DNA from: Microcoleus sp.
GTDB taxonomy: Bacteria > Cyanobacteriota > Cyanobacteriia > Cyanobacteriales > Microcoleaceae
Assembly (NCBI GenBank): GCA_042408215.1
Contig: JAYFMW010000029.1
Coordinates: 64,001-128,000, forward strand
Direction of reading: 5' to 3'
DNA length: 64,000 nucleotides
Part shown: positions 1-64,000 of the stretch, piece after piece
Position numbering within the stretch: position 1 is the first letter of the stretch
Layout of the letters: each line of letters starts with the position of its first letter
Notes under the pieces: generated by a model
Seen by the model: the letters and a program-made list of their open reading frames with translations, nothing else
Told to the model about the DNA's origin: nothing
Databases searched by the model: none
Position numbers and translations under genes: made by a program

Positions 1-326
1 ATCGCCTCTGTTACCCAGCAGCCCGCCAACAAAACAGGAGCGCTATCCATCTTGCTGGGCATAATTTTTCTGGTAACAGTAGCCAAAGCACCGATTCAAC
101 CTTGGGTAGGAAATTGGTTTCACTGGGTGATACTTCGACGGAGTTGATCGGCTCGCCCTTCGGCGAAGCTGAGCGGGTAAACGCAGTCCTTGGGCTCAGC
201 ACAAGTGCCCAATGCCCAATTCCCCATCCCTCCGCTTCGCTTCGCCCAATTCCCCATGCCAATTCCCCTATATCCACTACTTGACTTATGTATTCAATGC
301 TTTTCATTAGACTTTCTGATGTATTG

Positions 327-354
327 TTGCAAACAAAGAGTCTGGTGCTAAGAT
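327..354 (+). promoter_or_regulatory. sigma70-type promoter of the tRNA-Tyr/tRNA-Thr pair
   Basis: TTGCAA (327-332), 16 nt spacer, TGcTAAGAT extended -10, about 20 nt before tRNA-Tyr. Confidence 0.5.
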
Positions 355-373
355 GTATAAATGTGATGGAAAT

Positions 374-455
374 GGGTCGATGCCCGAGCGGTTAATGGGG
401 GCGGACTGTAAATCCGCTGGCTACGCCTACGCTAGTTCAAATCTAGCTCGGCCCA
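374..455 (+). tRNA. tRNA-Tyr(GTA)
   Basis: GGGTCGA...TCGGCCCA acceptor stem, anticodon arm GCGGA-CTGTAAA-TCCGC, long variable arm, T-loop GTTCAAATC. Confidence 0.97.
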
Positions 456-529
456 CCTCAATTTAATAAAAAGTTAAAATTTAAGAATTAAAAATTAAAA
501 GTTTTAATTTGAGATTCTTAATTTTTTAT

Positions 530-601
530 GCCCGTGTAACTCAGTGGTAGAGTACCTCCTTGGTAAGGAGGAAGTCACGAGTTCAAATCTCGTCACGGGC
601 T
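530..601 (+). tRNA. tRNA-Thr(GGT)
   Basis: GCCCGTG...CACGGGC acceptor stem, anticodon arm CTCCT-TGGTA-AGGAG, T-loop GTTCAAATC. Confidence 0.97.
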
Positions 602-626
602 TTTAAAAGACTATATTAAAGGATTA

Positions 627-651
627 GCGGTTGAAGTTGTTCTTCAACCGC
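627..651. terminator. hairpin between convergent tRNA-Thr and M23 gene
   Basis: Perfect 10-bp stem GCGGTTGAAG / CTTCAACCGC. Confidence 0.55.
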
Positions 652-656
652 CCATA

Positions 657-1568
657 CTAATTTTTCAGATTCGCTTGCAAATAAGTTTTTGGGTCTTCAG
701 CAACCCAACCTAAACCCGTATTGTACCGAACTTCAAAATGCAAATGAGGTTGCGGAATATCCGGTTTTCCTGTCGTCCCCACAGTGCCCAAAACTTCTCC
801 AGACTGCACAGTCTGCCCGACTTTTACCGCCATATTTCTCAAATGAGCGTAGCGCGTTTGCTTCCCCGCTTGGTGGTTCACTACTACTAAATTGCCGTAA
901 TCCCCCTGTGGCCCGGCAAAGGCGACTGTCCCCCCGCCAGCAGCCAAAACCTGCGTACCCTCCGCGGCCAAGAAATCTATGCCGCTGTGGAAAAAAACTG
1001 CGCGACTTACCGGATGCGTCTGCCAGCCATAACGCAAAGCTTCTACCGCCGGTGTCGCTAGCGGAAAGCCTTGTACCGATGTCGCATCGGGATTTACCGC
1101 AGGTTCGATCGACCAATTTACCGAAGGAATAAACGCTACTTGCCCGATCGGCTTGCACCCATTTGCCTCAAATAGCAAGTCTGCACGCACTTTGTAAGTT
1201 TCTGCCAGTTTTTGCCAATTCGAGCCGGCAGGCACTTCTACCAGTCTGCCATCGTAGGGAGGAATGACGATCGTACTGCCGACAGACACTCGACCTCTCC
1301 GCAACATCGGATTCATCGCCATCAGCGTCGCCGGAATCACATTGTACTGCCGCGCTATGCTTTCCACTGTTTCGCCCTGGACAGCGGTATGACGGCGCAA
1401 CCGCTCCAACGCTGGCAGAGGGCAATCGCGGGCGGGTGAGGGGTCTTCTAAAGGTGCGACCGTCGGAAGATTTGTCAGGGTGGCCACAGGATTTGCCACC
1501 GTTTTCCCAACAGGTGCGGCCAAGCAAATTAGTACAGAAACTAGAGGAAATAAGCGCTGAAAAGTCAT
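657..1568 (-). CDS. LysM-domain M23 family peptidoglycan endopeptidase
   Basis: Signal peptide from MTFQRL, LysM-like repeats (HTAVQGETVESIARQY), M23 motifs HSGID, YAHL and HLHFE; start placed at ATG 1568. Confidence 0.9.
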   Translation of the reverse strand: MTFQRLFPLVSVLICLAAPVGKTVANPVATLTNLPTVAPLEDPSPARDCPLPALERLRRHTAVQGETVESIARQYNVIPATLMAMNPMLRRGRVSVGSTIVIPPYDGRLVEVPAGSNWQKLAETYKVRADLLFEANGCKPIGQVAFIPSVNWSIEPAVNPDATSVQGFPLATPAVEALRYGWQTHPVSRAVFFHSGIDFLAAEGTQVLAAGGGTVAFAGPQGDYGNLVVVNHQAGKQTRYAHLRNMAVKVGQTVQSGEVLGTVGTTGKPDIPQPHLHFEVRYNTGLGWVAEDPKTYLQANLKN

Positions 1569-1634
1569 GATCTTAAGACAAAAGTATTCAGTTCGGGCAA
1601 TTAACAATTTTTGATGAGAGTAGAATTTAATATG

Positions 1635-3200
1635 TTAAAGCTCTGGACGAGTCCCAAACTTTAAATCCCAGGCTAAGCCAAGTTAGGATAAGAATTATTC
1701 AGTGTTGGTCGCCCTTGGCAAATCAGGCACAAACTACCTCCTATGTACAAAAGCGCTTACCTGTTAACAGCTATGTTCTTGAGGAAGCGGTACGCCCCGC
1801 CCCGCTTCCTTCCCGTCGCCAAGACACAAATGCTTGATTCGGAACCTGTCTGCGAGGATGAGGTATCCCACGGGAGTGATTAGGTTTGTTACCCCGCAAT
1901 AAATTGACGGGGCTTGAGCCGAGATCGAGCGCACCGAACAAAATACAATTGACCTTGTAGTTGACACGCTATCCCCGGACTTTCGGGCTGACTTACCGAC
2001 AACCCCAAAGCAGCAATATTCTTAGCCGCATTCACATCAGGATCATGTTCAAGCCCACAATGCCCACACTTAAATTGCTTCCCATTGCGATAACTCTTCC
2101 CCTGTTTGGGGTGAATGTGGCCGCAACGGGAACAGGTCTGACTGGTGTAGGCTGGTGGAACACACACAACGAGTACACCTGCAATCGCAGCCTTGTAGTG
2201 CACGAACATCCTCAGTTGGTAAAACGCCCAGTTATTGGTGCGTCTACCCTCAGTCTTGGTTCTCGGCCGGGCGTTGAGACTGTCACGAATTCCGCTCAAA
2301 TCTTCAAACGCAATGCTCTGTTTTGTTTCGTTCACCAGTTGTTTGCTGATGTTGTGATTCAGCCAATGCATGAAAGCGTTGTTCTCTGCCAGAGAGCCTT
2401 CTCAGAAGTCGCCGGGAATTCCGAGTGGGTTTACGTCGAACATTCCCTCTGACCTTGCTATAGCGGTCACGAGTGGCTTGAATCTTGTTGCCACTCCAAC
2501 TGTTTCCAGTGCTGGTAGTGGCGATGTCTCTAGGTCCCAAGTCCACACCGATTACTTTGGGTTTTTTGCCCGTTGGGTCGCTGGGAATGTCAACGCAGAT
2601 ATTGATGTAGCAGTCTCCTTTCTTGGTTTTCTTCAGGGTTGCAGCCGTGGGAGTTTGACCACGGAGCAAGGCAATCCGATCGCCGCCGATGGAGACTTTG
2701 AACTGTTTGCGTCCGAAGCCGGGGCGTCACCCCAAGGGTTTGCGTTTCCTCGAAGTAGCTGAAGGTGCGAAGGTCGAGGTCGATCGAGGTGGGGCGAAAC
2801 TTGTGGACTTGTTTAACCGCTTTTGCATTACCGATCGCGCGACGAATCCCTTGACAAACATGGTTCGCCTTCAATCCCGTTGCTGCTCTCACTGGCTTGT
2901 AGGTCAGGTGATGCAACTTGGTTGTGTTCCACTGTTTATTCGCTTTAGCCTCTTTTGCAACGTCAAGAATCTGATTGCAAGCGTCAGCAAACCGCTCAAG
3001 AGTCAAGTCAATATCTTGACACAACTCTTGAGGGACTATCAGCTTGCATTTAACAGATCTGGTCTGCATTTAAAGAACATAAAAACTCATCCAGTGCAAT
3101 TCTACAACAAAGGCTCTCCGGCTACCAGAGCTGTTCGACAGCCGCTCGTTGTGTTTTCCTCCGAGTGAGTCAAGCAACTCGATTTCCAACACTATCGGAC
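1635..3200. mobile_element. possible transposase-less IS110-family relic split by a tnpB element
   Basis: Structured non-coding segments 1635-1883 and 3110-3200 flank the tnpB pseudogene; minus-strand GAACAGCTCTGG resembles a bridge-RNA donor-loop segment and AGCTCTGG recurs at 1639-1646; family call is from recalled similarity only. Confidence 0.35.
1889..3069 (-). pseudogene. tnpB: IS200/IS605 tnpB, frameshifted into three pieces
   Basis: Overlapping ORFs 2590-3069, 2304-2669 and 1889-2371 carry consecutive TnpB parts (N-terminal REC region, GVDLG, FEDL, YTSQTCSRCG, DPDVNAA); end hairpin CCCCG...CGGGG at about 1892-1912. Confidence 0.9.
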
Positions 3201-3207
3201 TTTTATT

Positions 3208-4425
3208 ATGAGTTTATCTTTTAAGCAGTTGACACTTTATCTGACTTTGCTGTCGATTGGGGGAGGCCTAGGATGCTTGGGCAATCGCTATCTGCAAAGC
3301 CCAAACGGTCTGGAAACTAGGTCGGTTTTGCCCGTGGTGCGCCAGCAAATCCCGCCCGATGTGTCTCCTCAAGTGCCGTCCAATCGCGCAGTCGATCGCA
3401 GCAATCCCAATTTTATTGCCGAAGCAGCGGAAAAAGTCGGGCCCAGCGTGGTGCGGATTGACGCTACCACCAAGGTGGCTTCTCAAGTGCCGGAAGCTTT
3501 CAAAAATCCTTTGTTTCGCAGGTTTTTTGGGGACAATTTGCCGGTACCGGAAGACAAAATTAAGCGGGGTACGGGTTCGGGGTTTATTCTCACTCCTGAC
3601 GGCCGCATAGTTACTAATGCTCATGTCCTGTCCGGGACGGATACTGTGAAGGTGACTCTCAAAGACGGCCGGGAGTTTGAGGGTAAGGTGCAGGGGGTCG
3701 ATTTGCTGACGGATGTGGCTGTTGTGAAGATTAATGCCAAGGACTTGCCCCAGGTGGCTTTGGGCCGATCGGACAATATTGTACCGGGACAATGGGCGAT
3801 CGCGATCGGCAATCCCTTGGGTCTTGACAATACAGTGACTGTGGGCATTATCAGCGCTACAGGTCGATCGAGCTCTCAAGTAGGCATCCCCGACAAACGA
3901 GTCCGCTTCATCCAAACCGATGCCGCCATCAACCCCGGCAATTCTGGCGGGCCGCTGCTGAACGACCAAGGCGAAGTAATTGGCATCAATACCGCCATTC
4001 GCGCCGACGCTCAAGGCTTGGGGTTTGCAATTCCGATCGAAACCGCCAAACGAGTTTCCGACCAGCTATTCGCCAAAGGTAAAGCCGAACACCCCTATCT
4101 CGGCATTCAAATGGTGAGTTTGAATCCCACTACAAAGGCAGAAGTCAACAAACAGCTTAATAGCAAGATTGCCCTGGATCAAGGCGTAGCCGTGACGCGA
4201 GTCGTTGAAAATTCCCCAGCTCAAAAAGCGGACTTGCGTGCGGGAGATGTGATTCAAAAACTTGACGGTGTTGCCGTTAACTCTCCAGGAGACGTGCAGG
4301 AAATTGTGGAAAACACTGCTGTCGGCCAAGAACTCGAAGTGGAAATTAACCGTCTGGGTCAAGTTCAGAAAGTTAAAGTGCGTCCCGGCGCTTTTCCCCT
4401 ATCGGGGAGTGCAACTGGTGGATAG
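3208..4425 (+). CDS. HhoA/HhoB/HtrA family serine protease with PDZ domain
   Basis: TNAHV, DVAVV and GNSGGPL catalytic triad motifs, C-terminal PDZ. Confidence 0.95.
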   Translation: MSLSFKQLTLYLTLLSIGGGLGCLGNRYLQSPNGLETRSVLPVVRQQIPPDVSPQVPSNRAVDRSNPNFIAEAAEKVGPSVVRIDATTKVASQVPEAFKNPLFRRFFGDNLPVPEDKIKRGTGSGFILTPDGRIVTNAHVLSGTDTVKVTLKDGREFEGKVQGVDLLTDVAVVKINAKDLPQVALGRSDNIVPGQWAIAIGNPLGLDNTVTVGIISATGRSSSQVGIPDKRVRFIQTDAAINPGNSGGPLLNDQGEVIGINTAIRADAQGLGFAIPIETAKRVSDQLFAKGKAEHPYLGIQMVSLNPTTKAEVNKQLNSKIALDQGVAVTRVVENSPAQKADLRAGDVIQKLDGVAVNSPGDVQEIVENTAVGQELEVEINRLGQVQKVKVRPGAFPLSGSATGG

Positions 4426-4515
4426 TTGCAGGTGTGGAGGATGAAGGATGAATCTGATTTTTGATGGGTTTGGCAAAAATTTTCATCCTTCTACTTTCCC
4501 AACCAGTTCATCTTT

Positions 4516-4863
4516 TCACTTTTCTTTGGGAGAATTTGGTTGAATCGAGCTGGTGCTTGCCAAATTTTCTTCTAGCTGCATCCTCTGCTCCATTTGCCTG
4601 AGAAAATAACCAGTCATCATCGCTGAAGCTAGCAAACCTGCTAAGTTTTCGCGGTCCGTTGTAATTTGGACGTTAAAATTGTCTGAAGGCAAGACGCCTA
4701 CAAGTCCTTGAACGTTGTGAGAGATAATTTCTTTGATTTCTGGGCTGACGGACTTGGCGACGCGGGCTAGAACCTCTGGGGATTGGTGTTGGAGGTACTT
4801 CAGAAGTGGATTAGCTGCGGTTTGTTGGGCATTGGAATTATCAAAGTCAGGGTGAAAAACCAT
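4516..4863 (-). CDS. DUF760 domain protein
   Basis: NPLLKYLQHQSPE...TDRENLAGLLASAMMTGYFLRQMEQR signature. Confidence 0.9.
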   Translation of the reverse strand: MVFHPDFDNSNAQQTAANPLLKYLQHQSPEVLARVAKSVSPEIKEIISHNVQGLVGVLPSDNFNVQITTDRENLAGLLASAMMTGYFLRQMEQRMQLEENLASTSSIQPNSPKEK

Positions 4864-4905
4864 TGGGCGATTCTTAATTTCTGGCTTATTATATTCTACT
4901 TCACA

Positions 4906-5421
4906 CTATTCGTCATTGCTTGGGTACTGATTTGCCTGAAAGTCAATTTGTAGTTGTTTCGGCAGTTGGTCTACTTGAAAATACCGATGAAATTTGTCGG
5001 TAACTTGTAGCCAATAAGAGCGACTCTCCTTTGGCCGCCGTTTGCGTACAAAACCGAGTTCGACCAGCTCTTGCACTTGCTGGTAAGCGCCGGAACCTCG
5101 CAAGTTAACTAAATCTGGCTGGGCGATACCTCCTTTGAGGGCGATCGCAGCTAGCGTCCGCAGAGCTCCAATACCTAATTCTGGAGGTATCAAAGTTTGC
5201 ATTAAACTGGCAAACTCTTCCCTCAGTTGCAGGCTGTATCCTGTGGGAGTTTCGACTACTTCTAAGGCACTGTCTCCCTGAGCAGAGTCAGACATCAGTT
5301 CGATCAGCGCGTCTTCAGCTTCGGATCGATCGCATTTAGCAAGGTCAGCAATCTCTGCTATTGAGACTGGCTGACCTTTTAGGTAAAGTATGGCTTCTAT
5401 TGTGGTTGCTAAGCGAGTCAT
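4906..5421 (-). CDS. scpB: SMC-Scp complex subunit ScpB
   Basis: IEAILY...ALRTLAAIA...LRGSGAY...VTDKF motifs. Confidence 0.92.
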
Positions 5422-5423
5422 TT

Positions 5424-5640
5424 GGGAATTGGGAATTGGGAATCGGGAATCGGGAATCGGGAATCGGGAATCGGGAATCGGGAATCGGGAATGGGGAATG
5501 GGGAATCGGGAATCGGGAATCGGGAATCGGGAATGGGGAATGGGGAATCGGGAATGGGGAATGGGGAATCGGGAATCGGGAATCGGGAATCGGGAATCGG
5601 GAATCGGGAATGGGGAATCGGGAATCGGGAATGGGGAATG
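5424..5640. repeat. STRR heptamer tract (GGGAATC/GGGAATG)n
   Basis: About 30 tandem 7-mers directly upstream of scpB. Confidence 0.95.
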
Positions 5641-5830
5641 GGTGTCAACTTAACGTCAAACGTAGTACCGGTCTGCTGTTTGACTATTAGGGTTCGATCC
5701 CCCCTAGCCCCCCTTAAGAAGGGGGGGACAGGAGTCTTCTCAAAGTCCCCCAACAATCAGGGGGATTTAGGGGGATCGAAACTTCGATATAAATGAGAGA
5801 GACAGAGGATTTCAGTCTTAAGTTGACACC
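5641..5830. mobile_element. MITE-like element with 13-bp terminal inverted repeats and an internal CCCCC...GGGGG palindromic repeat
   Basis: GGTGTCAACTTAA (5641-5653) / TTAAGTTGACACC (5818-5830); the internal repeat recurs at about 37292-37397. Confidence 0.7.
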
Positions 5831-5913
5831 AATGGGAATAAACATCTCTCTTACACAAATCTAAAATAATTGCTCACAGCCTGCGCCGGGGAGAGTGGAT
5901 AAAGTTGCAACAC

Positions 5914-6573
5914 TTATTGTGGTTTAGTTAAATCAGGTTTCAATTCCATCATCCGGCTATCAAGTTTGCGCGCTGCTTCGCTAATCGTTATAGTTGGCTT
6001 CATGCCATCGAGATATATAATCGCCATAAAAGCCCCTATTTTTCCCCGTCGAAATATAGCAAAATCTACATTCATGGGTATATTTTCTATTTTTCCTTGA
6101 GTTGTCCACCCAGCCGATACCTCGCCAATATTGTCTTGCAAAGTTAAAGCGGTGGGATTAGTGAACTGCGATTCCTTGTTACTGTTTAAACCTTCAGAGA
6201 ATGCTTTTGCCGCAGTCCCTTCACGGATGGCCTCATCAAAGTTAGCTTGTTGCATCGGATCTGACAGTTGCGTTGTAAATCCTATCAGCAATTGAAACTG
6301 CTTGTCATCAATTTTTTGGTAAGCGAAGACGCTTGCTGGCTTGCTGAGTTGATTTTTGAATTTTGCCGCCCCGGATGACATCTCTGTAAAACCCGGAGGT
6401 AAGTCTTGTAAAGTAAGAACTAGATTGGATAAGTCACCTCCGGGAGCTGGAATATCCGCCGAATGAGTATTGCTGCGATCGATTCCTGGATTGGCGATCG
6501 ACATTTTTGCCAATCCACCACCGAAGGTAGAACTAATTAGCAAACACGCTAAAATACACGCTTTTTTGTTCAT
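5914..6573 (-). CDS. secreted hypothetical protein
   Basis: 219-aa ORF with N-terminal signal peptide and LTLQDLPPGF motif. Confidence 0.75.
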   Translation of the reverse strand: MNKKACILACLLISSTFGGGLAKMSIANPGIDRSNTHSADIPAPGGDLSNLVLTLQDLPPGFTEMSSGAAKFKNQLSKPASVFAYQKIDDKQFQLLIGFTTQLSDPMQQANFDEAIREGTAAKAFSEGLNSNKESQFTNPTALTLQDNIGEVSAGWTTQGKIENIPMNVDFAIFRRGKIGAFMAIIYLDGMKPTITISEAARKLDSRMMELKPDLTKPQ

Positions 6574-6706
6574 TCTTTGATGCCGTTGCTATCCACTCAA
6601 CTTCAGTTTCAAAGTGTTAATATTCCCAAGTTACCTCAATATCAAATCCGGCGCAACAGCCACGAATCATGCTCAATAAATTCGGCGAAGTGTGGCTGGT
6701 AAATTT

Positions 6707-6964
6707 TCACGAATAACTGTCGGTTTCTAACTCCTCTAGTTCTTGCGTAGACTGCCATCCAGCTTGCCAGAGCGATCGATCTTTTAGCTGTTGGGCGTTC
6801 AACCAAAAACGGACATTTGGATCGCAAGCAGCCACCATTTCCGCAAATACCCATTTACCTTCGTTTTTTCTGTTGACTACTTGAAAGTGCCGCCACCCCC
6901 AAGTTTTTTGGTGAGCCGTCCATTTGGAACCGACTAAATAAGGAAATTTTTGTTTTTTTTGCAC
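6707..6964 (-). CDS. TIGR02450 family tryptophan-rich protein
   Basis: GSKWTA...GWRHFQV...WQAGW signature; GTG start. Confidence 0.9.
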   Translation of the reverse strand: MQKKQKFPYLVGSKWTAHQKTWGWRHFQVVNRKNEGKWVFAEMVAACDPNVRFWLNAQQLKDRSLWQAGWQSTQELEELETDSYS

Positions 6965-7098
6965 TGTATTTTTGTTGATAAATATGTTAAAAATTTAGTT
7001 AATTGTCATAACTCGTTCAGTTTTATTATATTAATAATCCCTCAAATTTATTCGGGATTTTCATCGAAAAAAAGCGAACACAATGTACGTTATCAAAT

Positions 7099-7383
7099 CT
7101 ACCCCTCTTCAAAAATAAGATAATGACAAAGCTGGTTAGCGCATACATTTGGTATAGTTTCAAAACTCAAATCCCAGTCATCGTTTATGTTCGACCTAGT
7201 AAATGCTATCGAGAGGACTTGCCCACTTTCTACAAGGGATTTAACACTTACCTCAACTTCACTATTCTTCACTCCAGCACATCCTGATTTTTTGTGCTTT
7301 TTTGGACGAATATTGCTTTGTTTGCAACTTGGCGCATCAAACTTTTGACTACAATAACATTCTATATTTTTAGGTTCGATCAT
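7099..7383 (-). CDS. hypothetical Cys-rich protein
   Basis: 94-aa ATG ORF, no family recognised. Confidence 0.4.
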   Translation of the reverse strand: MIEPKNIECYCSQKFDAPSCKQSNIRPKKHKKSGCAGVKNSEVEVSVKSLVESGQVLSIAFTRSNINDDWDLSFETIPNVCANQLCHYLIFEEG

Positions 7384-7479
7384 TTTAAATCCAACTTAAT
7401 GTGGCTTTCTTGTCGCCCGTTAACCGAAGCGGTATAACGGGGGAGAACGTCACTTAGTACCATTGATACATTATTATAC

Positions 7480-7595
7480 CTTCTTTTACACTTTGCCAAT
7501 CCACCAGAACCAGTTAAAACAGGCAATTCCGTTTCTTTTAGCCTTCTGAACAACGCCCATTGAGTTGAATTCAAATCGGCAACAGTTTTTGACAA
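7480..7595 (-). pseudogene. iscB: short iscB (RRXRR/HNH) fragment
   Basis: ADLNSTQWALFRRLKETELPVLTGSGGLAK matches the IscB segment AAVNSTRWAL...LPV.TGSGG.TK. Confidence 0.7.
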
Positions 7596-8251
7596 AAAAT
7601 TACCAGGAAATAGGTGCAGTCCTTACCAATGTTCTAATATAGCCCTTCTCTGTTCAATGAGGTACGCTTGGGGATAGGGCATAGGGCATAGGGCCTAGGG
7701 CCTAGGGCATCGATCGGCTTGTACCTCATGGGGTTGAAAACCGCTATATTATGCCAGAGCAATATCTCAATTTTGCCAAGGCTACAAGTGGAGCGAAAAA
7801 TCCGACCTGGAACAGTTGACAAAATCTTGATTTGTTGTTGCCCTTTCATAAATCAGAGTAGAACAGAACCCTGTTTGCAAGTACAGCCGTTAATTGTAAC
7901 TTGCATGAGTTGCACATGAGGGTTCAAAAGTAGGGGCAGTTAAGTTCACTGCCCCTGTAAATATTTATACCTATTGAATAGGGATTATTTTCGAGCCGAT
8001 CCACAAATAGAAAATTGATCCAACATGAGATCAATCGTGAATCTCAAATCTAAAAGCAATTAACACAGGTTATAGTTGTGGACGATCATCCGTTCTATGA
8101 AACTTACTCAAACCTACTGATCGTAAGTTGATGTTCTCGAACTGCTTCATCCTAGGGGGCGGCACCTTCTAGTTCACAGGCGTAATTTCAGGCGGAACTC
8201 TCCCTCATGTATGCCAGCAATCTGAAAGCATCTCCCTTGATTATTTAGCTG

Positions 8252-8476
8252 TTAAGGCTTTTGCCCAGATAAATCCAGAGGAAGTTGGGGAAGCCGGAGT
8301 CGCACAGCATTTGTTTGTAGCCAGAGGGTAATAGCGTGCTTCCGCTGCGGAGTCACGTACTCTCCTGGTCTGATCACGCCAGCACAGACGCCGATGTTTT
8401 TAATAAGGGTTTCTCGCTCCGATGAACTTGCACCCTGTAGCAACCTGACTTGGGCTTTGATAAAATCCACGTTCAT
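8252..8476 (-). CDS. small hypothetical protein
   Basis: 74-aa ATG ORF with protein-like composition in an otherwise non-coding 2-kb stretch. Confidence 0.5.
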   Translation of the reverse strand: MNVDFIKAQVRLLQGASSSERETLIKNIGVCAGVIRPGEYVTPQRKHAITLWLQTNAVRLRLPQLPLDLSGQKP

Positions 8477-9212
8477 AGCTGAAAGTAAAATTAAGTAAAG
8501 AACTCAGTTAAATAGCGATGCTTTGATTCCAATTGTAACTCTAAAACCACTTTGTATGAATCAAATTGAGTCAAGCTCCCCTGGATGGGGATCGTGGTGT
8601 CTAGAGCTAGGCAACTTTATTTACTTTATCTGTTTTTGCTAGCAAAAGTGTCACCATGCTAGCAGTCTTGAAAGAATTATATATAGTTAAGAACTGTAAC
8701 AAATTTGAGTCAAATACAACAAGACAGTAGAATTTAGTGGTAACGCTACCCCCCTTGAACTCAAAAAGTTCAACAGGAGATCCTGCTCCTTACCTTCCTA
8801 GGTTTTACCCCCTGATTGTCAATCGCGATCGCACCCCCAACAGTCCTCTTCGATCGTCTCCCCCCTTTGCACCCGCACACTGCCACCTCACCCTGTTTAT
8901 TTATACTTACCGATCTGAGTCTGGTTTGACTATAACCTAAGGCATAGGTGTTATGGTCGCGGTATCATAACCCACCAACTTTCTGTTCTTGTTGCCCAAT
9001 TGTATAGTGCTTTACAAATCTTGCTTGTGTCCTTTTTTGTCTTAAAGAATGCCCAGCGCGTGATGTTAACGGCAAGTTGTACAGCAGGATCAGCTTGCGA
9101 ATATCCACATTTTGCTGTATAGGCGGTGAAACTGTTTTCCAAATTCCTTGGGGCGATAGCGAAGGGACTAGAATTGCCAGGCCAGGGCTGATTTTGTATA
9201 ACTTATAACGAA

Positions 9213-9408
9213 TTGGGAATGGGGAATGGGGAATAGGGAATGGGGAATGGGGAATTGGTAATTGGGGAATGGGGAATTGGGAATGGGGAATTGGGAATTG
9301 GGAATGGGGAATTGGGAATAGGGAATAGGGAATGGGGAATGGGGAATTGGTAATTGGGGAATGGGGAATTGGGAATGGGGAATTGGGAATGGGGAATTGG
9401 GAATTGGG
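9213..9408. repeat. STRR heptamer tract (GGGAATT/GGGAATG/GGGAATA)n
   Basis: Tandem 7-mers. Confidence 0.95.
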
Positions 9409-9728
9409 AGCATTACACACCCAATTGAAAAGTGCTATATTAGCTGGAATTGCAATTGTAAATAAAAACGAACCCAGTTGCAGAAAATAAAAAAACCCGC
9501 TCTTTTAGAGTCGGGAATTGGGAATTATAGCCGAAGGCACTTATGCACTTATGCGCTCAGTAAAATGCAGTTCTTGAGCAATGGTGCCCGCCCGCCAGAA
9601 TGTGCTCATCGCCTTGCCAATTGCTTTACAAGCTTTGATCTTGGAACTTTGAGTTATGAGTCATGAGTGACAATTTAAACTTTATTACCTCACAATTCAT
9701 AACTCAAAACTCATAACCTTTACATCAA

Positions 9729-11579
9729 TCAACCCTTCTTCTGGGGTGGCAGCTTAGTTTTCCAATTGGCGATCGCCTTCTGAGCAGGTTGATAACTCTT
9801 GGTACCAGACGGCACCAGCGAAGCAGCTTGAACTGCCTCTTTCAGCCGGCCTTGAGAACTGCGTAACTGAGCAATCTTGAAAATAGTTTCGCTCCACTCT
9901 CCTATCAATCGCTGAGCTTCTTCATACTTCGGCTGACCGGACTTAATTTGATTAGCTTTCTGGATGCCCTTACTGTAAGAAGAGACATCGCCCCGCTTAA
10001 TTTGTGCCTTCGCAGCAGATAGCAGAGCCACATTGATCTGCTGTTCTTTGGATAGCTCCTTCCACTGTGCGATCGCCTCCTGAGACTGATTGTAAGCCGG
10101 CTTATTGAGATCAGGCATCAATTTAGCCGCCCCGATCGCCCCCTGGAAATCGCCCCGAGCCGCCCGCCCGTTAGCTATATCCAAAATCGTCAAACTCCAG
10201 CGATCTATATCCTGCTGAGCCTGCGGGTAAAGCGGATCGGTAGGCGGAATCGTTCGAGCCACTTCCACCGCTTTATTAAAACTCGAAGCCGAACCATCCT
10301 TGAGGAAAGTTTTCGCCTCAGCCCACACCTGCTGGCTCGACGGCTGCGGCTTGCTTTGGGTGCGGGCCGGTACAATCGTCGGGTTGTTCTGCGCTCTACT
10401 GGCACCAGCAGACCTTTGAGGCGGAGGATTCTGGGCCTTCTGGGCCCTCGTGGGAGGGTTTCCTTCCTGCTGGCCTACAAAAATTGACCGATTCGTCACA
10501 AACACACCCAACAACAGCACCAGAGCCGTAGCTCCGCTCCACAAAATTAGCTGCTGCAAAAATGACTTGTCCGACCCCACAGGCTCCAAATCCTCCGGCT
10601 TTTGCAAATTCGGTCGCTCCTCACCCCCGTCCGTCGGCCGGACTGTATTCGGTGCAGATACCTGACTCGGCATCTGGGCTGGCGATTCCTCAGAAGTACG
10701 AGCCGCCGCCGGCAACTCCTCTTTGACAAACAACTGAGCCGTCGCCGTGGCCATTTGCGGGCGATCGTACCCATTAATCTCGGCCCCAACCGCCACATTG
10801 CCGTTGCGTCCCGCCAACGCAGTAGTTGGCATCTCAGAGACATCCGGCAAAATCACCAAATGAGCTTTTCCCGGAGGATTCACCACCATCAAAGGTTCCT
10901 GTTTGGGACGCAAATGGTGGTCGCACAGCTCAGGCAGTCGATCGCTCAAAAAGCGGTCTAAACCCTTAACCGTCATGCACTGGCCCGATCGCAGCCCCTC
11001 CAAAAGCGCCGTCGTAAAAAACCCTTGGCGGAGAGCAGAAGTTTCCCGCGAAACTTGATTCGGGCGACAAGAAAGCAGCGTGGGAATTTCCAAATCCCGC
11101 GCCAACTGGGCCGTTTCCACCCCGATAGTTTCCCCCGCTTTCACGCTCTGGCTGCGGTTCATGTCAACCAGCACCAACACCGTTTCCGTAGGAGCATTTT
11201 TCAGAGTATTCAACAGCAACTGTACCGGAATCCCCGTACCCTGAATGTCCGCCGGATTACCATCCACCGGCATCAAATAATCCTTGCCTTCATAGCTGAC
11301 ACCGTAGCCACTAAAAAAACACCAGAGTACATCTCCTTGTTTCAGGTGTTCGGTACACAGAGTTTCCGTCAACCTCAGAATATTTTCCCGATTTGGATAA
11401 GTTGAGTGACCCCACAGCGACGGACTCGTATCCGTCATCAGTAGACATCCATCTGGCGAAAAACCAGCCTCCTCAACCAAAAAAGCGTACAGTCCCTCTG
11501 CATCCAATGCGGCATAACTCAAAGGCTGGAGTAACTGATATTGATTAATGCCTATGGCAATACAAGCGTGATGTTTCAT
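9729..11579 (-). CDS. membrane-anchored caspase-family (peptidase C14) pseudo-orthocaspase
   Basis: AIGINQY, FFSGYG (His to Tyr), LVDMNRS (Cys to Asn), one TM helix, C-terminal helical repeats (A+..I..W). Confidence 0.9.
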   Translation of the reverse strand: MKHHACIAIGINQYQLLQPLSYAALDAEGLYAFLVEEAGFSPDGCLLMTDTSPSLWGHSTYPNRENILRLTETLCTEHLKQGDVLWCFFSGYGVSYEGKDYLMPVDGNPADIQGTGIPVQLLLNTLKNAPTETVLVLVDMNRSQSVKAGETIGVETAQLARDLEIPTLLSCRPNQVSRETSALRQGFFTTALLEGLRSGQCMTVKGLDRFLSDRLPELCDHHLRPKQEPLMVVNPPGKAHLVILPDVSEMPTTALAGRNGNVAVGAEINGYDRPQMATATAQLFVKEELPAAARTSEESPAQMPSQVSAPNTVRPTDGGEERPNLQKPEDLEPVGSDKSFLQQLILWSGATALVLLLGVFVTNRSIFVGQQEGNPPTRAQKAQNPPPQRSAGASRAQNNPTIVPARTQSKPQPSSQQVWAEAKTFLKDGSASSFNKAVEVARTIPPTDPLYPQAQQDIDRWSLTILDIANGRAARGDFQGAIGAAKLMPDLNKPAYNQSQEAIAQWKELSKEQQINVALLSAAKAQIKRGDVSSYSKGIQKANQIKSGQPKYEEAQRLIGEWSETIFKIAQLRSSQGRLKEAVQAASLVPSGTKSYQPAQKAIANWKTKLPPQKKG

Positions 11580-12096
11580 AAAAAAATTCGGTAAGTGGGA
11601 AACTCAGTCACCAAGAGTGCTGAGAGGGAAACGGCAAGGCGGTTTCAACACTTCGACTTCGCGAGGGTGACCGCCGCCTTGAATCTTTCCATTACAGCGA
11701 TCGGGAATTGCTTAATGGGAGTGTACTTTTGTAATGTACTTTCAGTGGGACTCGGCGGAGTTGATCCGCTCGCGTAGCCGAAGGGCGAGCGTGCATCCCA
11801 ATTACCACTTCAAACTTCGCAATCCTGTACGCATAATGTTCGCTCCTTGCGGAGCCTCCCTTTCGGGGTAATGTTAGCTTGCCCCTTAGTTAACGGTCGG
11901 TACTATATCTAGGACACTGATTTAACTCAATAAGTCTGTTTAATCCTAGATTTCTAGAGCAGGGAACTAGCGAGAGCATTCCCTGGTAGGTCTTTAACTC
12001 TTACCGTTAACGTAGTACGCAGGGTACTGAGTCTGGTCAACTGCGATTTAAGTCTTAGGCTAGAAGCGAGCGTGTCTTTAGACCTGGGTCGTTGAC
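11580..12096 (-). mobile_element. non-autonomous IS200/IS605 element carrying a HEARO/omegaRNA, no iscB
   Basis: Minus strand GTCAAC...GTTGACCAGACTCAG...CTACGTT...GCTAGTTCCCTGCTCT...TTAAACAG...AAGCTAACATTACCCC; plus strand TCAT target, GAAA guide and CTCAG/CTGAG hairpin at one end, TGAC at the other. Confidence 0.85.
11860..12096 (-). ncRNA. HEARO / IscB omegaRNA scaffold
   Basis: Ordered HEARO hallmark motifs as above; 3' boundary approximate. Confidence 0.75.
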
Positions 12097-12713
12097 CGCC
12101 TTAAATACATAGTAAACAGCTTGCACAAAACGATAACACATCGCCGCTTCAGGTTAACCCCACACAGGTAGAAGTCAATCGATTTGAGATTTGAGATTTG
12201 AGATTTGAGATTTGAGAGGCGACCCCACGGCCTGTACCGTTCTCCGGTTGCTCGGAGCGGTAAATCAACCTAATTAAACCTAAAACGCTATAGCGATGCC
12301 GCTCCCCCACAAATGAAGGCGAATTCGGGGATCTGGGTGTTCTGTTTTTTGACGTTTTTTATTTCTGGACGGATGAATCCGGGGGCAAGAGACCCTATTG
12401 CTTTCGGTCACAACCAACCAAAAACTGAAAATGCCAGAATTTTTGAGATGGCAGTCAAAAAATCTGCCCTGTACCTTTGGAATAATCAGGTTAAATTAAA
12501 TACATAGGCCGGTCAATTGGCGATCGGAGTTGATCGGCTCAAAAGACCAACAATTGCCGGCAAGCAATAGTACCTTCCCCTTGGAGGAAGTGTTCAGTGG
12601 CTACCTTGCCAAAGTTTTCGTATTTGCAAAGACAGTACCTGCCTGACTATCCTAAAACTTTGCCATTTGACCTGAATTTTCAGCAAACTACACCAAAAAG
12701 GAGTAACCTAAAT

Positions 12714-13415
12714 ATGGTCTCTACCGCCAACAAAGAAATCTCCGTCCCAACCGACTCCCTCCTGAAACAAAAGTATCCTAAAAGTCATGCCCACTATAGG
12801 TTTCAGGACTTTTTTGTATTCGATCGCCAGATGGGGACCATTAACGACTGGAATGAGTCGCGCAACATTTTTACCAGCGAAGACTTCATTATCGGTTTGG
12901 TGGAGGGACTAGAAGAAGAAGTAGGCCCTGCTTCCTCAGTGATCATGTATACTATTGGTTGCCAGTGGGGAGTCCAAGATTCCGAATTTTTTCAAAAATG
13001 GTTTAGTGCCGAATTCGGTCAAAACATTCGCCAGTCAAATCTGATGTTTTTGCTAGAAACTTGGTGGTGGCCGTTCACAGCTCAAGGTTGGGGTCGCTGG
13101 CAAGTGGATATGAGCGATCGTAAACAAGGCTGCATCTTCATCAACCTCTTTGACTCAGCAGTTGCTCGCACATTAGGCGACGTTGGCAAACCCGTTTGTC
13201 ATCTTTACGCCGGTTTGTTCGCCGGTTTCTTTGGCTCTCTAGTCAAAAAACCTCTGAGCTGCATAGAACTCCAATGTTACTCAATGGGAGAAAGCTATTG
13301 CAAATTCCTGCTAGGAAACCCCGACAAAATTGATGCTGCTGCATTTTGGCTTAACGAAGGTGCCAACGCCCGCGACATTCAAAACCGACTGCAAAACGGT
13401 GAAATATTGCGGTAA
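12714..13415 (+). CDS. V4R-domain protein (Slr0144-like, Pap cluster)
   Basis: AGGAG RBS before ATG 12714; GWGRW, PVCHLYAG, CIELQC...C V4R motifs. Confidence 0.88.
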   Translation: MVSTANKEISVPTDSLLKQKYPKSHAHYRFQDFFVFDRQMGTINDWNESRNIFTSEDFIIGLVEGLEEEVGPASSVIMYTIGCQWGVQDSEFFQKWFSAEFGQNIRQSNLMFLLETWWWPFTAQGWGRWQVDMSDRKQGCIFINLFDSAVARTLGDVGKPVCHLYAGLFAGFFGSLVKKPLSCIELQCYSMGESYCKFLLGNPDKIDAAAFWLNEGANARDIQNRLQNGEILR

Positions 13416-13615
13416 ACAACCCACCGCTAAATCGAGATACCGATTTGGAATGCCACTCAAAATTTAGCTTGCATTCCCGTTGGAAAAAGTAAGGCAAGTT
13501 CTGCCTGATGTTAAGCCTGTGGATTGGTAGGAGCCGACTCCCCATTCGGGAAACAGGAAGTGAACGTTAGTTTACAATGAGTAGGTTTGAGTAAGTTTCA
13601 CAGAACGGAAGACAG

Positions 13616-13882
13616 ATGAAAATTCAAACTTCGTGGTTAGAGAAGTCTGTTCAAGACTTCTTTGGTCACTATAACTGGCTGGGAACACCTTTAGAAACCC
13701 CAAATGGCTCAGCCCCTGGTCAATTACTGACCTTAACCATGCCAGTAGCAGACTTTTTTCGGGCTATTTCTTGGGAAGGAATTCCCGAAGTAGGTGCCAT
13801 ACCCCCACCGCCGCCCTTGCCAGTAATTTCTGTTTATGAACCGGCCGAAGTCACTATTGACGACCTATTCGACCTGTTTTAA
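13616..13882 (+). CDS. small conserved protein of the V4R/Pap cluster
   Basis: Two internal (S/P)V.DFF...W repeats and acidic C-terminus; co-oriented within the cluster. Confidence 0.75.
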   Translation: MKIQTSWLEKSVQDFFGHYNWLGTPLETPNGSAPGQLLTLTMPVADFFRAISWEGIPEVGAIPPPPPLPVISVYEPAEVTIDDLFDLF

Positions 13883-13917
13883 GGCTTCTGGGGAATGGAA
13901 AATGACCAAGAGTTAAT

Positions 13918-14060
13918 ATTGGCAATTGGTAATTGGTTATTTGTTATTGGTTATTTGTTATTGGTTATTTGTTATTGGTGATTAGGAAAACAACTAACAA
14001 ATAACAACTGAGCGCTACCAACTGACAACTGCCAACTGCCAACTGCCAACTGCCAACTGA
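13918..14060. repeat. STRR-type heptamer tracts (TTATTTG/TTATTGG; CAACTGC)
   Basis: Tandem 7-mers in intergenic space. Confidence 0.85.
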
Positions 14061-14100
14061 CTTCCTTCGATCAATTACCGATTACCACTTAATTAAAATC

Positions 14101-14574
14101 ATGCACCCTGAGATTGAAGCACTTCTAGATCAGGCTGAAAATCGCTTTCTCAAAGCCGAAGAACTCACAGCCTTTAAGCGTCAAGCTGCCACCCTCTCCC
14201 AGCGATTAAAAATTTACGAATTCTTGCGAGAAAAGGAAGAAAGCATCTTTCAGCCAGTAGCCAACAAGCTACAAGAAACCTTCCCAGACGAACAACAAGA
14301 AACCCTCGAACGAGCGCTAAAACATTGGTTATTAGTCTTGCGCTACTGCGCTATGGCCATGCTGCTCAACGATCAAGCTTTTCTAGAACAGCGCCTCCTA
14401 GACTGGCTTTCCGGCATAGTTGAAGCCCACCAAACTCAAAAAATCGAAGCAACTATTTGCAATCTCCTGCAAACTCGTTTGAAAGAATTACTTTCAGAGC
14501 AAGCCAGGGCTATATTGCAACCATTTTTAGACCAAGCACAATCAATTATTATTGGTATAGGTCATCCAGAATAG
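14101..14574 (+). CDS. phycobiliprotein-like globin-fold protein
   Basis: AENRFLK.EEL...LRYCAMAMLLND...RLLDWL pattern of the phycobilisome-protein family. Confidence 0.8.
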   Translation: MHPEIEALLDQAENRFLKAEELTAFKRQAATLSQRLKIYEFLREKEESIFQPVANKLQETFPDEQQETLERALKHWLLVLRYCAMAMLLNDQAFLEQRLLDWLSGIVEAHQTQKIEATICNLLQTRLKELLSEQARAILQPFLDQAQSIIIGIGHPE

Positions 14575-14597
14575 GCAACAGGTAACAGATCTCAAAA

Positions 14598-14867
14598 AGT
14601 CAGTAGTCATTAGTCAGTAGTCATTAGTCAGTAGTCATTAGTCAGTAGTCAGTAGTCATTAGTCAGTAGTCATTAGTCAGTAGTCATTAGTCAGTAGTCA
14701 GTAGTCATTAGTCATTAGTTATTTGTTATTGGTTATTTGTTATTGGTTGCTTCCAATGCCCAATGCCCAATGCCCAATGCCCCATGCCCCATGCCCCATG
14801 CCCCATGCCCCATGCCCCATGCCCCATGCCCCATGCCCCATGCCCAATTCCCAATTCCCAATTCCCA
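14598..14867. repeat. STRR tracts (AGTCATT/AGTCAGT, TTATTGG, CCCCATG, CCCAATT)
   Basis: Four abutting heptamer families. Confidence 0.95.
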
Positions 14868-15530
14868 ATGATTAATATTGCCGACCTACTCAAACAGCCC
14901 CGCCTCCCAGGAAACTACTTTGCTAGCGATGCCTACGTGCGAGGCGACCTCGAACTCGGCTTGCTCGAAAATCGCCGGGGCGGGAGGCTCCTAGCACTTC
15001 CAGAAACACTGATTCAAGCCATTTACATCGGCTTAGAACAAGAAACCGGTCAAGCTTCCCACCTAGTGCTATTCAACTGCGGCCGCTGGTGGGGCAAAAA
15101 CTTCTACGTGCGTTTTTGCGAAGAAGTCAGCGAATACTACGGTCAGCCAGTTTCCGAAATGGAAATGGTAGAATTTATTCAGTGCCTACAACAGTGTTGG
15201 AAGACTCACGGATGGGGAACATTTGAACTTGACCCCAGCTATTCCTCACAGGGATTTTTAATAGTAAAAATTGCTAACTCTCTTTTTGCTAAAACAGCCC
15301 CTAAGTCGAAGCTACCAGCCTGTTTTCTAGAAGCAGGCATTTTAAGTTCGTTCTTTACTAAACTCACAGGTCGAGAACTCCACTGTCTACAAACATCCTG
15401 CGAATCCTTGGGTTCTGACTGTAACCGCTTTATTTTAGGGCTACGCGATCGCCTCCAACCAGCAGATTCTATGGTCGAAGAAGGACAAGAACACGAAACC
15501 ATTATCAGTCAACTTTGTCAAAAAAACTGA
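14868..15530 (+). CDS. V4R-domain protein (Slr0147-like)
   Basis: Start MINIADL at ATG 14868; [24 protein letters not shown] motifs. Confidence 0.88.
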
Positions 15531-15879
15531 CTTGTTTGATAGCTATTAGTTTCTTGCTAATAGCTGTCATGTCGATCGATTTAATTGAAGCGCTTTCATC
15601 GCTCGTATCGGCGGAACGGGGAGTTAAATTATCAAAACTTAAACAGTTTAAATAAGCAATATTTAAGCTAAAAAAAACACTTATTTAGTCCTGGACGCAC
15701 GCTTTTACCTAATTATGTCATTCTGAGGGTCGCGAAGCATCTCAAACCCTTTCCACACCGTTACAATGCGTAAGTCCTGTTATTGTCAAGACCAACTCAA
15801 CAATTCACAACTCATAATTCCCCAAATAACTCATAACTTTTAAAACTACCAACAACCCCAAACTTTAGTTTCAAACTCA

Positions 15880-17043
15880 ATGGATGCCAATGAACTCCTA
15901 AATCGATATGCAGCCGGCGAAAGAGATTTTAGACAAGCCAACCTGCGCGGTATCGTCCTGAGTACGCTCGACTTATACAGATCCAGCGATGCCCCGACTC
16001 TAATTTTGTCAAACCTGAACGAACACCAGATTCGACCCTACTTAATCGGTGCTAACTTCAGCGGAGCCGACCTCATAGGAGCTCATCTCGGTCGGGCCAA
16101 CCTCAGCAAAGCCGACTTCAGCGGAGCCAATCTCACGGGCGCTAACCTGTTCGCAGCAAGTCTCAGTGGCGCCAATCTCACCGGCGCAAACCTCACCGAC
16201 GCCAATCTGTCAGGAGCTCACCTGAATTGGGCTAACCTGAGGGTCGCAATTCTCGCCAACGCCAATCTCACAGGTGCAGACATCAGCGCGGCCAACCTCA
16301 GCAATGCCGTTCTCAGCCATGCCAATCTCCAAAAAGCCTATCTGATTAAAGCCAACCTCAAAGAGGCAAACCTTAAAGATGCAGACTTAACTCTAGCTAG
16401 TCTCAAAGAAGCAGACTTGAGTGAAGCAGACCTCACCGGAGCAGAATTGTCCAAAGTCAACCTAGCCGGAGCGAATTTGACCCGCGCTAAGTTAACCAAA
16501 GCCAACCTATTAAAAGCTAATCTCCGGCGAGCCAACCTCACGGAAGCCTATTTAAATTATGCGTGTTTGGGCGAATCAGACCTCACTGAAGCTTGCTTGA
16601 ACAGAGCCAATTTGACCAAGGCAGATTTGAGTAAGACCTATCTCAGAAAGATCACTTTGAATGGCAGCCACTTAAGCGGTGTCAACTTCAATGGAGCCGA
16701 CCTCAGCGGTGTAGACTTGAGCCGGAAACTTTTAACCGGAATCAATTTGGCAGAAGCATTATTAAACGAAGCCAACTTCAGCGGTGCTTATCTCATGGAA
16801 GCTAACCTGAGTGGAGCTAACCTCACCAATGCTAACTTTAGTAATGCCTACTTGATCAATGCCAACCTTTCTGATGCTTGCCTCGATCATGTTGACTTGA
16901 GCCAAGCTAATTTGACTAAGGCGGACTTGCGAAAAGCTGATTTGACAGGAGCAAACCTCCGAGGAGCCATTCTCGCCGGGGCAGATTTGAGAGGAGTAAA
17001 ACTGATGGCAACAATTCTCCCCAATGGTAAAACTTACCACTAA
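15880..17043 (+). CDS. pentapeptide repeat protein
   Basis: MDANELLNRYAAGERDF N-terminus followed by long A(N/D)Lxx repeats. Confidence 0.95.
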   Translation: MDANELLNRYAAGERDFRQANLRGIVLSTLDLYRSSDAPTLILSNLNEHQIRPYLIGANFSGADLIGAHLGRANLSKADFSGANLTGANLFAASLSGANLTGANLTDANLSGAHLNWANLRVAILANANLTGADISAANLSNAVLSHANLQKAYLIKANLKEANLKDADLTLASLKEADLSEADLTGAELSKVNLAGANLTRAKLTKANLLKANLRRANLTEAYLNYACLGESDLTEACLNRANLTKADLSKTYLRKITLNGSHLSGVNFNGADLSGVDLSRKLLTGINLAEALLNEANFSGAYLMEANLSGANLTNANFSNAYLINANLSDACLDHVDLSQANLTKADLRKADLTGANLRGAILAGADLRGVKLMATILPNGKTYH

Positions 17044-17066
17044 ATTAAGTAGCTGTTTTGGATTGA

Positions 17067-17537
17067 TTATTTGCCCAATAAAGTGCGGTCCATCTCCAGA
17101 ATCGGCAAAAATAGGCTGGCTTCTTCAGCAGTGAGATATTGTTTGATCACCTTTTGCATGACATCGTAAGTCACGGCTGAAATATGTTTAACTTGAACAG
17201 CGCCCAAAATAGTTTGTAACCACAGTAAAAGCCGATCGCGCAACCGTTCAGTATCATTCATTAACAGTGCAGCAGTCGAGTGCCTCAACACCTGCACAGT
17301 ATCTCCGCGAAACTTGGCAGTCACGTCTTGAGACCCCCGCCGAAATAAACTGGGGTCTAGAGACTGCATTTGCGCTTCCACTTGGCTAAGAATTTCTTTT
17401 TCAGAGGCTTGAATTTTTTTATACGCACTCATCCTGTGGTTCAAAGACTGAAAGTAGTCTTTCAAAAATTGGAGTTCGACCGCAGAGGCATAGCGTCCAT
17501 CTGCTTCCATGCTTAAACGCGCAAGTTGACTCAACAT
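17067..17537 (-). CDS. phycobiliprotein-like globin-fold protein (Slr0149-like)
   Basis: EADGRYAS..EL...LRHSTAALLMND...RLLLWLQTI. Confidence 0.82.
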   Translation of the reverse strand: MLSQLARLSMEADGRYASAVELQFLKDYFQSLNHRMSAYKKIQASEKEILSQVEAQMQSLDPSLFRRGSQDVTAKFRGDTVQVLRHSTAALLMNDTERLRDRLLLWLQTILGAVQVKHISAVTYDVMQKVIKQYLTAEEASLFLPILEMDRTLLGK

Positions 17538-17653
17538 ATTAGTTTTCTCTTTCGGGCAACAATCTATTTAATTACAAGATATCAAGTTTTAACTTGACCC
17601 GCCCATTCCTCCCTAACTAGATCCGTTACTCACTCCGATTCAGTGTCGGTAGT

Positions 17654-18136
17654 TCACGCTTCTCTGGTGCGAACTAAATACTGTCCTACTTGCAAGCGGG
17701 TTTCATTAAGCTGAGTGACGATCGAGCGAGTGATCAACTTTCCCGATTCTACAACTACTTGACCCGTAATTGGATGTAGCAAATCTTGCTGAGCTCGGCG
17801 ACCGATCAGAGCTTCCACATTTTCAATAGCATTGATGTACATCCCCGCAGGTATCTGCACAACCACGCCTTCGCCTATAATTTCAGCCTGACAAGCCAGC
17901 CGCGAATTGGCTTTAGCCGTAGTAATGACCTCCAGCGTCCTCCTCTCCCGACGGTTCATCCCAGACAAGCCTGCCATGCCTTCTTTAATGTAGACGTGGC
18001 AAGTAGCGCACATCCCCCGGCCCCCGCATTCCTTGAGAACGTCTAAGTCTTTGGAAATTAAGGCAGACAGGATATTCGATCGCGTTTCGACTGCCATTTC
18101 TTCGGCAATTGGGTCTAATTTAATAATTTTGACCAT
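17654..18136 (-). CDS. 2Fe-2S ferredoxin with C-terminal extension (Fd5/Slr0148-like)
   Basis: CGGRGMCATC...RLACQ cluster motif. Confidence 0.9.
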   Translation of the reverse strand: MVKIIKLDPIAEEMAVETRSNILSALISKDLDVLKECGGRGMCATCHVYIKEGMAGLSGMNRRERRTLEVITTAKANSRLACQAEIIGEGVVVQIPAGMYINAIENVEALIGRRAQQDLLHPITGQVVVESGKLITRSIVTQLNETRLQVGQYLVRTREA

Positions 18137-18169
18137 ATTGATTTTTCATCCTGTCAAGTTGAGTGTTTA

Positions 18170-19503
18170 TTGACATCCTCCCCGGCGTGAACGCGCGGGG
18201 ATTCCAAGAATCACTTCTTAGTTTTCCTCTTTCCCCGACTCGGCTTACTTGAAGGAGTTTCCTCACCCAAATAGAGGTCGATGTCTCCCGAGGCGTTTAA
18301 CGTTCCCGTGTGCCCCACGGTACGAATTGCTAATTCAAGTATGTTGATAGCTGCGTTCCAGTCTCGGTCTAATACAAACCCACAATGATGACATTTATGA
18401 GTTCTTTGACTCAACGATTTATGGACAACTTCCCCGCAATTAGAGCAATTCTGGCTAGTATAGTGTGGCGGTACAGCTACTGTTGCCACCCCAAACACCA
18501 GGCCAAAATACTCTACCCATTGACGGAAAGCCGACCATGCAGCATCATTTATAGACTTAGCCAATTTTCGGTTTCTCACCATATTTCGCACCTGCAAATC
18601 CTCGTAGGCTACCAAGTCGTTAGACTGGACTACGCACCTTGCCAATTTCACGGCAAAGTCTTGACGCTGCCTACTTACTTTCAGGTGTTTGCGACTGAGG
18701 CGATTTCTCGCTTTGACTCGATTTTGAGAACCTTTCTTGGTTCGAGAAAGTTTACGGGACAATCGCTTGAGAACTTTTTCGGACTTTCTGAGATGTCGTG
18801 GGTTTTCAACAGTTTGCCCGTTATAATCGGTGTAGAAGTGAGTCAACCCAACATCAAGCCCGATGGTTTTACCTGTTGGTTCCCATTTTTCAATTCGTTC
18901 AGCGTCGATACAAAACTGAGCGTAATACCCATCGGCACGACGGACAACGCGCACTCGTTTGAGCTGCTTCAAGGCGTAGAAATGCAAGTCACGAGTCCCC
19001 CACAACTTGAAACTTCCTGCTTCAAAGCCATCGGTGAATGCGATCGTTCTTCTGTCGGACGACAGCTTATAACCTGTGGTTTTGTATTCCACAGAACTGT
19101 GAGTTTGATGTTTCTTGAAACGTGGAAAACCTTTTTTCCCAGGCTTGCCCTTTTTACAGTTGTCGTAGAACCGAGAGATGGCAGACCAAGCTCGTTCGGC
19201 GGATGCTTGCCTTGCCATCGAGTTAAGATTGCCAGCCCAAGGGAATTTTTGGGCGAGAACGGCGCAATACGCACTCAGATCGGATCGTCCGATGCCTTGG
19301 TTGTCCATCCAGTATCTGATGCAACTATTGCGAACAAATCTGGCAGTACGAATGGCTGCATCGAGTCGATCGTACTGTTGTTTTGTTCCCTCAAGTTTTG
19401 CTTCAAATACCAACATCTTACGTTGTCGCTCTCGGCATAAATCATTGTACCGCAAAATCAAAAAGCCGTCCTATAAGGACGGGGCTTTAAACCCATTTTT
19501 CCG
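18170..19503 (-). mobile_element. IS200/IS605-family element with solo tnpB
   Basis: Minus strand: TTAC target (19504-19507), AAAG guide, CCGTCC/GGACGG left hairpin; GAAT guide, CCCCG/CGGGG right hairpin, TCAA end at 18170. Confidence 0.92.
18211..19416 (-). CDS. tnpB: RNA-guided endonuclease TnpB
   Basis: GLDVG, YEDL, CSNC/CHHC zinc finger, DRDWNAA; start at MLVFEAKL. Confidence 0.95.
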   Translation of the reverse strand: MLVFEAKLEGTKQQYDRLDAAIRTARFVRNSCIRYWMDNQGIGRSDLSAYCAVLAQKFPWAGNLNSMARQASAERAWSAISRFYDNCKKGKPGKKGFPRFKKHQTHSSVEYKTTGYKLSSDRRTIAFTDGFEAGSFKLWGTRDLHFYALKQLKRVRVVRRADGYYAQFCIDAERIEKWEPTGKTIGLDVGLTHFYTDYNGQTVENPRHLRKSEKVLKRLSRKLSRTKKGSQNRVKARNRLSRKHLKVSRQRQDFAVKLARCVVQSNDLVAYEDLQVRNMVRNRKLAKSINDAAWSAFRQWVEYFGLVFGVATVAVPPHYTSQNCSNCGEVVHKSLSQRTHKCHHCGFVLDRDWNAAINILELAIRTVGHTGTLNASGDIDLYLGEETPSSKPSRGKRKTKK

Positions 19504-19559
19504 GTAAGTACGATCGAGATATTGAAAGCCAAAATAATTCTGGCTAACACTCAAAAACG

Positions 19560-34478: not shown

Positions 34479-34547
34479 AGACATCGCAAGAATTGCAAGC
34501 TTTGAACAGGCAAGATGCCTGTTCCACAATAAATATGGTCGATGTCT
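34479..34547. mobile_element. 69-bp MITE with 3-bp target duplication
   Basis: AGACATCG...CGATGTCT termini, AAT duplicated, internal palindrome AACAGGCA-AGA-TGCCTGTT. Confidence 0.8.
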
Positions 34548-34548
34548 A

Positions 34549-36570
34549 ATGATTCCCCAAAACTTTTTAAGAAATCTAGCCACCAATTTAGGTATTTCCG
34601 ACAACGAATTTGAGGCACTCTCCAGGGCGATTCAAGGCGAACCGATGGATGCGATCGCACAAGAACTCGGTGTCAGCAAAGAAGCGCTTCAGAAAAGACT
34701 CGGTGAGGTTTACAAAAAATTTCAGATTATGGGCCGAGGGCCCGGAAAGCTGGCTAGATTACAACAAATCCTCATTTCGCAGTATCAACAGCAAGTCGCT
34801 AATTTTACTAATAGTACAGCCAGCGATGGGATTTCTGTTAAAAATGACACGGCACACTCTAGCGTCAGTGCTGACACTACCCCGCCCCTGAGCGAAGTTA
34901 TTTCTTCACAGACAGCGGCGAAAACACACCCCCGTATCGATTGGGGTGAAGCGCCCGATGTCCCTATTTTCTACGATCGCAGTGCTGAACTTGCCACTTT
35001 AAAGCAATGGATAGTCAACGATGGTTGTCGATTAGTTGCACTACTGGGAATGGGAGGAATTGGCAAAACCGCATTGGCTGTCACCGCAGTACAACAAATT
35101 CAGGGTGAGTTTGATTATTGCATTTGGCGATCGCTCAAAGAACGCCCGCCCATGTCAAATATCTTATTCGATTTAATTCAATCCTTGTCTCCCCAGCCAG
35201 AAACCCACTTACCAGAGAATACGGAAAAGAGAATCTCTTTATTGCTCAAATACCTACGTTCCTCACGGTGTTTGTTAGTATTGGATGAACTCGATCGCAT
35301 CCTCCTTCAGGGCGATCGCTATCAACCAGGATACGAAAATTATGCAGACTTATTCCAGCGAATAGTAACATCACGCCATCAAAGTTGCTTGCTACTCACC
35401 AGTTGGCATCAACCCCTAGAACTTAATTCGCTTGTAGAACACCGTTCACATATTAAAGTATTACAACTAAATGGCTTAGACGAGCAAAGCGCCCAAAAAA
35501 TTATCTATTCAGCCAAAAGGTTTTCTAGCAGTACCGAAAACAAGTCATTTTCCGAAATGAGCCAATTATATAGTGGCAATCCCTTACTTTTAAACACAGT
35601 CACCGCTAACTTTGCTGACTTATTTTCAGGGAATCTCACCCAATTTATCCAGCAGACCACCTTAGTTATACAGCAGATTCTGCGAGATTTTTTGCAAAAA
35701 TCCAGCGCCGATTTATCAGATACAGAAATTTACCTGCTCTGTTGCTTAGCCTTGAGAACTAAACCAGTCAGCACCAATGATTTGAAATCAAATCTAGCCG
35801 TTGCTGGAGAAATATCTGACTTGCAATCGGTTTTAGAATCGCTCATCAAACAAGCACTTTTAGTGAAAATTATTGAAGCCGGAGCAGCTACTTTTACCCT
35901 GAATCCAGAAATAAAAAAACACATAATTCATCAATTGATTGCCAAATACCTCAATCAACTGGGTCATAAAAAGTATTTATCAGGAGAGTTCCAAACTGCC
36001 AAAGCTTACTTAACCCAAGCCATCAGATTTAATCCTGACTTAGCCGCATCTCACTATAACTTAGGAGCTACTTACGAACAGTTGCAAGATTTATCTGCGG
36101 CACGAAGCCACTATCAAATCGCCGCCGGATTTAACAACCGAGGGGCTTATGCAGCTATTAGTAATTTAGCACGTTTGGAAATTATATCGGGAAATGTGGA
36201 GGCAGCAATTAACCCGATCTTGCCGATTTTAGAGAAAGTCAAAGACCATCTGGTTCTAGCGGCTTTGCACAAAAACCTGGGGTGGGCTTACTTCCTGGAA
36301 AATCGCTATAACGATGCTGAGTTACAGCTTTTAAAATCCATCGAACTCAATCATCTTCACCCACCGACTTATTATATTTTGGCACAAGTGAAAGAGGCTC
36401 AAGGCAAGATCCAAGAAGCATTAGTTGATTACGATCGTTTTTTGAAGTGCGATCGCGGCGATCGCAAACCTCAAGGAACGCATTGGAGACTGCCAGAATT
36501 AGATGTTTGGAAAATCACAGCACGCCAGCGCTTGAATTATCCCCATAATTCGCAGTTACCCCCTCTATGA
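34549..36570 (+). CDS. STAND NTPase: HTH + NB-ARC + TPR
   Basis: N-terminal HTH (IAQELGVSKEALQKRL), DWGEAP, Walker A GMGGIGKT, Walker B LLVLD, GNPL, C-terminal TPRs; start placed at MIPQNF. Confidence 0.9.
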   Translation: MIPQNFLRNLATNLGISDNEFEALSRAIQGEPMDAIAQELGVSKEALQKRLGEVYKKFQIMGRGPGKLARLQQILISQYQQQVANFTNSTASDGISVKNDTAHSSVSADTTPPLSEVISSQTAAKTHPRIDWGEAPDVPIFYDRSAELATLKQWIVNDGCRLVALLGMGGIGKTALAVTAVQQIQGEFDYCIWRSLKERPPMSNILFDLIQSLSPQPETHLPENTEKRISLLLKYLRSSRCLLVLDELDRILLQGDRYQPGYENYADLFQRIVTSRHQSCLLLTSWHQPLELNSLVEHRSHIKVLQLNGLDEQSAQKIIYSAKRFSSSTENKSFSEMSQLYSGNPLLLNTVTANFADLFSGNLTQFIQQTTLVIQQILRDFLQKSSADLSDTEIYLLCCLALRTKPVSTNDLKSNLAVAGEISDLQSVLESLIKQALLVKIIEAGAATFTLNPEIKKHIIHQLIAKYLNQLGHKKYLSGEFQTAKAYLTQAIRFNPDLAASHYNLGATYEQLQDLSAARSHYQIAAGFNNRGAYAAISNLARLEIISGNVEAAINPILPILEKVKDHLVLAALHKNLGWAYFLENRYNDAELQLLKSIELNHLHPPTYYILAQVKEAQGKIQEALVDYDRFLKCDRGDRKPQGTHWRLPELDVWKITARQRLNYPHNSQLPPL

Positions 36571-36992
36571 TTCGGCGGTTGAAACCGCTACTACACAAAC
36601 GAAGTCCGCCTCCGCGGACTAAGAAATAAACGGGGTTTTTAACCCGGATTTGGTATAAATCCTAAGATTTAGAGATGACTAGCGAAGGTTAGGTGGAACA
36701 ATAGGATCGTCATCTTCATCCTCACCTTTTTTGGTTTGAGGCTGAAAAATCTCTCCTAGCGAGGGATAGGATATGAGTCGATCAAATGCTGTCATTGCTC
36801 GTTTCTCCGTTAAGGTGGATCGGGAATTTTGGGAGAAGCGAGTTGGCCAACTGCGCTTTTCTATTAACCAGGGCCAAGTCGAAAAATTATGCAGGTTTTT
36901 GGGGGAAAATGAAAAAATTTTTGGTGAGAAAGCCGGTTTCTCACCAAAATAGTGCGTTATATCAAATCCGTTAGCATCGGAATGATATAAGG

Positions 36993-37181
36993 AGGACACG
37001 GCAATGCCGTGTCCCTACAATTGATGGCGGTAGGGAAACGGCACTGCCGTGTCCTCTACAATTGATGGCGGTAGGGAAACGGCACTGCCGTGTCCTCTAC
37101 AATTGATCGCGGTAGGGAAACGGCACTGCCGTGTCCTCTACAATTGATCGCGGTAGGGAAACGGCACTGCCGTGTCCTCTA
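36993..37181. repeat. tandem GTAG-type REP-like palindromes, 41-bp period
   Basis: GTAGGGAAACGGCACTGCCGTGTCCTCTA(C) at 37030, 37071, 37112 and 37153 plus a partial first copy. Confidence 0.9.
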
Positions 37182-37476
37182 TATCATTCCGGCGCAGCCG
37201 GAATTGATATTACAGCCCGCCGAAATGGTAAAAAACCCGGTTTCTTCCTAGACGCAGGGGTGGTCAGAAACCAATACGGTTCAGATAAGACCGATCCCCC
37301 CTAGCCAAGAGGGCGGGCACGGGGGCACCGCCCCTACAAAGGGGGGAACAAGAAGTTGCTGCGAAGTCCCCCTTCTTAAGGGGGATTTAGGGGGATCTCC
37401 GGGGAATTAACAGTGTTAACCCAAGCGTATTGGGTCAGAAACCGGGTTTTTCACGAACAGTCCAGGAATGCTTGAG

Positions 37477-40400
37477 TTACCGCAAGCCGGAACAGGTGAA
37501 AGCGGCCCAGTCGGAGGGGTGAGAGAAGGGAAGAGGTTTCTCGATCGCACTTTTGAATTGGTTCTTGGTGCTCCGAAGACGTTCTGCTACCTTTGTGTGT
37601 TGCTTGTATTGGTCATACCAGTTGATATAAGTTTCACTTCCTTTGACTTCGCGATCGCGAGACTCTTTAGCTGCTTTTTTTGCTTTTTCGGCGGCCCTAA
37701 ATTTACTCTCAAGTAATGGTATTAGCTGCTGCTGGTATTCACTGAGTGCTTGACCGCTGAGCGATCGCAACTTATCTTGGGCTTGTTGCAGAGAGACAAT
37801 GCGACTTTTTCCTTGCTGTCGGTATTGGTGGTAAAAAATAGAAAATAGTGCGGTTGCTAAATCGTCAACAGCCCAAAGAGTAGCGATAACACTTCTCGCA
37901 CCAGCACATAAGAAACCAGTGGAAAGAGTCAGAACATCATCTGTTATTTGAGTTACACCAAGATTTGTTTCACAACAAGAAAGGAAAACATCCTCCAAGT
38001 TAGGAAACCTCCAGGCCGGAGTTAGTAATTGCCCTAAAGTAATTGTTCCATCACCTAACAATAGCTTTGATTCTAAAGGATTATCTAAGCGAGATTGGGC
38101 ATGATGACTAGAATGAAGACCGGAAACTTGCTCTACCAAGCGCCGATAATTACTAACAGTTGCTTGAGAGCGACCGCGCAGCCGTCGTTCTTCTGGAATG
38201 CTATATATTTGAGCGAGTTGAGAACATTCAAAACTCACACAAGGTAGGTCTTCAGTTGCATCTTCCACCGTTCCGTACCTCATTTGAACTTTGGTTTGAG
38301 GGCGTTTATGACAAAATTCTAAAACTTGGCAACTGGGAGCATAGCGTAGGAGAAATCTATCTCCGAGGTATTGGTCATTATCAATAGGTAAAGCGCTAAA
38401 GGGAATTGAATGTAGGTAAAGATGAGGTACTACAATCAGTTCTTCAATACCGCTGAGGTGGTGTTCAATTAGTTGTTTCAGATCGAGAGAATTTGCTAAT
38501 TGAGATAGAGTCGATCGCAGAGAGTTTTGCCATTCCGCTTTATTCTGCACGTAGGGAAGTAACCAGCGCTCAAAAATCCAAGTTTGCAACCCTTTGTCTT
38601 GCTCTAAACAAGTATGACAAGTAATTCGATCGCGTTTGATGACAAAGATGTGAGTATTTTGGTAAGTTGTGTAAAAACTCAGGATGGCTGTTGTTTGATG
38701 CTCGATCAATTGCTGAATATGAGCTAAATTAGGGGCTGCGACTTTCATTTCTCCGGCCAATACGGGATCTAAGCGCCTGAGTTGTTCCCAAACTTGTTGT
38801 TTCTGAGCTTCTAATTGAGCGATCGATTCATTAATAGCAGCCAGAGCCGCACGGGAACGGACGCTGAGTTTCACAGTTTTGAATTCTTGCTCAATCTTAG
38901 ATAGCTGAGGATAGCGGTAAGAGTCTATTTGTTGTTGCAAACTGTCATACTGCTGCAAATATGTTTGAATTTCGGGAGAAATTGATTCACCTTGATAAAG
39001 GTCATTGCTTGCGATTAAATCTACGAGGCGTTGGGAGCGCGATCGCTCTACATATTCAATGGCTTTATCTAACTGTTTATTGTTGACGCAAGCCTGTATT
39101 GTATTAGCGTATACCCGAAAAGACGATTCTAAAATTTCCTGCCGCCGCTGTTCGCTACTGCTCCAAGAACGGCTAGTTTCTACTGCTTCAATAGCTTGAT
39201 TGTAACTTTCAATAGCTTTATCCCACTTTTGAGTTGTAAAAGCAATATTTCCGAGGCTTCTTCCTACTCGCAAACAATCGCGGGGAAAGGCTGCGGGAGT
39301 GTAAATTTCCAAAGCTAAATTAAAATGAGCAATAGCTTTTTCAGTTTCTCCTAGCTTTTCATAAGCCGCTCCCAAATTGGTCACAGTCATGGCCCAATCT
39401 TCCGGTAAGGCTTCGCGAGTATTTACTTGTAAAGCTTTTTGATAGCAATCGATGGCTATTTTCAAGTTTTCTTCCCGCACTCCCTTGACTAGACATCTCC
39501 TAAAAAGCTTGTCAATAACAGGCAGGATGCCTGTTCCACAATAATTATGGGAGATGTCTACTCGATGTGCATAAGCATTTCCCAAATTTACTTGTGCGTT
39601 AGCCCAATAATAAGGGTCTAATTCTTGACTGTAGACTTGCAAAGTTGCTTCACAAGAGCGAATAGCTTGCTCTAAGTTCTCGGCTCGATCTCCCGCAGTT
39701 ATTTGCAGATAAGCATGGCTCAAATTTTGTTGGATTTTAGCCCAATTTAAAGGATGTGCTTCACGGGTGTAGACTAATAATGCTGCTTGATAGCACTGAA
39801 TTCCCAGTTCTATATTGGTGGCTGTATCGCCCAGAATTCTGTTACAATAAGCATTGCCTAAATTCATTTGTGTATCTGCCCAAGACTGAGGTGTTCCCTC
39901 ACGAGAATAAACTTGCAATGCACCTTGGTAGCAAGTAATTGCTTGCTCAATATTTTCTGCTCGATCGCCCCGAATTCTGTCAAGATAAGTATTTGCCAGA
40001 TTATTTTGAGTTTGCGCCCACAGTTGAGGCAATGCTTGATGAGTCCGAACTTGTAAAACAGCTTGGTAGTGTTGAATTGCCTGTTCCAAATTGTCCGCAC
40101 GATCGCCTATAATGCGTCTTAGGTAAGCACTACCTAAATTATCTTGAGTTTGGGCCCAGTCGATCGGTAATGCTGAAACAGTCCTGATTTCTAAAGCTGC
40201 TTTGTAGCAGTGAATCGCTTGCTCTAAATTGTCAGCTTTCTCTCCCTTAATTCGTTGACTGTAAGCAACACCTAAATTGTTGTGAATACCCGCCCATAGC
40301 GACGGAGATTCCTGTTTGGTTAAAACTTGTAGAGATGCTTCATAGCAAGTAATAGCTAACTCTATGTTGTGAGCCTGTTTACCCTGAATTCTCCGAAAGT

Positions 40401-41064
40401 AAGCAGCCCCTAAATTCACTTGAGTATTGGCCCATTTATAGGGGAAAGCTTCGCGGGTATTTAGTTGTAAAATAGATTGTAAAATAGCAATCGATTGTTC
40501 TAGATTGTCTGCGGGTTCTCCCAGGCTTCGCTCTTGATAGGCGATCGCTAAATTACCAGATACTCTCGCCCACTGTTCGGGAAAAGCCTCATAAGTAAAG
40601 ATTTGCAGTGCTGCTCGATAACATTGAATTGCTTGCTCTATGTTGTCAGAGACATTGCCGTAAATTCGCTCTTTATAAGCAAGACCCAGATTATTTTGTA
40701 GGTGCGCCCGCATTAGCTGATTTTCAGGCTGGCTTAAAATTGGTAAGGCTGCTTCGTAACCGGCGATCGCAATTTCTAAATTATTCGCCTTGGAGCCTTG
40801 AGGGAATTTTTGAATTGCTTCGGATATTAGAGGAAGAATTGCTGCTAATGTTAAACACTGTTGAAATTCATATTCCTCATAAAACTGATTGACTTTAATT
40901 CGCAAATAGAGAGCAAATTCTTCATTTAATAGCTCTATATTTTCTAGAAATAAGGGGTAAAACAGCTTATCATTTCCTTCACTTTTTGCCGCTACCAGCA
41001 GCAACTTCATTAGAAAATCGAAATAAGCTTGTTGTCGCTGTTCATCATTTTTTTTAGCGCTCAT
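37477..41064 (-). CDS. TPR-repeat CHAT-domain protease
   Basis: About 40-aa repeats (WA..Q.NLG.AY..RI.G.RA.NLEQAI), CHAT dyad HSSHHA and LSCCET, SVIATLWAV, WAAF. Confidence 0.95.
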   Translation of the reverse strand: MSAKKNDEQRQQAYFDFLMKLLLVAAKSEGNDKLFYPLFLENIELLNEEFALYLRIKVNQFYEEYEFQQCLTLAAILPLISEAIQKFPQGSKANNLEIAIAGYEAALPILSQPENQLMRAHLQNNLGLAYKERIYGNVSDNIEQAIQCYRAALQIFTYEAFPEQWARVSGNLAIAYQERSLGEPADNLEQSIAILQSILQLNTREAFPYKWANTQVNLGAAYFRRIQGKQAHNIELAITCYEASLQVLTKQESPSLWAGIHNNLGVAYSQRIKGEKADNLEQAIHCYKAALEIRTVSALPIDWAQTQDNLGSAYLRRIIGDRADNLEQAIQHYQAVLQVRTHQALPQLWAQTQNNLANTYLDRIRGDRAENIEQAITCYQGALQVYSREGTPQSWADTQMNLGNAYCNRILGDTATNIELGIQCYQAALLVYTREAHPLNWAKIQQNLSHAYLQITAGDRAENLEQAIRSCEATLQVYSQELDPYYWANAQVNLGNAYAHRVDISHNYCGTGILPVIDKLFRRCLVKGVREENLKIAIDCYQKALQVNTREALPEDWAMTVTNLGAAYEKLGETEKAIAHFNLALEIYTPAAFPRDCLRVGRSLGNIAFTTQKWDKAIESYNQAIEAVETSRSWSSSEQRRQEILESSFRVYANTIQACVNNKQLDKAIEYVERSRSQRLVDLIASNDLYQGESISPEIQTYLQQYDSLQQQIDSYRYPQLSKIEQEFKTVKLSVRSRAALAAINESIAQLEAQKQQVWEQLRRLDPVLAGEMKVAAPNLAHIQQLIEHQTTAILSFYTTYQNTHIFVIKRDRITCHTCLEQDKGLQTWIFERWLLPYVQNKAEWQNSLRSTLSQLANSLDLKQLIEHHLSGIEELIVVPHLYLHSIPFSALPIDNDQYLGDRFLLRYAPSCQVLEFCHKRPQTKVQMRYGTVEDATEDLPCVSFECSQLAQIYSIPEERRLRGRSQATVSNYRRLVEQVSGLHSSHHAQSRLDNPLESKLLLGDGTITLGQLLTPAWRFPNLEDVFLSCCETNLGVTQITDDVLTLSTGFLCAGARSVIATLWAVDDLATALFSIFYHQYRQQGKSRIVSLQQAQDKLRSLSGQALSEYQQQLIPLLESKFRAAEKAKKAAKESRDREVKGSETYINWYDQYKQHTKVAERLRSTKNQFKSAIEKPLPFSHPSDWAAFTCSGLR
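39491..39559. mobile_element. 69-bp MITE inserted in frame in the CHAT gene
   Basis: AGACATCTCC...GGAGATGTCT termini, ACT duplicated; adds 24 aa. Confidence 0.85.
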
Positions 41065-41115
41065 CGCCGATCGCCTCTATTTCAAATTGCCTGCTTTCTA
41101 GTATTCTCAATTAAC

Positions 41116-41256
41116 CTGTAGGGGCGGGTTCGCCAACCATCTCAAAGCTTGCAGATAAGTTAAATAAACCCGCCCTCCCCCACTTGTAATATCTCGATCG
41201 GGGCGGGTTTATGAGATTTATTATTTGTATTTGAGACTGTTGGCGAACCCGCCCCT
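41116..41256. repeat. GTAG-type REP/REPIN-like double palindrome (IS110 target)
   Basis: CTGTAGGGGCGGGTTCGCCAAC ... GTTGGCGAACCCGCCCCT|ACAG (completed at 42821); inner pair ATAAACCCGCCC/GGGCGGGTTTAT; related copy at 42887-42950. Confidence 0.85.
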
Positions 41257-41300
41257 TGTATCTTAAAAGAGTGAGTCAGTCGATCGCCACGTCATTGATT

Positions 41301-41550
41301 CGATCATACCGACAATCAGGCGATCGTACCGACAATCAGGCGATCGAGCCGACAATCAGGCGATCGAGCCGACAATCAGGCGATCGAGCCGACAATCAGG
41401 CGATCGTACCGACAATCAGGCGATCGAGCCGACAATCAGGCGATCGAGCCGACAATCAGTCGATCAAGCCGACAATCAGTCGATCAAGCCGACAATCAGT
41501 CGATCAAGCCGACAATCAGTCGATCAAGCCGACAATCAGTCGATCGTACC
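41301..41550. repeat. tandem array of 12.5 x 20 bp inside the IS110 left end
   Basis: CGATC(G/A)(AG/TA)CCGACAATCAG(G/T) units with exact 20-bp period. Confidence 0.95.
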
Positions 41551-41599
41551 TTCTTCTTGGTAAATCTAAAGAAACAACAAAAGTTTCTAACTAAGGTGC

Positions 41600-41790
41600 G
41601 AGTTTCAGTAGAAAGTGTTCTTTAAGGACATCAGAAATCGGTGAAGTTGGCCCGCCCCTTAGACTAAACAAGTCTGTTGTGTAGATAAGCTCCCATTACT
41701 GATGACAGGCGCACATAAAACTGGACAGTATCTTAGGCTCTCGACATCGTTGGGAAAGCCTGCATTAACAAGGTTAGTCTTCAATTGCCT
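41600..41790 (+). ncRNA. IS110 bridge RNA
   Basis: Guides CCCGCCCCT (41651-41659), TGTAG (41680-41684), ACAGTATCT (41725-41733) and ACAAG (41768-41772) match the element's target and donor; ends approximate. Confidence 0.88.
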
Positions 41791-41830
41791 GTCGGTTCTT
41801 TCATAAATCGGAGTAGATCAGGAGCAAACA

Positions 41831-42802
41831 ATGACATCAACAGTCTTAGGTATAGACATCAGTAAAAGAGACTTTCATGTCTCATTACTGAAAGAAGGTC
41901 GTGCAACTAAACCCAGAAAGTTTACGAACAATATTCCAGGGTTTGAGAGTTTACATAACTGGCTTCAACAACAAAGTGTAGTCGAACTCCATGTTTGCAT
42001 GGAAGCTACTAGCATTTACGGAGAATCCTTAGCCGAATTCCTTTATGGAGCTGGCTTTCAGGTAAGTATAGTCAATCCAGCTCGTATTAAAGGGTTTGCC
42101 AAAAGCGAACTTTTGAGAACTAAAACTGACTCGGTAGATGCGGCACTAATTGCTCGTTTTTGTGCAGCGATGAAACCGTCTCTATGGACACCAACCGCGC
42201 CGGAAGTCAAAGAATTACAAGCCCTGTTGCGACGGCTCGAATCAGTCACAGAAATGGCAACTCAAGAACACAACCGTCTGGAAACAGCTACACCAACTGT
42301 TGCTGAGCTTACCTTGGCACATTTGGAGTACCTAAAGGAGCAACAAAAACTGATCAAAAAACTGATTAGCGACCATTTTGACCAACACCCACATTTAAAA
42401 CAACAGCGTGATCTCTTGACCTCAATTCCCGGAATTGGTGAACAGACAGCATCCGTATTATTAGCTGAAATTCGTGATGTTTCCGATTACAACAATGCCC
42501 GTCAATTAGCCGCTTATGCAGGTTTAACACCCTGTGAACGCAGTTCTGGGACTTCGGTTAAAGGCAAAACTCGTTTGTCTTGCACTGGCAATGTCCGACT
42601 CCGAAAGGCGTTGTATTTGCCTGCGGTAGTGGCGATGCGTCACAATCCGTTACTCAAGGCTATGAGTGACCGATTATTGGGTCGTGGGAAGGTCAAAATG
42701 CAGGTAATTGGTGCTTTGATGCGGAAATTGGTGCATTTGGCTTTTGGGATTTTAAAGTCCCAAAAGCCTTTCGATCCTAATTATTTACTTGCTACCCCTT
42801 GA
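41831..42802 (+). CDS. IS110 family recombinase (DEDD RuvC-like + Tnp domain)
   Basis: GIDISK, MEATS, KTDSVDA, SIPGIG, AYAGL.P...SSG; AGGAG RBS. Confidence 0.97.
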   Translation: MTSTVLGIDISKRDFHVSLLKEGRATKPRKFTNNIPGFESLHNWLQQQSVVELHVCMEATSIYGESLAEFLYGAGFQVSIVNPARIKGFAKSELLRTKTDSVDAALIARFCAAMKPSLWTPTAPEVKELQALLRRLESVTEMATQEHNRLETATPTVAELTLAHLEYLKEQQKLIKKLISDHFDQHPHLKQQRDLLTSIPGIGEQTASVLLAEIRDVSDYNNARQLAAYAGLTPCERSSGTSVKGKTRLSCTGNVRLRKALYLPAVVAMRHNPLLKAMSDRLLGRGKVKMQVIGALMRKLVHLAFGILKSQKPFDPNYLLATP

Positions 42803-42988
42803 CAGATCAAGACAGTATCTACAGGATGGGTGACAATGATGTTGTCATTCGCTAATTCTGATTCTTCCGGGCTACCTCGCTGTGGTGGGGGCGGGTTTAT
42901 TTAACCTGTCTGCAAGCTTTAAAGCTATTGGTGAACCCGCCCCTACAGGATGGGTGACAATGATGCCGTCAGGTGAATTCTACCCCTT

Positions 42989-44416
42989 TTATGGGGTGTT
43001 CGCTAATTCTAATTCCTCTTCCGATTCATCCCGGACTCTGAAGTAGTAAAAGAGATTCGCAACAGCCAAATCCGAGGCTTTCTTCAAGTTGGACAATACT
43101 AAACTTTTATGACCCGCTACTTCCCCTTGCTTAATGATATAATCTTCATAATTTTTACGTTGCTGCCGATCGAGCATTAATTCCAGTTGAGTGCGAAGCG
43201 CATAAAAATGAGACTTGGGCCGCAAATTTTCATAAAATAACTGTTCGTCTGGTATTGCTAAAGCTGTTGTGGCTGATTTTTTATCCCCAATAACAGCTAA
43301 GTGGGATTCACTAAAATCAGCACTTTGTAACTGTTTTAATTCACTTGGCGGCAAAGCTTTCATCCAGTCAATCTGATTTTGCCAAATGTCTAATGCGGCT
43401 AAATCGTGATTGTGAATCCGTGTGATTTCTGGGAAGATAAAATCTAATTCGTCGTCAGAGTCGCAGCCGGCAATTACTGTTAAGCCATCTTGACGGATTT
43501 GTTGTTGAAGTTGAGAAATGCGATCGCCCGCAGCACCAAATTCATTCTGCACCTGATACGTGCCGATAATACTTTGCTCGATCGCCCAACTGCACTCTAA
43601 CCGTCGCAACTGTCCCGCCGCACAAGTTTCTGACAACAAATGCGGGTTTCTGTATGTTGCTAAAGCCTCAAACAACTTCCCCCGCACTTCAACAATCTCC
43701 GCGTTTCTGAGGTCAATACTTAACCGCAAAGCCGATCCCATTTGTTTAATTGCTCCATTAAATGTCTCGTAAGCCTCCCCTAAAACTAGGCGATGGTGGT
43801 CAAATTTTATATCTGCAACCGCTTCGGCAATTAATTTTTTAATTGCCGCGATTTCCCCTTTCACAACTTTTTCTAAGATGATGAATCCTTTTTCTACTTT
43901 AACGTCTAGCCTCTCTACCGCTTTTTTTAGTTTCAATGTCTGGTGCAAATTCACCGCTGACAAGGCTACCCCGGCGAAAGTTCCGACACCAATGACGGCT
44001 GTTGTCGCTTGCAGCACCCCCATACTGGCTTGGACGGCTTGAAAGCCCATGTGAATTTGCTGCCTCTGCACCTCCAAATCAGCTTCGACGGCTTTAAAGC
44101 CCTTGTGCGTTTGGTGCATCTGGAAGCCGCCCAGGATAAGCTGCATGGGCAATACTAAGGGGGAGAGAGGGCCACTATTGAGGGCCACACCCATAGCATC
44201 AACCAGAAATTGGCTATTATTGACGATCGCGCCAACAGCATGAGCTACAAACTGGCTATTATTGACGGCCGCACCCACAGCATGGGCCGCAAACTGTCCC
44301 GTCGCTGCATCTCTCACCATGCTGAGCGGCACTCCAGCGGAGTTAAACACTTGTATGTACTTACCAGCCTCTATTCCAGCCTGTATCGCTGCGGAAAATA
44401 CAAAGTTCGTCATCAA
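42989..44416 (-). CDS. hypothetical helical protein with a hydrophobic segment and short internal repeats
   Basis: 475-aa ORF; QF.AHAVGA.VNNS repeated about three times; ATTAVIGVGTFAGVALSAVNL. Confidence 0.85.
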   Translation of the reverse strand: MMTNFVFSAAIQAGIEAGKYIQVFNSAGVPLSMVRDAATGQFAAHAVGAAVNNSQFVAHAVGAIVNNSQFLVDAMGVALNSGPLSPLVLPMQLILGGFQMHQTHKGFKAVEADLEVQRQQIHMGFQAVQASMGVLQATTAVIGVGTFAGVALSAVNLHQTLKLKKAVERLDVKVEKGFIILEKVVKGEIAAIKKLIAEAVADIKFDHHRLVLGEAYETFNGAIKQMGSALRLSIDLRNAEIVEVRGKLFEALATYRNPHLLSETCAAGQLRRLECSWAIEQSIIGTYQVQNEFGAAGDRISQLQQQIRQDGLTVIAGCDSDDELDFIFPEITRIHNHDLAALDIWQNQIDWMKALPPSELKQLQSADFSESHLAVIGDKKSATTALAIPDEQLFYENLRPKSHFYALRTQLELMLDRQQRKNYEDYIIKQGEVAGHKSLVLSNLKKASDLAVANLFYYFRVRDESEEELELANTP

Positions 44417-44494
44417 TTTTTATCCAGGTAGCATTCGAGAGAATAACTCATCTATTATAGTAATGTAAACGAAAAAATATCTGTAGCGCTGCAA

Positions 44495-47101
44495 ATGGAT
44501 ACTTCAGTAATTAGTCCCCAAACAGTTGAGCTGATTTCGCGACTGACTGGGCAAAAACTTCACCAACAGGATGTCACTCCCCCTGTACTCTTTTTGGCGG
44601 CGCTGATAACGGTGTTGCTGGGAGTCATCCATGCCGACGGTACGCTTAGCGCTGAGGAAACGCAGCAACTGCGAAATTTGATGGAACTTATCCCCGCTAA
44701 CCACAGTTTGCGCCAATTGATAATGCCCATAGTTGATGGCGTGGAAGAACAGCAAATTTACAAAAAAATCCAGGTGTTGCTAGCGATGACAGCGTGTTTT
44801 TCTGAGGAGGAAAAACTGCTACTAATTAGTTTTGGATATCAGATGTCAGCAGCAGATGGAACAATAGACGATCGCGAAACAGGATATTTGACACTTATCG
44901 GTAACAGACTGGAAATTGATTCCCGATACTTGGCAGTTTTGTCAGCGAGTTTTAATAATCAAACAATCAGCGATACAGCAGCTTTAGCAGAAGTCCACTC
45001 GTTACTCGATCCAGCACAATTTCAATCTCTCGATTCTTTGTTTGTCCGTGCTGCTAGTCACATTATTGAAGATTTACCGGCTAAACCGCAATATAAAAAA
45101 AGTCAACTGGATTCAGTTCAGATTATTGAAGATTTACCAGCAAAACTCAAACAGGAAATAAATCAACTGAATTCAGTTCAGATTATTGCAGATTTACCAA
45201 CAGAACCTAAACAGCCAAACAATCAAAATCATTCCGTATCCTCATATCAGGAGTTGGAAAAATTTCAAAAGTATCGTCAAGAACTGAACGCTGTTTGTAG
45301 CAGACTATATTTAACTCTGCGAGATGGAAGCGATCGCAACGTGCTATCTCCTAGTTTAACAGCAGAAGTAGAAAAAGAATCTTGCAAATTGCAATCTCAG
45401 CGGTTTCGCGTTGTTGTCGTCGGGGACTTTAGTAGAGGCAAATCAACCTTACTAAATGCTTTGGTGGGCGAGAAAATTCAACCAGTGCGGGCTACTCCCT
45501 GTAGCGGTACGGTGACTATTTTGAAATATGGATCGAAGCGGCGGGTTATTTGTCACTACAAAAATGGATGTAAGGAAGAGATTTCGCCGGAAGAATATCA
45601 AAAGAAAGCTTCTATTTCTAGAAATGCAGCTTCTGGTTCTATTGCAGATGAAAAAGCCACATCAGAAATCGCAGAAATCGTTTTTGAGCATCCCGAATTA
45701 GAGTTGTGCAGCAATGGCGTAGAAATTATTGATACTCCCGGATTAAACGAACAAGCGGAACGCACATTGGCGACTCAGCAAGTTTTGCAAACGGCTGATG
45801 CAGTTATTTTTTTGACTCAGGCTACCACTGCTTTAACACAGACAGAACAAGAACTGCTTTTGTACTTAAAAAAAGAATTGAATTATGGTGAAGAGAATGA
45901 AGGTGCAAGAAACATTTTTATTGCAGTGAGTTTTTTCGATTGGCTGGAGAGTGAAGAGGATCGCCAGGATGTAAAAAAAAGGGTAGAAAGAATTGTTTAT
46001 GGGGAAAAACCAATTATTGCTGGTAAAAACCGGATTCATTTTATTTCGGCCAAATCAGCACTTAATGCTATTTTGAATGGGACGGAAAATGAGTATGTGA
46101 GATCTTTTCAGAATTTTACCAAATCTCTCGAACAGTTTTTGATAGAAAAACGGGGCGCGATCGCACTTCAGGAATCTGCCGCAGGACTTAAGCAAATCAT
46201 TGATACTGGTTGTGAGGAATTGAATCAATACCAGAAAATGTTAGATGGTAAATTGACCCTTCCCGAAGCAGATAAACAGAAAATATTTGAACAAATAGCG
46301 GAAGTAAGCGGCCGCGATGTAACAATTAGACTCTTAGCAAAAAAACTGAGGGAGGAATGTTTAGAAGAAATTCGTGAATCTTGGAATGAATGCAAGAAAG
46401 GATTGCGAGAACGGATTATTTCACAAAGTGCTAACTGGACTTCTGAACATTCGCACCTTTGGAGTCAAGATAAGCTAACTCGAGATTATGCTAATCAATT
46501 TGTTCGAGACTTAACACAAGATATTGATAACTGGGCTAATCAAAAACTCTGGTCAATTGTCAAAAAATATATACAATTTTTAGATGGCAAAATTAGTGAA
46601 AATATGGAACCGATTCGTGAAGAATTTGAACTTTTTGATAAGCGACTTAACACTAACCTTTTTATTCAATTCAATAACTTCGCAACAGCAGGTAAGCTGG
46701 GTGAATTTAGCAGCATTGGAAGCAGAATAGCTGCATCAATTAGCAATATAGGCGTAGATGTAGGCGGATTCATGGGCAGCACTTTGGGAATTGGTGCAGC
46801 AGTCGGTGCTGCGTTGTTTTATTTGACTGGAGTTGGTACTATTGCAGTTATTTTGGGTGCCTTAGTTGCGGCTGCTGGTGGAGGTGTGGGCTGGGGTTTA
46901 TTAGAAGGCGATGTAGTTAAAGCTCAAATAAAGCAAAAAGTTCGTGAGTTGGGTTTTCCGAAGTTCGAGGAATCTTCACAGTCTATTTTTATTGAAAATA
47001 TACAAGAAAAAATTATTGCAGCATTTGAGAAAAGAACTGAGGCTACTAGCGATGTGATGAAGCAGATAAGCAGAAAATATTTGAACAAATGGCGGAAGTA
47101 A
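44495..47101 (+). CDS. TerB-domain bacterial dynamin-like GTPase (C-terminus displaced by a duplication)
   Basis: TerB motifs (HADG, AADG), G1 GDFSRGKS, G3 DTPG, FISAK, glycine-rich paddle. Confidence 0.88.
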   Translation: MDTSVISPQTVELISRLTGQKLHQQDVTPPVLFLAALITVLLGVIHADGTLSAEETQQLRNLMELIPANHSLRQLIMPIVDGVEEQQIYKKIQVLLAMTACFSEEEKLLLISFGYQMSAADGTIDDRETGYLTLIGNRLEIDSRYLAVLSASFNNQTISDTAALAEVHSLLDPAQFQSLDSLFVRAASHIIEDLPAKPQYKKSQLDSVQIIEDLPAKLKQEINQLNSVQIIADLPTEPKQPNNQNHSVSSYQELEKFQKYRQELNAVCSRLYLTLRDGSDRNVLSPSLTAEVEKESCKLQSQRFRVVVVGDFSRGKSTLLNALVGEKIQPVRATPCSGTVTILKYGSKRRVICHYKNGCKEEISPEEYQKKASISRNAASGSIADEKATSEIAEIVFEHPELELCSNGVEIIDTPGLNEQAERTLATQQVLQTADAVIFLTQATTALTQTEQELLLYLKKELNYGEENEGARNIFIAVSFFDWLESEEDRQDVKKRVERIVYGEKPIIAGKNRIHFISAKSALNAILNGTENEYVRSFQNFTKSLEQFLIEKRGAIALQESAAGLKQIIDTGCEELNQYQKMLDGKLTLPEADKQKIFEQIAEVSGRDVTIRLLAKKLREECLEEIRESWNECKKGLRERIISQSANWTSEHSHLWSQDKLTRDYANQFVRDLTQDIDNWANQKLWSIVKKYIQFLDGKISENMEPIREEFELFDKRLNTNLFIQFNNFATAGKLGEFSSIGSRIAASISNIGVDVGGFMGSTLGIGAAVGAALFYLTGVGTIAVILGALVAAAGGGVGWGLLEGDVVKAQIKQKVRELGFPKFEESSQSIFIENIQEKIIAAFEKRTEATSDVMKQISRKYLNKWRK

Positions 47102-48013
47102 GCGGCCGCGATGTAAAAATTAGACTTTTAGCAAAAAAACGGAGGGAGGAATGTTTAGAAGAAACTCGTGAATCTTGGAACGAATGGCTGAAAGAATTGA
47201 GAGAACGGATTATTTCAAAAAGTGCTAACTGGACTTCTAAACATTCGCACCTTTTGAGTCAAGATCAGCTAATTAAAGATTATGCTAATCAATTTGTTCG
47301 AGAATTAACACAAGATATTAATGACTGGACTAATCACAAACTCTCTGAAATTGTGAAACAAAAAATGGGCGTTTTAGATAACCAAATTCATGATAATCTT
47401 GAACCGATTTGTGAAGAATTTGAACTTTTTGATAAGCGACTTAATACTCGCCTTTTTACTCAATTCAAGGACTTCGCAACATCAGGTAATCGGGGTGGAA
47501 TTAGAATCACTGGAATCGGAATTGCTGCATCAATTAGTTATACAGGCGTAAAGGTAGGCGAATTCCTGGGAATCAGTTTAGGGATTGGTGTAGTCGGTGC
47601 TGCGTTGTTTTATTTGACTGGTGGTGCTATTACAGGAATTTTGGGTCACTTAGGTGCGGGCTGGTGGACGTGTGGGCTGGAGTTTCTTGGAGGGCGATGG
47701 AGTTAAAGCTGAAATAAAGCAAAAAGTTTTTGAATTAGGTTTTCAGCAGTTCGAGGAATCTTCACAGTCTATTTTTATTAAAAATATACAAGAAAGAATT
47801 ATTGCAGTATTTGAAAAAAGAACTGAGGTTACTAGCGATGTTACGTCAAAAGCGATCTCACTGTGGGAAAATTTATTGGAACAGCAGGAAAAGCGCGATC
47901 GCCAAACTCAAGCAGAATGCGAGGCCCAAAAAGTTTGGCTGGCTGACAAACGTCGAGAACTCGAACAAGTACAAAATCAAATTGAGGCTATTTTGAATCA
48001 GAGCGATCGCTAA
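47059..48013 (+). pseudogene. diverged, out-of-frame second copy of the dynamin stalk/paddle plus the native C-terminal tail
   Basis: GAAGCAGATAA.CAGAAAATATTTGAACAAAT at 46265 and 47059 (794-bp period); ORFs 47089-47706 and 47654-48013 repeat the peptide. Confidence 0.8.
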
Positions 48014-48027
48014 TTCAATGAGTAACG

Positions 48028-48075
48028 GGTAAGCACAAAAAAACCATAGTACCTTGTAAATACTATGGTTTTTTT
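48028..48075. terminator. bidirectional intrinsic terminator
   Basis: AAAAAAACCATAGTA ... TACTATGGTTTTTTT between convergent genes. Confidence 0.8.
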
Positions 48076-48103
48076 GGCTATAACCTACTTATTACTGGTG
48101 TTT

Positions 48104-49165
48104 CTACGCCAAAACAGGCACCGGTTGCGGCCAGCGACCCATTACTTTACCAATAACCGCCAATTCTCCCATCAACTTGTCGAACTGATCCGGTGTTAAA
48201 GATTGCGGCCCATCAGACAAAGCTTTTTTCGGATTCGGGTGCACTTCTATCATCAGGGAATCAGTACCAGAGGCGATCGCAGCAAACGCCATTGACGGTA
48301 CAAACTGAGCCCAACCGGTGCCGTGACTGGGGTCAACCATAATCGGTAAGTGAGTCAGAGTTCGCAATACTGGAACCGCCGACAAATCCAGCGTATTCCG
48401 CGTATACTGCCTGTCATACCCGCGAATTCCGCGCTCGCACAAAATCACGTTCGGATTGCCAGAAGCCATGATATACTCAGCAGCCATCAACCATTCTTCA
48501 ATGGTTGCGGAAATGCCGCGCTTCAGCAAAATCGGTTTGTCTTGAGCTCCGACTTTTTTCAACAGTGAGAAATTCTGCATATTTCTCGCCCCGACTTGAA
48601 CCACGTCGGCTACTTCCACGATCGCAGTTAAGTCCGCCGCATCCATAACTTCGGTGATAATTCCCAAACCGCTAGCTTCCCGCGCCGCAGCTAGCAATCC
48701 CAAAGCACTCTCGCCGTGGCCTTGGAAAGCGTAGGGGGAAGTTCTCGGTTTGTAGGCTCCACCGCGCAGAAAATGAGCACCAGCAGCTTTGACGCGCATT
48801 GCCGTTTCAACAATCATTTCTTCGTTTTCGACGGAGCAAGGCCCTGCTACGATCGCGATCGGGTGGTGCAGGCCGATCGTCACAGTTCCTAAAGGAGTAG
48901 CGACTGCTACGGCGCTGGGTTCACCTTGACGGTATTCCAGACAAGCGCGTTTGTAGGGCTTTTCCACTCGCAGCACTTCCTCAATCCAGGTGCTCATTTC
49001 GCGCAGTTGCATGGGTTCGAGCTCGGCGGTGTCGCCCACCAAACCCATGACTACTTTGTAACGCCCGACTATTTTTTCTGGTATCAAACCCCAGTTAGTG
49101 CGGAGATCTTCGTCTAGGCGATCGATTTCGGCTTCTGGAGTGCCGGCTTTCATTACAATAATCAT
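48104..49165 (-). CDS. aroF: 3-deoxy-7-phosphoheptulonate (DAHP) synthase, class I-beta
   Basis: MIIVMK regulatory domain, AGPCSVE, RGGAYKPRTSPY, GARNMQN, DPSHG. Confidence 0.96.
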   Translation of the reverse strand: MIIVMKAGTPEAEIDRLDEDLRTNWGLIPEKIVGRYKVVMGLVGDTAELEPMQLREMSTWIEEVLRVEKPYKRACLEYRQGEPSAVAVATPLGTVTIGLHHPIAIVAGPCSVENEEMIVETAMRVKAAGAHFLRGGAYKPRTSPYAFQGHGESALGLLAAAREASGLGIITEVMDAADLTAIVEVADVVQVGARNMQNFSLLKKVGAQDKPILLKRGISATIEEWLMAAEYIMASGNPNVILCERGIRGYDRQYTRNTLDLSAVPVLRTLTHLPIMVDPSHGTGWAQFVPSMAFAAIASGTDSLMIEVHPNPKKALSDGPQSLTPDQFDKLMGELAVIGKVMGRWPQPVPVLA

Positions 49166-49571
49166 CAGAAAAATGGGTAGAAACCCCGTCTTTTTAGGAC
49201 GGCTTTACAGTTTTAGCGCTACTGCCTTGGGGTTGCTGGACTTGGTGTACTTTTGTAATGTACTTTCGACGGGACACTTACCGTCTCAAGTTTGACAACC
49301 CTGTACACATAGCGTTTTGCACGGGTTGTGCCTCCCTTACGGGGTAATGTTAGCTTCGACCTGTTACAAGAGTTTTTTAGGCTTGCAACACTGTTCCAGT
49401 GACCTTAGAACTGTTTAATCACAAGCGACAGAGCGGGGGACTAGCTACGCATCCGCCCGGTGTCGTGACTCAAATAACGTTTACCCAACGATCGCGTTGC
49501 GGTGGTCTGGTCAGGATGGCTTGCTAGATTTCTCTTACAAGCCTCATGCCGTCAGGGCTGAGGTTCCTGAC
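49166..49571 (-). mobile_element. non-autonomous IS200/IS605 element carrying a HEARO/omegaRNA, no iscB
   Basis: Minus strand GTCAGGA...TCCTGACCAGACC...ACGTT...GGATGC..GCTAGTCCCCCGCTCT...TTAAACAG...GTCGAAGCTAACATTACCCC; plus strand TCAT target, GAAA guide and hairpin; CAAG guide, hairpin and TGAC end. Confidence 0.88.
49335..49571 (-). ncRNA. HEARO / IscB omegaRNA scaffold
   Basis: Ordered HEARO hallmark motifs; 3' boundary approximate. Confidence 0.78.
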
Positions 49572-49781
49572 ATTTTTTCCTTTTTTTTGCTAGATTTGTT
49601 GCGCTAACACACGCATTATGCCACGGATGGAATCAGAAAAATAGATATAAGGGCGATCGACTTGTTTGCAGTAAGGACTTTTTTGACTCTGCGCGGGGCG
49701 GTTCAGAAACCGGGTTTCTGCGTAAAATCTCGTGAAGATGCGTCAATTCCCAGAGAAACCCGGTTTCTTAGACTCAGCGCG

Positions 49782-50243
49782 CTAACTTTTTGGTTTGGCG
49801 GCACGCCACGCTTCTCGCATCCGTCCAAAATTAGTATTGAATTCTTCCCACCCCAGGCTGCTTCCTGGAACTTCTTCATCCCAGGAAGCTGAAAGCAGTC
49901 CGTAGCTCAATCCCAGAACGCCTAGACCAAAACAGCCCATACTTACTAATAAGACTGCTGTGTTGGGTAGGTCAAACAAGCCCTTGCTGACAATTAAATA
50001 ACTCACAAAAAATGTGGAAATTCCCAGGAGTGTCGGTAAGCCGCAAAATAAGGCTATGCGCGATATCATGCGTCTGCTGACTGCTTCTGGGATGGATTGC
50101 GCCTGGGGGCCTGTTTTGTTGGCTTGGGGCTGTTTGTCTTCTTTGACTAGGTTTTCTTGGGGTTCTGCGGGCTTTTTGGGCGTTTTTTTGCGATTTGCGA
50201 TCGGTTCAAACGGTAAGCGCTGGCGGGGTGGTTCGGAGGACAT
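49782..50243 (-). CDS. pam68: PAM68 family PSII assembly protein
   Basis: LPFEP, IPEAVSRRM, two TM helices, SYG.LSASWDE; follows rpsO. Confidence 0.92.
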   Translation of the reverse strand: MSSEPPRQRLPFEPIANRKKTPKKPAEPQENLVKEDKQPQANKTGPQAQSIPEAVSRRMISRIALFCGLPTLLGISTFFVSYLIVSKGLFDLPNTAVLLVSMGCFGLGVLGLSYGLLSASWDEEVPGSSLGWEEFNTNFGRMREAWRAAKPKS

Positions 50244-50339
50244 ATTCTATCTCTAACCTGAAATCTCGAACTTTTATTCTATAAGTCTTGGTGTTTGTCC
50301 AAGGTTAAGGAATATTGTCGCAAATTTTGGCCCTGGTGT

Positions 50340-50609
50340 TTAGCCGCGAATGCCTAGACGAGCAATCAATGCTTTGTAGCGATCGACACTTTGCTTTTGG
50401 ATGTAGGAGAGGAGGCGTTTGCGACGGCTGATCATCAGCATCAGGCCACGGCGGGATGCGAAGTCTTTTTGGTTGATTTTCAGGTGGGCGCTGAGTTTGC
50501 TGATGCGATCGGTCAACATCGCGACTTGCAAGTCGGCTGAACCGGTGTCGGTTTCATGGGTTTGGTATTCGCCCATGATTTCTAGTTTGCGCTGTTGTGT
50601 AAGTGCCAT
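50340..50609 (-). CDS. rpsO: 30S ribosomal protein S15
   Basis: HETDTGSADLQVA...SRRGL...LGIRG. Confidence 0.98.
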   Translation of the reverse strand: MALTQQRKLEIMGEYQTHETDTGSADLQVAMLTDRISKLSAHLKINQKDFASRRGLMLMISRRKRLLSYIQKQSVDRYKALIARLGIRG

Positions 50610-50733
50610 GAATTGAATTTATGTTTTTTTGTACGATTGTCACAATCTGCAATTGTACCACACCGAAAGTGTGAAGGACGATCGCTGCCGGATCGAATTT
50701 GTGGGCTCAAAGGTCGATCGAGCCTGACATCGA

Positions 50734-51357
50734 TTATCGGCTCAAATAGGCGATCGCCTCTCGTATCCAATCATCAGAATTACCTTTCTTCGACAAATTG
50801 CCGTCTTGACTGAGGGTTTGCAGCGCCTGCAAGACTTCAGCCCCAGTATATCCCAAAGCCAGCAAAGTCATCTCGACTTCTTCTTGAATCGCTGCGGGCA
50901 CTCCGGCGGGAATTGATGCTGTCAAACCTGCATCCTGTCGCCATTCTGAGAGTTTACTTTTAAGTTCGAGGGCTAAACGTTCTGCGGTTTTGGTGCCGAC
51001 GCCTGGGGTTTTGGAGAGGATGCGGGTATTGCCGCCGACGATTGCTTGGACTAAATCTTGCAATCCTAGAGTATCTAAAAGTGCGATCGCCAGTTGAGCT
51101 CCAACGCCACTAACACTTGTCAACTGGCGAAATAAATCCCGTTCGGCGGCGCTGCCAAAACCGTACAATACGATTTGGTCTTCCTTAACTTGCTGGTGAG
51201 TAAAGATTTGGGCGATTTCGCCGGTGGGCGGCAGTTGACCGGTGACGCGGGGCAAAATTTGGATTTCATAGCCAATTTGATTGACTTCGAGAGTTAGGAT
51301 GACGCGGTTGCTGCCTTTGGTGATATCGGCGACAGTGCCTTTGAGATAGCTAATCAT
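50734..51357 (-). CDS. ruvA: Holliday junction branch migration protein RuvA
   Basis: [36 protein letters not shown]. Confidence 0.97.
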
Positions 51358-51385
51358 AAAATTAATAATACACGGCTCCTATATG

Positions 51386-51688
51386 GTAAGGTGCGTCGCC
51401 TTCTCTAATCTACAAGTTCCATTCAAGATCTCATATCGTTTCCGGTTGCATCGGAATGATTTAACCACAGAGGCCACAGAGAACGCAGAGGGAGATAAGA
51501 GAAATGAATAATTCCGATGCTATCGGAAGTGATATCACAGCGACGCACCCTACCAATTAGAGTCGCCTTCTATAATCTACAAGTTCCATTCAAGATCTCA
51601 CAGCGACGCACCCTACCAATTAGAGTCGCCTTCTATAATCTACAAGTTCCATGCAATATCTCACAGCGACGCACCCTACCAATTAGAA
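51386..51688. repeat. 63-bp tandem repeat with REP-like GACGCACCCTAC end; first unit interrupted by a palindromic insert
   Basis: CACAGCGACGCACCCTACCAATTAGA at 51536, 51599 and 51662; GCATCGGAAT/ATTCCGATGC inverted pair at about 51448-51520. Confidence 0.8.
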
Positions 51689-51752
51689 TTGCGATTTTCT
51701 CAATGCGTACCTCACTTCAAAATAAAACCGCTAGAGAACGATTTTGTGATTG

Positions 51753-54398
51753 TCAAGTCAAAATTAGACGCTCTTTAACTAAAGACAAATCGACCTTGCC
51801 AAAATTTACCACAAAAGCCACATTCAAATTTTCCAAAGATTTGATGAACCACCTAATCTCATTATAACCTTTACCTTCATAGTGATTGAACAAAATAGAA
51901 AATCGTTTTTCCAAATCCGGTTTAACTTTGCGGGAAAGCAGTACAAGTTTAAGCATTAAACCCATTGTTCTGCTGGGGCCGAGGTTGTACACCAAGTCGT
52001 AAAAAACGTAGTGGCTGGGATCTGTAAGATTTTCTACTACTAAAAAGTTGAACAATTGATGACAAGTCCGAACTAACAATAAATTATTTAACTTCACCGA
52101 GTCATTTTCTGGGAATGTATTTCTGATGTGCTTGTACAAGCGAGAGTTAAATAGATGCCCGCCGTATTGTGGTTCGACCGAAGATATTAAATATTCATAC
52201 AAGTTCACTTTAAACGATTGATAAGATCGAGTGTTTCTGGCATCTCTCAGGAAAAACAGAGCCGCTTCTTTATAGGTGCGATCGCCTGCTACTTTTCCGG
52301 CAAATTCCCTGACAGCTAAGTGCAGTTCCGCGTCCTTCAAAAGTGTCGGATTTGCCGCCCGCTCCACAATTCCGATCTCTGTATTTCTCGGCTCAACTAA
52401 ATAATTTAAATATTCAGATAAATCCCTTTCAAATTGCCGTCTTCTTTGAGCTTGCAGGCGTTTGATGGTTTGTTTGTCTTCCTCAATGCTGTCCTTGCTC
52501 AGCAAAGAATGACCGTATAAATAAGGATAGCGATAAATTAATTCGCCCAAGGCACAATTCGACTCTTTTTGGTGCGGTTCAGGCTCTTTTTCTAGGGCTT
52601 TCACCAAGCGCTCTAAAGTGATAAATTCTGCACTTTTGGTAAAGAAAGTTATTTGCTCCTGCAACCGCTTGACTATATAAAATTCCATCCCGAATCGGGG
52701 AGAATTATGCTTAAATAAAGCGATTAATTGAGCGATCGCCCATTGGTCTCGCGAGTGCAATTGCCAGCGGTTGATCGCGATGTAGCAGCAGCGGTGGAGG
52801 ATATATTTAAAATCCCGATCCGAGCGCTTCACAGAGACAATACTGTACAAAGTTGCTTCAATTTCTCGATCGGGATAGCCCATACCGTCGATAAATAGCT
52901 GCCGGAATCGTTCGATCACCTGTGTTGGCGATTCTTTTTGCACGCAGTCGGCGATGTGAGCGTACAATCTCTGCTCGTTGCTGCTAGCTGGAAGAGTGTC
53001 TAAGGACAGCAGACTGAGAATATTACTATCTGCACTGGTGTCTACAACTTTTGTGGCAACGACTTCTGGTTTTCGAGGCAAATCTCGATGGGGATACAAG
53101 AACCAATAGTGTTCTTGACTGAGTTGTTTATTCGCCGCCCAATCCAAAGCTGACTGCAAACTTTCACCAGTTAATAACAGCGATTGATCTTCGCGATCGG
53201 AAGCCAGCCATGCTGTCAGTGCTTGTTTGTACGGAGCCAGATTTCCCAATTCCTTTTCCACCCAAAATCGATTAAAAACCGACTGATAAATTAGGTTGCC
53301 AACTATTAATTTGCCTTGATATTTAACCACCAATCCTGACATTTCCAATTCCCTTTGTTCGGGAGAGGAATCGACAGAGACTCCCCCTACTTGTCCGGGG
53401 TTTTTAGGTCTGGGCGGTGGCAAAATTTTCTGGTACAGGGCTAGCAACCGACTGGGGTCGCATTTTCCAGATAAAATGCGTCCGCGAAGAGTCGTCAAAT
53501 GTTCGGGTTCGTCCCAATCTTCCCAATTTTTAATAATTCTGGTTTTCACCAGTTTTTCCACCTGCTGGGCTTCGGAATTTCTGCCTATAAAAGACCCGTA
53601 TTCAAGTACCAAGTAGCAAAGCTTTTGAGTCAAAAACGGTTGACCACCCGTCCAAGCTAATATTGCTTGGATCACTTTTTGGGGGCGAAAAGCTTTGAGG
53701 GCTAATCCTTTTGCAAGCGGCAAACTTTCGTGCAGTTGAAATCGGCTTAAATTAATTGCCCTTCCAATCTCAAAAGGATTGCAGCTTTGCTCTGGCATCA
53801 ATTCTGAGGGGGATGCTGCTCCCAGAACCGCAAAAGTAAGGCGTTGGTATTCTGGCTGAGTGGCTCGCTTGGAGTAACAAGTTCCGAGCCAAGCAAAGAA
53901 ATCATTGACACTGAAATTTAAGCTGAGGATACTGTCAATATCGTCTAGGAAAATTACTATATTTTGCGAAACTGACTTGAGCAGAACTTTTTCGATAAAT
54001 ATATCCAATCGCTGTATCGGGGATAGTAATTCGCGATCGTTCCACCACTTGATGGCATCAAACCTATTGGTGAGGAGCAAACTAGAGGCGATGCGGTACA
54101 TGATTCCCGCATACCATTTTTGGGGGGAGATATCTGGGCTGCTGATGCTTCTCAAGTTAATGGTGGCAAAAACTGTACCTTCTGCTTGCAACCTTTTCGC
54201 GGTTTGCACCAGCAGGCTGGACTTTCCCATGTGCGGCGAACTCAGCACATAGCAGAAGTGTCCGGCTTTGAGAGCTTCGTAAAGTTCGTCGTCAGCGGGC
54301 CGCCTGACATAGGTGGGGGCACCAGCAGGCAGATATCCTCCGACTTGATATTGATAGGTTGAGTTTACTTCTACTGTCACCTGCTGCTGATTAATCAA
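51753..54398 (-). CDS. AAA-like (AAA_35) domain protein with conserved cyanobacterial C-terminal domain
   Basis: YQVGG.L...[37 protein letters not shown]. Confidence 0.88.
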
Positions 54399-54858
54399 GA
54401 TGATGCACCTCTATGTTGTCCGATCGAAAGGTTACAAATTGCAATTATTGCCAGTTGACTAGGGTAGAAAATTTTTGTGCTTTTTTCTCCATTATGTACT
54501 AACTCACTGTTCTTTTTCTGAATCTCGATCGTATCTTTGCAACCCTAAATCTTCCGAGGGAGCGATCGTCACCTCGCGCCTTTTTCTTTACACTTATTCA
54601 CAGATCTGCGTGAATTTTCACTCTCGCCCGATCGAGAACCCCAAAAAGCTTTTGTGTTTACATTTTTTTCTAATAATATAGCAGTCGCCCTTGGGAGGTA
54701 AATCGCTGAAACCCTTAATAGTTAACCATCCTAGGACCGACGACCGACGACCGAATCCTGACTCCGGCTATACTTGAAAATTCACTCGGTGGTAGGATGT
54801 CGGCTGGGAAACTCATCACCGCAGCGCCCTGAAGGCTAGTTCAGCAATAGCAGCCCAT

Positions 54859-55140
54859 AAAAAACCCCAGCGTTTTGCTGAGGACTGCTTGAGTGGGAGA
54901 TCTCGTTAATCTGCGTTTTTTTAGTTGACTGAGATGGCATGGAATTCCATGCTGTTAAAAGATGCGCCCTGATGGATTAACTACCCGATGGATTAGCACC
55001 CTGATGGCATAACTCCCTGATAGATCAACGCCCTGATGGCTGTCACTCCACTACCCAAAAAAATCTGGTTGGTGGAAGATTGTGGACACTACTAACACGT
55101 CACTTCCGGCGTTTCTGATCGCTCAGGGTGTGCCTGTCTA
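54859..55140 (-). ncRNA. candidate structured ncRNA, 6S RNA (ssaA)-like, with internal 16-bp repeats
   Basis: Own promoter (TTGTAT-18-CATAAT, 55175-55146) and terminator (CCTCAGC-AAAAC-GCTGGGG-T6); GAAACGCCGGAAGT and GTTATGCCATC recall cyanobacterial 6S RNA (from memory). Confidence 0.45.
54967..55046. repeat. five degenerate 16-bp tandem units (CCCTGATGG core)
   Basis: Cores at 54967, 54983, 54999, 55015 and 55031. Confidence 0.9.
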
Positions 55141-55436
55141 AATTGATTATGGCAGGCAGATTTCTCAGAATACAAGTGGGCTATTGCATCAACCCACTTC
55201 TGACGGATCGGATTTGCCAAAAAGTGTCAATCTCGCAAATCAGGGTCATCGAACATGAAATACAGCATCTTAGTTTTAGGCGTATTCGATCTAGGTAGCG
55301 CCACTGCAACTGCGATCGCCCCACAACAAAAAGCAGCTAACAGGTTGACGGCGTTTGAGAGTCATCCCGACTTCAGCTACACTGGAACGAATGAGGATGG
55401 GGACCAAGAAGAGGTAGAAACAGGTAAAGGCTAGAA

Positions 55437-55734
55437 TTGACACTCCCCGGTCTAAAGACACGGGGATTCTTAAGGACAAACTTTGGGGGATGAATCCACC
55501 CAAATCTTGATTCTTAAAGGGTTTGTCAATAACCCACTACCCACTCGCCCATTGCTGAGTCTATGGCTACTTGTGGTAGGCATTTGCTTCCCAGACCTGC
55601 GTCTGTGTATCCATCCCACATTTTTCTGGTAACAGAATGTGGTTTGTGTCTTGCATAAAGAGGGCTGGCTGGATAAATCCTGCAACGCCCTTTCATCCCT
55701 GGACTAAAGTCACAGGGTTTTCAGGGTATTCTTT
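55437..55734 (-). mobile_element. 298-bp non-autonomous IS200/IS605 miniature (tnpB-type right end)
   Basis: Minus strand: TTAT target, AAAA guide, CCCTG/CAGGG hairpin; GAAT guide, CCCCG/CGGGG hairpin, TCAA end; SGLLTNPLRIKIW resembles a TnpB C-terminal tail. Confidence 0.85.
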
Positions 55735-55956
55735 ATAATTAGCGCGGAACTGATTGTCGTTGTTGTCTCTAACCGCCTCCGGGAAGAGGCGGTTCAAACT
55801 CCATCCAGCTATTAGTCTACCTAAATCCCAGGGGTGAATGGGAAAATAAACAGGTAGGGCCAGGAATAGGGTGGAGTTTCCCCATCTCTAAACCTCCTTA
55901 CCTTCGATCGGGCGATGCGGATCTGGCACAATCGTATTTCATCTCGTAAAAACCCA

Positions 55957-56529
55957 ATGGAAAATACTCTCGCGACTACTCGCAGACTGCGGGTATTGAC
56001 AAGAACCCAGGAACGGCGTCAGGCGACACCCAAAGAAAAAGATCTAATTCACCTGCTGGCGAATATAGCTTGTAGTTTGGTGAAGTACGACTACAAACAC
56101 GCCAGCAGTAAGGGGGTGATCCCGCCATCGGAACGGAAGTGTTTAGCTGAATGGCACTACCTGCGACTTGAGCAAATTCGCCGGATCGAACGCTCCCTAG
56201 AGCCCGTAGCTACCCTTAAGCGCGTCTACTACAAGACTATTCTCAGTCCGAGGGATCTGAAGTCTTTGAAACTTCAGTGGCTTGAGGAGGACAAAAACCG
56301 GGTCAAGCGGGTCGATCCTGACTTGGATGATATACTCAGCGAAGCTTTGGATCGGGGAGATACCTTGAAACAGCTATTTCAGACGCTCGAAGCCAAAGAA
56401 CGCACATTTTCGGCAACTCCCGGCCCTGGCGTGGTGCCTCTGTGGGTCAAGGAGTGGGAAAACTCGGGCTATGACATCAACTTTTTTCCGCCTTCGTTCT
56501 CTGCATGGGCTTCGATCGTGGACGATTAG
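55957..56529 (+). CDS. hypothetical protein
   Basis: 190-aa ORF from MENTLA, no family recognised. Confidence 0.6.
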   Translation: MENTLATTRRLRVLTRTQERRQATPKEKDLIHLLANIACSLVKYDYKHASSKGVIPPSERKCLAEWHYLRLEQIRRIERSLEPVATLKRVYYKTILSPRDLKSLKLQWLEEDKNRVKRVDPDLDDILSEALDRGDTLKQLFQTLEAKERTFSATPGPGVVPLWVKEWENSGYDINFFPPSFSAWASIVDD

Positions 56530-56859
56530 GCTCAAGAAAAACTCTTGGGACATCTGGGAAAAATCAAGTCTCTTAGCAGGCCCGATGCGTAACCCCTACT
56601 CCCCACAAGAGTTTTTACCAGAGGTCTTTGGAAATGGCAACGATCCCCTTCGGGGGCTACGCTAAGGTCCAATCCCATAATCATCCACTTGATTTGCCAT
56701 TACGGCCATTTCCGAAGACAGTGCCTGCGACAGGCTTAGCTAGCCCATTAGTACGCAGGTATCCGATCGGATCGAAGTGAATCGGAGTCAGTACCATTGT
56801 ACAATGGGGAAAACCAGGGCTTCAGTTAATAGCTGATAGCTGATAACTGATAGTTTCTC

Positions 56860-57576
56860 ATGACTGACTCGATTTCAACTTCTCCCTTAAACTCGACAGC
56901 CGATACAGCCGAACTCCGCTCTCAGTTACGATCGGGTTCGGAAAAAAGCCAACTGCAACTGCTACAACAACACATAGCAGATTCCGGTTGGGATGTATTG
57001 ATGGAATTTTTATTAGAGCGCAAGTCAGAAGCGCCAACTCCGGTAACGGGCAAGGTTTACCAGATTCTTTACAGCGCTGATTCAGAGAGAGTGACGGCAT
57101 TTTTGCAAGGGAATTTTCCCACGGGGATTGTGCCACTGCGATCGGACTCAAACATTGACTACACTCCACTGCAACAGTTGCTAGCCATACAAGAGTTTCA
57201 AGAAGCCGATCGCTTGACTTTAGAGAATCTTTGTGCATTGGCGGGCGAGAAGGCTTCCGTGAGAAAATGGCTGTATTTTACGGAAGTAGAGAGTTTGCCG
57301 GTGGCGGATTTGCAAACAATTAATACGCTGTGGAAAGTTCATTCCGAAGGCAAATTCGGATTTTCGGTGCAACGGGAAATTTGGCTGGGTTCGGGCAAGA
57401 ATTGGGATAAGTTGTGGCCGCTAATTGGCTGGAAGAAGGGGAATAATTGGACGCGGTATCCGCAAGAGTTTATTTGGGATTTGAGCGCGCCTAGGGGGCA
57501 TTTGCCGCTGTCGAATCAGTTGCGGGGAGTGCAGCCGTTTTCGGCTTTGATGGCTCATCCGGCTTGGTTAAAATGA
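56860..57576 (+). CDS. gun4: GUN4 Mg-chelatase activator
   Basis: N-terminal ARM-like part plus GUN4 core (DY..LQ.LL, WLYFTEV, HSEGKFGFSVQ, P.GHLP). Confidence 0.93.
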   Translation: MTDSISTSPLNSTADTAELRSQLRSGSEKSQLQLLQQHIADSGWDVLMEFLLERKSEAPTPVTGKVYQILYSADSERVTAFLQGNFPTGIVPLRSDSNIDYTPLQQLLAIQEFQEADRLTLENLCALAGEKASVRKWLYFTEVESLPVADLQTINTLWKVHSEGKFGFSVQREIWLGSGKNWDKLWPLIGWKKGNNWTRYPQEFIWDLSAPRGHLPLSNQLRGVQPFSALMAHPAWLK

Positions 57577-57878
57577 AGGGTTTGGGATTTTTTGGGGAAG
57601 GTGGGGTGGGCTGGATGTTCGGCCCACAGTTGTTGGTGGGGAGATGGGGTTTTAATATTTAACCGCAGAGGGCGCAGAGAGCACAGAGGTAGAGGAATGA
57701 AGAGAATAGGGCGATCGTAAAAAACCCGGTTTCTGATGAGAAAAATCCTGCATCTTTGAGAGAGATATTGAGATAGAAACCGGGTTTTTGGCCATCCTGC
57801 GTAAATCCTGCTTTTAAGGAATGTTGGAAAATTTTGTATAATAGATATTTCAACTAATTAGCAAGAGGGCTGGGAGTC

Positions 57879-58439
57879 ATGGTAAGTATTGGAACCAAAC
57901 TCACTTTAGCAAAATTTCTAGCTTTGCCCGACGGAGATGTATATTATGAGTTTGTAGATGGTCAAGCAGTTCCTAAAGTGTCTCCAAAATTTTTTAATTC
58001 GACTTTACAGTTTGCTTTGTGTCGCGTAATTCGTGGATGGTGTAAAGGACGCGGGCGAGTGCTTCCCGAATGGGCAATTTTGTTAAAACGTCTGGGTAAA
58101 GATTGGGCACCTGTTCCAGATTTAACGTACATTTCTTATGAACGTTTACCGAAAAGTTGGCGACGGAATGAAGCTTGTCCCGCAATTCCTGAAATGGCGA
58201 TCGAGATAATCTCTCCCGATCAAAGTATGAAGGAATTTGAAGAGAAGGCGAAAGATTATTTGGCTGCGGGTATTCCGCGAGTTTGGGTAGTAGATCCAGA
58301 GGCTATCTTAATTAGAAGCTTTTTTCCCGATGGTTCGAGTCAAGTTTATATGGATAATACACCGATTGTGGATGAGTTGCTGCCTGGTTTGGAATTGACG
58401 ACTAGACGGATTTTTGAAGAAGCGGAATTGATTGATTGA
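57879..58439 (+). CDS. Uma2 family endonuclease
   Basis: YEFVDG, PDL.Y, P..AIEIISP, YL.AG...VWVVDP, LLPGL. Confidence 0.93.
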   Translation: MVSIGTKLTLAKFLALPDGDVYYEFVDGQAVPKVSPKFFNSTLQFALCRVIRGWCKGRGRVLPEWAILLKRLGKDWAPVPDLTYISYERLPKSWRRNEACPAIPEMAIEIISPDQSMKEFEEKAKDYLAAGIPRVWVVDPEAILIRSFFPDGSSQVYMDNTPIVDELLPGLELTTRRIFEEAELID

Positions 58440-58474
58440 TTGCGGGCGATCGCTTTCACATTAAACTCGTAAAA

Positions 58475-59194
58475 CTAAAGACTTTCATTGAGTTGTTTCA
58501 TATCCCCTTGCGGCTGCACTTGCTTGTGCAAACTAATTTTATCACCCACTTCATACCCAGTGTTAAAACCGGCTTCGCTGCTGATTTGAGAACCCGTTCT
58601 GGTTTTAACTTTAGCACCTAGGTTCTCTAAATAATCTGCGATCGCTTGTTGATTTTTCTCAAACATCGATCGCACCACAATCCCCGGAGTCGCCGCCACA
58701 TCCCCCGATCCCGGAATCCCCGACTCTTCCATCTCCTGCTTTTGTTCCAATAATCTTTGTCTCAATCTCGTCGCGCAGCCAACCCGAAAAGCATTGAGAT
58801 ACGCCAATCCTCTCCCACTTCCTTTGCGGTATTTGGCCCTCCGCTCGATCGCATGACTCAAATACTCGTAAAGGTGCGTACAAACAATCAAGTTAGTAGA
58901 AGTTCCCACCAAAAACATACTACCAGTATAACTGTTTCGCATTGCATTGCAACCGTTAGCTTCGGCAATTCCCGAAAGTAAAATCATTTTCCAAGTCACA
59001 TAGCGCGGTGTAGTTTCCACTCCGCTTTCGCTAATCTCTTCCTGTTGATTCGGGCCTAAGTCGGCGAGGCTAAGATTATATTGTGCTAGCAAAAGAGAAG
59101 CTTTTTCTGCCGCCGCAGTCGATTCGTTTTCATTGGATGAAGTGGCGAGGGCTAGCAGCTTTTTGATTTTATCGAGAATACTTGTATCTGCCAT
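58475..59194 (-). CDS. DUF2786 domain protein
   Basis: ILDKIKKLLALATSSNENE..AA..KA..LL.QY signature. Confidence 0.88.
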   Translation of the reverse strand: MADTSILDKIKKLLALATSSNENESTAAAEKASLLLAQYNLSLADLGPNQQEEISESGVETTPRYVTWKMILLSGIAEANGCNAMRNSYTGSMFLVGTSTNLIVCTHLYEYLSHAIERRAKYRKGSGRGLAYLNAFRVGCATRLRQRLLEQKQEMEESGIPGSGDVAATPGIVVRSMFEKNQQAIADYLENLGAKVKTRTGSQISSEAGFNTGYEVGDKISLHKQVQPQGDMKQLNESL

Positions 59195-59283
59195 TGTTCG
59201 ATCGGTTTTAGGGTGAGAGTACGCGGTGGTAAGGATTTGGGGATATTTCTATTTTAGTATAGCGTGGAATGTGCGATCGTATT

Positions 59284-59861
59284 TTTAAGATAATGTCATT
59301 CAGGGAATAGGATTTTTTTGAACCGCAGAGGCCGCAGAGGGCGCAGAGAGAGAAAGAAAGTTCTGGAGGGATTGACAACGTAATTATGTCATTCTGAGTG
59401 AAGCGAAGAATCTCAAAATCTTGGAACACCATGACTATCCGTAAGTCTTATTTAAGATAATGTCATTCAGGGAATAGGATTTTTTTGAACCGCAGAGGCC
59501 GCAGAGGGCGCAGAGAGAGAAAGAAAGTTCTGGAGGGATTGACAACGTAATTATGTCATTCTGAGTGAAGCGAAGAATCTCAAAATCTTGGAACACCATG
59601 ACTATGCGTAAGTCTTATTTAAGATAATGTCATTCAGGGAATAGGATTTTTTTGAACCGCAGAGGCCGCAGAGGGCGCAGAGAGAGAAAGAAAGTTCTGG
59701 AGGGATTGACAACGTAATTATGTCATTCTGAGTGAAGCGAAGAATCTCAAAATCTTGGAACACCATGACTATGCGTAAGTCTTATTTAAGATAATGTCAT
59801 TCATGGAATAAGATTTTTTTGAACCGCAGAGGGCGCAGAGGGCGCAGAGAGAGAAAGAAAG
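59284..59861. repeat. 167-bp tandem repeat, about 3.5 near-identical copies
   Basis: TTTAAGATAATGTCATTC at 59284, 59451, 59618 and 59785. Confidence 0.95.
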
Positions 59862-59891
59862 AAGTTCGCAACTCATGGGCGGATTTGCATA

Positions 59892-61106
59892 TTATTCGAG
59901 GACTTCTAGGACTGATTTTGGTGACAATTTATCTTTAAACCAGATGACTTTTGCTGGGACTTCATTTACTTTTACCCCGGCTTTTTCTAAATTCAGTCTT
60001 TCGGAAATAGCCAAAATTAAATGATCGCATTCGGACTTATGTACTTGTGCAAATTTCTTTTGTAAATACTCCGGCCGCCAATAACCGACTATTTCTAATA
60101 AAAATACTCTTCCGTCTGGATGCACTAACCGAAAGTCGGGAATCATTACGCTTCCGGGAATTGGAATTAATTCAACTTCTCGCTCTAGTTTCCACTCGGT
60201 TTTTGTGGAATTCCATCTTTCGGCAAATGCTGCTTCTAACATACTATCATAGGGTTTCCCTGGTGGATAGTGGCTGACTAATCCGCAATCTGAATCTAGG
60301 CTAAATTTACCTGTTTTTAATACACCACTAAAAGGGTCTTTTGTTTGCAGTGTTGAGTGCATACTCCATTTTGTGACGTGTAGCAGGGCGGGTAGCATTT
60401 TTGCTAGGGCTAACCCGTAGCGGGTGCTGGGTTTGAATAAGCTTGTCGGCCCGTCTATTGTGAGGGTGAAACCATGTTCGGCATCGCCTTCTATGTATGT
60501 CATTAGTTGAAATAGTTTCAGATAGCGAAATAGGAGTTTGTATTCTCCTGGATCGTTGCGGTGGGCGTTTAATTGGACTTGACTTGCGCGGTAAAATATG
60601 CCTTGGACTTGAGAAAGGTTGTACCGATGTAGCAATGCTTCTGGTGTGGGTGCGTCGAATTGGGTGAAGATTTTGTTTTCGTTTAAATCTGCGTATAAAC
60701 CTGTGCTGATTTCGCTGGGTAAAACTTCTCTATTTAAGTTTTGGCTTAGTTCTAATGCTAGTTGTTCGAGGGTTGATTGGGTAGAATTAGTGCTGGGTAC
60801 GGATTGCGCTGCGAGGGCAAATACGCGCTGTCTCAATGCAATTGGTTCTAGGGGACTGATGATTTCAAAGGTGCTGAAACCGCCTCTAAGTAAGTGAGCA
60901 AATCCGCGTTTGAGCCGATAATCGGGGCTGTCTCCTTCTAGTTCTTGCAAGCTTTTGTCTAGTTCGCCTTGGGTTTTGCCGATCGCACTTTGGAAGCAAT
61001 CAATCATTTCGGTGGCTGCTTCTAGGTTTTTAGCGTCTATCTTCAGGCGTAAGGGGACGATCGATTCCCCATTTTGGCGGTGACTTAGTAACTCGGTTGG
61101 TAGCAT
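59892..61106 (-). CDS. DUF790 family (Bax1-like) predicted nuclease
   Basis: MLPTELL, YADL, YNLSQVQG, IDGP.SLF, YDS.LE, IPDF...LEIVGYW. Confidence 0.92.
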   Translation of the reverse strand: MLPTELLSHRQNGESIVPLRLKIDAKNLEAATEMIDCFQSAIGKTQGELDKSLQELEGDSPDYRLKRGFAHLLRGGFSTFEIISPLEPIALRQRVFALAAQSVPSTNSTQSTLEQLALELSQNLNREVLPSEISTGLYADLNENKIFTQFDAPTPEALLHRYNLSQVQGIFYRASQVQLNAHRNDPGEYKLLFRYLKLFQLMTYIEGDAEHGFTLTIDGPTSLFKPSTRYGLALAKMLPALLHVTKWSMHSTLQTKDPFSGVLKTGKFSLDSDCGLVSHYPPGKPYDSMLEAAFAERWNSTKTEWKLEREVELIPIPGSVMIPDFRLVHPDGRVFLLEIVGYWRPEYLQKKFAQVHKSECDHLILAISERLNLEKAGVKVNEVPAKVIWFKDKLSPKSVLEVLE

Positions 61107-61246
61107 TTGTTATTTTTAACGAACCGCGAAGGTGCGAAGAACGCGAAGGGTACGCTGATGGGTATTTGTTTAGTTATACCGCTTTTGGAATCTTTGCTGT
61201 GGGAAGCTTTCAGGGCTAATAACCCATTTTTAACAGGAAAAACTTG

Positions 61247-61310
61247 TTGACATTTTGCTTTACATCATTTAGTGTAAACACAGATAGTGTAAAAAGCCAG
61301 GTGCTTTACA
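61247..61310 (+). promoter_or_regulatory. promoter with four TTTACA/TGTAAA half-sites
   Basis: TTGACA (61247)-17 nt-TAGTGT (61270); GCTTTACA at 61257 and 61303, TAGTGTAAA at 61270 and 61285. Confidence 0.6.
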
Positions 61311-61313
61311 GTC

Positions 61314-62828
61314 ATGGACTTTGAGAATATTCGTCAGTGGCAGGGAACTGCTGAGGCGATCGCCAAGGAACTTAAACGCCAAATCGACAGGCTTGGGTTG
61401 TCTGTGGAACCGCCGGCCGTGCGAACTGTCCGGTTGTGGCGATCGAAGCAGCTTTTGTCGCAACCGAAAGGGCAAGAATTTAGATTTCGCCAGATTTTGG
61501 AGGGATTGGGTGTGGCGCTGCTGCTGAAGCGGGGCTGGACGCTGGCGGCGATCGCGCAAGTTTTACCCTCATTCCCCGACGCAACTTTGGAGCAACAAAT
61601 TATTGCCGAGGCTGATGGTCAAGACCCCTCGTGGTTGCCACAAATGCAAACAACTACATTACCATTACCTACAGGACACGCCAGCGCTGTCGATCTCGCT
61701 GAAGATACTGTTATATTGCTGGCCCAGGGAATTCTGCGGCAATACACAAGAATTCTCAATCGAGACATTGTTCGTCAAGATGACAAGAGTATGCCATCGG
61801 AACTTTATCGGGCTATGTGCAAGTTGGGCCGACTGTATATCGAAGCCGGAAAAAGCGATCGCGCGGCTTGCGTGCATACCGTTTTGGAACGTGCTAGATA
61901 TCCCCTTGATGAGTGGGAATTAGATATTTTTTGTCACCCAGATTTTCGCTTTGGTCAAGCAATTCTCATCGATTCCGACTTGCGAGTGCCGACTTCAGAT
62001 TGTGCTGAAATTGCCAACAGCAAAGGTACTTTTGGCGAAGATAATGTCATCGAACATCGCCTGTATGAACGGTTGCGCGAGGCAACTGAACGATTGGGAA
62101 TTCGCCGCCAGCACAAAGCTTATACGGCTTTGCGATCGCTATTTGGCAGTCGATCGCTCATTGGAGAACATCAACTTTTAGACTACTTACGTGACAAGGA
62201 TTTAACGCCTTTGCAGGGAATGATTGTTGACACCTTTTTTGATAGCGTGCCGGATGTCTGGTTAATTAACGGACAGGCTCATCGCTGCGCCCATTGCGGT
62301 ACGCTGATGCGACCATATGCCGATAAAATACTTTTTCCCGATGGGCGATGTCCGATTCGCCAATGCCTCGGTCACAACTCCTCAACAGCAAAAGTTTCTG
62401 ATAAATTAGACCCAAACCAAGACCGCTTGCTGATTGCCAAACCGCAAATTTTAACCTATTGGACTGGGCCGGCGATCGACGAATTAGCAATTTTTGATGC
62501 AGCCCTAAAAAACGGACTCGATGCCGAACTTTACCCAGAATCTGACCTGTGCGATGTCGCAATTAACGGTCGAAATATTGGCATTGACGCGAAGTCATAC
62601 ACCAGTCCTGTCTCCCTTGCCTTGCGCCTCAACCGCACTGGCATCGGGGGGCTGATTCACTACCGCCGCCGCATCATTGCCGTCAGCGACCAATTAATTG
62701 AGGAGCGGCCAGATTACCTCTCTACTTTCCAGTCTGCGATCGATAAAAAAGGCAATCCTGCTACTCTCGAAATTATGTCTGTTTCACAAGTCATTGAATT
62801 GTTAAAGGCAATTAAATATGAGAATTAA
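61314..62828 (+). CDS. pPIWI_RE-associated restriction-endonuclease-fold protein (Y domain + Zn ribbon + REase) with extra N-terminal MerR-like HTH
   Basis: VRTVRLW HTH; PL.EW...PT.DC.E; AY.ALR; CAHC/CPIRQC; P...EL...ELYP..D.CD...IDAKSY. Confidence 0.82.
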   Translation: MDFENIRQWQGTAEAIAKELKRQIDRLGLSVEPPAVRTVRLWRSKQLLSQPKGQEFRFRQILEGLGVALLLKRGWTLAAIAQVLPSFPDATLEQQIIAEADGQDPSWLPQMQTTTLPLPTGHASAVDLAEDTVILLAQGILRQYTRILNRDIVRQDDKSMPSELYRAMCKLGRLYIEAGKSDRAACVHTVLERARYPLDEWELDIFCHPDFRFGQAILIDSDLRVPTSDCAEIANSKGTFGEDNVIEHRLYERLREATERLGIRRQHKAYTALRSLFGSRSLIGEHQLLDYLRDKDLTPLQGMIVDTFFDSVPDVWLINGQAHRCAHCGTLMRPYADKILFPDGRCPIRQCLGHNSSTAKVSDKLDPNQDRLLIAKPQILTYWTGPAIDELAIFDAALKNGLDAELYPESDLCDVAINGRNIGIDAKSYTSPVSLALRLNRTGIGGLIHYRRRIIAVSDQLIEERPDYLSTFQSAIDKKGNPATLEIMSVSQVIELLKAIKYEN

Positions 62829-64000
62829 ACCGGATTTCTGGACAGGCCCAGATCGCATCTGCTGGCTGTGCGTTTTGATGGCAGAATTTATTGATACTAA
62901 TTCCCTAGAATATGCTCCTTTAACAATATCGGGAATGGCGAGTATTGTCAATGCACCTGCGTTGGCAAAAGCCCGCCAAGCCATTTTTAATATGCGCCTG
63001 ATGTCGCTGGCTTACGTGACAGAACAGTCAGTTAAACACGCAGTTGCTATTTATAACGATCGCCACTACCGCAACAAAACTCAGGGAACCTATAAAATCA
63101 ACTTAGAAACACTTCATTTTGAACGCACAGACCCCCTAGAAGACCCTTTAATTACCCAAGCACGTCAAATTCTCAGCCAGCCTTTAGCACACCTATTTTA
63201 CAGCGCCACCTTTGCCGATCCCCGCCAGCCAATGGCCGTTGCTTTAGGTGAAGAAACAACAGCCGCGAGAGTGCCAATTGGACCGATCGCAGCCCCGCTT
63301 GCGCCGCGCCGCACCCATTCCCTCGATCGCGCCCCGAAAGCAAAAATCCGCATTCCCCTTGCGGAACTGTACGAATTAGCAGTTGAGATGGATGAACGCG
63401 AAGCAAATCATCCTGAAAAAAGACAGGGTAGCTGGGTAAAACGGTTTCAACATTTTGCACTTATGATGCCCGAAATTGGCAAGGGTTTGCGAGAAGAAAC
63501 ATTCATCGAATTAGAAGGCATTAAACACTTAATTGGACTACCAGGATCGGGCAAAACAACTTTGCTCGTATTGATAGCTGTGTGGTTGGGAAAATGCGGT
63601 TATAAAGCGATGTTTGTGTTTCCCTCCATTGAAGTTGCTAGACAGTACATGGCAGAACTGGCATTTCACGAAATTAAAGTGGGAATGCTAGTCGGTCAAA
63701 GCGATGGAGCTCGCCGCCGACACGCTGACAATATTGCCGAGGCGATCGCAGCATCAGGGGGAAATGGCGGCTTTGGTTATAGTTTAGAACAGGCAGAAAC
63801 TTTTGGCTTAAATTGCGTCTTACCTGCGTTTTCAACTGCTGATACTTCGATGTGGAAATTTGGTAAAGCACCCTGCAACGAAATCTTACAAAGTGGTGGT
63901 AAAAAAGGGGAGATGAAAAAGTATCTTTGTCCGGTTTGGACGGTGTGCGGCCGCAACAAAGCTCCCCGCGATTTGCTAGATGCTGATATTTGGGTCGGCC
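62818..64000 (+). CDS. pPIWI_RE-associated helicase (Z domain + DinG-like SF2), truncated by the window end
   Basis: Not in the ORF track; ATG 62818 overlaps the upstream stop, MRIKPDFW..., Walker A HLIGLPGSGKTTL at about 63526-63564, Cys cluster near the end. Confidence 0.8.
   Translation, partial: MRIKPDFWTGPDRICWLCVLMAEFIDTNSLEYAPLTISGMASIVNAPALAKARQAIFNMRLMSLAYVTEQSVKHAVAIYNDRHYRNKTQGTYKINLETLHFERTDPLEDPLITQARQILSQPLAHLFYSATFADPRQPMAVALGEETTAARVPIGPIAAPLAPRRTHSLDRAPKAKIRIPLAELYELAVEMDEREANHPEKRQGSWVKRFQHFALMMPEIGKGLREETFIELEGIKHLIGLPGSGKTTLLVLIAVWLGKCGYKAMFVFPSIEVARQYMAELAFHEIKVGMLVGQSDGARRRHADNIAEAIAASGGNGGFGYSLEQAETFGLNCVLPAFSTADTSMWKFGKAPCNEILQSGGKKGEMKKYLCPVWTVCGRNKAPRDLLDADIWVG

Follow-up and report, generated by a model that had tools for sequence, protein, structure and literature searches.

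How does a stretch of mobile DNA that encodes no protein come to end exactly at the start codon of an intact host gene? The question is raised by a 517-nt element beside a caspase-like gene in the 64,000-nt stretch of Microcoleus DNA analysed here (the window). A preliminary description had placed a HEARO scaffold, a cargo, an end hairpin and ATGA in this order, with ATG as the host start, and its boundaries (11580-12096) are confirmed (Table 1). The covariance search that it called for returned RF02033 at 115.8 bits against a cut-off of 83 bits. Position 1 of the model coincides with the first base of the element, of which the initial 229 nt are covered. At the opposite end, the ATG of the 616-aa ORF adjoins the last base of the element without a gap, and the Peptidase_C14 match in this ORF begins at residue 5 and model position 3. 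IscB is the ancestor of Cas9. No iscB gene is found inside the element, no ORF exceeds 60 aa within its 517 nt, and tblastn with cargo segments of sister copies gave no support to the cargo as an iscB remnant, which identifies the element as a protein-less derivative. The two hairpins at 11842-11867 probably represent the 3´ end of the omegaRNA, as judged from the modelled fold. Similar hairpins trail most HEARO matches among those listed, and RF02033 is without downstream elements according to passages of Meers et al. (bioRxiv 10.1101/2023.03.14.532601). The second element in the window carries the same cargo domain with a B-type left end. A DAHP synthase gene (48104-49165) begins directly at its end, and the DAHP_snth_FXD (Pfam) match in this gene runs from residue 1 and model position 1. 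Elsewhere in the window, two V4R-domain genes and a phycobilisome-domain gene (12597-15530) are divergent from the caspase-domain gene, and tandem repeat arrays with 7-, 20- and 167-nt units are located at 5367-5706, 9158-9443, 14570-14890, 41236-41590 and 59284-59861.

Table 1. Positions of the element, its parts and its neighbours in the window.
Feature	Position	Strand	Remarks
Whole ISC (IS200/IS605, IscB-type) element, protein-less, 517 nt	11580..12096	-	Exact empty allele in G005; no target duplication
OmegaRNA scaffold, Rfam HEARO RF02033	11868..12096	-	115.8 bits; model 1-211, the full model
Transposon right end: DNA guide GAAG 12063-12066, degenerate hairpin, cleavage site TGAC 12093-12096	12063..12096	+	
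Two small GNRA-loop hairpins, 3´ of the Rfam model	11842..11867	-	Fold
Conserved structured cargo domain, in the place of iscB of full-length copies	11691..11837	-	
Transposon left end: linker, DNA guide GAAA 11599-11602, subterminal hairpin 11603-11624	11580..11624	+	
Target TCAT (ATGA on the - strand): TnpA target, presumed IscB TAM, host start codon	11576..11579	+	
Host leader, putative guide source	12097..12112	-	Same sequence in the empty allele
Intact host gene of 616 aa with a caspase-like Peptidase_C14 domain	9729..11579	-	
Second element in the window, 406 nt, HEARO 49344-49571	49166..49571	-	133 bits

The short cargo of the preliminary description does lie between the scaffold and the end hairpin; it is not mere filler, and a conserved covarying structure was found there instead. 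The non-coding segment occurs in about 20 copies of this genome, joined to either of two end types. Its fold comprises 28 pairs in 16 copies (15 distinct), 13 of them with compensatory change. In total, 95.9% of the cells are paired, a value reached by none of 500 shuffles and compared with 32-44% for slid partners; these statistics overstate the support, as the copies share ancestry and themselves served to derive the structure. On the omegaRNA strand, G-U pairs greatly exceed A-C mismatches, which suggests that the structure forms on the transcribed strand rather than on the strand read by TnpA. The domain has no match in Rfam and is a candidate structured RNA outside the Rfam families. In this copy, a 48-nt insertion occupies a cargo loop (11753-11800). 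This insertion and a second short one, also in a hairpin loop, at about 11650-11675 are different in, or missing from, the copy of a relative (G008); we take both to resemble the small dispersed repeats of cyanobacteria.

Forty relatives were searched for the element flanks and the host gene, which is present with the same N-terminus in all 24 same-genus genomes. The flanks are contiguous in G005 (query 1-604, then 1122-1701), where the empty allele reads ...CTATGTATTTAAGGCG followed directly by ATGAAACAT, exactly as predicted. The element was therefore inserted precisely next to a fixed tetranucleotide without target duplication. No element end is present at the ATG in 22 of the 24 genomes (75 nt examined), so the DNA is not native, and the reading that orthologues keep it as an untranslated region is ruled out by the empty alleles. 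G008 carries the same element at the ATG of the caspase gene with small indels, and G009 has, at this ATG, a different remnant some 120 nt long. Short left-end remnants without an omegaRNA were observed at start codons both at this G009 locus (L012) and at C6:923549 of the present genome (G000, to which all unprefixed contig positions refer). Decay of the elements seems to start from the right end. Records of known name that share the end motif are mostly from Microcoleus.

The ends of the element follow a known rule of target choice. In the parts of the IS608 literature consulted (PMC5934647; PMC3201880), AAAG pairs with TTAC and GAAT with TCAA, and GAAA:TCAT of this element is in the same register. 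As in IS608 of Helicobacter pylori, a four-base DNA guide is located at the foot of the hairpin; unlike this element, IS608 is autonomous, TnpB-type and directed to TTAC, with the cleavage site 19 nt from the hairpin foot rather than 23 nt (PMC3201880, PMC5934647). The preliminary description had extended the rule to GAAA:TCAT, and the left-end guide indeed predicts the target tetranucleotide at 125 of 138 scorable B-type ends of this genome (13 exceptions; 10 of 148 ends not scorable): AAAG:TTAC at 50, AAAA:TTAT at 33, CAAG:TGAC at 19, GAAA:TCAT at 18 and GAAG:TCAC at 5. The junction pattern used for these ends favoured targets of this general form and not any particular target. One IS200/IS605 end family in this genome, with several DNA guides and matching targets, forms a natural retargeting series that includes the 50 IS608-like AAAG:TTAC copies. 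Among the matches listed, ATGA follows the end motif of this element at 108 of 108 loci. The hairpin beside tnpA at C17:183019 is nearly identical to that of the left end here. On the - strand, the left end puts a U-run without a Shine-Dalgarno match in place of the translation-initiation region of the gene; an element-supplied Shine-Dalgarno sequence was looked for and is absent from this end type.

The right end differs. Its DNA guide is GAAG against the cleavage site TGAC, both here and in G008, compared with CAAG in most copies. Across 64 HEARO matches, GTCA is paired with CTTG in 40 and with CTTC in 3, this copy included, and the right-end pairing of 18 was not resolved by the pattern. 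The mismatch reads as decay of this copy and not as the mark of another family. Because of it, the copy may be stranded or excise poorly.

Several further end types were observed. Elements at C28:196132-196605, C30:230698-231182, C30:557026-557465 and C4:3521-4000 carry an omegaRNA and a third type of left end; in at least two of this type, a complete B-type end is followed by a further end before ATGA, as stacked ends. The 5´ terminus differs (GCTA, GACT), and an ATGA end was not found, for the HEARO matches at C3:172214, C5:414672, C5:441871, C21:57733, C6:6662, C30:110370, C7:93727 and C14:56949.

The position before a start codon is shared by about two thirds of the family. Forty-eight omegaRNA elements with both ends defined were excised, after two inner ends of nested copies and one end pairing in doubt had been dropped, and genes were called again with a simple custom dicodon caller that misses some small genes. 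The junctions comprise 31 starts, 15 intergenic sites and 2 sites in coding sequence. Twenty-nine of the 31 are exact and two lie within 45 nt of the called start; the caspase-gene locus is among the latter, the caller having set its start 30 nt upstream in the excised genome. ATGA opens 2190 of 6379 called genes, and 2563 of 15946 non-coding ATGA sites (16%) are starts. Compared with this null, 31/48 gives p ~1e-14, which bears out the enrichment that the preliminary description had proposed to count. Outside coding sequence, 43 of 46 copies are co-oriented with the next gene. Among the matches listed, 49 of 62 unique sites mapped onto this genome are starts there, a mapping that favours genes. 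The host genes at start codons are functionally unrelated; presumably they include rpsP, fusA, petL, petM, chlB, pntA and cobH. They are rarely operon-internal (2/72 vs 278/1901; p 0.001, and 0.044 once overlapping genes are set aside). Strong -10 boxes at 12-20 nt upstream are also rare (1/63 vs 115/1302, p 0.037, one of five bins), with p 0.08 at 21-30 nt and three other bins flat. No extended sequence preference around the target is visible in 31 sites. ATAA and GTAA ends show no attraction to gene 5´ ends, and none of six GTGA-target ends, a small set of unclassified content, lies at a called start.

Whether the ATGA target suffices for this pattern was addressed with TnpB-type elements on the same target. 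Opening of a coding frame was scored by a frame of at least 60 codons with a coding score of at least 10, internal methionines also being counted, against the null of 16%. A coding frame is opened by 40 of the 61 ATGA elements of this genome that bear an omegaRNA, compared with 2 of its 16 TnpB-type ATGA elements (Fisher p 1.7e-4), and one of these two looks like an internal methionine. A second set consisted of 100 of 118 pattern matches (without 16 close to contig starts and 2 from G091) and 108 listed loci, counted by unique site; these come mostly from relatives, which are not independent, and a few copies of this genome are common to both sets. Among the matches listed, 47 of 66 omegaRNA/iscB sites open a coding frame (four with too little DNA dropped) compared with 3 of 33 tnpA/tnpB sites (p 2e-9), and the latter fraction does not depart from the 16% null (p 0.35). 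Unclassified ends gave 11/57 for the control type (one dropped) and 15/21 for the type of this element among the matches listed, some of the 21 loci being too short to reveal an omegaRNA. A second control pattern yielded only 3 loci outside this genome; none opens a coding frame, and they were not pooled. At L163 (G020:C132), a control-type element contains a sequence just upstream of its left end, which we take to resemble the 3´ end of a group II intron.

The control elements have left ends that are similar and not identical to those of the omegaRNA elements, many are younger, and a common transposase is not established. Size is not the cause of the contrast. Seven protein-less copies with a right end of the TnpB type, as read from the sequence, are about 390 nt long, and none of them opens a coding frame (3 sense, 4 antisense). 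Age is probably not the whole cause either: 6 of 12 full-length copies of a young IscB family open a coding frame and 11 of 12 are co-oriented, and eight of the 12 are 93-96% identical to a sister. In a family of full-length IscB elements, the left end carries, about 7 nt before ATGA, a G-rich stretch resembling a Shine-Dalgarno sequence in place of the U-run seen here (C17:708317, C5:297882, C10:171009 and other sites). TnpB-type elements with the same target thus stand at the null rate, and the ATGA target alone is insufficient for the pattern. Of the proposal that the element is hard-wired to land before ATGA, the target itself is real; it does not by itself account for landing at start codons, given 2/16 and 3/33 for the TnpB type.

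The geometry of the junction would suit an RNA guide. In the empty site, the host leader at 12097-12112 is followed directly by ATGA, the presumed TAM, and the guide length is assumed to be 16 nt; such a guide needs a transcription start at least 16 nt upstream, and its actual length would depend on that start. A 4-of-6 match to a -10-like hexamer ends 12 nt before the junction, and this weak box, if used, would leave a guide of only about 6 nt. No match of at least 10 nt to guide plus ATGA was found in the genome itself, as regards self-targeting. An internal promoter was rejected, as a scan gave 2 sites compared with 1.6 expected by chance, and no terminator was found. Fourteen RNA runs contain 0.23-0.68 of the sampled words, which has no bearing on transcription of the element.

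Candidate helpers are encoded in the same genome. It contains 70 HEARO matches (64 above the cut-off); Y1 transposases are matched 20 times, and iscB, as a gene or a fragment, occurs about two dozen times. A related hairpin and ATGA form the end of three tnpA/tnpB elements, two of which have an uninterrupted tnpA (C13:77171 and C30:360795); the Y1 TnpA proteins of these two are candidate helpers in trans by sequence. An IscB of 423 aa, with RRXRR and HNH domains, is encoded at C3:407065 in an element whose left end is of the type seen here, and a second candidate helper IscB at C8:38348. The scaffold of this copy has 74-79% local identity to IscB elements with other left ends, aligns with same-end IscB elements at the 3´ end only, and has at most 68% identity to any paralogue tested.

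In passages of Meers et al. (10.1101/2023.03.14.532601), excision outpaces insertion, TnpB and IscB cut the empty site to restore the element, and IscB guides need transcription from outside, which TnpB guides do not. We favour, with a probability of roughly 0.6, a non-autonomous IscB-type IS200/IS605 element served by helpers in trans, for which parking at start codons is a survival filter and not the result of aiming. A Y1 TnpA from an IS605 element elsewhere would excise the element and reinsert it 5´ of any ATGA by GAAA:TCAT pairing, blind to genes; the pairing rule is seen by covariation, and the activity of TnpA is inferred. Excision would be scarless and faster than insertion, and a copy would last only if IscB-omegaRNA cut the empty site and recombination restored the element, a step published elsewhere and assumed here by analogy. 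The guide lies outside the element, so transcription from a host promoter would be needed. Usable sites, with a transcript in the right sense and an unbroken frame, would be leaders, among which ATGA start codons would be the most numerous; copies would therefore be found chiefly there. The host gene would then be expressed from a structured leader about 520 nt longer, whose last bases replace the native initiation region. The contrast with TnpB-type copies fits such retention, since these could persist anywhere harmless and omegaRNA copies mainly where a host transcript enters. The rarity of operon-internal hosts and of -10 boxes 12-20 nt upstream are weaker signs that agree with it.

Purging could in principle produce a similar picture: ATGA is the commonest gene start, beginning 2190/6379 called genes, insertions elsewhere would be purged or harmless, and only 2/48 copies lie in coding sequence. 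This account by target motif and purifying selection predicts about 16% at starts, which fits the TnpB-type elements only (2/16, and 3/33 among the matches listed), in contrast to 66-71% of the omegaRNA elements (the upper value among the matches listed), and we regard it as very improbable. Integration might alternatively be steered to promoter-proximal ssDNA or initiation regions, either because a different TnpA acts or because RNA or IscB assists. At nine start codons, another genome has an element of a different lineage, compared with about 0.7 expected by a rough count; the sequence is short or degraded in three of these cases. Such recurrence would follow from an insertion bias, and conversion between copies could explain some of it. 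The passages of Meers et al. also leave undecided whether their orientation bias was generated at insertion or retained afterwards. The absence of extended sequence preference around the site and the unbiased controls with a nearly identical left-end hairpin both weigh against steering, and we think it unlikely.

Retention might also act through the host, if the left end became an initiation region or regulatory leader and copies at starts were kept or decayed from the far end. The 15/21 ends without a detectable omegaRNA or transposon gene that open a frame among the matches listed, the G009 remnant kept at the caspase-gene ATG and the cargo structure conserved on the mRNA strand are in keeping with this proposal; its appeal is reduced by precise excision, which returns the native leader, and by the empty site in 22/24 relatives. 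Moreover, element leaders are no better than native leaders (n=31) in Shine-Dalgarno pairing (medians -2.2 vs -2.7 kcal/mol) or accessibility (0.48 vs 0.52), and the hosts are functionally unrelated. Retention by the host is improbable as the main cause, and it can operate alongside the survival filter. A bolder scheme, which we think rather unlikely, would see a genome-wide set of about 45 protein-less homing cassettes in host leaders, with a few IscBs in trans that cut empty alleles and produce recurrence at hot-spot genes. The guides would be copies of the initiation regions of strongly transcribed genes, and empty alleles would be cut on the sister chromosome or on incoming DNA, which would drive every cassette at its start codon. 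In place of iscB there would be a dedicated structured RNA domain, the cargo, serving to free the guide RNA and keep the mRNA translatable.

The survival filter builds on systems that are partly described. In the parts consulted, ISC1-1_MA of Microcystis aeruginosa (Kapitonov, Makarova, Koonin 2016, PMC4810608) likewise has a 5´-GTCA terminus, an N|ATGA target and no duplication, and ISC elements of that study likewise have a left end in common with IS605 elements whose tnpB is oppositely oriented; unlike them, this element has no iscB. The main text of PMC4810608 does not contain the term 'start codon'. The Geobacillus IscB omegaRNA/HEARO elements and omegaRNA-bearing PATEs in passages of Meers et al. 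resemble the present family in the right-end scaffold, the guide outside the element, transcription from outside, the TTCAT motif, donor-joint cleavage and retention, and protein-less copies served in trans. Those passages report co-orientation with the upstream gene; start-codon placement, a same-target TnpB control and a cargo domain were not found in them. Term searches of PMC13565253, PMC9755519 and PMC12873609 gave nothing on start-codon placement, and no statement of it was found in the literature searched. Already published are the class of element, its N|ATGA target (PMC4810608) and guide formation by read-through (10.1101/2023.03.14.532601); the same-target TnpB control and the cargo domain are what the present analysis adds.

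The same-target control addresses the question, posed by Meers et al., of whether IscB elements are preferentially inserted at, or retained at, transcribed sites. In this organism, a selfish RNA-guided element replaces the initiation regions of dozens of unrelated host genes and leaves the genes unbroken. The start-codon sites differ between close relatives, which makes them a source of expression variation that annotation misses.

Follow-up and report, generated by a model that had tools for sequence, protein, structure and literature searches.

Gene-less transposons that retain only an omegaRNA are already known in outline. PATEs are derivatives of IS200/IS605 that carry no genes, and some of them encode omegaRNAs, as set out in the accessible text of two sources (10.1101/2023.03.14.532601; PMC4810608). 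In IStrons, an IS605/IS607 element is joined to a group I intron, and HEARO and RAGATH-18 (the latter named for a twister/hammerhead link) came out of one study, both according to the accessible part of a 2026 review (PMC13565253). The window analyzed here, a 64,000-nt stretch of a Microcoleus sp. contig, contains two elements on the minus strand, copy A (517 bp, 12096-11580) and copy B (406 bp, 49571-49166), which are IscB-less, PATE-like ISC (IS200/IS605) elements. Both are discrete mobile units extending from 5'-GTCA to the base preceding a host ATGA start codon, which is the exact insertion point of each. Downstream of its omegaRNA scaffold, each carries a segment that, judged from its sequence, is the core of a predicted structured non-coding RNA domain of ~100 nt with helices P1, P2, P2b, P3, and P4 (here, the module). 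We regard this anatomy, an RNA domain belonging to IscB-less elements, as very probable. The parts of the two elements are as follows.

Copy A, host DNA immediately upstream of the scaffold 5' end: guide.
Copy A, 11868..12096, minus strand: omegaRNA (HEARO) scaffold, RF02033 at 115.8 bits; its 5' terminus (GTCA...) coincides with the transposon end.
Copy A, 11842..11868, minus strand: region of hairpins P0 and P0b, read from the sequence.
Copy A, 11858-11868, minus strand: P0, the terminal hairpin CCCC-GAAA-GGG, which carries GGGAGG.
Copy A, 11842-11855, minus strand: P0b, a variable hairpin whose stem differs among copies with its pairing kept.
Copy A, 11689..11838, minus strand: module core with P1, P2, P2b, P3, and P4; covariance model R1, 85.3 bits (G000:C29:75687-75848).
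Copy A, 11802..11834, minus strand: "mini-ORF" MRTGLRSLKW, with ATG at 11834-11832 and TAA at 11804-11802.
Copy A, 11751..11800, minus strand: nested insertion, a short dispersed hairpin repeat within the P3 loop, outside the module proper.
Copy A, 11721..11743, minus strand: 23-mer, made up of J3/4 (GAAA), hairpin P4 (GUAC-AUUACAAAA-GUAC), and 2 further bases.
Copy A, 11580..11688, minus strand: spacer and type 1 distal end, two hairpins and then ...GAGTTTCCCACTTACCGA-T run.
Copy A, 11576..11579, minus strand: ATGA target, start codon of a 616-aa caspase-domain gene (9729-11579).
Copy B, 49344..49571, minus strand: omegaRNA (HEARO) scaffold, RF02033 at 133 bits.
Copy B, 49319..49344, minus strand: hairpins P0 (49334-49344) and P0b (49319-49331), from the minimum-free-energy fold.
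Copy B, 49217..49314, minus strand: module core P1-P4, R1 match at 117.4 bits.
Copy B, 49278-49310, minus strand: "mini-ORF" MCTGLSNLRR, with ATG at 49310-49308 and TAA at 49280-49278.
Copy B, 49245-49267, minus strand: 23-mer, inside the module core.
Copy B, 49166..49216, minus strand: type 2 distal end, a CCGTC-CTAAAAA-GACGG hairpin and then GGTTTCTACCCATTTTTCTG.
Copy B, 49162..49165, minus strand: ATGA target, start codon of a 353-aa DAHP synthase gene (48104-49165).

Both scaffold scores exceed the RF02033 gathering score of 83 bits, in line with the preliminary description of this DNA, which had spoken of two omegaRNA elements; the sequence features that it listed are likewise present on the minus strand of both copies, among them the stems AGTGG/CCACT and GACGG/CCGTC and the 23-mers, which are identical in the two copies. 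Each scaffold is followed by CCCC-GNAA-GGGAGG and then by a short hairpin, the stem of which is GCTCC/GGAGC in copy A and GCAC/GTGC in copy B. The GGGAGG of P0 is the iscB Shine-Dalgarno sequence in full-length copies, which read CCCCGCAAGGGAGGACTTAAATG at this place. No IscB frame lies between the scaffold and the element end in copy A or copy B, and because no iscB gene (RRXRR + HNH) separates the omegaRNA from the distal end, these are PATE-like rather than full ISC elements: they are short, lack a protein gene, have IS200/IS605-type ends, and occur in multiple copies, with 22 copies of the module in their own genome. The module joins two different distal end types, of which type 1 was also found after the stop codon of two full-length iscB copies. 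Subterminal imperfect hairpins are present at both (GGCGG..CCGCC and CTCAG..CTGAG at the type 1 end, CCGTCC..GGACGG at the type 2 end). A CUGAUGA string at the type 2 end is merely the ...CTG of the element followed by the ATGA target. The nested 50-bp repeat of copy A has no counterpart in 14 of 18 aligned own-genome copies and is dispersed, yielding 44 genome match rows by blastn-short (one being the place of the query itself), for example 42 nt at 97.6% on contig C20.

The borders of copy B are fixed by an empty site in the congeneric genome G165, in which the flanks of the element lie 1 nt apart (...AAAAAAT|ATGATT, recorded as ...AAAAAAT|ATGATTATT), as compared with ...AAAAAAT-GTCAGG...TTCTG-ATGATT at the filled site. 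This insertion is polymorphic among congeners, with the whole query matched in 4 of 41 congeneric genomes, its own included. Insertion thus occurred without target duplication and beside a fixed short target (5'-GTCA ... |ATGA); the 5'-GTCA termini agree with those of cyanobacterial ISC elements, and the ATGA target with that of cyanobacterial ISC1 (5'-GTCA ... |ATGA), as given in the accessible text of PMC4810608. Predicted helpers for mobility are encoded elsewhere in the genome, which has 20 matches to the Y1 (TnpA) transposase family PF01797, 19 of them above the Pfam cut-off. Among the 53 own-genome elements with a recognized end, 31 abut a host start codon, as do copies A and B. Full-length IscB elements do so too (7 of 12), and siting on start codons therefore characterizes the transposon family rather than the module. 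In the host protein of copy A the Pfam Peptidase_C14 match begins at residue 5, and in that of copy B the DAHP_snth_FXD match takes up residues 1-69 (profile positions 1-67).

Assembled contigs from the RNA libraries of three studies (X1, 48960-49369; X3, 48913-49369; X8, 48930-49410) span host ORF, distal end, module, and the 3' part of the scaffold, on the understanding that such contigs cannot show transcript ends and may include DNA. Summed contig depth was far greater over the scaffold than over the module, in a kind of data that cannot rank transcript parts. Another contig, X5, ends at 49232, where a repeat may have broken the assembly.

The domain is confined to places from which iscB is absent and to genomes in which IscB matches occur as well. 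A same-strand scaffold lies 68-255 nt upstream of the motif at 65 of the 80 loci found by a 21-mer pattern and adjoins 25 of the 28 found by covariance model, and tblastn detected no IscB beside the module at any of the 80 (450 nt on each side) or the 28 (1.5 kb on each side). Across 151 sampled cyanobacterial genomes, of which 26 have IscB matches and 125 have none, the module was found in 16, every one of them in the former group. It spans three GTDB families, and the 21-mer motif spans many named genera, the carriers being filamentous cyanobacteria such as Microcoleus, Tychonema, Scytonema, Calothrix, Nostoc, Dolichospermum, and others. Its own genome has 70 HEARO matches, with 19 listed frames of at least 380 codons starting no more than 120 nt from a scaffold, and the full-length iscB elements of this genome are without the module. 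About 22 further gene-less copies bear a second, unrelated structured filler, which shows CAACCAUA in hairpin loops and points to a general requirement for structure where the gene would lie.

In the fold of the module, on the omegaRNA strand, P1 is the closing helix, P2/P2b form a long, bent one, and P3 and P4 are hairpins; the 23-mer is the P3-P4 junction together with hairpin P4. From 69 copies, RNAalifold predicted 26 pairs, 17 of them with compensatory changes. When the 29 named pairs were scored over 67 distinct rows, 94.9% of cells were paired versus 32-44% with slid partners, 18 of the 29 pairs had double changes versus 2-8, and double-change cells numbered 180 versus 4-37; none of 500 shuffles reached any observed measure, so that compensatory pairs stand well above controls, as is expected of structured RNAs in general. 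G·U cells greatly outnumber A·C cells (278 versus 33, of 1935), which assigns the fold to the omegaRNA strand. The sequence of copy B by itself gives these helices as well (-32 kcal/mol, z = -4.46), and none of 200 shuffles is as stable. The P1 5' strand repeats AACAUUA, the linker motif that ends the scaffold. Near-invariant unpaired stretches are UAUGCG, GGUAAYUGUCC, UGAAAG, ACAAAAG, and CCAAGGCGG, in a collection in which 55 of the 69 aligned copies were found via the exact 21-mer, so that conservation of the 21-mer stretch is biased in alignments A2 and A3. In the set ascertained by covariance model, which comprises 28 copies only, the 23-mer varies at three loop positions and one stem pair. 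An invariant 23-mer, as had been claimed, therefore holds for copies A and B but not for the genome at large, where 3 of 18 matches with up to 3 mismatches are exact. The variation that it does admit follows P4, whose third pair is A-U in 43 copies, G·U in 18, G-C in 4, and U-A in 1; the 3' C occurs only with a 5' partner G (4/4), and one U-A swap is seen.

Scanning Rfam 15 at gathering thresholds returned nothing for the module in either copy. No match at E up to 10 was obtained for the module of copy A, and for that of copy B only two (E 3.4 and 6.9), both on the opposite strand; no RF02033 match falls within the module itself. Neither module contains an intrinsic terminator (GC-rich hairpin plus T run) on the sense (minus) strand, and nothing there goes beyond chance as a promoter or terminator. 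In the commonest iscB subfamily, codons 3-9 show partial complementarity to the 23-mer, with duplexes of -10.5 to -11.7 kcal/mol at 5 of 16 iscB starts. Antisense action against the iscB start is unsupported, as these 5 reach only the top 1.3-3.4% when set against 3000 background gene starts, and the remaining 11 do not stand out.

Three accounts of the module treat it as something other than a functional RNA. Neutral debris of one ancestral iscB deletion, spread by hitch-hiking, would explain why the junction immediately following GGGAGG is common to all copies, yet this view is already contradicted by covariation (compensatory changes in 18 of 29 pairs), and we accord it almost no probability. 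The window copies are more alike in the module core (66/96 positions identical, or 69%, with the nested 50-bp insertion set aside) than in the scaffold (120/225, or 53%), and an origin from iscB termini was rejected on the basis of nhmmer, in which the module profile matched only module copies across both strands of the whole genome and nothing in iscB or its flanks, and of tblastn, which found no IscB similarity near the copies. Occurrence of the module in three GTDB families and of the 21-mer in many genera likewise speaks against debris. On this point the earlier suggestion of a selected module stands, upheld by strong covariation, by conservation over several cyanobacterial families, and by the lack of similarity to iscB. 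Its other suggestion, that a translated 10-codon leader peptide or uORF and a nearby site maintain or tune the downstream host gene, draws on the ATG kept in 67 of 69 copies (ACG replaces it in 2), on the GGGAGG upstream, for which P0b could shorten the effective spacing to the ATG, and on the position of the elements on host start codons. The mini-ORF is indeed present in both window copies, but only 35 of 69 distinct copies keep its 10 codons; 16 have 5 codons, 5 have 4 (one with an ACG start), and in the other 13 the frame is extended or shifted (to 14 to 30 codons, or without a stop in the stretch read; one ACG), most of these through GCGATCGC replacements. The three ATG columns pair in 67/67, 66/67, and 67/67 rows, and since the AUG forms part of P1 and the UAA falls in the loop of P3, the RNA fold explains their retention, the peptide frame probably being its by-product. 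Frame changes track base-pair partners rather than codon positions, and the frame lies anywhere from ~110 to 250 nt away from the host ATG, depending on distal end type and nested insertions. The leader-peptide view is thus already largely refuted by the frame statistics and is most improbable. We likewise find it hard to credit a DNA-level role, either as an extended TnpA recognition region, as adjacency to the TnpA-recognized end might suggest, or as a host DNA-binding site at the AAAGTACA-N4-AAAGTACA direct repeat, which is spaced by about one helical turn in the 23-mer. The module is missing from full-length elements that have the same distal end, it combines with two distal end types, and a protein site at the repeat was rejected because variation in the 23-mer tracks the stem (the C with its G partner and the U-A swap) and not the repeat. 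Moreover, TnpA acts on the strand other than that of the omegaRNA, according to the accessible text of the Meers preprint (10.1101/2023.03.14.532601) and general knowledge, and the G·U excess would accordingly assign the fold to a strand other than that reported for TnpA.

Among RNA-level functions, the reading that we favor is a 3' stabilizing, processing, or insulating domain for a guide RNA dependent on IscB in trans. The host promoter would transcribe guide, omegaRNA, domain, and host gene as a single RNA, with IscB and TnpA presumably supplied in trans. The domain would stand in for the iscB mRNA as a stable 3' structure, may leave the orphan guide RNA with a 3' end that is protected or processed, and may keep the fold of the guide RNA separate from the translation start of the host gene. 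As full-length iscB elements are without the domain, omegaRNA function as such does not need it. This role we put forward only tentatively; the explanation as a whole, anatomy and role together, has in our judgment slightly better than even chances, a figure that is a compromise between the two. The near-invariant unpaired stretches exceed the needs of a passive stabilizer and are no less compatible with a protein site or a ribozyme core. A self-cleaving ribozyme or dedicated RNase processing site that cuts read-through RNA between omegaRNA and host mRNA, releasing the guide RNA and freeing the host message, is consistent with the compact multi-helix junction and its near-invariant unpaired nucleotides at junctions and loops, with the sense orientation of the element directly preceding host start codons, and with the precedent of IStron transcripts, which are alternatively self-splicing ribozyme or omegaRNA (PMC13565253, in the accessible part of that review). 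We nevertheless think it unlikely: no known Rfam ribozyme class matches either copy at E up to 10, the hammerhead core CUGANGA was not seen by eye, contigs from three studies bridge the whole domain (so that some molecules are uncut, or are DNA), and the other gene-less class has a quite different filler. It is also unlikely that the module serves as an RNA binding platform or decoy for IscB, TnpA, or a host factor, which would outcompete the guide RNAs of full-length elements. Such a function might be expected from the confinement of the module to genomes with IscB matches, the AACAUUA repeat in P1, the display of CAACCAUA by the second filler, and a loop and junction conservation beyond what stems require; OgeuIscB, moreover, reads single-stranded linker bases, and its PLMP domain binds terminal hairpins (PMC9640706, in its accessible text). 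Yet the AACAUUA motif of the module is paired in P1 and not single-stranded, and co-occurrence with IscB is expected of any non-autonomous ISC element, in genomes that are moreover interrelated. A bolder proposal, of which we are doubtful, is that the domain represents a new functional RNA class replacing the nuclease gene in "guide-only" transposons, either a self-cleaving or processing ribozyme that would free the omegaRNA from host messages or an IscB-capturing extension by which gene-less elements would parasitize the nuclease of full-length ones, with the second filler as an independent solution.

What is new relative to the gene-less elements already described is a specific, strongly covarying RNA domain in the place of the gene, common in filamentous cyanobacteria; the literature covered on PATEs and omegaRNAs offers in its accessible text general statements only and no description of this domain. 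Recognizing it sets right the tempting reading of a peptide gene in this region and provides a test object for the maturation, stabilization, or trans loading of orphan guide RNAs, for the way in which such elements occupy the exact start codons of essential host genes yet do not silence them, and for the possible use of natural 3' extensions to improve engineered IscB guide RNAs.

Set beside the systems that it most resembles, the module is fused directly 3' of the HEARO/omegaRNA (RF02033) scaffold and terminal hairpin, on the same strand and in the same mobile unit, yet it lies outside that model, has no match to it, and is absent from full-length iscB elements of the same genome. With leader peptides and uORFs it shares a short ATG-to-stop frame that lies in a 5' untranslated region and is preceded by a purine-rich stretch, but length and phase are not conserved (35/69), and start and stop are features of the RNA fold. 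As in IStrons, a transposon transcript joins an omegaRNA to a second structured RNA in sense orientation in or before host genes, as far as the accessible descriptions of IStrons go; here, in contrast, neither a group I intron nor another known ribozyme was detected, the second RNA is 3' of the omegaRNA, and the partner would be IscB acting in trans rather than a TnpB encoded in cis. The likeness to PATEs extends to short, non-autonomous elements with IS200/IS605-type ends, no protein gene, and a guide RNA that needs nuclease and transposase in trans. For PATEs, the accessible text of 10.1101/2023.03.14.532601 and of Kapitonov et al. 2016 (PMC4810608) describes no covarying RNA domain replacing the gene, whereas here ~100 nt are under structural selection across several cyanobacterial families.

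Copy A and copy B, both on the minus strand, are mobile, gene-less omegaRNA elements in which a structured domain of the RNA strand replaces iscB. Both scaffolds match the HEARO family RF02033 (gathering score 83), and direct reading of the sequence found every detail of the preliminary description in place in both copies:

11868-12096, minus strand: HEARO/omegaRNA scaffold of copy A, RF02033, 115.8 bits
49344-49571, minus strand: HEARO/omegaRNA scaffold of copy B, RF02033, 133 bits
Both copies, minus strand: CCCC-GNAA-GGGAGG hairpin, then a second short hairpin
11834-11802, minus strand: small frame of copy A, ATG plus nine codons plus TAA
49310-49278, minus strand: small frame of copy B, likewise
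Stems: AGTGG/CCACT in copy A, GACGG/CCGTC in copy B
11721-11743 (copy A) and 49245-49267 (copy B): 23-mer, identical in both

The scaffolds of the two copies are identical at 120/225 positions and the regions after them at 66/96, a nested 50-bp insertion of copy A being left out. The heptamer TCTCAAA is repeated in tandem (tctcaaatctcaaatctcaaatctcaaatc) ~90 to 120 nt upstream of the copy A scaffold (~12185-12215, minus strand); a complete rRNA operon (16S, two tRNAs, 23S, 5S; 22754-27889) and two further tRNAs (374-601) are ordinary.

Copy B is an insertion polymorphism. In a set of 41 congeneric genomes that includes the own one, the whole query (49166-49571 plus flanks) was matched in four, again counting the own genome; in most other congeners the match begins only at the A of the host ATG, and in one genome (G165) the site is empty, with both flanks 1 nt apart (...AAAAAAT|ATGATTATT). 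These matches and the empty site set the element at 406 bp, from GTCAGG (49571) to ...TTCTG (49166), before ATGA and with no target duplication; the same landmarks give 517 bp for copy A (12096 to 11580). The part of PMC4810608 on cyanobacterial ISC1 transposons describes a 5'-GTCA terminus and an N|ATGA target, and copy B agrees with both. The 23-mer is not the terminus: one of two distal end types follows downstream, type 1 of which also follows the stop codon in two full-length iscB copies. The Y1 transposase family gave 20 matches in the own genome (19 over cut-off), and for 2 of the 37 type-1 distal-end motifs (G000:C17:182918 and C20:689457) such a gene is found at a distance of 2.5 kb or less, making these loci candidates for autonomous partners.

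Folding of 69 copies with RNAalifold predicted 26 pairs, 17 of them with compensatory changes. The structure model comprises five helices:

P1: C-AUUA-UGC with GCG-(G)-UAAU-G; closing helix of the domain, containing the AUG
P2: GGGUUGC with GCAACYCC
P2b: extends P2 beyond an internal loop
P3: NNNGG, loop UAAYUGUC, CCNNN; UAA in the loop
P4: GURC, 9-nt loop, GYAC; within the 23-mer

With 29 pairs named on 67 distinct rows that were aligned more tightly, standard pairs filled 94.9% of cells, compared with 32 to 44% when partners were slid 1 to 3 columns, and changes on both sides occurred in 18 pairs (180 cells) versus 2 to 8 pairs (4 to 37 cells) in the slid controls. Column shuffling, repeated 500 times, never reached any of five measures, and a wider alignment gave the same picture. 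Copy B alone folds into the same helices (-32 kcal/mol, z = -4.46, 0/200 shuffles as stable). This strong covariation, with double changes in 18/29 pairs, bears out the preliminary view of a selected module. Because G·U cells outnumber A·C cells about eightfold (278 versus 33, of 1935), the fold is selected on the omegaRNA strand, which, given a statement in the Meers preprint and general knowledge of IS200/IS605 elements, would be the opposite of the strand acted on by TnpA. The 23-mer itself comprises the junction GAAA, P4, and two more bases; its 3' stem C appears only alongside a partner G (4/4), and a U-A swap is seen in one copy. A direct-repeat protein site in the 23-mer was rejected, since its variation fits the stem and not the repeat. 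The 50-bp insertion of copy A is a hairpin repeat (GCTCGC...GCGAGC core; 11751-11800, minus strand) nested in the P3 loop, with 44 blastn-short hit rows genome-wide, most partial and one the query's own place; similar small insertions are found at this loop in three or four further copies, as well as within type-1 distal ends.

The small frame, previously read as a leader peptide or uORF, did not hold up as coding sequence. It was followed through 69 distinct copies free of insertions, 14 of them in the own genome and 55 in other cyanobacteria, taken from 89 candidate stretches, 20 having been dropped for nested insertions or a missing scaffold end. Ten codons were kept in only 35/69; the stop came after five codons in 16 and after four in 5 (one starting ACG), and the remaining 13 were longer or frameshifted, mostly via GCGTACAG to GCGATCGC, one again with ACG. 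The ATG is kept in 67/69, with all three bases paired in P1, and the TAA lies within the P3 hairpin loop. It is not a gene, and reading it as a peptide is a mistake. At the junction after P1 (11826-11830, 49302-49306), GCGTACAG is replaced by GCGATCGC, the cyanobacterial palindrome HIP1, in 9/69 copies, which moves the frame by one base and leaves the helices undisturbed.

The own genome (7.36 Mb, 30 contigs), of which the window is G000:C29:64001-128000, holds 70 HEARO matches. A scan for frames that span at least 380 codons and open no more than 120 nt from a scaffold listed 19 scaffolds, with products starting MSNFVFVLD or similar, one of which matches Pfam RRXRR and HNH. Motifs like the 23-mer (up to 3 mismatches) occur in 18 copies, 85 to 134 nt past the scaffold end; searches with a profile HMM and with a covariance model both recovered 22 modules, 0 of 22 inside a full-length iscB element. 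About 22 other gene-less HEARO elements of this genome, outside the window (e.g., L019 at G000:C28:194887-198105, L020, L021, L022, L023), carry a second filler: two hairpins in tandem, whose stems vary while the loop CAACCAUA is conserved (GGAGA-CAACCAUA-UCUCC, GGAGGGG-CAACCAUA-CCCCUCC), followed 3' by a GNRA-type hairpin (CCCC-GNAA-GGGG). Their distal ends are of the same two types.

Beyond this genome, an exact scan for GAAAGTRCATTACAAAAGYAC with one genome per species found at least 114 stretches, and the 80 analyzed came from Microcoleus, Tychonema, Scytonema, Calothrix, Nostoc, Dolichospermum, Stigonema, Tolypothrix, Plectonema, Spirulina, Phormidesmis, Limnofasciculus, Kamptonema, and further cyanobacteria. 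A same-strand scaffold lay 68 to 255 nt upstream in 65/80, the longer distances being due to nested insertions; of the other 15, 8 have <150 nt of upstream sequence and 7 have at least 300 nt. IscB similarity within 450 nt was seen at 0/80. A core-only covariance model (R1; 111 positions, 29 pairs) detected the domain in 16 genomes of a phylum-wide sample of 151, all from three families of one GTDB order; as many as 25 copies were scored in a genome. At 28 loci from the 15 carriers other than the own genome, a less biased set, the scaffold lay ~20 nt upstream in 25, and none showed IscB similarity within 1.5 kb. Invariant there were UAUGCG, GGUAAYUGUCC, UGAAAG, the P4 stem, ACAAAAG, and most of CCAAGGCGG; the 23-mer, identical in both window copies and earlier called invariant, varies among these loci at three P4-loop positions. 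The domain is linked to genomes with IscB: all 16 carriers fall among the 26 genomes with an IscB match at E <=1e-10, and none among the 125 without, with two carriers (G119, G148) having IscB only as fragments or a weak match. Because the genomes are mutually related, this amounts to an association and does not serve as a statistical test.

Both elements end exactly on a host start codon in sense orientation (11576-11579 for copy A, 49162-49165 for copy B). The copy A host is a 616-aa protein with a caspase domain from residue 5, the copy B host a 353-aa DAHP synthase in which the alignment of the N-terminal ferredoxin-like domain starts at residue 1; by N-terminal sequence, other hosts seem to be ChlB, an EF-G-like GTPase, ribosomal protein L19, and a response regulator. 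A frame of 80 codons or more begins at the target ATG in 31/53 own-genome elements with a recognizable distal end, against a background of 17.7% of 20,000 random ATGA sites. Since full-length iscB elements do so about as often (7/12) as gene-less ones (24/41), start-codon placement is a trait of the transposon family and not of the module. Contigs assembled from RNA libraries of three different studies bridge the copy B host ORF, distal end, module, and 3' part of the scaffold:

48960-49369: run X1, 2 other letters
48913-49369: run X3, 19 other letters
48930-49410: run X8, 8 other letters

Because such contigs show neither ends nor strand and RNA libraries can contain DNA, they hint at co-transcription of host ORF, module, and scaffold. 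No terminator-like or promoter-like site was found on the sense strand of either module.

A host promoter would read through guide, omegaRNA, domain, and host gene, with IscB and TnpA supplied in trans and the domain serving the RNA. We favor a putative 3' stabilizing, processing, or insulating role, because full-length copies manage without the domain and the ~22 other gene-less copies have a different structured filler at the same place. The near-invariant unpaired nucleotides leave room for two alternatives, a candidate ribozyme or RNase site and a candidate protein platform.

According to PMC9640706, the OgeuIscB scaffold ends in a single-stranded linker, the bases of which the protein reads, and then in two terminal hairpins to which the PLMP domain binds. 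The linker AACAUUAC and the terminal and variable hairpins P0 and P0b here fit that plan, and the domain is an extra beyond it. By eye, the module start GC-AAACAUUA-UGCG-UACA-GGG (11831-11841) and the scaffold end GCUAACAUUA-CCCC-GAAA-GGG (11865-11875) are alike at 14/24 positions, the same positions in other copies too, and the module may have arisen when the linker and terminal hairpin were duplicated. No Rfam 15 family covers it, and no description was found in the literature searched; an earlier mention is possible in the original HEARO paper, the 2021 Science OMEGA paper, or supplements. PATEs are mentioned by Kapitonov et al. (PMC4810608), and gene-less PATEs encoding omegaRNAs in the Meers preprint (10.1101/2023.03.14.532601); unlike the elements here, those in the relevant parts of both sources are described with no conserved domain in the gene's place. 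A known kind of element thus carries a new structured RNA domain, widespread and well supported by covariation.

What the first reader, a model, noticed from the sequence alone, without database searches (positions are those of the whole stretch)
41248..42947. Complete IS621-like bridge-RNA system programmed against a cyanobacterial REP-like repeat
All four guides can be read off and verified locally. LTG CCCGCCCCT equals the left flank 41248-41256; RTG TGTAG is the reverse complement of core + right flank CTACA; LDG ACAGTATCT equals the right end 42812-42820; RDG ACAAG is the reverse complement of core + left end CTTGT. Circularisation joins TTGACA (42799) to TATCTT (41259) with 18-nt spacing. 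The donor ACAGTATCTTGTAT matches what I recall for E. coli IS621, while the target loop is reprogrammed to a local GTAG-type repeat. Perfect empty targets remain at 41117-41128 (-) and 42936-42947 (+).
Basis: partly seen in the sequence, partly recalled or inferred. Interest (0 to 1): 0.75.

Follow-up and report, generated by a model that had tools for sequence, protein, structure and literature searches.

The report
Cyanobacterial IS621-like bridge-RNA insertion sequence
This is an intact RNA-guided jumping gene of the already known IS110/IS621 kind, sitting in a short repeated hairpin of a Microcoleus-type cyanobacterium, and its own guide RNA spells out both its ends and its landing site; it is a clean example, not a new mechanism.

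Summary
Window 41257-42820 (+) is a 1,564-bp IS110-family element: a 574-bp left end, a 323-aa DEDD/serine recombinase (about 45% identical to IS621) and an 18-bp right end, with a CT core at both junctions. The left end encodes a bridge RNA (about 41605-41795).

In 52 related elements the guides change together with their own flanks and ends. A close relative carries the same repeat unit unoccupied. The reconstructed circle junction gives TTGACA-18 nt-TATCTT, conserved in 32 of 37 relatives. The 14-base donor is identical to the natural IS621 donor (supplement of PMC11208158).

The 11-mer target CCCGCCCCTAC occurs 189 times in this genome (about 1.7 expected), at the foot of a GC-rich hairpin repeat. 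I found no RAYT link, so the repeat is only REP-like.

Activity is not shown: one intact copy, and no circle junction in the contigs of four runs.

Verdict: a new member of a known kind, and similar cases have turned up before in this scan. Extras worth a note:
- a clade-specific 20-nt tandem array between the junction promoter and the bridge RNA;
- recurrent block changes in the guide loops of relatives;
- fossil left-end 15-mers in repeat doublets.

The parts
41248..41256 (+). Left target half (CCCGCCC) plus CT core (41255-41256), at the 3' foot of REP-like hairpin 41200-41256
   Evidence: sequence. Equals the LTG. The same left junction is seen in 7 of 8 close relatives listed (the eighth lacks upstream DNA). 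Hairpin fold.
41257..41830 (+). Left end (LE), 574 bp, starting TGTATCTT
   Evidence: IS621's LE is 191 bp (PMC11208160 passage).
41259..41264 (+). -10 half (TATCTT) of the promoter formed only across the circle junction
   Evidence: TTGACA, 18 nt, TATCTT, 10 of 12. No sigma-70-like site in the linear 41150-42950.
41309..41546 (+). Tandem array, 20-nt unit CCGACAATCAGGCGATCGAG x 11.9, between the junction promoter and the bridge RNA
   Evidence: Arrays of 2.2-18.2 copies lie at the same place in clade relatives.
41605..41795 (+). Bridge RNA gene (approximate ends): 5' stem-loop, target-binding stem-loop (stem 41629-41634 with 41699-41704) and donor-binding stem-loop (stem 41705-41710 with 41787-41792)
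   Evidence: Alignment A1 of 52 relatives. Named structure: 83.3% of cells paired against 74.1% in shuffles, and 27 of 32 pairs have changes on both sides.
41651..41659 (+). Left target guide (LTG) CCCGCCCCT
   Evidence: Identical to the left flank 41248-41256. Covaries with the flank in relatives.
41680..41686 (+). Right target guide TGTAG (41680-41684) plus AT (41685-41686) at the handshake position
   Evidence: TGTAG is the reverse complement of CTACA (core plus 42821-42823). Right-target positions 1-2 match in 44 of 45 relatives. AT is complementary to donor positions 6-7; the handshake rule comes from PMC11208158.
41725..41733 (+). Left donor guide (LDG) ACAGTATCT
   Evidence: Identical to the right end 42812-42820. 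The first 7 nt of the LDG equal those of the right end in 40 of 47 relatives, with joint changes in L017, L020 and L102.
41764..41774 (+). Right donor guide ATTAACAAG (ACAAG = 41768-41772) plus GT at the handshake position
   Evidence: ACAAG is the reverse complement of CTTGT (41255-41259). Matches in 33 of 41 relatives. L030, read by eye and not part of the 52-row alignment, has both RDG and LE changed.
41831..42802 (+). Recombinase gene, 323 aa (DEDD RuvC-like domain plus serine Tnp domain)
   Evidence: PF01548 at 6e-28 and PF02371 at 7.8e-30. IS621 8wt6 at 1.3e-78 and ISCro4 9t56 at 5.7e-79. D9, E58, D100, D103 and S239 align to IS621 D11, E60, D102, D105 and S241.
42799..42804 (+). -35 half (TTGACA) of the junction promoter, overlapping the stop codon
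42803..42820 (+). Right end (18 bp) ending ACAGTAT + CT core (42819-42820)
42821..42841 (+). Right target half and flank (ACAGGATGGGTGACAATGATG)
   Evidence: Identical to 42945-42965, which follows the empty site.
42936..42947 (+). Unoccupied perfect target CCCGCCCCTACA at the foot of hairpin 42885-42946
   Evidence: Fold z = -4.13.
41117..41128 (-). Unoccupied perfect target on the minus strand, in a hairpin unit of opposite orientation
   Evidence: Fold z = -3.47.

Best explanation
Window 41257-42820 is an intact member of the IS110 group of the IS110 family, a cyanobacterial relative of IS621. It most likely moves as IS621 does.

Inferred steps:
1. The recombinase excises the element as a circle.
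2. In the circle, the right end (…TTGACA…ACAGTAT-CT) meets the left end (TGTATCTT…). This builds a sigma-70-type promoter that reads into the left end.
3. The transcript contains a bridge RNA of about 170-190 nt.
4. Its donor-binding loop pairs with the circle junction ACAGTAT-CT-TGTAT.
5. Its target-binding loop pairs with CCCGCCC-CT-AC at the 3' foot of a GC-rich hairpin repeat.
6. The recombinase exchanges strands at the CT core.

Shown here from sequence:
- the domains and catalytic residues;
- the exact boundaries;
- the folded two-loop RNA with covariation;
- guide-to-flank and guide-to-end complementarity that covaries across relatives;
- the conserved split promoter;
- an unoccupied orthologous site in a close relative.

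Inferred from IS621 biochemistry, not shown here:
- circle formation;
- transcription and the 5' end of the RNA, which here lies about 350 nt behind the -10 box and beyond a tandem array;
- strand exchange;
- present-day activity.
For: Protein:
- Both Pfam domains are present.
- phmmer against the PDB gives IS621 at 1.3e-78 and ISCro4 at 5.7e-79, gapless over 311 residues. I counted 139 of 311 identical by hand.
- D9, E58, D100, D103 and S239 align with the IS621 residues named in PMC11208158.

Boundaries:
- An in-window paralogous empty site exists.
- L005 sits in a 112-bp tandem repeat whose intact units read CCCGCCCCTACCAAACC.
- In the close relative G402 (left flank 97% identical) the same repeat unit reads GCGAACCCGCCCCTACAGG without the element.

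RNA:
- 52 homologous left-end RNAs align.
- The named structure is 83.3% paired against 74.1% in shuffles (0 of 500 shuffles reach it), and at most 42% when slid.
- 27 of 32 pairs have changes on both sides.

Guides:
- Of 40 elements with a 9-nt LTG and a left junction, the 7 non-core bases equal the flank 7/7 in 31, 6/7 in 7 and 1/7 in 2.
- Across 16 LTG classes the own flank matches 5.9/7 on average, against 2.3/7 across classes.
- Right-target positions 1-2 match in 44 of 45, including four classes that are not AC (GA, AA, CC, AG).
- The first 7 nt of the LDG equal those of the right end in 40 of 47, with joint changes to ACAGCATCT and ACGGTATCT.
- The RDG matches in 33 of 41.

Other:
- Promoter: at least 9 of 12 with a 17-18 nt spacer in 32 of 37 reconstructed junctions.
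- Donor: identical to the natural IS621 junction oligo.
- Target: 189 copies in the genome.
- Independent insertions: 21 distinct upstream contexts among 24 elements with the CCCGCCC guide.
Against: - Only one intact copy exists in a genome with 189 perfect 11-mer targets, two of them within 140 nt of the element.
- No RE-to-LE joint appeared in the contigs of the four runs laid. Contigs cannot show rare forms, so this is silent rather than negative.
- No Rfam family matched the RNA.
- The bridge RNA starts about 350 nt downstream of the junction -10 box. In IS621 the 5' stem-loop follows within about 20-30 nt, as the 100-bp donor oligo shows. How the RNA 5' end is made is therefore unknown.
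- No internal sigma-70-like promoter was found.
- Two relatives (L018, L101) have left flanks that do not match their LTG. For L101 my automatic choice of boundary may be wrong.
- To the right of the element the locus differs structurally from the closest relative. Only the left side is a clean orthologous empty site.
Confidence: 0.9

Rival explanations
1. The element is a structurally intact but currently silent or immobile copy. It was acquired or inserted once, and it is kept quiet because the promoter exists only in the circle and the long tandem-array leader lies in front of the RNA.
For: - There is a single intact copy despite 189 perfect targets.
- The genome also holds truncated remnants: a piece at C28:148761 with the LE and target-binding loop only, a 19-nt LE stub at C8:287926, and fossil 15-mers.
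- No junction was seen in contigs.
- In the clade, 14 of 33 relatives carry at least one guide that no longer matches its own end or flank, so decay is common.
Against: - The open reading frame is intact and all catalytic residues are in place.
- All four guides are perfect and the split promoter is perfect.
- The site is empty in a 97%-identical relative, so the insertion is evolutionarily recent or polymorphic.
- A 99%-identical recombinase occurs in another Microcoleus genome (L108).
Confidence: 0.35
2. The bridge RNA is made not from the circle-junction promoter but from an unrecognised promoter just upstream of 41605, or by processing of a long leader. The tandem array would then be a spacer or regulator.
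For: - About 350 nt, including 11.9 repeats of 20 nt, separate the -10 box from the RNA.
- The array is conserved in position but varies from 2.2 to 18.2 copies.
- Cyanobacterial promoters often lack a good -35 box (my own knowledge).
Against: - The scan found no sigma-70-like site in the linear element.
- The split junction promoter is conserved in 32 of 37 relatives, which argues that it is used.
Confidence: 0.3
3. The four guide matches are coincidences in a GC-rich repeat context, and the upstream region is an ordinary 5' UTR.
For: The CCCGCCCC motif is very common in this genome, with 623 copies of the 8-mer.
Against: - The matches sit at the homologous loop positions in 52 relatives and change together with flanks and ends in 16 target classes.
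- The donor guides match unique, non-repeated ends.
- The structure covaries.
Confidence: 0.01

Closest known systems
IS621 of Escherichia coli (IS110 family, IS110 group; bridge RNA system: Durrant et al. 2024, PMC11208160; Hiraizumi et al. 2024, PMC11208158)
   Same: - Same two-domain recombinase, with aligned DEDD and Ser catalytic residues.
- Bridge RNA in the left end, with a target loop followed by a donor loop.
[quoted passage not shown]
- CT core, and an 11-bp effective target ending CCTAC.
- The target lies at the foot of a GTAG-headed extragenic hairpin.
- Identical 14-bp donor ACAGTATCTTGTAT.
- The -10 box occupies LE positions 3-8, with the -35 box in the RE.
   Different: - About 45% amino-acid identity, so it is not IS621 by any naming rule.
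- The host is a filamentous cyanobacterium.
- The target is CCCGCCCCTAC instead of ATCAGGCCTAC.
- The LE is 574 bp instead of 191 bp, because a leader containing a tandem array separates the promoter from the RNA.
ISCro4 of Citrobacter rodentium (PDB 9t56; named as an IS110-family recombinase used in human cells in PMC13396178)
   Same: Equally close by phmmer (5.7e-79), with the same domain order.
   Different: It comes from an enterobacterial host. I did not compare its RNA or its ends.
REP-targeting IS110-family elements of Pseudomonas (ISPpu9, PMC12288879; ISPpu10, bioRxiv 10.64898/2026.03.19.712850); I saw only the abstracts in the search listing
   Same: They insert into one conserved repeated extragenic sequence present in many copies.
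   Different: Different hosts and targets. I did not compare sequences.
IS1111-group elements with a 3' seekRNA (name and paper recalled; also mentioned in earlier scan note e1-7893542)
   Same: RNA-guided DEDD/serine recombinases of the same family.
   Different: In those elements the guide RNA lies downstream of the recombinase gene. Here the RE is only 18 bp and the RNA is upstream.

Membership tests
IS110 family, IS110 group (IS621-like bridge recombinase system) | Recombinase with an N-terminal DEDD RuvC-like domain (PF01548) and a C-terminal Tnp domain (PF02371) | tested here: met
   PF01548 at 6e-28 (residues 6-152) and PF02371 at 7.8e-30 (residues 194-277).
IS110 family, IS110 group (IS621-like bridge recombinase system) | Catalytic D, E, D, D and the conserved serine | tested here: met
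   Gapless alignment to 8wt6. D9, E58, D100, D103 and S239 align with IS621 D11, E60, D102, D105 and S241, as named in PMC11208158. The numbering offset of 2 in the PDB chain is inferred from this fit.
IS110 family, IS110 group (IS621-like bridge recombinase system) | Non-coding RNA encoded in the left end, upstream of the recombinase, folding into a 5' stem-loop and two stem-loops with internal loops | tested here: met
   27 of 32 named pairs have changes on both sides, and 83.3% of cells are paired against at most 42% when slid. The structure was drawn from the window's own row, which favours it. The 5' stem-loop itself was not among the pairs counted.
IS110 family, IS110 group (IS621-like bridge recombinase system) | Target loop and donor loop complementary to target and donor, covarying with them | tested here: met
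   (counts are in the report). The window has all four perfect.
IS110 family, IS110 group (IS621-like bridge recombinase system) | Short core (CT) present at both junctions and in the empty site | tested here: met
   CT at 41255-41256 and 42819-42820. The empty sites read CCCGCCC-CT-ACA.
IS110 family, IS110 group (IS621-like bridge recombinase system) | Promoter reconstituted across the RE-LE junction of the circular form | tested here: met
   In silico only. One search gives 10 of 12 with an 18-nt spacer here, and at least 9 of 12 in 32 of 37 relatives. Transcription was not tested.
IS110 family, IS110 group (IS621-like bridge recombinase system) | Circular intermediate and RNA-dependent recombination | not testable with these tools
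   The contigs of four runs show no RE-to-LE joint, and contigs cannot show rare forms. Needs PCR and a recombination assay.
IS621 itself (same insertion sequence) | Near-identical recombinase and ends | tested here: not met
   About 45% identity (139 of 311, counted by hand). blastn against E. coli genomes found nothing. Only the 14-bp donor is identical.
IS1111 group (seekRNA downstream of the gene) | Guide RNA in the right end, downstream of the recombinase gene | tested here: not met
   The RE is 18 bp (42803-42820) and the RNA is upstream.
REP/RAYT system (bona fide repetitive extragenic palindromes) | Short GC-rich palindrome with a GTAG head, present in hundreds of copies | tested here: met
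   GTAGGGGCGGG is the reverse complement of CCCGCCCCTAC, which occurs 189 times. Hairpin folds give z = -3.5 to -4.1. Tandem and inverted units are seen.
REP/RAYT system (bona fide repetitive extragenic palindromes) | A Y1 (RAYT) transposase gene flanked by the same repeats | tested here: not met
   PF01797 gave 20 matches. I examined 15 of them, and none has CCCGCCCC or GGGGCGGG within 600 nt. The five I left out were weak or fragmentary.
Rfam RNA families | Match to a curated covariance model | tested here: inconclusive
   the only match is a sub-threshold one to P9 (E 0.44), over a REP hairpin outside the element. I do not know whether Rfam 15 holds a bridge RNA model.

The most novel reading that the evidence does not exclude
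In this Microcoleus/Tychonema clade the IS621-type left end has gained a variable-number tandem array. Its 20-nt units each carry CGATCG, and copy number runs from 2 to 18. The array sits exactly between the circle-junction promoter and the bridge RNA. It could be a tunable regulatory leader that sets how much bridge RNA and recombinase a newly formed circle makes, for example through methylation-sensitive or protein-bound sites, or through transcription attenuation. That would be a control layer not described for bridge recombinases.
Probability: 0.15. Interest if true: 0.5.

Novelty: new member of a known kind. Interest (0 to 1): 0.3.

Why it matters
- It extends the experimentally studied IS621 type to filamentous cyanobacteria, with a fully readable set of guides.
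- It shows that the donor 14-mer and the split promoter are conserved at about 45% protein identity. This makes cross-reactivity with IS621 donors directly testable.
- It offers a natural orthologue with a GC-rich target.
- For the biology of the host it is ordinary: one more IS110 element that lives in a host repeat.
- The tandem-array leader, and the many relatives with disrupted guides but intact genes, may say something about how these elements are restrained.

Tried and rejected
- Rfam scan of 40500-43500 at E up to 1: nothing for the element.
- blastn of the element against all complete E. coli genomes: no match, so I could not fetch IS621 DNA that way.
- tblastn against plasmids gave E. 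coli IS110-family genes. L034 is not IS621 (phmmer 2.2e-72). L035 and L036 were set aside on protein length alone (336 and 323 aa). L035 carries ACAGTATCTTGTATG upstream of its gene; I did not follow this.
- The single-sequence fold of 41590-41830 is not more stable than shuffles (z = -0.18). Only the comparative analysis supports the structure.
- RNAalifold alone missed the outer stem of the target loop and proposed a doubtful LDG-RDG pair.
- Sequencing runs: all four runs laid are contigs and show no RE-to-LE joint. The joints listed come from the flanking repeats. A metatranscriptome (X14) has contigs over 41606-41901, one of them with 2 differences in 259 nt. DNA can be present in such libraries, so this is not evidence of transcription.
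- RAYT link: not found.
- Literature: searches for the repeat motif strings returned only unrelated papers among the 15 listed of 51. A search for IS110 + cyanobacteria + bridge RNA returned two papers, judged from title and abstract start to be a general review and an unrelated genome report. I did not read the supplementary tables of PMC11208160, which list thousands of IS110 elements and may include this one.
- The idea that the recurrent guide variants are compensated by changed ends is rejected. All 6 GCGGTATCT copies have the right end ACAGTATCT, and all 5 ACTCTCG/ACTCTTG copies with a left end found have CTTGT.
- Orthologous right flank: not clean. Relative G402 has a 1.66-kb two-gene segment there that is not in this genome.
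Full report
**What is there**

The sequence shows an element bounded on the left by …GGCGAACCCGCCCCT|TGTATCTTAAAAG… and on the right by …CTTGACAGATCAAGACAGTATCT|ACAGGATGGG…. The CT before the left bar is 41255-41256, and the CT before the right bar is 42819-42820.

Between the bars lie three parts:
- a 574-bp left end (41257-41830);
- one open reading frame of 323 aa (41831-42802);
- 18 bp of right end.

A unit 115 bp downstream reads GGTGAACCCGCCCCT-ACAGGATGGGTGACAATGATG (42929-42965). That is the left and right flanks joined, with one CT and without the element. This fixes the boundaries from the window alone.

| Guide | Sequence | Coordinates |
|---|---|---|
| LTG | CCCGCCCCT | 41651-41659 |
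| RTG | TGTAG | 41680-41684 |
| LDG | ACAGTATCT | 41725-41733 |
| RDG | ACAAG | 41768-41772 |

**The protein**

- It carries PF01548 and PF02371.
- phmmer against the PDB finds only ISCro4 (5.7e-79) and IS621 (1.3e-78), aligned without a gap over residues 6-316.
- I counted 139 identical residues of 311 (about 45%) by hand from the IS621 match line.
- D9, E58, D100, D103 and S239 stand opposite the IS621 residues D11, E60, D102, D105 and S241. The structural paper names these as the composite active site (PMC11208158, passages seen).
- N82 and Y262 also correspond to N84 and Y264. The two methionines of the 'wedge' are replaced by L263 and V266. The paper says hydrophobic residues are common at these positions.

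**Relatives**

- The element is single-copy in its own genome.
- A protein search of 401 genomes of the same order found matches at E ≤ 1e-60 in 30 of them.
- A scan of named genome records found 204 relatives and kept 76 loci.
- The close relatives are Microcoleus and Tychonema. More distant ones are Chamaesiphon, Pseudanabaena and Leptolyngbya, a gammaproteobacterial MAG and two Enterobacteriaceae.
- The host is therefore a Microcoleus-type filamentous cyanobacterium. This is an inference from the relatives; the genome itself is unnamed.

**The RNA**

- I aligned 52 distinct left-end stretches (alignment A1).
- RNAalifold recovered the hairpin inside the target loop and three stems of the donor stem-loop. 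18 of its 21 pairs kept pairing through changes on both sides.
- I then named a fuller structure from the window's row: the two outer stems of the target stem-loop, its inner hairpin, and three stems of the donor stem-loop.
- In that structure 83.3% of cells are paired, against 74.1% in 500 shuffles (none of the 500 reaches it) and at most 42% when partners are slid by 1-3 columns. 27 of 32 pairs have changes on both sides.
- The structure was drawn from one of the sequences, which favours it. The slide control and the compensatory pairs still make a conserved fold very likely.
- The single-sequence fold is not informative (z = -0.18), and Rfam has no match.

**Guides against flanks and ends**

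For each aligned element I took the guides from the alignment columns. I then located the junctions independently of the non-core guide bases:
- left junction: a T followed by a TGTAT-like start, preferring one preceded by CT;
- right junction: an ACAGTAT-like end.

Results:

| Comparison | Result |
|---|---|
| LTG (7 non-core bases) against left flank, 40 elements | 7/7 in 31; 6/7 in 7; 1/7 in 2 |
| 16 LTG classes (CCCGCCC, CCCACCC, CGTGTCC, CGTGCCC, ATTATGC, ATTGCCC, ATTACCC, TGACATC, TTTTGTC and others) | own flank 5.9/7 on average; other classes' flanks 2.3/7 |
| RTG against the first two bases after the core | 44 of 45, including GA, AA, CC and AG classes |
| RTG against the third base after the core | 20 of 45 |
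| LDG (first 7 nt) against right end | 40 of 47; joint changes to ACAGCATCT (L017) and ACGGTATCT (L020, L102) |
| RDG against core plus first three LE bases | 33 of 41 |

Further points:
- L018 and L101 are the two LTG misses. For L101 my boundary choice may be wrong.
- Because the third base after the core matches so rarely, the effective target is the 11-mer CCCGCCCCTAC. This parallels the 11-bp natural IS621 target ATCAGGCCTAC (PMC11208160).
- L030, read by eye and not in the 52-row alignment, has both LE (CATATG) and RDG (ATGAG) changed.
- Read as ATTAACAAG, the window's RDG can pair with all seven bases CTTGTAT if two bases bulge out. The bulged position varies freely among relatives (A, C, G or T). 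This fits the published description of nine RNA bases pairing discontiguously with seven donor bases (PMC11208160).
- Among 24 elements with the CCCGCCC guide there are 21 different upstream contexts, so these are many independent insertions into the same motif.

**Donor and promoter**

- The junction that circularisation would form contains ACAGTAT-CT-TGTAT.
- The same 14 bases stand in the '44-bp dDNA_top' oligo of the IS621 structural study (supplement file 3 of PMC11208158). The main text describes this oligo as the RE-LE junction of the natural IS621 element.
- The window's junction gives TTGACA, an 18-nt spacer, then TATCTT, scoring 10 of 12.
- 32 of 37 relatives with both ends found give at least 9 of 12 with a 17-18 nt spacer.
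- The same scan criteria find no such site anywhere in the linear 41150-42950.

**The target repeat**

- CCCGCCCCTAC occurs 189 times in the 7.36-Mb genome, against about 1.7 expected from base composition. The 12-mer ending in A occurs 137 times.
- It forms the 3' foot of a hairpin with arms GGGGCGGGTT…AACCCGCCCC around a loop of about 35-40 nt. Fold z-scores are -3.5 to -4.1. The units often stand in tandem.
- Like the E. coli REP that IS621 uses, its head read on the other strand is GTAG.
- I could not tie it to a RAYT. I examined 15 of the 20 PF01797 matches, and none has the motif within 600 nt. 'REP-like' is the right word.

**Age and activity**

- In G402 the left flank is 97% identical, and the same hairpin unit reads …GCGAACCCGCCCCTACAGGAATT… without the element. 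The insertion is therefore polymorphic among close relatives.
- To the right, G402 has a 1.66-kb segment with two open frames that this genome lacks. The locus has been rearranged, and only the left side is a clean comparison.
- Fragments and full copies of the element are spread through many genomes of the genus.
- Several assemblies hold it as a stand-alone contig of about 1.5 kb whose title states a coverage of 145 to 631 (L038, L040, L041), against about 50 in the title of a long contig of another strain. I read this as a hint that it is multi-copy there. I did not compare coverage within one assembly.
- In the window's genome I found no second intact copy.
- The contigs of four public runs show no RE-to-LE joint. 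This does not exclude rare circles.

**What is unusual**

1. The tandem array.
   - The left end is three times as long as that of IS621. A 20-nt tandem array (11.9 copies, 41309-41546) and its surroundings separate the -10 box from the RNA.
   - The array is present at the same place in clade relatives, with 2.2 to 18.2 copies. Related 18- or 23-nt arrays occur in slightly more distant relatives. It is missing from the relatives whose LE is 242-275 bp.
   - The open frame 41256-41594 listed is produced by this repeat, and I do not take it for a gene.
2. Disrupted guides in relatives.
   - In the clade, 14 of 33 relatives carry at least one guide that no longer matches its own end or flank.
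   - Only 11 of the 22 that are testable at all four guides are perfect. The window's copy is one of them.
   - The departures are recurrent short blocks, not scattered point changes: GCGGTATCT for ACAGTATCT, ACTCTCG or ACTCTTG for ACAAGG, CCCGCCCCGAGTGAC for CCCGCCCCTTAGAC, and GCGGAC for GCTCCC.
   - They are not compensated in the ends.
3. Relics in this genome.
   - A 19-nt LE stub lies at C8:287926.
   - At least ten repeat doublets read CCCGCCCCT|TGTATCTTRAAAGAG|GTAGATTGCGATTTACCG….
   - The AAAGAG part also precedes such repeat units where no TGTATCTT is present. One possible origin is therefore loss of the element by deletion between AAAGAG in the LE and AAAGAG before a downstream repeat unit. 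I could not settle this.

**Verdict**

The system is an IS621-like bridge-RNA insertion sequence, a new member of a known kind. Notes of this scan describe similar REP-homing IS110 elements in other genomes. Two searches of the paper library brought up no description of this cyanobacterial element or its target repeat among the papers listed. I did not read the large supplementary element lists of PMC11208160.

Noticed in passing
window 41309-41546; relatives L005, L007, L038, L040, L045, L067 and others (LE positions about 25-410): A 20-nt tandem array with a CGATCG core lies between the junction -10 box and the bridge RNA. Copy number runs from 2.2 to 18.2 between copies of the same IS clade. 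The array is absent from relatives whose left end is 242-275 bp, and IS621's left end is only 191 bp.
   Followed up: partly
Relatives L005, L051, L088, L076, L049, L099, L077, L092, L061, L013 (RDG); L006, L065, L105, L058, L048, L111, L063, L061, L069 (LDG); L087, L062, L075 (LTG): Recurrent short block replacements inside the guide loops: ACTCTCG or ACTCTTG for ACAAGG, GCGGTATCT for ACAGTATCT, and CCCGCCCCGAGTGAC for CCCGCCCCTTAGAC. Wherever an end could be found it is unchanged (6 LDG-variant and 5 RDG-variant copies), so these copies have guides that do not match their own ends.
   Followed up: partly
G000:C30:529950, C28:217483, C20:118180, C21:25439, C6:699592, C6:917448, C10:166489, C21:47071, C6:498185, C30:269377: Repeat doublets whose junction reads CCCGCCCCT + the first 15 nt of the IS left end (TGTATCTTRAAAGAG) + GTAGATTGCGATTTACCG…. 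They look like fossil left junctions. At the orthologous C30 site two relatives have the same doublet, one has a single unit, and one has ACTATCTTGAAAGAG instead.
   Followed up: partly
G000:C28:148761 (-), locus L002: A truncated second copy in the same target. It has the left end with a three-unit array, the 5' stem-loop and an intact target-binding loop, then breaks off after …GCTCCCATTA, directly in front of a host open frame.
   Followed up: partly
G402:C45 (locus L151), between the two repeat units that flank the IS in the window: The closest relative has a 1.66-kb segment with two minus-strand open frames (231 and 258 aa) where this genome has the IS plus 48 bp. The segment is not elsewhere in G000, apart from a repeat of about 106 bp within it.
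   Followed up: partly
L035 (E. coli plasmid NZ_CP127301.1), locus positions 378-392: The full donor-like string ACAGTATCTTGTATG stands about 200 bp upstream of a 336-aa IS110-family gene, as if a right-end remnant or a tandem junction preceded the element.
   Followed up: no
window 37477-41064 (-) and 42989-44416 (-): The element sits in a repeat-filled spacer between two minus-strand genes. The upstream one is a 1,195-aa protein with many repeated 'NLG.AY'-type units, which look TPR-like by eye; I did not scan it.
   Followed up: no

Follow-up and report, generated by a model that had tools for sequence, protein, structure and literature searches.

The position of a mobile element directly 5′ of the start codon of aroF, a DAHP synthase gene, raises the question of how the element came to lie there and how the gene is expressed behind it. 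We analysed a window of 64,000 nucleotides (positions 64,001 to 128,000 of contig JAYFMW010000029.1) from the genome of a Microcoleus sp., hereafter G000 (7.36 Mb, 99.98% complete). In the window, aroF occupies positions 48104–49165 of the minus strand and encodes 353 residues (NF009933, 675 bits). A profile search of the genome returned one match to PF00793 and none to PF01474; no class I or class II paralogue was thus found in the genome, and no stand-in for aroF was detected. The upstream co-oriented gene, a PAM68 family member (PF11947, 49782–50243, minus strand), is a possible source of read-through transcription. A candidate extended −10 element (TGG CATAAT, 49615–49623, minus strand) was seen by eye between the two genes and is kept in relatives; the promoter scan did not flag it. 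A consensus scan of the minus strand found no promoter or terminator inside the element. Elsewhere, the window carries a single rRNA operon containing two spacer tRNAs (22754–27889), two further tRNAs near its start (374–601), and two TnpB-family ORFs (33134–34363 and 18211–19461; PF01385, PF07282).

The element spans 49166–49571 (406 bp, minus strand) and encodes no protein. Its first 228 nt (49571–49344) match the HEARO covariance model of Rfam (RF02033), the IscB omegaRNA scaffold, over the whole model (1–211) with 133 bits against a family cut-off of 83, and the scaffold begins at the right end of the element (GTCA). On the plus strand, the right end (49538–49571) consists of the DNA guide CAAG (49538–49541), a hairpin (49542–49563) and the cleavage motif TGAC (49568–49571), while the left end, of type A (49166–49202), consists of 14 A-rich nucleotides, which form the U-tract before the AUG, the DNA guide GAAA (49180–49183) and a hairpin (49186–49202) with a single T-G pair in place of the C-G found in most sister copies. 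The last bases of the element are TTTTTCTG, followed directly by ATGA (49162–49165, minus strand), which comprises the aroF start codon plus A and serves as target tetranucleotide and predicted IscB TAM, as indicated by empty alleles and by the published N/ATGA target. The 16 nt that flank the right end (49572–49587, minus strand) constitute the guide of the G000 allele and overlap the displaced native Shine-Dalgarno-like (SD-like) AAGGA. The 3′ region of the element (49203–49343, minus strand), the place where iscB would be, lacks a protein-coding ORF and is common to a subfamily of short copies. In these copies, including positions 49203–49343 of the window, two conserved non-coding modules stand in place of iscB, the first with a TTGAAAGT..TACAAAAGTACACC core and the second with tandem hairpins bearing CAACCA loops.

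These features place the element in the IS200/IS605 family. It has subterminal hairpins at both ends without terminal inverted repeats, lies beside a tetranucleotide set by its DNA guide (TCAT with GAAA), shows no target-site duplication in the G000 allele, and is non-autonomous, with omegaRNA as its only cargo, in a genome that has Y1 TnpA matches in trans. The overlap with the target site is at most 2 nt in 41 of 42 mapped copies and 4 nt in the remaining one. Since no iscB or isrB ORF is present inside it, the element is, as judged from its sequence, a derivative of an ISC transposon rather than an ISC transposon proper. It is a known kind of parasite, whose class, ATGA target and need for outside transcription have already been published.

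Relatives of the empty type define the insertion point. In-silico removal of the element gives ...AAAAGGAAAAAAT joined directly to ATGATTATT, and exactly this reconstructed junction is present upstream of the element in three relatives. In each of the 41 non-carrier relatives fetched, the empty site falls precisely at the ATG, and a pattern search found the site empty in 74 of 75 non-carriers (it was not seen in G018). The element coordinates, the SD spacing and the guide pairs at both ends (GAAA:TCAT, CAAG:TGAC) of the original prediction are thus confirmed, and neither of the two observations that it named as fatal, a silent aroF complemented by a paralogue or empty-allele boundaries away from the ATG, was made. 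Its proposal that removal of the element restores an SD sequence holds for the reconstructed G000 allele, where AAGGA lies 6 nt before the ATG with a predicted anti-SD pairing of −5.8 kcal/mol, but not as a conserved property, as the SD-like AAGG is absent from many empty alleles of relatives.

The genome contains 70 HEARO matches, 20 Y1 transposase matches (PF01797) and at least 150 TnpB-domain matches. All 16 long ORFs beside HEARO matches (>330 residues) carry an HNH motif, so the partner is likely IscB rather than IsrB. The two omegaRNAs nearest to the aroF copy among these 16 (75%) come from 423-residue IscBs, encoded at C8:38348 and C3:407065 of G000, whose elements also end at ATGA; intact-looking IscBs with ATGA ends therefore appear to be available in trans as predicted partners. 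The left-end hairpin of the aroF element is common to TnpB-bearing and cargo-less elements. The pairing rule between guide and target is that of IS608, and it is obeyed by 95 of 110 left ends genome-wide, with guide and target co-varying in four pairs (AAAG:TTAC, 37; AAAA:TTAT, 22; CAAG:TGAC, 17; GAAA:TCAT, 16). This co-variation indicates that ATGA is simply the target written in the DNA guide of the aroF copy, and N/ATGA targets have been reported for cyanobacterial ISC elements (Kapitonov 2016, PMC4810608). The idea of homing to start codons accordingly survives as residence at starts genome-wide, but not as a dedicated start-codon-seeking device, ATGA being a known TnpA target.

Several further copies illustrate the family. 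Two short omegaRNA elements of G000 at unrelated sites (C5:439265–439672 and C7:267392–267799) are 99% identical, which suggests recent transposition of a protein-less copy. Elements with iscB sequence (1.6–1.7 kb; C23:24201, C3:407065 and C6:1039903 in G000) also end at host start codons, a response-regulator gene among them. Other copies lie on genes that we take, from their protein sequences, to be rpsP-, fusA- and pet-like. Lone left-end remnants without omegaRNA occur at several start codons of G000 (a hisG-like start on C6, and sites on C20, C14 and C7), suggesting erosion from the 5′ side with the ATG-adjacent end staying. Within the window, a second HEARO element (element no. 1; 11580–12096, minus strand, 517 bp, end type B) lies at the start of a 616-residue ORF; it too ends at an ATGA start, with an empty allele in G005, and is an independent insertion, as had been proposed.

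Start-codon bias was counted on ends mapped for 42 of the 70 HEARO matches (38 short copies and 4 with iscB sequence, the other 28 having other or degenerate ends), with gene calls from our own hexamer caller. Among the mapped copies, 31 of 42 lie on a start, versus 19.5% expected from non-coding-plus-start ATGA sites (p = 4 × 10⁻¹⁴), and the bias is real. With a background narrowed to ATGA sites no more than 60 nt 5′ of a start on the same strand, 76% are expected on starts. Of the 11 copies that are not on a start, 8 have one on the same strand at most 300 nt downstream. A start on the same strand was found no more than 150 nt away for 11 of 12 HEARO-bearing type-A ends, and for 6 of 37 TnpB-bearing and 9 of 42 cargo-less ends with other targets, on a background of 19–30%. 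Read most simply, these counts reflect residence in transcribed leaders, in which an ATGA that can be occupied without harm is most often the start codon, and the bias fits such residence because the guide needs a host promoter. The start-codon seat is best explained by the target motif together with promoter dependence, not by a translation-restoring device. A literature search of openly available full texts returned no paper joining IscB, ATGA, start codon and insertion, and nothing relevant for HEARO with cyanobacterial start codons; the term "start codon" has no occurrence in the main text of PMC4810608.

RNA libraries bear on how aroF is read behind the element. In five of six runs (X1, X2, X3, X9 and X12), contigs cross the element–aroF junction unspliced, and in X14 they stop short of it; the contigs were assembled from samples in which related strains are mixed, they give no strand, start or level, and DNA carry-over is possible. 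Such bridging agrees with the proposal of the original prediction that the element acts as a 5′ leader. The omegaRNA is covered in RNA-library contigs, which are strandless, some without mismatch, and X12 crosses the 5′ junction. Four RNA runs have a gap in cover at 49584–49657; as X12 and X19 span this stretch, the gap was not read as a transcription start. IStrons are IS200/IS605 elements that carry group I introns; Rfam returned no intron family at gathering score at the element.

The same element at the same site is shared between species. It is found at aroF in 4 of 79 congeneric genomes (G000, G008, G017 and G059), of which G008 is the sister of G000, while G017 and G059 are distant, with 83–93% identity to G000 in five flanking genes. 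In trees of the flanking genes, which include an AAA_35 protein, RuvA and PAM68, G017 and G059 each group with non-carriers, and the carriers fall in separate clades. Alignments nevertheless reveal a near-identical tract at 49158–49792, which extends from the aroF start to the pam68 end and takes in the element and the whole upstream intergenic region with the candidate promoter. In its 636 bp, G017 differs from G000 at 7 positions and G059 at 10 (binomial p about 1 × 10⁻¹² and 2 × 10⁻¹⁰ at the lowest flank rate). Among non-carriers, G020, from the sister group of G000/G008, comes closest to the tract (85%), which makes that lineage the likely donor. As a limited control, 40 kb of the window was compared with five distant genomes, and no shared piece exceeded 94% identity; 40 candidates were scored per genome, and short tracts within long matches could hide. 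Alignments and trees together show, at the level of sequence, lateral transfer of the aroF element at its orthologous site with co-transferred flank, as expected of a homing element. New here is this population evidence of the same omegaRNA-only insertion between species, with a sharply bounded tract. The homing of the original prediction may thus hold in another sense, namely as spread to other species whose orthologous site was empty.

Five elements (aroF, chlB, element no. 1, rpsP and ftrV) were tested for sharing between species. Such sharing was found at aroF and at the element at G000:C30:473184–473404, whose host gene we take from its protein to be chlB, and not at element no. 1 or rpsP. 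A full copy of the chlB element is present in five other genomes and part of it in one; between G000 and four genomes (five species) the element is 97–98% identical, with chlB fourfold sites at 74–84%. Its guide fits exactly at 41 empty sites, and G008, the sister of G000, lacks the element. The chlB element represents a second likely lateral spread. The guide of element no. 1 fits one genome, and the element is shared only with G008. The rpsP element is a counter-example to driven spread, its guide being exact at 40 empty sites, yet the element being found only in G008. At ftrV, more diverged elements (87–88% in the scaffold) sit at the same ATG in G017 and G013. At the ftrV-like start of G000 (C7:267392–267825), a 26-nt stub (GTCAAC...TTTTTG) lies directly 5′ of the element and resembles a collapsed older element. 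Widely matching guides have thus spread in two of three cases, too few for a test.

The carriers differ in what lies 5′ of the element. In G008, G017 and G059, and in runs X12 and X19, the first four aroF codons (49154–49165, minus strand) are duplicated 5′ of the element and there constitute the guide; X9 has 10 nt of the duplication as a loose end, and G000 and X16 lack it. A general target-site duplication was rejected, as none was seen in the 42 mapped copies, and the 12-bp duplication of the three relatives is an exception. A second aroF ATGA lies at Met5, 12 nt downstream of the start; the duplication form would result if the left end were cut at this farther TCAT and the product then inserted into an empty copy. 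The duplication shifts the guide onto the first four aroF codons while the gene stays whole. Together with the ATGA TAM, the duplication-type guide has an exact match in 49 of 75 non-carriers, whereas the A-rich leader guide of G000 has none in 75 even when one mismatch is allowed. The duplication-type guide matches its own filled allele over 12 nt, less than the 14 nt that OgeuIscB requires according to PMC9640706.

Both distant carriers are duplication-type and encode IscB-family ORFs. Their aroF codon 3 is ATA, which mismatches guide position 4, so that cleavage of the first recipient may not have been possible. This variant is found naturally in 7 non-carriers; G059 probably acquired it together with the tract, and it may be native to G017. 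An origin of ATA as escape from self-targeting was rejected as unneeded, the 12-nt self-match being below 14 nt and ATA being present in non-carriers. Across the genus, the synonymous variants ATA (7 genomes) and GTC (14) at codons 3–4 fall within the seed of the duplication-type guide, and they would be resistant alleles if that guide is active. The presence of the element in just 4 of 79 genomes is evidence against driven spread. Cyanobacterial cells are polyploid, and one recombined chromosome copy could direct cutting of the remaining empty copies. The aroF element may be able to home like a gene drive, with IscB driving the process. We put forward only tentatively that IscB cutting of the recipient's remaining empty copies helped to fix the element. 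The broader idea that protein-less omegaRNA elements at start codons act in nature as RNA-guided gene drives across species boundaries, with a conserved guide and a recipient IscB cutting empty copies and so fixing element and promoter tract, seems to us somewhat more doubtful still.

The reading that we consider likely is that a mini-transposon of the IS200/IS605 family (ISC-type), without a protein of its own but with an IscB guide scaffold, inserted 5′ of the aroF ATGA, now forms a leader that is probably unspliced and SD-less, and has crossed species. A TnpA encoded elsewhere would have inserted it, ATGA being read through the GAAA DNA guide. The host promoter probably drives transcription of the element, which would stay in the mRNA as an unspliced 5′ leader, and aroF is probably translated without an SD site. 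As the guide lies outside the element, omegaRNA would be made only downstream of a host promoter, and copies in 5′ leaders would therefore be the ones protected by a trans-acting IscB cutting the empty site, by extension from Meers 2023. The aroF copy, as the alignments show, also crossed between species by homologous recombination together with the upstream intergenic DNA.

Active restoration of aroF translation by the element, through precise RNA excision or initiation signals of its own as the original prediction had suggested, would suit the state of the gene, which is single-copy in G000 and, in line with the intact ORF noted originally, intact in all four carriers, and the presence of other copies on genes we presume to be rpsP-, fusA- and pet-like. 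The nonsynonymous/synonymous codon ratio of aroF is 0.26 in 30 carrier pairs versus 0.22 in 36 non-carrier pairs, a difference that is not clear, and relaxed selection in carriers was set aside. The transcripts and signals argue against restoration. No joint skipping 49166–49571 was found in eight runs (six RNA, two of unrecorded kind; contigs drop rare forms), the junction contigs are unspliced and no intron family matches, and RNA splicing and with it precise excision were rejected. A replacement SD was likewise rejected, none being present at the element end, and so was translational coupling via a TGATG or ATGA overlap, the frames that end there having no start codon. An SD-like AGGGAGG within 49203–49343 precedes a 14-codon GTG ORF that ends 113 nt before aroF and is not coupled to it. 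Predicted AUG accessibility falls from 0.53 in the empty allele to 0.39 with the element (genome median 0.50). The U-rich tract before the ATG is present as had been noted, but it is the complement of the A-rich left end and a general left-end feature that recurs in sister ends with TTAC, TTAT and TGAC targets, and its reading as an adaptation for translation was rejected. Among 29 start-codon elements, an SD occurs at the element end in 2 and in the displaced leader in 11. We consequently regard restoration as very improbable. An SD of −4 kcal/mol or better precedes just 33% of 3707 confident ATG genes, so SD-less initiation is the norm in this genome; in cyanobacteria, according to PMC6847405, an SD raises expression and SD-less genes compensate with weak structure, which makes a cost of the element to aroF likely.

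A more serious contender holds that the bias comes from TnpA site choice, namely single-stranded DNA near transcription starts, together with tolerance, that the omegaRNA is inert, and that sharing reflects ordinary recombination and drift. TCAT-target ends without omegaRNA lie on starts in 3 of 4 cases (2 of 2 cargo-less, 1 of 2 TnpB), so targeting or tolerance may contribute; the rpsP element has not spread despite its widely matching guide, both distant recipients carry the mismatching ATA, and gene flow in Microcoleus is reported in PMC10923798. Set against this, leaders hold no excess of sister ends with other targets (the 6 of 37 and 9 of 42 above), the limited 40-kb control revealed no other highly similar piece shared with distant genomes, and the scaffold is full-length at 133 bits. 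On balance, we give this account a minority chance. It is less plausible that the copy is domesticated, with element and promoter forming a useful regulatory leader of aroF (or chlB) that purifying selection maintains or that has swept across species through its benefit to the host. The high identity of the chlB element among five species whose fourfold sites have diverged, and the inclusion of the whole promoter region in the aroF tract, would be expected under such a use; the element, however, is absent from 75 of 79 genomes, the identity spans repeat-rich intergenic DNA that varies freely in non-carriers and so fits transfer rather than constraint, sister G008 is empty at chlB, and related copies still transpose, as the 99%-identical pair indicates. 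We regard domestication as improbable, though slightly less so than restoration.

The mini-transposon and leader reading connects the locus with several known systems. Like the ISC N/ATGA transposons of Microcystis aeruginosa described in PMC4810608 (ISC1-1_MA and IS605B-1_MA), the aroF element has a GTCA 5′ terminus, insertion 5′ of ATGA and subterminal hairpins, and it shares its ends with TnpB elements and would be mobilised in trans by a Y1 TnpA, the cognate TnpA here being predicted. Unlike those transposons, it has no iscB or isrB gene, and three of its carriers have a 12-bp flanking duplication, while the ISC family is described there as making none. Protein-less omegaRNA elements (PATEs) that need outside transcription have been described in Geobacillus stearothermophilus (Meers et al., bioRxiv 10.1101/2023.03.14.532601), and the aroF element resembles them, as presented in that preprint, in its right-end scaffold, 5′-flank guide, dependence on outside transcription, co-orientation with upstream genes and service in trans without a protein of its own. 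It differs from them in that the bias is here resolved to 5′ leaders and start codons, including that of a single-copy biosynthetic gene, and in that lateral transfer has placed one and the same insertion at the orthologous site of different species.

Homing of OMEGA elements into homologous chromosomes is treated in a review (PMC13565253) as theoretical or suggested for TnpB and awaiting validation. As in the "non-restorative" OMEGA homing outlined there, and in intron homing with co-converted flanks, element and flank are found in the empty allele of other lineages, and the guide matches the empty allele in full but just 12 nt of the filled one. In contrast to TnpB homing, the acting element would carry only the omegaRNA of an IscB and would spread between species through putative cleavage. 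The aroF element is also similar to the IStrons of that review in sitting in or at host genes without destroying them; unlike IStrons, it has no intron family match or spliced joint, and harm would be avoided by staying 5′ of the ATG. To these systems the aroF locus adds an insertion that moved between species with 7–17% flanking divergence and a mobile allele whose duplication points the guide at conserved coding sequence. In four species, a single-copy gene for biosynthesis has been maintained with a structured 400-nt leader that removes its SD, which makes the locus a natural test of SD-less initiation in cyanobacteria, and it provides named alleles, guides and candidate IscBs with which OMEGA homing can be tested.
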